Part shown: positions 1 to 6,987 of the stretch, in pieces | Position numbering within the stretch: the first letter of the stretch is position 1 | How the letters are laid out: each line of letters begins with the position of its first letter | NCBI RefSeq assembly: GCF_000981785.2 | Contig: NZ_CP026286.1 | Span: forward strand, 1 to 6,987 | Length of the DNA: 6,987 bases | Origin: Microcystis aeruginosa NIES-2549 | Lineage (GTDB): Bacteria; Cyanobacteriota; Cyanobacteriia; Cyanobacteriales; Microcystaceae | Reading direction: 5' to 3' | The notes under the pieces: generated by a model | Databases searched by the model: none | What the model was told of the DNA's origin: nothing | What the model saw: the letters and a program-made list of their open reading frames with translations, nothing else | Position numbers and translations under genes: made by a program

Positions 1-215
1 GGTGACAAAGGTGACTCGCTATTAAGTAAGTTGTCACCTTTTAAGTTTTCCGTACTGGACGGGTGATTCTCACTCAGTGGGTTAGTAGTTTTTACAGCAA
101 AGTGATTTTTTGAGTCACCTTTGTCACCTTTTAAATTAAAATCCTTATCTGGTAAGGGTTCTAGTGGGGTGACTATGCTGTCACCTTTAGTCACCTTTGA
201 GTCACCTTTGTCACC
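1..215. repeat. GGTGAC/GTCACC(TTT) hexamer-nonamer array, left part (10 exact copies).
   Basis: GGTGAC at 1, 10 and 168. GTCACC at 33, 114, 123, 180, 190, 201 and 210. The run 180/190/201/210 is four tandem GTCACCTTT units spaced 9-11 bp. Inverted-repeat pairs: AAAGGTGAC (7-15) with GTCACCTTT (33-41), and GGTGAC-tatgct-GTCACC (168-185). Confidence 0.9.
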
Positions 216-689
216 TTTTAAGGTTTTGAACTCGATCGAGCGAGAGGTTTTCCTGACTTCCCCGTAACCTTGATCAGCCAATTCCTTGAATATTTCAGCT
301 ATTCGGGTAGTAGGGAAGTCTTGACGGGTTTTGGTGTTAAAAGCCTTTTTCCGTGCGTTATTAGGGCTAATCCAATCGGTAGCTACCGATAGCAGCCTTG
401 CATAGGTGCTAGGTAAGTCATCCGATAACTTCCCATACATCCCCCTCACTTGATTAATAAAAAAGCTTACTAACTCAATAGCCGCGTTAACGATTTCCTT
501 ACCAATCTCTATCGATGGTGTAATACCGTGAAATAGGGAGTTAATGAGATGAAGGTTTAAAGCCAAGCGTCCGATCAGCCCTCTCGCTTTAATTAGCACA
601 TTTCTCATTGCCGGGCGCTGTTCACCATCGGCTAATGATTTAAGTCTGTTAGCAGCCTTAAGGAATCCGTGCCGGTCTCGATAAATCAT
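1..689 (-). CDS. C-terminal continuation of the primase-helicase (DUF3987-type C-terminal region plus KGD-repeat tail). It is in the +1 frame relative to 658..2697 and is partial, running off the left edge.
   Basis: Hand translation of the minus strand (codons 689-687, 686-684 ... 5-3) gives MIYRDRHGFLKAANRLKSLADGEQRPAMRNVLIKARGLIGRLALNLHLINSLFHGITPSIEIGKEIVNAAIELVSFFINQVRGMYGKLSDDLPSTYARLLSVATDWISPNNARKKAFNTKTRQDFPTTRIAEIFKELADQGYGEVRKTSRSIEFKTLKGDKGDSKVTKGDSIVTPLEPLPDKDFNLKGDKGDSKNHFAVKTTNPLSENHPSSTENLKGDNLLNSESPLS. There is no stop in these 229 codons. The frame is open from 731 and the first ATG is at 689. It is absent from the supplied ORF track, presumably because it has no stop inside the window. 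Confidence 0.6.
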   Translation of the reverse strand, partial: MIYRDRHGFLKAANRLKSLADGEQRPAMRNVLIKARGLIGRLALNLHLINSLFHGITPSIEIGKEIVNAAIELVSFFINQVRGMYGKLSDDLPSTYARLLSVATDWISPNNARKKAFNTKTRQDFPTTRIAEIFKELADQGYGEVRKTSRSIEFKTLKGDKGDSKVTKGDSIVTPLEPLPDKDFNLKGDKGDSKNHFAVKTTNPLSENHPSSTENLKGDNLLNSESPLS

Positions 690-2613
690 AAGTAGCCACT
701 GGCAAGCGATCGAAATGTCGATATAAATCTGTCAGCATCGGTGTTAAATCCGGGTAAGCCGCGTCAATATCAAGATCAAGGGTTGAGGGGGGAAGCTGAC
801 AAAAAATGAATCGCGCCCATTGGCCGCTGCTATCTTCCTTATCGCCTAACAGTTTCTCTAGCACCCCGGGTTGAATCGTGCCATAAATGCTTAAAAGAAT
901 TTTCCGACATACTAACGTTTTGTCGGGGTCGGCCCGGAGTGTAATCGGTGGGGTCCCATCAAAATATTCTAGAATGTCCTCGCTGTCAGACCCACGGCCT
1001 CCCCGGTACTGGTTAGCACTCTTGAATAAACCGGCGATTTCATCTCGGAAAAGTAACATCCCCTTATCTTGGCTATTAGCTGCATAACGCGCTATCCCCT
1101 CACCAGTTCCCCCGCTAAAATACCTGATCCGCCGGGTAGGTTTGGTCGGTGGTCCATCGGGGAATGAATCGCTTAAATCATCTTTGTTCTTTGATTTTTT
1201 GAGCATCTCATAGTTGGCTAGAGAGGACTTATGCTCACTTAGCTTCGCTTCATAGTCCTGATCATCCAATTCGATTAGTGACTTAAGAGGATCGGCAATC
1301 ATGGCACGGCCGATAATGCTTTTTCCTTCCCCCGATAACGCGACTATGGCTGCGTACAAGTTGGGGGGAACCTTCCAGTTGGTTTGAGGGTATAGGCTTA
1401 AGGCAGTGTCCGGGTGAAGGGTTGATGATAAGCCACTGAGTAACGCGGTTAAATAAGCCTCACCCCTCAATCCTGTTAGTCTGGCATGGTGATTAATAGC
1501 GTTAGCTAATTTTTCAGGGAGTACCTTAGTAAGATCAAGCCGTTGGCTGTCAGCTTTTAGGATATTTTCGAGGTCGCTGTAAAGGTCATCCTTGTCAAGG
1601 TTTTGGTCATTTTCTTGTAACCTCTCTTTATATATAGAGGTTACTTGCTGTTGTGTTAGATTGAATTCCCTTGCAATCGAAGCGAGTTTTATTTCACGAT
1701 TGGAACCGGTGAGGTTCTCAGTTATCAGACTATCGATAACTTCCCCTAGTTTGTCGGTTTCGAGTGGTTTAGGGTTGAATTTGGGATGACTGACTACATT
1801 GTTAGGTTTATCCGTTTTTTGCGGTTTAAGAGGCTTTTTCTCACCGATTCCCTTGATAATGTCTTCTTTGTTGGCCCCTTCATCTATCCAATCTTTCAGA
1901 TCAGCCCCCCTTGATTCTGGCAAGTGGTTCCATAAGGGGGAATCTGGGAAACAGTAAAGCCATTGGGCATTGGGGAAGTCCTTAGCTATAGCCTCGCAGT
2001 GTTTCAAGCCGGGAACATCTCGATCCGGACATAAAATCACGCTGGCCCCTTCTAAGTCTTTACTATCTGTCTCTCGCCATTTTCCCGAACCGGCTAGGTT
2101 ACAGGTTGCCGGCAGTCCCAATGACCATAGAAGATCGGCCTTACCCTCACCCTCAACGATAAAAATACTTTCCCCGTTGGCGATCGCTTGCTTGACTCCC
2201 TTGTATCGATAAATAGGTATATTTTCCCGCTTAATTTCGCCTAACCCCTTAACCCATTGTTTACCGTCCCAATGCTGCTGATAAAAGTCTTTTTTGCCGT
2301 TACCGTCATCTTTTCTTACTACTCTGATTAAGGGATTACCATCGCGATCAGGATAGTAATAATGGGTAGTTTTAGCCGGGCGTGGGGGTTTAGCCCATGT
2401 TTCCTTTTCCTTAATAGGCGCGTAATAGGAGTGACCTTCACTATCGGCCCCATCGGTTTTATACCATCCCGGTGCGGGTTCATGGTTACGCTTGCATACT
2501 GATAAATCGCCGATCGAGTAACACCAGTCAGGTTTCCCACAGTGGGGGCATGGGTTATCTTTGGTGACAGTGACTAGACTTTTCCCGTTGGTTTCGCTAT
2601 ACTTGCTGTACAT
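658..2613 (-). CDS. Replication protein: N-terminal zinc finger, Toprim (DnaG-like) primase and DUF3987-type helicase/NTPase, ended by a stop at 658-660. The track ORF starts at 2697; the ATG at 2613 is preferred.
   Basis: Zn motif: CPHCGKPDWCYSIGDLSVCKR. Toprim: IFIVEGEGKADLL ... ILCPDRDVPGLKH (conserved E and DxD). DUF3987-like: LPEKLANAI..., Walker-A-like ALSGEGKS, LLFRDEIAGLF...YFDG. The ATG at 2611-2613 is preceded by TAAGGAcattactaca, an AAGGA Shine-Dalgarno that overlaps the stop of the upstream ORF. The 2697 start would overlap that ORF by 71 nt and would translate through a terminator hairpin. Confidence 0.9.
   Translation of the reverse strand: MYSKYSETNGKSLVTVTKDNPCPHCGKPDWCYSIGDLSVCKRNHEPAPGWYKTDGADSEGHSYYAPIKEKETWAKPPRPAKTTHYYYPDRDGNPLIRVVRKDDGNGKKDFYQQHWDGKQWVKGLGEIKRENIPIYRYKGVKQAIANGESIFIVEGEGKADLLWSLGLPATCNLAGSGKWRETDSKDLEGASVILCPDRDVPGLKHCEAIAKDFPNAQWLYCFPDSPLWNHLPESRGADLKDWIDEGANKEDIIKGIGEKKPLKPQKTDKPNNVVSHPKFNPKPLETDKLGEVIDSLITENLTGSNREIKLASIAREFNLTQQQVTSIYKERLQENDQNLDKDDLYSDLENILKADSQRLDLTKVLPEKLANAINHHARLTGLRGEAYLTALLSGLSSTLHPDTALSLYPQTNWKVPPNLYAAIVALSGEGKSIIGRAMIADPLKSLIELDDQDYEAKLSEHKSSLANYEMLKKSKNKDDLSDSFPDGPPTKPTRRIRYFSGGTGEGIARYAANSQDKGMLLFRDEIAGLFKSANQYRGGRGSDSEDILEYFDGTPPITLRADPDKTLVCRKILLSIYGTIQPGVLEKLLGDKEDSSGQWARFIFCQLPPSTLDLDIDAAYPDLTPMLTDLYRHFDRLPVATYDLSRPARIP
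2575..2603 (+). promoter_or_regulatory. Candidate sigma70-type promoter (TAGACT-N17-TATACT) that could drive a ~70-nt RNA antisense to the rep start.
   Basis: TAGACT lies at 2575-2580 and TATACT at 2598-2603, with a 17-nt spacer. The terminator hairpin begins about 40 nt downstream of the predicted start site. This rests on motif matching only. Confidence 0.3.
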
Positions 2614-2626
2614 TGTAGTAATGTCC

Positions 2627-3064
2627 TTAATTTTCAAAAAGTACGAAACCACAGCGATCGTTAGTCGCTGTGGTTTTTTGGTTGTTTTGAGAGGCATTGC
2701 CGGGGATACCGACGGTATCCCCCCGATACAGATTTAAAGCGGCGATCGCATCCTGATCAAGATGCCCGGCACCTTCTAAAATTTCTAAGGCTTTTGTTAA
2801 TTCCCCTTGGGCGATCGAGCGCCTCAACCCGTCCGGTCTTTTCTTTTTATGAGTGAGTTTTGCGAAGATTCCACAGTCCCGGCACTGATAGAGAGACCTA
2901 ATCGGGCCAGACTCGATTAATTCCCCTAAATTTTCGCACCTAGGGCATTTTACCGATGATTCTAGATTGTGATATGATTTATCACAATGACCATCGATTG
3001 ATAAATCTTTTTTGTCGGTTGAGCAAACTTGATGAAGTTTGCTAAAGTTTGATAGATTGTACAT
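2627..3064 (-). CDS. Zinc-ribbon protein of unknown function, first gene of the rep transcription unit.
   Basis: 145-aa ORF with an ATG start. It has CPRC...(17 aa)...CRDC plus upstream C/H residues (CSTD, HCDKSYH). Its last ~17 codons are encoded by the 2646-2676 hairpin. Its TAA stop lies 13 nt before the rep ATG at 2613. Confidence 0.6.
   Translation of the reverse strand: MYNLSNFSKLHQVCSTDKKDLSIDGHCDKSYHNLESSVKCPRCENLGELIESGPIRSLYQCRDCGIFAKLTHKKKRPDGLRRSIAQGELTKALEILEGAGHLDQDAIAALNLYRGDTVGIPGNASQNNQKTTATNDRCGFVLFEN
2646..2689 (+). terminator. Strong stem-loop with a T-run on the plus strand (an intrinsic terminator facing into the rep leader). It is weaker but also terminator-like on the minus strand.
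   Basis: aaaccacagcga (2646-2657) pairs perfectly with tcgctgtggttt (2665-2676), with a 7-nt loop tcgttag. On the plus strand it is followed by ttttttggttgtttt. On the minus strand the stem is followed by tttcgtacttttt. Confidence 0.65.
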
Positions 3065-3201
3065 AAGTTTATGAATTTGTTTTCCCAGGAACGCTAGTAA
3101 CGTTATCTGGGGATTTTTATATTTTATACTAACCGTATGGGAAAAGTTTATAAGTGCAAAATCCCTGCTATGGTAGTTTGATCATAAAGGGATTCCTATC
3201 A

Positions 3202-3232
3202 AGTCAAAACCGCAATTGTTTCGGTTTTGACT
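3202..3232. repeat. Perfect 11-bp-stem inverted repeat in the intergenic region upstream of the rep unit.
   Basis: agtcaaaaccg (3202-3212) and cggttttgact (3222-3232) are separated by a 9-nt loop. No T-run follows on either strand, so it is not a canonical terminator. Confidence 0.8.
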
Positions 3233-3276
3233 GATACTTGATAACTGATAACCGTTAACTGGAATTAACCGCTAAG

Positions 3277-3501
3277 TTAGTCGCTAAACTCGTTATCGAA
3301 TAACTCCCTTAGCACTTCATTTGCTCGGTTTTGAAACCTTTTAGCCTTTTCCTCGTTGCCAAACTTTGCTACGGGTAGGGCTAAAAAGCCCAAAAACCCC
3401 TGTTTAAACTGCCATTCAACGTCATACAATCGATCGCCATTTTTGTTTTGGGTAAAGTACCGTGTATCAGTCAGAATTGCCGCAATTTCGTGTTTTTCCA
3501 T
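3277..3501 (-). CDS. Small hypothetical protein (74 aa from the ATG at 3501; the track ORF begins at a TTG at 3540).
   Basis: AGGAG sits 7 nt upstream of the ATG at 3499-3501 (minus strand reads aggagtaaaaagATG). The TTG-extended version would be translated from the intercistronic hairpin. The sequence MEKHEIAAILTDTRYFTQNKNGDRLYDVEWQFKQGF... matches no family I recognise. Confidence 0.5.
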   Translation of the reverse strand: MEKHEIAAILTDTRYFTQNKNGDRLYDVEWQFKQGFLGFLALPVAKFGNEEKAKRFQNRANEVLRELFDNEFSD

Positions 3502-3519
3502 CTTTTTACTCCTGTTTAG

Positions 3520-3538
3520 GAGGGGAATTAATCCCCTC
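3520..3538 (-). other. Intercistronic 7-bp-stem hairpin between the 169-aa and 74-aa genes.
   Basis: gagggga-attaa-tcccctc lies in the 44-nt gap between the stop at 3546 and the start at 3501. Confidence 0.6.
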
Positions 3539-3545
3539 AATAGTG

Positions 3546-4055
3546 TTAGATGTTGAATCGCTTCTGAGTAGCGATAAACAAGCTTGTAGCGACTTGCCGG
3601 CGATCATCCGGGGTAATATTCTCTACCCGTTGGTCAACGGTTTTTAAGCAGAAATTGAACAGATCAGCCATATCCCCAACATATTGCGCGATTTCTCGCT
3701 TCTGATTAGGCGATAAGGTTGATTGGTCATTTTGGGAAGGTTTCTCGCTGGTTTCCTCGATTTTATGGTTAAAATTGTGAACGGGTTTTACCGGAACCGG
3801 TTCCACTGGTAGGGGTTGACCTAAACTGACTAAATTAGGGTCTTCTACTAGCGAATATTTACCCTTATTGTCAAGGGTTAAGGTCAAGCGAGCGTTCTTA
3901 ATCACATACTTTTGAGAGTAATCATCGTCACCACCGCGCCACACGGTCACTTTTTCCCCGTTATCACGTCTTACCGCGTCAATTACGGTTCTCTCGCCGT
4001 ATTTAGTGTTAACGCGCCGGGCGCGGTCTGTGGCCATTGCTTCGATTAGTTGCAT
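3546..4055 (-). CDS. Hypothetical protein with a possible N-terminal OB-fold-like domain, a Pro-rich linker and a helical C-terminal domain.
   Basis: 169-aa ORF with an ATG start; AAGGA lies 13 nt upstream. The N-terminus RARRVNTKYGERTVIDAVRRDNGEKVTVWRGGDD...ARLTLTLDNKGKYSLVE has the alternating beta pattern typical of OB folds. This is by eye only; no family is recognised. Confidence 0.55.
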   Translation of the reverse strand: MQLIEAMATDRARRVNTKYGERTVIDAVRRDNGEKVTVWRGGDDDYSQKYVIKNARLTLTLDNKGKYSLVEDPNLVSLGQPLPVEPVPVKPVHNFNHKIEETSEKPSQNDQSTLSPNQKREIAQYVGDMADLFNFCLKTVDQRVENITPDDRRQVATSLFIATQKRFNI

Positions 4056-4139
4056 AATAGAGATATCCTTTTTGGATGTTAGGCGATCGCTTTTTGATTG
4101 GAAGTCTGGGAGCGGTCGCTTTTGGTTTATATGTATATA

Positions 4140-4288
4140 TTATCCGATACTCTATCAGATTGCAATACCTATGCGATTAAACTATCTGATAAGTAAACGA
4201 TAATAATATCAGATATTCTAATAGGATATTTATCGGAGTTAGTGATAGTATGAATGTAAACCCGATAATATATCTGATATAGTTATTT
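4140..4288. promoter_or_regulatory. AT-rich divergent promoter/operator region with four TATC-N-GAT(A) pseudo-palindromes and GATAAT(A)ATATC boxes.
   Basis: CTATCAGAT at 4152-4160, CTATCTGAT at 4182-4190, ATATCAGATAT at 4206-4216, and ATATCTGATAT at 4270-4280 (the reverse complement of the third site). GATAATAATATCA at 4199-4211 and GATAATATATC at 4264-4274. The region lies between the divergent starts at 4055 (-) and 4289 (+). Confidence 0.6.
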
Positions 4289-4600
4289 ATGCCTAAAATT
4301 AACGATAACGTTGTCCGGGTTGACTTCCGGTGTCCGATCGCAATTTACCAAGCGATCGAGAAATTAGCAGAGGAAAATGGGCAGCCGATCCACCACATAA
4401 GTGGAAAAGTACAGATAAGCAGTACCATCATTGACTTATTAAAAACAGGGTTAGCAATTCACGCCCCGGACTCCCTACCCCAATCGAATGGGGGGAATTT
4501 AGCCGATAAGCTATCAGAAAAAATCGATGACGCGATCGAGGCTAAAATGAACGCGGCGATCGCTTCCCTTCGCGCTGAATTACTAACACCTAACACCTAA
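4289..4600 (+). CDS. Ribbon-helix-helix (CopG/Arc/MetJ-like) DNA-binding protein with a C-terminal helical tail.
   Basis: VVRVDFRCPIAIYQAIEKLAEENG...ISSTIIDLLKTGL fits a beta-strand, helix, helix layout. The gene sits next to palindromic operators and is followed by a terminator. Confidence 0.6.
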   Translation: MPKINDNVVRVDFRCPIAIYQAIEKLAEENGQPIHHISGKVQISSTIIDLLKTGLAIHAPDSLPQSNGGNLADKLSEKIDDAIEAKMNAAIASLRAELLTPNT

Positions 4601-4613
4601 CCCTTAATCTCCT

Positions 4614-4641
4614 ACCCGTGAAGTGAACCCCACGGGTTTTT
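4614..4641 (+). terminator. Rho-independent terminator after the RHH gene.
   Basis: acccgtg (4614-4620) pairs with cacgggt (4631-4637), with a 10-nt loop, and runs into ttttt (4637-4641). Confidence 0.6.
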
Positions 4642-4677
4642 AAGCGTCGGTCACTTGGTAATTCTGAAACTTTACCA

Positions 4678-5226
4678 ATGAAGCGCGATCGCAACGGACA
4701 AGCCAAAATCCTTACTGACAGCGAAGTATCAGCTATATTTAGCCTTTTAAGTGCTAGAGATAGGGCTATTTTCGCTATCTGTCTTTATGGCGCGTGTAGA
4801 ATCTCTGAGGCCTTGTCGATTAGAGCGGGGGATATAGCCAATGGCGTAATCATTCTCAGGAAAAATTCGACTAAAGGAAAAAAGGGAACGCGATCGCTAC
4901 CTATTTCTCCCAATCTCGAAAAAATTCTCAATGATTACATCGACTCGATCGCTTTCCCCGGTGACTTCCTTTTTCCCGGTAGGGACGGCACTAAACCCTT
5001 AACCACTGCCTACGCTGATCTGGTATTAAGGGAATCTTGCCAAAAATTGGGACTTAAGGGTATATCGACTCACTCATTCCGTAGGACCGCGTTAACCCGT
5101 ATGCACTTAGCAGGGGTCCCACTGCGAACTATTCAGCGAATTAGTGGGCATTCATCCCTAGCGGCCCTATCGGTTTATCTGGAAGTGAGTAACCAAAACC
5201 TTATCGATGCTGTGGGATTGATTTAA
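4678..5226 (+). CDS. Tyrosine recombinase (phage-integrase family), catalytic domain only (182 aa).
   Basis: Catalytic residues are readable: R in GACRISEAL, K in STKGKKGTRSLPI, HxxR in THSFRRT, then GHSSLAALSVYLE (H...Y). An in-frame TGA at 4624 rules out a longer N-terminus, so there is no core-binding domain. Confidence 0.88.
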   Translation: MKRDRNGQAKILTDSEVSAIFSLLSARDRAIFAICLYGACRISEALSIRAGDIANGVIILRKNSTKGKKGTRSLPISPNLEKILNDYIDSIAFPGDFLFPGRDGTKPLTTAYADLVLRESCQKLGLKGISTHSFRRTALTRMHLAGVPLRTIQRISGHSSLAALSVYLEVSNQNLIDAVGLI

Positions 5227-5259
5227 TGCGATCAAGTGCCAATTCTCAAAGTGTCACAG

Positions 5260-5315
5260 TTAGATGGTTACATCTAAACTAATTAGATGATAATAATATC
5301 ATCCAAGATTAGATG
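5260..5315. promoter_or_regulatory. Upstream region of the 288-aa gene, with TTAGATG boxes and two inverted repeats.
   Basis: TTAGATG-gtta-CATCTAA at 5260-5277. TTAGATG at 5283-5289 and 5309-5315. GATGATA-ataa-TATCATC at 5287-5304, which contains the shared box GATAATAATATCA (5289-5301). Confidence 0.6.
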
Positions 5316-5638
5316 AGATGCAATGAGTAAAGTAATTTCATTTTCAATCAGCGATCGCTATCTCGATAAGCTTCGCTCCCTGTACCCAGCGCTGACTGAC
5401 AATCTGGCAGTCAAGCAATTTGTCACGGACGGGTTAGATTCACGCTTAGGCAATAGCTTAGATGGTAGCTTAGATGACGGGTTAGATGATAGGGTTAAAA
5501 CCCTTATAGAATCATGGGTAGATGGTTTATTAGAAGTGAGGTTAGATGCTTCTGTGGGAAAGTTGATCACTTCCTTGAGTGAGAGAATGGCAAGGCTAGA
5601 GGCAAGATTAGATGATAATTTAGATGGTAGTTTAGATG
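5260..5638 (+). repeat. TTAGATG heptamer array: 10 direct exact copies plus 1 inverted copy, with degenerate copies as well.
   Basis: Exact plus-strand copies start at 5260, 5283, 5309, 5458, 5470, 5482, 5542, 5608, 5620 and 5632. The inverted copy is at 5271-5277. Variants: TTAGATT 5434, GTAGATG 5518, TTAGAAG 5529. Two triplets of copies show 12-bp spacing. Confidence 0.9.
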
Positions 5639-6189
5639 ATATGGAAAGACTGCTAAGGTTACAGCGAGAGGCTTCGATCGCTTCCCCCCTTCCCCCTTCC
5701 CCTTCCCCTTCCCTTCCCCCCGATGAACCGGTTCAACCGGCTATCAGTGAACCGGATCAACCGGCGATCGAGGACTCGGAAAAAAAGATTGTGGACTCGC
5801 TAGATACTTTAATCGGTTCCCCAATCGGAATAGATGAGTCTGGTAGTGAACCGGACACGGACGCGATCGAATCCTTGACCAGTGAATCTGACTCATCTAT
5901 TGAGGGTGAGGACGCGATCGAAACCGTCACCCCGGAAGTTTCACCGTCACCACCGGACCAACCGGCGATCGGAACCGTTCCGGGTGACTCAATTGACACG
6001 GAACCGGATAAGGGCATGAATCCCAATCAAGCCCATGAGTACCTAATATCTAAGGGGATAAAAGATATTAGCTATTACTATCTGAATAAATGGGCTAAAG
6101 ATAAAGAAGGGCTGATACCATGGCGGGGCAAAAATGCGCGAAAACACCTAACACTGAAAGACGGCCTTTACTTCCCCACAACCGATTAA
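5323..6189 (+). CDS. Modular acidic protein: RHH-like N-terminus, LD(G/D) repeat region, Pro/Ser linker, acidic repeats and a small basic C-terminal domain.
   Basis: The N-terminus KVISFSISDRYLDKLRSLYP resembles an RHH strand plus helix. Repeats: SLDGSLDDGLDD and RLDDNLDGSLDD. Linker: PLPPSPSPSLPP. PDQPAI occurs twice (a third, EPVQPAI, is degenerate) and DAIE(S/T)(L/V)T occurs twice. C-terminus: NQAHEYLISKGIKDISYYYLNKWAKDKEGLIPWRGKNARKH. The low-complexity content lowers confidence in the exact product. Confidence 0.6.
   Translation: MSKVISFSISDRYLDKLRSLYPALTDNLAVKQFVTDGLDSRLGNSLDGSLDDGLDDRVKTLIESWVDGLLEVRLDASVGKLITSLSERMARLEARLDDNLDGSLDDMERLLRLQREASIASPLPPSPSPSLPPDEPVQPAISEPDQPAIEDSEKKIVDSLDTLIGSPIGIDESGSEPDTDAIESLTSESDSSIEGEDAIETVTPEVSPSPPDQPAIGTVPGDSIDTEPDKGMNPNQAHEYLISKGIKDISYYYLNKWAKDKEGLIPWRGKNARKHLTLKDGLYFPTTD
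5681..5721 (+). repeat. 41-nt uninterrupted polypyrimidine (C/T only) tract inside the 288-aa CDS.
   Basis: cttccccccttcccccttccccttccccttcccttcccccc, encoding SPLPPSPSPSLPP. Confidence 0.9.
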
Positions 6190-6201
6190 CCCTAGCCTGA
6201 C

Positions 6202-6423
6202 ATGACTGAGTACACCTATAAGGATTACAAGCCCTATTTTGTGAAACGTCCCAAAAAACCCGGCTATTTCACCCTTAGAGAAATCAGAGCCATGGCAGTT
6301 CCGGGGTGGCCGCAATCGATCGAAGGCCTGAGAAAAAAAGCACTTAGGGAGGGTTGGCCCCGGTTGGGGCGCCGTCCGTCTAAAGGGGGAGCCTTTGAGT
6401 ACCGTGCCGGGTTGCCCGATTAA
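6202..6423 (+). CDS. Stand-alone Mu-type winged-helix DNA-binding domain protein (similar to the MuA / Mu repressor N-terminal domain).
   Basis: YFTLREIRAMAVPGWPQSIEGLRKKALREGWPRLGRRPSKGGAFEYRAGLP aligns by eye with MuA residues ~4-53 (WVSPKECANLPGLPKTSAGVIYVAKKQGWQNRTRAGVKGGKAIEYNANSLP). Shared positions are PG.P.S..G....A...GW....R...KGG...EY....LP. Confidence 0.65.
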   Translation: MTEYTYKDYKPYFVKRPKKPGYFTLREIRAMAVPGWPQSIEGLRKKALREGWPRLGRRPSKGGAFEYRAGLPD

Positions 6424-6540
6424 CTGAAACCCTTACCCTGATTGGGTTAGGAGAATAAAGTAGGTTCTTTTTTGGACCTTTCGATCGCCCCTCTCAATGG
6501 CGCGTCATCTCGCTAGGGACAAAAAAAATTACACCTTGTT

Positions 6541-6556
6541 GTTGTTATATAACAAC
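6541..6556. repeat. Perfect 16-bp palindrome in the convergent intergenic region.
   Basis: GTTGTTATATAACAAC is its own reverse complement. It is preceded by an A8 tract (6521-6528) and extra GTT units. Confidence 0.9.
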
Positions 6557-6573
6557 TATGAAACACTTCCCAC

Positions 6574-6621
6574 GGGAAAAATGCCCAAAAATACGCAAAA
6601 ATTGCGGTTTTGGGTTTTGGG
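6574..6621. repeat. Three tandem 10-bp units carrying phased A5 tracts, followed by T4 tracts. They also fold as a compound hairpin, which could be the minus-strand terminator for the 6651 ORF.
   Basis: gggaaaaatg / cccaaaaata / cgcaaaaatt place A5 at 6577, 6587 and 6597. T4 lies at 6608 and 6615. cccaaaa (6584-6590) pairs with ttttggg (6615-6621), and cgcaa (6594-6598) pairs with ttgcg (6602-6606). Confidence 0.7.
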
Positions 6622-6650
6622 GGGATTAGGTTTTAGCTAGGCGATCGCTA

Positions 6651-6987
6651 TTAGGCTTTTTTCTTTTTCTCGCGCTTGGGGCCGGGAGTGTCCGGCGTGA
6701 CTTCATCTAAGGCAACCGTAAAGGGGGGATTTTCCTGATACCAATCTTGGATGGTGATTAAATCACCATCGACACTAATCACCCCATGGGCGCGGCCATT
6801 TTTGTTGTAAATACACTCACCCCCCGGTTTAAGGCTGTCAGTGTCACTTACCGGGCGATCGGAGTCGGTTTCATCATGGGGTGACTCAAGGGTGACTGGG
6901 GTGACTAAGGGTGACTGAGTATTTTCAGGGTAGTCACCTTTTGTAAAGCCTTGCTGTGATTGAGTTTCACTATCTAAAGGTGACTGG
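6651..6987 (-). CDS. 3' part of a minus-strand ORF entering from the right edge: a repeat-rich linker, a small beta-rich C-terminal domain and a Lys tail. It is probably the distal end of the Rep tail if the molecule is circular.
   Basis: Hand translation gives ...QSPLDSETQSQQGFTKGDYPENTQSPLVTPVTLESPHDETDSDRPVSDTDSLKPGGECIYNKNGRAHGVISVDGDLITIQDWYQENPPFTVALDEVTPDTPGPKREKKKKA, with the stop TAA at 6651-6653. It is open to position 6987 and is not in the supplied track. Confidence 0.65.
   Translation of the reverse strand, partial: QSPLDSETQSQQGFTKGDYPENTQSPLVTPVTLESPHDETDSDRPVSDTDSLKPGGECIYNKNGRAHGVISVDGDLITIQDWYQENPPFTVALDEVTPDTPGPKREKKKKA
6880..6987. repeat. GGTGAC/GTCACC array, right part (6 exact copies).
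   Basis: GGTGAC at 6880, 6891, 6900, 6910 and 6979. GTCACC at 6933. The 10-bp inverted repeat AGTCACCTTT (6932-6941) pairs with AAAGGTGACT (6976-6985). Confidence 0.9.

Follow-up and report, generated by a model that had tools for sequence, protein, structure and literature searches.

Do the two ends of this stretch of DNA (6987 bp in all, and referred to here as the window) belong to one circle, and if so, how might such a circle be replicated? Both ends are parts of one gene, rep, which lies on the minus strand and runs across the joint between the last base and the first. The parts of rep are as follows.

658..2613, minus strand: N-terminal frame of rep, 651 aa, with ATG at 2611-2613 and a premature stop at 658-660; zinc ribbon, Toprim-like primase and most of the DUF3987 helicase
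663..672, minus strand: 5-nt deletion in rep, between bases 667 and 668, which shifts the frame
1..731, minus strand: second frame of rep, upstream of the joint; end of DUF3987, winged-helix-like domain (about 225-425) and first half of the repeat-coded linker
6651..6987, minus strand: second frame of rep, downstream of the joint; second half of the linker, small beta-rich C-terminal domain, KKKKA tail and stop at 6651-6653

The homologues begin with MYxDYSETNGK. At the joint, the sequence is ...aaaggtgactgg|ggtgacaaaggtgac..., and minus-strand bases 2, 1 and 6987 come together as a CCC codon (Pro). The joined frame has 355 open codons, from 731 over 1|6987 to 6654, and the peptide read across the joint, which falls at residue 871 of the joined 982-aa Rep, is ...NLLNSESPLSPQSPLDSETQ.... 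The Pfam profile DUF3987 is divided between the frames, with positions 8-261 in the ORF 658-2697 and positions 292-363 in the joint-spanning frame. The initial annotation had proposed from the frame and the repeats that the ends close a complete circular replicon, and its observations were reproduced: the ends join in one frame with no stop, the 15-mer GGTGACTGGGGTGAC that spans the joint from 6979 has an identical internal copy at 6891, and the spacing of GGTGAC starts over the joint (6979, 1 and 10; 9 and 9 bp) fits that inside the array (6880, 6891, 6900 and 6910; 11, 9 and 10 bp). The window ends without a terminal overlap, and it is the whole contig because its own Rep fragment (P0056) is recorded on a contig of 6987 bp. 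An in-frame join is by itself a 1-in-3 event, and the frame would also be kept by 9-bp repeat units or by 87/90-bp higher-order repeats; the decisive support is therefore comparative.

Some 60 uninterrupted Rep homologues of 960-1000 aa, 66-83% identical, align with 99-100% of the 982 aa of the joined protein. Fourteen related contigs from metagenomes are continuous over the joint, four by nucleotide alignment and a further ten, in which the adjacency is repeated, by tblastx. The former (L082-L085) give single blastn alignments of >3 kb that run from window position 2682 through 1|6987 to about 6200-6650, and all four, aligned base by base, are free of indels at the joint. The repeat cluster at the joint counts three copies in the window and likewise in seven relatives (L082, L083, L084, L085, L088, L089 and L090), and as the window also lacks a terminal overlap, nothing appears to be missing or duplicated at the closure. 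The initial annotation had cautioned that the joint lies in a short repeat array whose copies might have been collapsed in assembly; the location stands, and the suspected collapse is countered as far as a comparison of sequences allows.

Terminal overlaps of 114-200 nt close four of the relatives into circles (L088, 6944 bp; L090, 8435 bp; L096, 7557 bp; L097, 9378 bp). When the window is rotated and set against the L088 circle, gene order and orientation are equal all the way round, and L096 was opened at a different place from the window. The family occurs in freshwater cyanobacterial metagenomes, where bins name Microcystis and Dolichospermum. Homologues, cross-joint alignments and circular relatives together support the closure first proposed. 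The window is very probably a complete circular plasmid of bloom-forming cyanobacteria, about 7 kb in size, which the assembler opened inside the 3′ part of rep, with an exact join and a predicted iteron origin within rep; the term replicon has to be qualified in view of the split gene.

Among curated plasmids (PLSDB), the best match is the Rep of the complete circular 7645-bp pOSC7112.05, at 41% identity, and megablast of the window against the same collection gave no match. No close relatives of the window were found among phage and viral contigs, IMG/VR included, and neither tRNA genes nor Rfam matches were found in the window. A rolling-circle plasmid is not indicated, as no ORF matched an HUH-type Rep nuclease family in profile searches. 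The remaining genes and elements are these.

2645..2677: bidirectional terminator-like hairpin immediately 5′ of the rep start codon; its stem has 14 pairs, and each strand carries a T run
2627..3064, minus strand: 145-aa ORF with a CxxC...CxxC zinc ribbon, weak Zn_ribbon match
3277..3540, minus strand: 87-aa ORF, with a similar stretch in some relatives (L090 218-496 corresponds to window 3201-3479)
3546..4055, minus strand: 169-aa ORF, with a 162-176-aa gene or a tblastx match there in most relatives
4141..4279: AT-rich region separating divergent genes; four copies of the palindrome TATCNGATA plus a half-site
4289..4600, plus strand: 103-aa ORF whose N-terminus, judged from sequence only, resembles a ribbon-helix-helix fold
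4678..5226, plus strand: 182-aa tyrosine recombinase, catalytic domain only (Phage_integrase, E=1.5e-24, profile positions 3-170 of 172)
5260..5640: second repeat array, TTAGATG, with four copies upstream of the 288-aa ORF and seven inside its 5′ half
5323..6189, plus strand: 288-aa ORF; L-D-x repeats at the N-terminus, a middle part rich in proline and a possible helix-turn-helix in the C-terminal part
6202..6423, plus strand: 73-aa Mu-type helix-turn-helix protein (HTH_Tnp_Mu_1, E=3.9e-5)

Several of these are conserved in part. The zinc-ribbon ORF is conserved over its N-terminal 77 aa, the gene in relatives being 76-81 aa long, and the gene for the 73-aa Mu-type protein lies directly downstream of rep in relatives. 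The TATCNGATA sequence gives 10 strand-hits against 1.2 expected, 9 of them within the intergenic region, which has a GC content of 0.30 and is probably an operator or partition site. Profile searches found no family match for the neighbouring 103-aa ORF. The 182-aa recombinase, which probably resolves plasmid multimers, matched Xer-type models below their curated cut-offs; circular L088 carries a gene of equal length, and relatives have an unrelated recombinase in its place. TTAGATG occurs in 13 copies against 0.9 expected, and relatives have (G)ATAGAC(A) where the window has this motif. In L094, a larger contig, a 273-aa ORF that overlaps a tblastx match to the 288-aa gene shows weak HTH_23 and HTH_28 matches, below curated cut-offs.

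Two other explanations of the circle have to be weighed. One is that the 6987-bp unit is a module of a larger plasmid or cointegrate, or of a tandem multimer, which the assembler closed through repeats. The rep family does occur in contigs of 20-36 kb, accompanied by cargo genes and by another replication gene, of DUF3854 type, and the joint lies inside a repeat array, where assemblers can misjoin. However, the joined ends rebuild the exact gene structure of the relatives, repeat copy number included, the gene order equals that of an independently closed circle of 6944 bp, and four members of the family close at 6.9-9.4 kb, all of which makes a larger unit very improbable. It is also highly unlikely that the circle is an excised integrative element, such as a P4-like phage satellite, since no close member of the family has chromosomal genes or a tRNA gene next to it, the recombinase consists of the catalytic domain only and is exchanged for an unrelated one in relatives, close relatives are lacking from IMG/VR and from phages, and no capsid or packaging genes were recognised. 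What such an element would explain is the gene set, as a primase-helicase, a tyrosine recombinase and small HTH regulators resemble those of a satellite, and the location of two distant Rep relatives (P0074 and P0077, about 42-43% identical) on chromosome-sized contigs of about 6 Mb.

The rep gene encodes one multi-domain initiator of about 980 aa. The protein is laid out as a zinc ribbon (CxxC), a Toprim-like primase and a P-loop helicase of the DUF3987 type, followed by a winged-helix-like domain, some 125 aa of linker for which disorder is predicted, and a small beta domain. The helicase is recognised by Pfam (DUF3987, E=2.5e-30) and, in the homologue P0003, by a PHROG ‘DNA helicase’ family (E=5e-17). 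For the primase, two PHROG primase families match residues 78-283 of the homologue P0003 (E=6e-13 and 4e-12), the PDB match to Toprim is weak (E=0.2), NCBIfam PRK07078 matches only partially, and the Pfam search did not match Toprim. An AlphaFold2 model of P0003, whose overall confidence is low (mean pLDDT 49), contains a helix-helix-helix-hairpin at 735-800 (pLDDT 72-81), no structure at 801-929, and beta strands at 930-977 (pLDDT 73-81).

The DNA that codes for the linker carries the repeats on which the joint falls. GGTGAC and its complement GTCACC occur 22 times in the window against 1.8 expected, a 12-fold excess (the maximum in 200 shuffles was 6), and 16 of the 22 copies lie within about 320 bp around the joint.

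6880..6987: right part of the iteron-like array; GGTGAC on the plus strand at 6880, 6891, 6900, 6910 and 6979, GTCACC at 6933
1..215: left part of the iteron-like array; GGTGAC at 1, 10 and 168, GTCACC at 33, 114, 123, 180, 190, 201 and 210

Read in the sense of rep, the array has eight forward and eight reverse copies, a mixture unlike classic direct iterons, and includes 17-nt perfect inverted repeats at 1-17, 112-128 and 199-215. Among sister plasmids, three motif types (GGTGAC, GGGGAT and GTTGAC; types A, B and C) occupy equivalent positions in both orientations. Glycine in type A motifs is always encoded by GGT (34/34, against 33% elsewhere) and serine always by TCA (24/24, against 17% elsewhere), these counts being pooled over related sequences and so non-independent; in type B, with the same pooling and non-independence, glycine is GGG (14/14) and serine TCC (16/16). 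KGD and SP are conserved between types A and B, and in type C the amino acids change together with the DNA, to KVD, ST and VN. The GGTGAC copies are constrained as DNA, not as protein. The association of motif type with protein sequence is limited to residues 745-918, which are the winged helix and the linker; simple physical linkage could account for part of this co-segregation. Distant relatives, pOSC7112.05 among them, have hexamer arrays of their own at the same place.

The short-repeat cluster at the cut site most likely forms the replication origin. We infer from these sequence patterns that the GGTGAC copies are iterons bound by Rep’s own winged helix, which would place the origin inside rep. 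On this reading Rep would act like the alpha protein of phage P4, loading the helicase that it carries and priming DNA synthesis, and winged helix and iterons together would make up an exchangeable specificity cassette, which probably sets plasmid incompatibility. The array is free of AT-rich unwinding tracts, the nearest AT-rich 40-mer being some 320 bp off at 6524-6563, and a search for DnaA boxes gave none; where the initiator brings its own helicase, both may be dispensable. As a plasmid the window is new but unremarkable, and its putative origin cassette is of moderate interest.

The repeats could instead be protein repeats (KGD and SP in the linker) or DNA sites with a role other than origin, for instance in copy-number control or partition. 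KGD and SP are indeed kept between types A and B, the array is bordered by neither an AT-rich tract nor a DnaA box, a second and separate array lies in another gene, and a different role for the DNA, such as handcuffing between plasmid copies, is conceivable. Selection on the protein alone, however, leaves unexplained the synonymous codons, which are fixed and which change in concert in both orientations, and the residue changes of type C, and the linkage of array type to the winged helix of the initiator speaks against sites of another kind; we regard these alternatives to an origin as unlikely. As to whether the window’s own rep could serve that origin, no intact replication initiator gene was found, rep being split at 667/668. 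The rep-sense strand reads CCGGCACG^GATTCC in the window, and all ten aligned relatives have five more bases at this point (e.g. CCGGCACGGGAAAAATTTC). A programmed +1 frameshift at CCT-TAA-G, with no defect in the gene, would fit the end of the first ORF (CCT TAA G) and the homology to relatives with which the +1 frame goes on, yet it is scarcely credible, as the same ten relatives, with their five extra bases, have a single uninterrupted ORF, and a stimulatory element was not seen. A 5-nt deletion is the simplest reading of the aligned sequences. As sequenced, this copy of the plasmid may be defective and rely on a helper whose iterons are of the same type; alternatively, the deletion may be an assembly error. 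With rep broken by a frameshift that no relative shares, autonomous replication is uncertain.

Known systems resemble the window in different respects. One of several cyanobacterial plasmids with a DUF3987-type Rep is pOSC7112.05 of Oscillatoria nigro-viridis PCC 7112 (NC_019732.1, 7645 bp), likewise small and circular; its Rep is laid out alike overall and is 41% identical over residues 7-796. Its hexamer array is made of GTGGAC/GTCCAC, and of the 15 copies 13 fall within the 3′ part of rep; it differs from the window in iteron sequence and in the C-terminal domain, and its other genes are annotated as hypothetical. The alpha protein of phage P4 unites in one polypeptide a primase, a helicase and, at the C-terminus, a winged-helix domain that binds the origin, and it recognises short iterons that occur in both orientations. 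The window’s Rep may be likened to it by analogy, having a probable primase, a helicase and a putative winged-helix DNA-binding domain in a single polypeptide, although no sequence similarity between the two was detected and the helicase of Rep is, unlike that of alpha, of the DUF3987 type. In P4, ori and crr are not known to be encoded in the linker of alpha itself.

For the location of the repeats, a parallel is found in phage lambda. Its O protein brings neither primase nor helicase and instead recruits P and DnaB. In the O gene, the origin iterons lie inside the coding sequence of the initiator and add residues to the protein (PMC7466680), and in O, as predicted for the window’s rep, binding domain and iterons stand together within the initiator gene. 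Lambda iterons are 19-bp direct repeats beside an AT-rich tract, whereas the units of the window are cores of 6 bp that occur in either orientation; an adjoining AT tract is not seen, nor is there sequence homology to lambda.

Among cyanobacterial plasmid initiators, CyRepA1 and CyRepA2 of Synechocystis (pSYSA and pCC5.2) have a Toprim-related N-terminal domain and a C-terminal helicase domain, the group being defined by DUF3854 plus DEXDc (PMC10079941). The window’s Rep would share with them an N-terminal Toprim-like domain, and it too has a helicase. It is not a CyRepA protein, as it matches DUF3987 and neither rep frame matches DUF3854 or DEXDc. In two of the larger contigs, L094 and L126, a separate DUF3854 gene lies side by side with a DUF3987-type rep.

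The ends of the 6987-bp window (45% G+C) read ...aaaggtgactgg on the right and ggtgacaaaggtgac on the left. The initial annotation held that they join in frame, and they do: minus-strand bases 2, 1 and 6987 form the codon CCC, and the joined minus-strand frame stays open over 355 codons (731 through 1|6987 to 6654), with its stop at 6651-6653 and the translation ...NLLNSESPLSPQSPLDSETQ... across the joint. The 15-mer GGTGACTGGGGTGAC is present at 6891 and again in a second copy spanning the joint, and the repeats are spaced by 9-11 bp as originally described. GGTGAC/GTCACC hexamers number 22 against 1.8 expected, with 16 of the 22 lying within 6880-6987 and 1-215. The account of the ends and repeats was accurate, and the observation is confirmed. 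The window also carries eight copies of the palindrome GCGATCGC, described in the literature under the name HIP1 and characteristic of cyanobacteria.

Both ends lie in one replication gene, rep. The Pfam DUF3987 match is split over two frames, profile positions 8-261 falling in the minus-strand ORF 658-2697 and positions 292-363 in the joint-spanning frame. Because the profile continues into it, the joint-spanning frame is the C-terminal third of rep. A conceptual Rep of 982 aa, obtained by repairing a frameshift and joining the ends, with the joint at residue 871, retrieved about 60 uninterrupted homologues of 960-1000 aa, with 66-83% identity and essentially full-length coverage, from metagenome bins named Microcystis and Dolichospermum.

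Related contigs L082-L085 match the window in single blastn pieces of >3 kb at 77-82% identity, extending from 2682 through 1|6987 to ~6200-6650, and the joint is crossed without an indel in the MAFFT alignment. It lies between copies 2 and 3 of three conserved repeats in reverse orientation, which code ESPLSPxSP; the number of copies is unchanged in L082, L083, L084, L085, L088, L089 and L090. By tblastx, window position ~1 adjoins ~6984 in L086, L087, L090-L094, L096 and L097. The initial caveat, that repeats might have collapsed at the joint, is answered by the relatives' alignments and copy number as far as comparison allows. Terminal direct overlaps close L088 (130 nt, giving a 6944-bp circle), L090 (200 nt, 8435 bp), L096 (114 nt, a 7557-bp circle) and L097 (121 nt, 9378 bp), and are absent from L084-L087, L089 and L091. 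When rotated, the window agrees with the L088 circle in gene order and orientation all round, and L096 was opened downstream of rep, elsewhere than the window. Joining the ends of L082 gave a chimeric ORF and no real gene, this contig being simply incomplete. The window's own Rep fragment (P0056) is recorded on a 6987-bp contig, which makes the window the entire contig. No linear part of some larger molecule could have two ends that rebuild one family-typical gene, which leaves a circle as the only sensible topology; a tandem multimer is formally equivalent to the circle. The proposal of a complete 6987-bp circular replicon is supported by the single gene at both ends, the relatives crossing the joint and the circular relatives. 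Sequence logic and comparison show a closed circular molecule, and the contig is settled as a finished small plasmid, not a fragment.

As sequenced, this copy of rep is broken. Five bases that all 10 aligned relatives carry, about GGGAA on the rep strand, are missing from the window between 667 and 668, and the deletion shifts the frame to a premature stop at 658-660, so that rep is split into a product of 651 aa and a remainder out of frame. A programmed +1 frameshift at CCT-TAA-G was considered and rejected for the 5-nt deletion; such a shift is improbable, given the single ORF in every relative. The deletion site (660-680) is not a homopolymer, and the break is either a real mutation or an assembly error. 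If the mutation is real, persistence of the plasmid would depend on a helper with the same iteron type to provide Rep.

The best curated relative is pOSC7112.05 of Oscillatoria nigro-viridis, a complete circular plasmid of 7645 bp whose Rep shares 41% identity. A PLSDB megablast with the whole window gave no match, neither the recombinase nor the N-terminal ORF of rep is on record as an exact protein, and PDB sequence searches gave no useful match. Scanning genome contigs yielded only relatives of ≤44% identity over the full-length Rep, with short N-terminal stretches of up to 65%. A tblastn of the C-terminal tail against these distant loci gave no significant hit, which made them unusable for testing the joint. 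An origin from a phage or satellite was also weighed and rejected: neither IMG/VR nor phage records gave a close relative (IMG/VR reaches ~30% identity over most of Rep and up to 49% in short N-terminal stretches; phage records show partial matches only, at <40%), and the window has no tRNA gene. An Rfam search of the window gave no match, and nothing relevant was found in the literature on DUF3987 plasmid Reps in cyanobacteria. The plasmid adds an unremarkable new member to a family of cyanobacterial plasmids that has been little studied. The comparison defines this 7-9 kb family of bloom-forming cyanobacteria, which has no nucleotide-level match in PLSDB, where Rep identity stays <60%. In contigs of 20-36 kb (L094, L126-L128) the family rep is split into 877 + 132 aa and adjoins a 1143-aa gene with a DUF3854 domain, as in CyRepA initiators. 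These contigs carry transposases and a cargo of MatE, methyltransferase, RTX protein and tryptophan halogenase, show no chromosomal flank and look like larger plasmids or cointegrates with two replication genes.

Read in the sense of rep, the array at the joint has eight forward copies of (A)AAGGTGAC coding K-G-D and eight reverse copies of GTCACC coding S-P or V-T, all in conserved clusters. Sister plasmids L084 and L089 have the same layout with the hexamers GGGGAT(A)/ATCCCC (type B; the window is type A), still coding K-G-D and S-P, and L091 was assigned to the GGGGAT type by whole-contig 7-mer counts. L097 has G(G)TTGAC/GTCAAC (type C) at the same layout, and here the residues become K-V-D, S-T and V-N. 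Codon use in the motifs is invariant. Pooled over related sequences (each single sequence being 6/6 or 7/7 for Gly), type A motifs use GGT for Gly in 34/34 cases (33% elsewhere in rep) and TCA for Ser in 24/24 (17%), and type B motifs use GGG in 14/14 (24%) and TCC in 16/16 (11%). The codon test and type C rule out the protein-only account; the fixed codons and motif types place the constraint on the DNA in both orientations, with the protein sequence following. Such concerted change of putative iterons via synonymous codons gives a clean example, from nature, of a gene in which selection at the DNA level overrides the choice of codons.

Motif type is linked to one region of Rep. In an alignment of 38 sequences (13 type A, 22 type B and 3 type C), members of different types are about as far apart as members of one type over residues 1-745 and 919-989 (between/within distance ratio ~1); the ratio rises to 2-4 only over ~745-918. 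The type-separating columns include 762, 765-767 and 770 (TKTRQDFPTTR vs GKTKTEYPSAR). An AlphaFold2 model of the homologue P0003, poor overall (mean pLDDT 49), has a helix-helix-helix-hairpin at 735-800 (pLDDT 72-81), an unstructured stretch at 801-929 (pLDDT ~24) and a small beta domain at 930-977, and in this low-confidence model the type-discriminating residues occupy the loop before the third helix and the start of that helix. In winged-helix domains the recognition helix is usually the third. Each of the distant plasmids L001 (pOSC7112.05), L002, L006, L010 and L013 carries a hexamer array of its own directly behind the winged-helix-like region, within the 3' part of rep (GTGGAC, GTAGTC, GGGGAC, GAGGAC and others; at 6887-7101 in L001), so the arrangement is family-wide, and their sequence varies in the corresponding loop-helix region. 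To the three motif types of the close family are added at least five further hexamers in Oscillatoria, Microcoleus and Tychonema plasmids. At the sequence level, then, the repeats are DNA-constrained and linked to the winged-helix-like domain encoded by a multi-domain gene of primase-helicase type.

Besides rep, the window encodes a zinc-ribbon ORF, two further conserved ORFs, an ORF of 103 aa, a 288-aa ORF containing repeats and a Mu-type helix-turn-helix protein of 73 aa, and it has the following features:

2645-2677: hairpin of 14 pairs with T runs on both strands, two-way terminator-like
4141-4279: four TATCNGATA palindromes plus a half-site, within an AT-rich gap (GC 0.30) separating the divergent 169-aa and 103-aa genes
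4678-5226: tyrosine recombinase, 182 aa, catalytic domain only, with no N-terminal core-binding domain
5260-5640: TTAGATG array, 13 copies against 0.9 expected
5681-5770: CCCCTT repeats and 24-nt tandem repeats coding the proline-rich, low-complexity middle of the 288-aa protein
6524-6563: AT-rich tract (78% AT) with palindrome GTTGTTATATAACAAC, ~90 bp beyond the stop codon of rep

Four of the TTAGATG copies are upstream of the 288-aa ORF and seven are inside its 5' half, coding L-D-x; L085-L088 have (G)ATAGAC(A), coding I-D-x, at these places. This is probably an array of binding sites, as operator or partition site, that is embedded in coding sequence. The sites at 4141-4279 are likewise a likely operator or partition site, ATCNGATA occurring 10 times over the two strands together against 1.2 expected.

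The hexamers are probably iterons bound by the predicted winged helix of Rep, which would place the origin inside rep, a layout like that of lambda, whose ori-lambda lies within gene O (PMC7466680). Rep would then load its own helicase and prime DNA synthesis, and winged helix and iterons would together form a specificity and incompatibility cassette. Against an origin here stand the mixed orientations of the array and the lack of any DnaA box or of an AT-rich tract in or adjoining it; the tract at 6524-6563 is the nearest candidate unwinding element or terminator. On balance we give an even chance to the wider proposal: that DUF3987-Rep plasmids of cyanobacteria keep their origin in the stretch coding the disordered linker; that recognition region and 6-bp iterons form a swappable cassette, recombining independently of the rest of Rep and setting compatibility groups; that the linker residues follow from selection on the DNA; and that the 288-aa ORF is of like design (TTAGATG vs ATAGAC arrays). 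The putative origin cassette and this second array are the moderately interesting parts. If the proposal is true, near-identical plasmids could share one host. Microcystis and its relatives are genetically hard to manipulate, and a minimal replicon, once mapped as rep plus the putative iterons inside it and available in naturally orthogonal specificity types, could guide the design of compatible shuttle vectors.

The R, H-x-x-R and Y motifs of the recombinase are visible by eye. The L088 gene is of equal length, and L086 and L126 have at the same position a distantly related recombinase of 319 aa (31% identity over 80 aa). Situated between the zinc-ribbon ORF and the start of rep (2613), the hairpin at 2645-2677 overlaps the former at its 3' end; this 145-aa ORF is about twice the length of its counterparts in relatives (76-81 aa). 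In one source the Rep homologues P0002, P0005, P0010 and others are labelled 'CRISPR-associated protein Cmr3', an apparent mis-annotation, or 'ribonuclease M5', which probably reflects the Toprim-like domain.

Follow-up and report, generated by a model that had tools for sequence, protein, structure and literature searches.

What is the function of a short DNA word that recurs sixteen times within the open reading frame of a plasmid replication gene? The question is raised by the plasmid of Microcystis aeruginosa NIES-2549, for which an earlier note, made from the sequence alone, had proposed an array of GGTGAC/GTCACC hexamers as a candidate iteron origin embedded in coding sequence. We analysed the whole of this plasmid, a complete, circular molecule of 6,987 bp (hereafter the window), together with homologous loci from other cyanobacteria.

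The plasmid and its interrupted rep gene

The 679-aa ORF of the window is identical to AUW34291.1 (myaer_p00010). In the literature searched, the NIES-2549 plasmid was only mentioned and we found no analysis of it. The numbering of the record begins in the middle of the array, and both the array and its reading frame run on from 6987 into 1; relatives could be aligned collinearly across this junction. Terminal overlaps, a sign of circularity, were present only in the relatives L015 and L032. A PLSDB megablast search with the whole window gave zero matches, and an Rfam scan of the window found no families. Promoter-like sites were at chance level in the window scan, and terminator-like sites numbered 12, compared with 7.6 +/- 3.1 in shuffles. 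The array region contains a single promoter-like match, at 6947-6918.

The rep gene is located on the minus strand. Its first part, ORF1 (2697..658), covers positions 8-261 of the Pfam DUF3987 profile, and the rest of the profile (292-363) was matched by the tail ORF, which bears the array and is read in another frame. In an alignment with six relatives, the window alone lacked 5 bp, between 667 and 668, and because of this deletion ORF1 ends prematurely; the Reps of close relatives are all single ORFs of 960-1,000 aa. Thus, the continuous frame of 340 codons described in the earlier note is indeed open, but it is not a separate ORF: it is the 3' third of rep itself, split off by the deletion. 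Since the deletion lies upstream of the predicted winged helix, the proposed DNA-binding part may be synthesised apart from the rest of Rep, or else the record may be in error here. One plasmid type has been reported for NIES-2549, and it is the one to which the interrupted rep belongs.

The full-length protein was modelled with AlphaFold on a relative that uses the same word (P0006), with a 74-sequence alignment. The model comprised, in order, a DnaG-like primase region, a P-loop helicase and a winged-helix part of three helices and a beta hairpin (residues 733-799, pLDDT 76-86), followed by a segment with pLDDT of 24-31 (802-926) and a small five-stranded domain (937-976, pLDDT 85-88). A Foldseek search with the full-length homologue returned DnaG catalytic cores (E about 1e-4), weaker hits to MCM/ORC/Twinkle, and winged-helix repressors. 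The window's own tail was also modelled as three helices and a beta hairpin (residues 86-152, encoded by 419..219; pLDDT 85-93), and the top Foldseek matches of this domain were all winged-helix DNA binders (MecI, Fur, ArsR/SmtB, MarR and DNA-bound AspA), with weak E-values of 0.01-0.2, as is usual for a small domain. By Pfam, Rep contained only DUF3987 and no Rep_3. Taken from these models, Rep is a fusion of a DnaG-type primase, a DUF3987 P-loop helicase and a predicted winged helix. The small beta domain and basic tail at its C-terminus can be made only by translating through the array. This C-terminal domain is variable or missing in other lineages, and in L008 and L009 a frameshift inside the array removes it.

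An array of short words in two opposed arms

A recount gave exactly the 16 hexamers that had been claimed for the 323 bp of 6880..6987 and 1..215. Six more, not about five, are present elsewhere, which brings the plasmid total to 22. From base composition, 0.12 hexamers would be expected per 323 bp (the earlier estimate was about 0.16), and dinucleotide-preserving shuffles of the whole 6,987 bp contained 1.81 +/- 1.34 hexamers, with a maximum of 6. Within the clusters the words follow each other at 9, 11, 10, 12 / 9 / 9, 9 / 10, 9, 11 bp, so the spacing is close to a helical turn, as had been noticed, with a range of 9-12 bp rather than 9-11 bp. Eight words are in the forward and eight in the reverse orientation, and on the Rep strand their layout (distances in bp) is >>>>< -45- >> -81- > -23- <<< -46- > -23- <<<<. 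One half of the array is dominated by forward and the other by reverse words, forming two arms of opposite polarity (Table 1). The inverted-repeat pairs noted earlier around 16-32 and 129-167, with words in both orientations, are real.

Table 1. Positions of the array blocks, their spacers and the parts of rep in the window
Feature	Position	Strand	Remarks
Array block I	168..215	-	4 forward words and 1 reverse word (Rep strand), spaced 9-12 bp; encodes KGDKGDSKVTKGDSIVT
Block I/II spacer	129..167	-	45 bp between the starts of the flanking words; encodes PLEPLPDKDFNL
Array block II	114..128	-	Two forward words 9 bp apart (KGDKGD)
Central spacer	39..113	-	81 bp from word to word; divides the forward-dominated from the reverse-dominated half
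Most of array block III	1..38	-	Forward word at 33-38; reverse words at 10-15 and 1-6
Remainder of block III	6979-6984	-	Third reverse word, beyond the record junction
Block III/IV spacer	within 6880..6987	-	46 bp, conserved, ETQSQQGF
Array block IV	within 6880..6987	-	Forward word at 6933-6938; four reverse words at 6880-6915
Predicted winged-helix coding region	219..419	-	Directly upstream of the array; AlphaFold and Foldseek
Rep ORF1	658..2697	-	Zinc finger, DnaG-type primase and most of the DUF3987 P-loop helicase
C-terminal small beta domain, basic tail (KREKKKKA) and stop	6651..6824	-	AlphaFold model of P0006

The array occupies a part of the 3' third of the primase-helicase gene, starting six codons past the wing of the predicted winged helix. 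In this plasmid, as in most relatives, it forms part of the rep frame, with 200-700 nt left to the stop codon. The peptide that it encodes was predicted by AlphaFold to be a disordered linker (pLDDT <35). The word columns of block I are nearly invariant across 8 relatives. In the spacer between blocks I and II, ATTTTAATTTAAAA comes after a small palindrome, CCTTAccagaTAAGG. This spacer is the least stable stretch within the array; the 30-bp stability window at 128 ranked 178 of 6,987, among the 2.5% least stable. We consider this spacer a candidate melting site. Its (E/K)PLPxKxL / CCTTA..TAAGG motif reappears in distant homologues. The central spacer holds the near-words AATCACT and AATCACC.

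Selection acts on the DNA word

Repeats within a disordered linker could also be thought of as a low-complexity KGD/SP peptide, produced by slippage and devoid of any function at the DNA level. Besides the predicted disorder, this explanation would account for the KGD and SP peptides being kept in class-a and class-b relatives, and it agrees with the indels of the tail alignment, all of which are multiples of three; hence the rep frame is under selection too. However, the words are found in either orientation and are translated in four ways, namely GD, VT (GTG-ACT), VT (GTC-ACC) and SP, which is one more than the three counted earlier. Their number was also never reproduced by codon resampling: when the same peptide was back-translated in 10,000 trials with synonymous codons drawn by the plasmid's own usage, 1.9 +/- 1.3 hexamers were obtained (maximum 8), and none of the trials (0/10,000) reached the observed 16.

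Conservation was then compared in the window and seven relatives with the same word (L010, L013 and L167-L171; 74-87% Rep identity). In these 8 sequences, 80 word columns were invariant and 10 variable, with a mean pairwise difference of 3.6%, as opposed to 115 invariant and 110 variable columns and a difference of 19.0% in the rest of the array (Fisher p=5.8e-11). Counting third codon positions only, the difference was 4.8% in words and 19.8% outside (p=4e-4), i.e. third positions were kept about four times better inside words, and the hexamers are therefore conserved beyond their flanking codons. The three bases between adjoining words vary freely (CCA, TTT or CTT, resulting in SPQSP or SPLSP), whereas the words themselves are fixed.

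Other relatives have changed the word throughout the array. In L005, L006 and L012, nearly all homologous word positions carry GTTGAC/GTCAAC, with a few variants (ATTGAC, TTTGAC); the switch affects both orientations and turns KGD into KVD or KID, SP into ST and VT into VN. In L008, L009 and L011 (class-b relatives), the word is GGGGATA/TATCCCC, in about 18 copies. This second switch is synonymous in both main frames, and KGD and SP survive it (GGT-GAC to GGG-GAT, TCA-CC to TCC-CC). The earlier note had held that peptides preserved by synonymous changes that destroy the hexamers would speak against a DNA site. In the class-b relatives the peptides are indeed preserved synonymously, but all of the about 18 copies have become GGGGATA, so that the array was replaced and not destroyed. 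As judged from these alignments, it is the DNA word, and not the peptide, that is kept by selection.

The array accompanies Rep across the family

The recovered family comprised about 60 close relatives of the Microcystis type and dozens of members from Microcoleus, Oscillatoria, Crinalium and Chamaesiphon. The family count included 48 loci with a full-length Rep homologue (31-87% identity) and enough sequence past the helicase; the array zone was set at 200-1,300 nt beyond the end of the helicase match, and an array was scored when a 6-mer had at least 8 copies per 350 bp. A lineage-specific 6-mer at this density, with forward copies about as frequent as reverse ones, was present in the zone in 42 of the 48 loci, compared with a median of 3 copies in 1,037 background windows, 0.8% of which reached 8. 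In 35 of 52 loci, the word of the rep-tail array outnumbers all other words at the locus. The words of distant homologues are 7-9 nt long and include AGTCCACA, CCAGTAGTC, AAAGTAGAC, AGTGTAAT and ACTGTAGTC, and further TCCCACAGT, GTCCTCAC, CCTCCCCA and GTGCCGACA.

Between distant lineages the peptides encoded by the arrays are unrelated (e.g. KVDDKVDKVD, TTETTETTE and CGNCGITVG), whereas the DNA architecture, with its layout of arms and spacers of about 45 bp, persists. In the Chamaesiphon relatives L138 and L139 (31% Rep identity), rep stops as soon as the winged helix is complete, and 13-14 words, pointing both ways, form an array in the non-coding DNA just downstream of the rep stop; therefore, the array does not need to be coding. 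We regard a peptide repeat generated by slippage as hardly credible. The argument of the earlier note, that a DNA word conserved across frames and orientations marks a binding site rather than a peptide repeat, is borne out by the agreement of codon resampling, conservation, word switches, arrays of other words and non-coding arrays. From this body of sequence comparison, the array is in all probability a selected DNA-level binding array tied to Rep.

Rep as the proposed reader of the words

The rep gene is the only one that accompanies the array throughout, and the predicted winged helix is encoded next door to it. We compared close Reps (helicase identity >0.7) and noticed that in pairs with the same word the winged-helix identity was about equal to the helicase identity, whereas in pairs with different words it was 19-31 points lower. 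In three identity bins this drop gave Mann-Whitney p values of 0.0035, 0.00015 and 0.001, calculated on compared pairs that are not independent. The covariation of word and winged helix is also confounded by their adjacency, since recombination could exchange both together. The class-specific residues of the winged helix are situated before the third helix and in the wing. On the basis of the models, we propose the predicted winged helix of Rep as the reader of the words.

Ribbon-helix-helix (RHH) proteins were the other binders suggested in the earlier note, in which case the array would be a centromere-like or regulatory site for a plasmid DNA-binding protein other than Rep. RHH proteins typically bind clusters of short repeats, direct as well as inverted (omega heptads, ParR/parC), and the plasmid codes for two RHH-like N-termini, recognised by reading the sequence and belonging to no Pfam family, in the ORFs 4289..4600 and 5323..6189. 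However, each of these genes has distinct repeats of its own at its promoter, TATCAGAT in four copies at 4153-4279 and the heptad TTAGATG in 11 copies at 5260-5640, and this separate set beside each gene makes the RHH-like proteins poor candidates for reading GGTGAC. Furthermore, the array follows Rep amid very different accessory genes, including those of the 28-39 kb Crinalium plasmids, and the word covaries with the Rep winged helix. An RHH-like or other such protein as the binder is, in our opinion, quite improbable.

Other possible origin signals in the plasmid

The least stable DNA of the plasmid is found at 4126-4290 and 5249-5330, and both sites bear other repeats. In the array, the 100-bp stability window at 65 had z=1.6, and other regions of the plasmid were clearly less stable. 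The spacers, described as AT-rich in the earlier note, are only moderately so; as DNA elsewhere in the plasmid is less stable, they provide no independent support for an unwinding element. Neither in the window nor in three Crinalium relatives of 28-39 kb did the GC skew point to an origin; in these relatives, the skew extremes track gene orientation, and only one of the three lies near the array. Matches to DnaA boxes were at chance level in the window, with none near the array.

These observations bear on a further explanation, according to which the words are Rep sites for copy-number control or autoregulation, for example by handcuffing between plasmid copies or as a roadblock within the rep transcript, and the true origin is elsewhere, e.g. 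in the AT-rich DNA between genes at 4126-4290 or 5249-5330. That the two least stable sites both bear repeats would fit such an arrangement, and intragenic sites are well placed to affect rep expression. Iteron plasmids such as P1, F and R6K commonly have additional control iterons beyond the origin. On the other hand, the rep-tail array is the only repeat set tied to Rep family-wide (42/48), second arrays being present at some loci only and differing in word and position between loci, and L005, a 5-kb contig, has no repeat array besides the rep-tail one. The repeats at 4126-4290 are located between divergent genes, like those of an operator. Moreover, two opposed arms are the layout of a self-loading helicase origin and not of control iterons (PMC9371898). 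A role confined to control appears unlikely to us. We consider it probable, from the sequence and by analogy, that the array words are iterons for the plasmid's own Rep and together constitute the most likely vegetative origin of this plasmid family.

Comparison with known initiators and origins

In the model published for SaPIs, iterons of 5-6 nt are bound by the C-terminal winged helix of a Rep helicase or of PriRep5, in which primase and helicase are fused (PMC9371898); 6-12 such iterons adjoin rep in opposed groups around a central region, and the helicase loads itself (PMC9371898; also PMC7581432). Cch2 of SCCmec offers a further comparison for replication modules of the SaPI/PICI type (PMC7581432). 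The parallel with these origins that had been drawn in the earlier note gained from our analysis, as a predicted winged helix is encoded right before the array and the array has two arms of opposite polarity. The initiator in both cases is a helicase fused to a primase, with a winged helix after the ATPase (predicted here from sequence and models), and very short, multi-copy words are found by rep (5-6 nt in SaPIs, 6-9 nt here), in opposed groups flanking a spacer and with an element-specific sequence. In number, the 6-12 iterons of SaPIs compare with 16 here, 8 per orientation. The systems differ in that the SaPI array follows the stop of rep, whereas here it is inside rep, between the winged helix and the C-terminal domain; the SaPI layout, with the array past the stop, is seen only in the Chamaesiphon relatives L138 and L139. 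The helicase here is of the DUF3987 family, the centre is only moderately AT-rich, and the host element is a cyanobacterial plasmid rather than a staphylococcal phage satellite. On the points that can be addressed from sequence, the anatomy matches the SaPI layout except for the position relative to the stop. A phmmer search of Rep against all PDB chains gave no relevant match and no solved SaPI Rep, and there was no SaPI Rep in the top 50 of the full-length Foldseek search.

An origin inside the gene of its initiator is a known idea and is not new. In lambda, the ori is inside gene O and has four iterons, each of 18 bp, together with an AT-rich block of 38 bp (PMC3349717), and the repC origin of repABC plasmids is inside repC, pSK1, pSK41 and pLS32 being further plasmids of this kind (PMC3155836). 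Iterons sitting in an open frame had been called unusual, which, in view of these documented cases (PMC3349717, PMC3155836), was overstated. Lambda O resembles the present Rep in that initiator-binding repeats are within the initiator gene and the part coded by the repeats is between two protein domains. However, O is without helicase and primase and recruits the host DnaB through P, in contrast to the sixteen words of 6-9 nt in two opposed arms and the initiator with its own helicase and primase described here. In lambdoid relatives, the specificities of initiator and iterons are matched. Likewise, in pSK1/pSK41, pLS32 and repC the origin is embedded in the initiator gene, and initiator or origin serves as an incompatibility determinant, but these initiators are unrelated to ours and have no helicase or primase domains; repC has no iterons at all, and in the Gram-positive examples the direct repeats are longer and occupy the middle of rep. 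The feature shared with this class is an array in frame within rep, with the frame open and the words conserved, where the origin role is the one we infer.

Large primase-helicase Reps of cyanobacterial plasmids such as pSYSA and pCC5.2 have been described as CyRepA1 and CyRepA2, with a minimal replicon that is essentially the rep gene and its upstream region, and no iterons are described in these papers (PMC9978351, PMC10079941). BLASTP of CyRepA1 against our Rep revealed no significant similarity (best E 0.16 over 49 residues), and slr7037, the CyRepA1 gene of pSYSA, has no word array in or after the gene. A link to the CyRepA1 replicon of pSYSA, which has been studied by experiment, was rejected for this lack of homology and of an array. 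A classical iteron theta plasmid of the Rep_3 type (RepA/pi/TrfA) was also rejected: such plasmids have 17-22 bp tandem direct repeats, DnaA boxes and a dimeric WH1-WH2 initiator, whereas here the words are 6-9 nt long and in two orientations, DnaA boxes are at chance level and there is no Rep_3.

The alpha protein of the satellite phage P4 unites primase, helicase and a C-terminal DNA-binding domain in one polypeptide and uses short repeated words (type I iterons). Its helicase is of the D5/SF3 type, and several kb lie between its ori and crr, which are separate sites. It is thus similar to the present Rep as a one-polypeptide primase-helicase-DNA-binding initiator with short repeats and different in its helicase type and its separate ori and crr. 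In the window, three GGTGAC copies are clustered outside the array, at 5926-5988, in positions that are not kept in relatives. A second, crr-like site at this place was rejected, as the word positions are not conserved.

A possible mechanism and its implications

The best reading of the array, by analogy, is a SaPI-like origin of a self-loading helicase that was absorbed into the rep frame. The winged helices of a Rep oligomer would bind the words of 6-9 nt, about one helical turn apart, in the two opposed arms, and two Rep rings could then assemble face to face and melt a spacer, for which the palindrome-bearing, AT-rich spacer at 129..167 or the 81-bp centre is the best candidate. Rep would load itself as the helicase and prime through its own primase domain, after which the host polymerase would continue. 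We infer Rep binding, melting and origin activity at the array by analogy with the systems compared above. In the ancestral layout, the origin would have been located just 3' of rep, as retained in the Chamaesiphon relatives; in most of the family the rep frame would have been extended over the formerly intergenic origin to a small accessory C-terminal domain, and through this extension the iterons have become part of the protein, as a predicted disordered linker. The two constraints can be seen side by side, in that the words are fixed and the frame is open.

It could also be that the coding role itself matters, i.e. that the sequence has a dual use and Rep translates through its own origin for the sake of the C-terminal domain. 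Rep bound to the iterons could then block the transcription or translation of full-length Rep, coupling the supply of the initiator to origin occupancy in cis, and the words might switch preferentially at sites where both main reading frames allow a synonymous change. We give this possibility a small chance. If true, it would provide a natural system for the evolution of a recognition code under coding constraint and for the rise of incompatibility types.

In the literature searched, we found no account that combines a self-loading primase-helicase and its SaPI-style two-arm array of very short words with translation of that array into the disordered linker of this very protein and with conservation of the arrangement throughout a large family of cyanobacterial plasmids with many lineage-specific words. 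Nor were iterons described there for cyanobacterial plasmids whose Rep is of this type. The array is a concrete, testable candidate for the origin and specificity determinant of a large uncharacterised family of cyanobacterial plasmids. Should rep and the array within it form a replicon on their own, they would be a candidate for a compact shuttle-vector cassette, and the pairs of word and winged helix would supply a set of mutually compatible replicons. The Rep family also represents a clean natural case of overlapping protein-coding and protein-binding codes, in which many independent word switches can be compared.

According to the SaPI-like reading, a joint change of word and winged helix would create a new specificity and probably a new incompatibility type. 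Crinalium epipsammum PCC 9333 carries three co-resident plasmids (28-39 kb) with a Rep of this family and with three different words, and their ParA/ParM loci are far from the arrays. This trio fits the words as compatibility determinants and counts against a centromere role.

Variation of the array among relatives

Two contigs from different samples (L008 and L009, both loci with a Rep homologue) carried a frameshift in a run of G residues inside one of the array words, which leads to a stop codon within the array itself. The Rep encoded by both of them lacks the C-terminal domain, suggesting that the plasmid can do without translation across the array. In another relative, L170, the tail of rep was found to be tandemly duplicated, and a second full GGTGAC array is present about 1.09 kb past the first one, within a second, partial DUF3987 ORF. 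Array words also differ within a single host: Crinalium epipsammum PCC 9333 has three plasmids that all encode a Rep of the same family as that of the window, and their words are all different (CCAGTAGTC in pCRI9333.07, AAAGTAGAC in pCRI9333.06 and AGTGTAAT in pCRI9333.05; L002, L003 and L004, respectively).

Throughout the Rep family, a motif was retained in the spacer of about 45 bp of the '>>><-45->>' module, which is a part of the layout of word orientations in the array. At the DNA level it reads CCTTAyCnGATAAGG followed by TTTAA, and at the peptide level (E/K)PLPxKxL; the conserved object may be either the DNA, as a small palindrome, or the peptide.

Three extra GGTGAC/GTCACC copies were located in 63 bp within the ORF 5323..6189. 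Their positions were not conserved among the relatives that share the same word, and these copies are therefore probably incidental.

Interruption and likely start of rep

Alignment with six close relatives, all of which have them, indicated that 5 bp are absent from the window. The deletion cuts rep into an ORF of 679 codons and a tail ORF, with the break falling in the part that encodes DUF3987, ahead of the winged helix. Since a single plasmid type has been reported for strain NIES-2549, the split may be explained by a sequencing error, by a Rep that functions as two separate polypeptides, or by recoding. The likely start of Rep was placed by the N-terminus of the relatives, MYSKYSE. Immediately upstream of it we also noticed a strong hairpin with a 14-bp stem and T-runs on both strands, resembling a bidirectional terminator.

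Coordinates of the features discussed
Feature	Locus	Position	Description
Spacer motif	window	129-167
Spacer motif	L001	7050-7080
Spacer motif	L017	3420-3450
Spacer motif	L019	2990-3025	further sites in others
Frameshift in array word	L008	6700-6712	also in L009
Duplicated rep tail	L170	6959-7226 and 8050-8317
5-bp deletion	window	between 667 and 668 (660-675)
Likely Rep start	window	2613
Hairpin	window	2645-2677
ORF	window	3546..4055 (-)	divergent from next ORF
AT-rich DNA with repeats	window	4126-4290	between the divergent ORFs
ORF	window	4289..4600 (+)	RHH-like
Tyrosine recombinase	window	4678-5226	short, 182 aa; Phage_integrase, E=1.5e-24
TTAGATG array	window	5260-5640
ORF	window	5323..6189	N-terminus RHH-like in appearance
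Extra GGTGAC copies	window	5926-5988
73-aa protein	window	6202-6423	Mu-type DNA-binding HTH, E=3.9e-5

Other repeat sites and genes

The most AT-rich and least stable DNA of the plasmid lies between two divergent ORFs and contains four copies of TATCAGAT/ATCTGATA in alternating orientation. This site is probably an operator, but also represents the foremost alternative position for an origin.

Coding sequence also hosts a second array, in which the word is the heptad TTAGATG, present in 11 copies that are mostly direct and arranged in triplets with 12 bp spacing. The array overlies the promoter region of the ORF 5323..6189 and the first part of its coding sequence, in which it is read as LDGSLDDGLDD, and it may represent an omega/ParG-type operator or centromere. 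In the relatives, arrays of CATCTAA, TAGACAA or other words were found elsewhere in the locus. The plasmid also encodes a protein with a Mu-type HTH and a tyrosine recombinase, the role of which is probably in multimer resolution.

Follow-up and report, generated by a model that had tools for sequence, protein, structure and literature searches.

Layout of the plasmid and its heptamer array

The window, by which we mean the whole stretch of DNA analysed, is the complete 6,987-bp circular plasmid of Microcystis aeruginosa NIES-2549. The plasmid carries the following genes.

658-2697, minus strand: Rep, of the DUF3987 primase-helicase type (Pfam).
Minus strand: three small ORFs, function not assigned.
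Same plasmid: a 103-aa ORF.
4678-5226: tyrosine recombinase of 182 aa, catalytic domain alone (Pfam).
5323-6189, plus strand: 288-aa gene myaer_p00035, a member of an uncharacterised family.
6202-6423, plus strand: 73-aa gene with a Mu-type HTH (PF02316, E = 3.9e-5).

The product of ORF 5323-6189 shares 100% identity with the hypothetical plasmid protein myaer_p00035 and has no Pfam match. The PF02316 (HTH_Tnp_Mu_1) match scores 24.4 bits, against a gathering cut-off of 23.3. Note that this match is to the downstream 73-aa ORF, not to the 288-aa protein of the NIES-2549 plasmid. In several homologs of the 288-aa protein, PF02316 is found at the C-terminus. Pfam gave no match to ParA or ParM among the plasmid's eight ORFs, and neither was found among the neighbouring genes at homologous loci. 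We found no paper on the genes of this plasmid.

The word TTAGATG, or its complement CATCTAA, occurs 13 times in the plasmid. In 200 dinucleotide-preserving shuffles the mean was 0.91 and the maximum was 5. Eleven of the 13 copies are between 5260 and 5638, at 5260+, 5271-, 5283+, 5309+, 5458+, 5470+, 5482+, 5542+, 5608+, 5620+ and 5632+. The remaining two are at 3546+ and 6704-. A preliminary description of this DNA had reported the same cluster, within 379 bp, against about 0.05 copies expected by chance. Our recount agrees (379 bp x 2 strands / 4^7 = 0.046). A full-text literature search for TTAGATG returned primers and unrelated sequences only. The array is arranged as follows.

5260-5277: palindrome TTAGATG-gtta-CATCTAA, made of sites 1 and 2, which are head to head with their starts 11 bp apart.
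5267-5294, plus strand: promoter-like site from a consensus scan; -35 GTTACA (5267-5272), 16-nt spacer, -10 GATAAT (5289-5294).
5283-5289, plus strand: site 3, which shares its final base with the start of the -10-like hexamer.
5309-5315, plus strand: site 4, 14 nt ahead of the start codon, within a presumed 5' UTR or ribosome-binding region.
5434-5548, plus strand: first intragenic block, with sites at 5434, 5458, 5470, 5482, 5518, 5530 and 5542, in frame as L-D/E or V-D.
5608-5638, plus strand: second intragenic block, three TTAGATG at 12-bp spacing (LDD, LDG, LDD).

Four copies, three direct and one inverted, are noncoding and lie upstream of the ATG. An in-frame TGA at 5314-5316 also precedes the start codon. 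The other seven are inside the coding sequence, in frame 0, and read LDG, LDD, LDD, LDA, LDD, LDG and LDD. That Leu is TTA and Asp is GAT at all seven follows from the exact, in-frame, heptamer. Two triplets are spaced by exactly 12 bp, and a comparison of the spacers confirms a constant word between neighbouring codons that differ both in their letters and in what they encode. The factual statements of the preliminary description are thus all borne out. We also found copies with one mismatch: TTAGATT at 5434 (LDS), GTAGATG at 5518 (VDG) and TTAGAAG at 5530 (LEV). When these are counted, all sites from 5434 to 5542 fall in a single 12-bp register, and 5518, 5530 and 5542 make up a third triplet. 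Of the alternative reading frames of TTAGATG, one contains TAG and the other gives x-Arg-Cys/Trp/stop. Hence, the word can be embedded in frame 0 only, and we rejected other frames for the intragenic copies.

Upstream of the gene, the palindrome flanks and overlaps the -35-like hexamer, and site 3 overlaps the -10-like hexamer. Note that the scan found one promoter-like site, where shuffles predict 1.3, so such a site is present at background frequency. A -10-like TATAAT, GATAAT or TATGAT directly after a heptamer recurs in homologs. A second word, GGTGAC, had been put forward as a parallel case of a word within coding DNA. This is supported: 16 of its 22 copies are within a 355-codon open frame that spans the plasmid junction, and the GGTGAC array is associated with the Rep C-terminal frame.

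The word in unrelated repeats and in homologous loci

Exact 12-bp spacing had been taken as a sign of binding sites. We scanned 185,579 reference genomes, together with IMG/VR, for the pattern TTAGATG-N5-TTAGATG-N5-TTAGATG. The matches listed include more than 240 unrelated loci, in bacteria, archaea and giant viruses, and in 200 of 240 the pattern is in frame as Leu-Asp. Such generic arrays are acidic 12-nt coding tandem repeats. Among the matches listed they consist mostly of whole-unit copies and almost never have inverted copies; in the plasmid, by contrast, the spacers vary. Since in-phase heptamers are common in unrelated repeats, the exact 12-bp spacing is no evidence of a binding site, and the earlier argument is weak. 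Hence, the case rests on the noncoding copies and on synonymous constraint.

The scan also gives some weight to an alternative. This is that the array is an ordinary coding tandem repeat, generated by recent slippage of a 12-nt xLDx unit, with promoter copies that arose by chance or hitch-hiking and no function at the level of DNA. Consistent with this, repeat number differs among homologs, which have between 9 and 35 LD per protein, and some distant homologs have near-perfect 24-nt units repeated seven times. Because copy number is variable, slippage must be active, and it adds to codon uniformity within tandem blocks. However, like units, drifting codons and no noncoding copies, which are the marks of a simple slippage repeat, are not what we see at this locus.

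The comparison with homologs draws on 287 database relatives of the 288-aa protein. Nearly all are from Microcystis, on contigs of 6-8 kb. DNA for about 40 related loci was obtained from a metagenome scan and contig look-ups. Megablast of the entire plasmid against PLSDB gave no match, and tblastn against PLSDB gave two short N-terminal matches only, both to Microcystis plasmids. A search of genome contigs for related loci found none.

Noncoding copies are a consistent property of the family. An exact TTAGATG is present no more than 90 bp upstream of the ATG in 32 of the 33 distinct homolog genes tabulated; upstream of the gene at locus L035 there are only TTAGAT and CTAGATG variants. Close homologs share the layout of the plasmid, with the palindrome (kept in all of them), another copy beside a -10-like hexamer and a further one immediately ahead of the start codon. 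In all but six of the distinct upstream sequences, TTAGATG (CTAGATG in two cases) starts 9-10 nt before the ATG. The six exceptions have TTAGATTAAATG in place of the pre-ATG TTAGATG. Some loci have far longer noncoding arrays. At L021 there are 11 YTAGATR sites in 160 noncoding bp, in both orientations, with spacings of 11, 12, 9, 11, 13, 13, 13, 13 and 13. At L010 there are seven noncoding upstream YTAGATR sites. Long noncoding arrays, in both orientations, cannot be explained by a coding repeat. Across 41 loci, the density of the word is 13.2 per kb in the promoter and 5' coding region compared with 0.55 per kb elsewhere. We also considered an explanation at the level of RNA. This was rejected because conserved copies precede the promoter-like site and also occur on the other strand.

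Leu-Asp hexamers, pooled over distinct genes, are TTAGAT in 314 cases, CTAGAT in 110 and others in 48. Thus, YTAGAT accounts for 424 of 472 LD pairs, and 454 of the 472 are followed by a purine. Elsewhere, the homolog genes spread their Leu evenly over all six codons. Outside the repeats, the family uses TTA for 105 of 516 Leu and GAT for 355 of 487 Asp. From this codon use, the naive probability of seven consecutive TTA-GAT is about 1.6e-6, assuming independent sites. Tandem duplication would violate that assumption and, hence, the comparative tests weigh more than this number. The preliminary description had regarded its idea as wrong should homologs mix their Leu and Asp codons and lack upstream copies. 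The idea survives the codon counts and the 32 genes with upstream copies.

We assessed synonymous change at conserved columns after aligning the codons of 12 distinct close homologs. Only one of 16 LD-repeat columns had changed synonymously, whereas the other conserved columns had done so in 55 of 79 cases (Fisher p = 2.6e-6). Restricting the comparison to other conserved Leu or Asp columns gave a similar picture (1/16 versus 19/22, p = 1e-6). In the first block (5434-5548), TTA-GAT is fixed in 12 of 12 homologs. This extends to the isolated RLDA site at 5542, which is not part of a tandem and yet is TTA-GAT in 12 of 12, so it is as fixed as the tandem sites. This counts against slippage. At the protein's first Leu-Asp (YLDK), TTAGAT never occurs. 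The word is constant, and the spacer codons around it are variable both as DNA and as residues.

The most divergent family member found (protein P0129, locus L281) has three promoter copies, and six of its eight LD are encoded by YTAGATG. The remaining DNA of the gene has diverged, and there is no Mu-type HTH nearby. Hence, the word has survived even the deepest divergence seen in this family, which also argues against slippage. We conclude, from these sequence comparisons, that the word is conserved and very probably selected as DNA. The core idea of the preliminary description, that a DNA word is selected as an array of cis-acting sites laid over an acidic Leu-Asp repeat, is thus upheld by the noncoding copies and the synonymous constraint.

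The 288-aa protein and readings of the array

We modelled the 288-aa protein as a monomer, with AlphaFold2 (AF2), using 120 homologs (mean pLDDT 66.5). Its parts are as follows.

5323-5442, plus strand: N-terminal domain, aa 1-40, near-invariant, MSKVISFSISDRYLDKLRSLYP.LTDNLA.KQF.TD.LD; candidate heptamer reader.
5404-5682, plus strand: long predicted alpha-helix, aa 28-120, which carries the LDxx repeats (AF2 model).
5683-6012, plus strand: linker predicted to be disordered, aa 121-230, with much Pro, Glu and Asp, differing from homolog to homolog in both length and sequence.
6013-6186, plus strand: predicted C-terminal domain of three helices and a beta-hairpin, aa 231-288, winged-HTH-like (AF2, pLDDT ~90).

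In the model, residues 1-10 are a low-confidence coil (pLDDT 49), followed by helices at 11-20, 22-25 and then 28-120. The pLDDT of the long helix is 59-74 over the LDxx repeats and 81-92 over aa 71-120. At the DNA level, there are tandem repeats at 5681-5769. The N-terminal domain family is tiny: a set of 1.84 billion proteins contains just 24 clusters of it at 50% identity.

The preliminary description called the N-terminus ribbon-helix-helix-like. The pattern K-V-I-S-F-S-I-S fits the strand of such a fold, and so does the N-terminal order of this pattern and then two helices fit the fold as a whole. Aligning the N-terminal alignment with CopG, using hhalign, recovered the ribbon-helix-helix register at a statistically weak level (P = 0.011, probability 3.7%). 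Using the full-length family alignment, hhalign found nothing with CopG, omega or NikR. A Pfam scan of aa 1-48 at E <= 10 and a search of PHROGs gave no hit, and profile searches of the PDB found no ribbon-helix-helix. Neither the N-terminal domain nor the full-length protein had a significant match when Foldseek was run against the PDB. In none of these searches did the N-terminal domain match a DNA-binding family. The likeness therefore lacks profile or structural support and, because the domain searches gave no significant match, we treat a ribbon-helix-helix fold as possible.

The near-invariant N-terminal 40 residues are the sole part of the protein that always accompanies the word. The C-terminal domain, the Mu-type HTH partner, the type of Rep and integrase adjacency all vary among loci. 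At least four unrelated HTH types occupy the C-terminal position among homologs. In a covariation comparison, the word and the putative recognition strand were both invariant throughout the family, L281 included.

In our proposed reading, the heptamers would form an autoregulatory operator that runs on into the gene as an array, with the N-terminal domain of the gene's own product as the binder. Judging from sequence, we put the probability of this at roughly 55%. The cis-acting, protein-binding, word would be YTAGATR, usually TTAGATG. Sites that bracket the -35, abut the -10 and precede the start codon would form the operator of the 288-aa gene. The array would then carry on, at 12-bp spacing, into the coding sequence and over its first ~320 bp. 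As this period is four codons, and only frame 0 would be tolerable (Leu-Asp followed by G, D, A, E or V), the DNA array would appear in the protein as LDxx repeats in the long helix. We infer that the likeliest reader is the protein's own N-terminal 40 residues, possibly a ribbon-helix-helix, acting as a dimer, and that binding would repress the promoter. The result might be a multi-site nucleoprotein complex, of ~380 bp, that stops transcription and also helps to maintain the plasmid, whether by pairing, by tethering or as a centromere. A second contact could come from the long coiled coil, the disordered linker and the C-terminal HTH, which is interchangeable.

The word might instead be read by another factor: the Mu-type HTH protein or a host regulator of the LexA type. 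In most loci, a Mu-type HTH gene is adjacent to the 288-aa gene as an operon partner (L001, L002, L004-6, L009 and L010) or, in distant homologs, fused to it as the C-terminal domain (L016, L026, L030 and L035), which suggests a functional link with the 288-aa gene. However, no Mu-type HTH is present at L003, L037-L040 or L281, where the heptamer layout is nonetheless complete. For Synechocystis LexA, CTA-N9-CTA direct repeats with a 12-bp period have been proposed (PMC3091678), and the YTA-N9-YTA period of the array agrees with this report. Yet the LexA motif specifies three bases and seven are conserved here. Furthermore, the word is confined to one gene per element, as the densities given above illustrate, and this is expected for a self-encoded reader. 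We therefore consider another reader unlikely.

Alternatively, the intragenic array could be a replication origin, an iteron set or a copy-control handcuffing site, located in the gene of an origin-binding protein. There is precedent, since origins and arrays of binding sites inside initiator genes are documented for repC, pAD1, pSX267 and pAMbeta1 (PMC3155836). The GGTGAC word of the plasmid likewise lies inside coding sequence, in the Rep C-terminal frame. However, the GC profile of the plasmid revealed no AT-rich unwinding segment beside the heptamer array: GC content is 0.40-0.44 over 5251-5700 and drops to its lowest values (0.34) at 3001-3300 and 4051-4350, which are AT-rich. The separate primase-helicase-type Rep, with its GGTGAC array, is also a more obvious origin. 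In addition, Rep at homologous loci is either DUF3987 or a CyRepA-like DUF3854 type (PMC10079941), and elements with the different Rep keep the same cassette. These observations make an origin quite improbable.

A further possibility is that the protein is a Xis/Cox-like architectural factor for the upstream tyrosine recombinase. The repeats would then be arm-type sites, at a locus for recombination or dimer resolution, and promoter repression would be an additional outcome. Proteins of the Cox and Xis type attach to phased direct repeats, and they can also act as repressors. In keeping with such a role, the 288-aa gene is directly downstream of the tyrosine recombinase gene in the NIES-2549 plasmid and at L037, and the C-terminal domains are small winged-HTH-like modules, some of Mu type. 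Integrase adjacency is not conserved, however: at L039 the integrase is ~2 kb away, on the other strand, and at L281 none is nearby. The recombinase, at 182 aa, is a catalytic domain alone, and a core-type inverted repeat with a 6-8-bp spacer was not seen beside the array. We are just as sceptical of this role as of an origin.

Finally, tandem duplication of a 12-nt unit plus chance promoter copies, the alternative named in the preliminary description, is largely refuted by the noncoding arrays and the synonymous constraint, and has very little chance of being correct.

Related systems and significance

Several known systems resemble the operator array that we propose. The omega protein (ParB-pSM) of pSM19035 recognises a 7-bp asymmetric word, in direct and inverted orientation, over promoters, and its sites serve as both operator and centromere (PMC9499535). 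Similarly, the Microcystis word has 7 bp, is found in both orientations and overlaps a promoter-like site. Omega is the closest functional analogue of the proposed array. There are clear differences. Omega heptads are contiguous, with a 7-bp period, and at least four, free of gaps, are needed, while the period of the Microcystis array is 11-13 bp. Sites for omega are noncoding and the Microcystis word is also in coding DNA. Omega has 71 aa and works with the delta ParA ATPase, whereas no NTPase gene was found on the Microcystis plasmid. Lastly, a ribbon-helix-helix fold is only a possibility for the Microcystis protein.

Type Ib and type II partition loci offer another comparison. In ParR/parC, of R1 and pSK41, and in ParG/parH, short repeats about one helical turn apart flank the par promoter. 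A small dimeric protein binds these repeats cooperatively, and autoregulates, and a ParM or ParA partner from the same operon is needed. As in these loci, an array of short repeats overlaps the promoter-like site of the operon. Unlike them, a partner NTPase was not found here; par sites, moreover, lie outside coding sequence. With no NTPase gene found on the plasmid, a canonical centromere role is unsupported, and we rejected membership of that class.

For the proposed dual use of DNA, the closest analogue is the initiator gene that contains its own origin. The lambda O gene, with ori-lambda, is an example of an origin within an initiator gene. As in such genes, the Microcystis sites are inside the coding sequence of what, at the sequence level, is the presumed binder. 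Unlike lambda O, RepA_N plasmids such as pAD1 and the repC of repABC plasmids, a separate Rep is present, the array begins in the promoter and an AT-rich neighbour was not found. A further difference from internal-origin genes is that the sites impose a visible four-residue amino-acid repeat. In Bacillus subtilis, the centromere site parS lies inside the coding sequence of spo0J (parB), the gene of its binder. There, the site is a single 16-bp palindrome, with no protein repeat, bound by an HTH ParB that works with ParA, whereas the Microcystis sites form an array.

Generic acidic (xLDx)n repeats can have the identical pattern, with at least three TTAGATG at 12 bp, in frame as Leu-Asp. They occur in unrelated proteins, repeat whole units and have no conserved noncoding or inverted copies, which the Microcystis locus does have. 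By analogy, the Microcystis case would join omega-like heptads with sites inside the binder's gene, in an orphan family, and add an imposed four-residue repeat.

A more far-reaching proposal is tentative, and we doubt it more than we believe it. The LDxx repeats may exist because of the DNA: an operator array could have spread from the promoter into the gene of its binder, leaving the central helix largely as passenger translation. The ~380-bp complex might then be an NTPase-free maintenance device, with the N-terminal domain on the array and the rest of the protein tethering the host nucleoid or a second plasmid copy. Taken with GGTGAC in the Rep frame, Microcystis mini-plasmids might routinely write cis-elements into coding sequence.

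If confirmed, the array would be an unusually clean natural case of dual coding, in which the gene for the likely reader has its codons, and its amino-acid repeat, dictated by the binding sites. Synonymous-site conservation can flag cis-elements hidden within coding repeats, where in-phase repeats alone are misleading. The cassette marks an uncharacterised family that is apparently restricted to small plasmids and integrated elements of Microcystis. Note that Microcystis is a bloom-forming, toxic, cyanobacterium with few genetic tools. Once known, sequences that control plasmid maintenance and expression would aid the building of vectors. They would also help to explain how Microcystis mini-plasmids persist without recognisable partition genes.

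Sequences flanking and within the 288-aa gene

Besides the TTAGATG array at the promoter and 5' coding region of the 288-aa gene, the window has several other features. These are listed below.

4135-4290: AT-rich intergenic region (GC about 0.34) between the divergent 169-aa (minus strand) and 103-aa (plus strand) genes
4678-5226: gene for a tyrosine recombinase of 182 aa, with a Phage_integrase catalytic domain
5233-5259: conserved block of about 25 bp, AGTGCCAATTCTCAAAGTGTCACAG, immediately 5' of the TTAGATG palindrome
5681-5769: linker repeats of the CCCCTT type, coding for Pro-Ser-Pro
6202-6423: Mu-type HTH gene (73 aa), downstream of the 288-aa gene

The conserved block is near base-for-base identical in all close homologs, and contains an AGTGYCA direct repeat with 15-bp spacing. 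It may be the site for a second protein or, alternatively, part of the promoter. In the intergenic region, TATCAGAT/ATCTGATA is present four times, with copies in either orientation, alongside several inverted repeats. The segment could be either a third operator or the stretch where the origin unwinds. The adjacent 103-aa gene product has weak Arc-like matches in PHROG (E = 0.0095).

In most close homologs, the Mu-type HTH gene comes after the 288-aa gene. In the distant homologs (loci L016, L026, L030 and L035) the same HTH is a C-terminal domain fused to the 288-aa gene. This gene fusion hints that the two proteins work together. The linker of the 288-aa protein, a predicted disordered segment, varies widely in length across homologs. 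In addition to the Pro-Ser-Pro repeats, the DNA at 5681-5769 has a 24-bp tandem duplication, TGAACCGG[A/T]TCAACCGGC[G/T]ATCAG. The 182-aa recombinase lacks the SAM-like core-binding domain at its N-terminus. Its counterparts in related elements are 319 aa long and include this domain as well as the catalytic one. The plasmid-borne protein may be a truncated form or a minimal recombinase.

A separate observation concerns matches, otherwise unrelated, from a scan for three TTAGATG copies at 12-bp spacing (loci L044, L051, L079, L095, L105 and L120). A C-terminal H-x-LD-x-x-LDG-x-LDE motif is common to several unrelated proteins of ~360 aa, whose sources include Clostridia and other phyla. The underlying DNA is TTAGATG at 12-bp spacing, with variable spacers. 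The shared element looks like a conserved motif of the protein and not like a tandem repeat.

GGTGAC and a probable Rep reading frame

A second DNA word, GGTGAC, sits inside coding sequence on the plasmid. The word occurs 22 times, where 1.8 copies are expected, and 16 of these are within one minus-strand frame that is apparent when the plasmid is read as circular.

1-215 and 6880-6984: GGTGAC copies
731..1 then 6987..6654, minus strand: 355-codon open frame, over the window junction

The copies in this frame translate as KGD or SP/VT repeats. Its reading frame differs from that of the 679-aa Rep ORF, whose end it overlaps. Since Rep proteins of related elements are about 1,000 aa long, the 355-codon frame probably encodes the C-terminal portion of Rep. 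Rep is then probably split by a frameshift near 660-730, either a genuine one or an artefact of sequencing.

Genomic setting and host signature

One family member, L037, is on a 38 kb contig (JADBVT010000170.1), accompanied by its integrase and by a Rep-like gene of 1,061 aa. Neighbouring genes are of chromosome or secondary-metabolite type (Trp halogenase, methyltransferase, MatE). This setting points either to integration of the copy or to carriage of the cassette on a larger plasmid. The NIES-2549 plasmid itself carries the cyanobacterial HIP1 palindrome, GCGATCGC, at 8 sites in the window (for example at 4083, 5351 and 6641), compared to 0.04 expected. This excess is consistent with the plasmid having resided in Microcystis for a long time.
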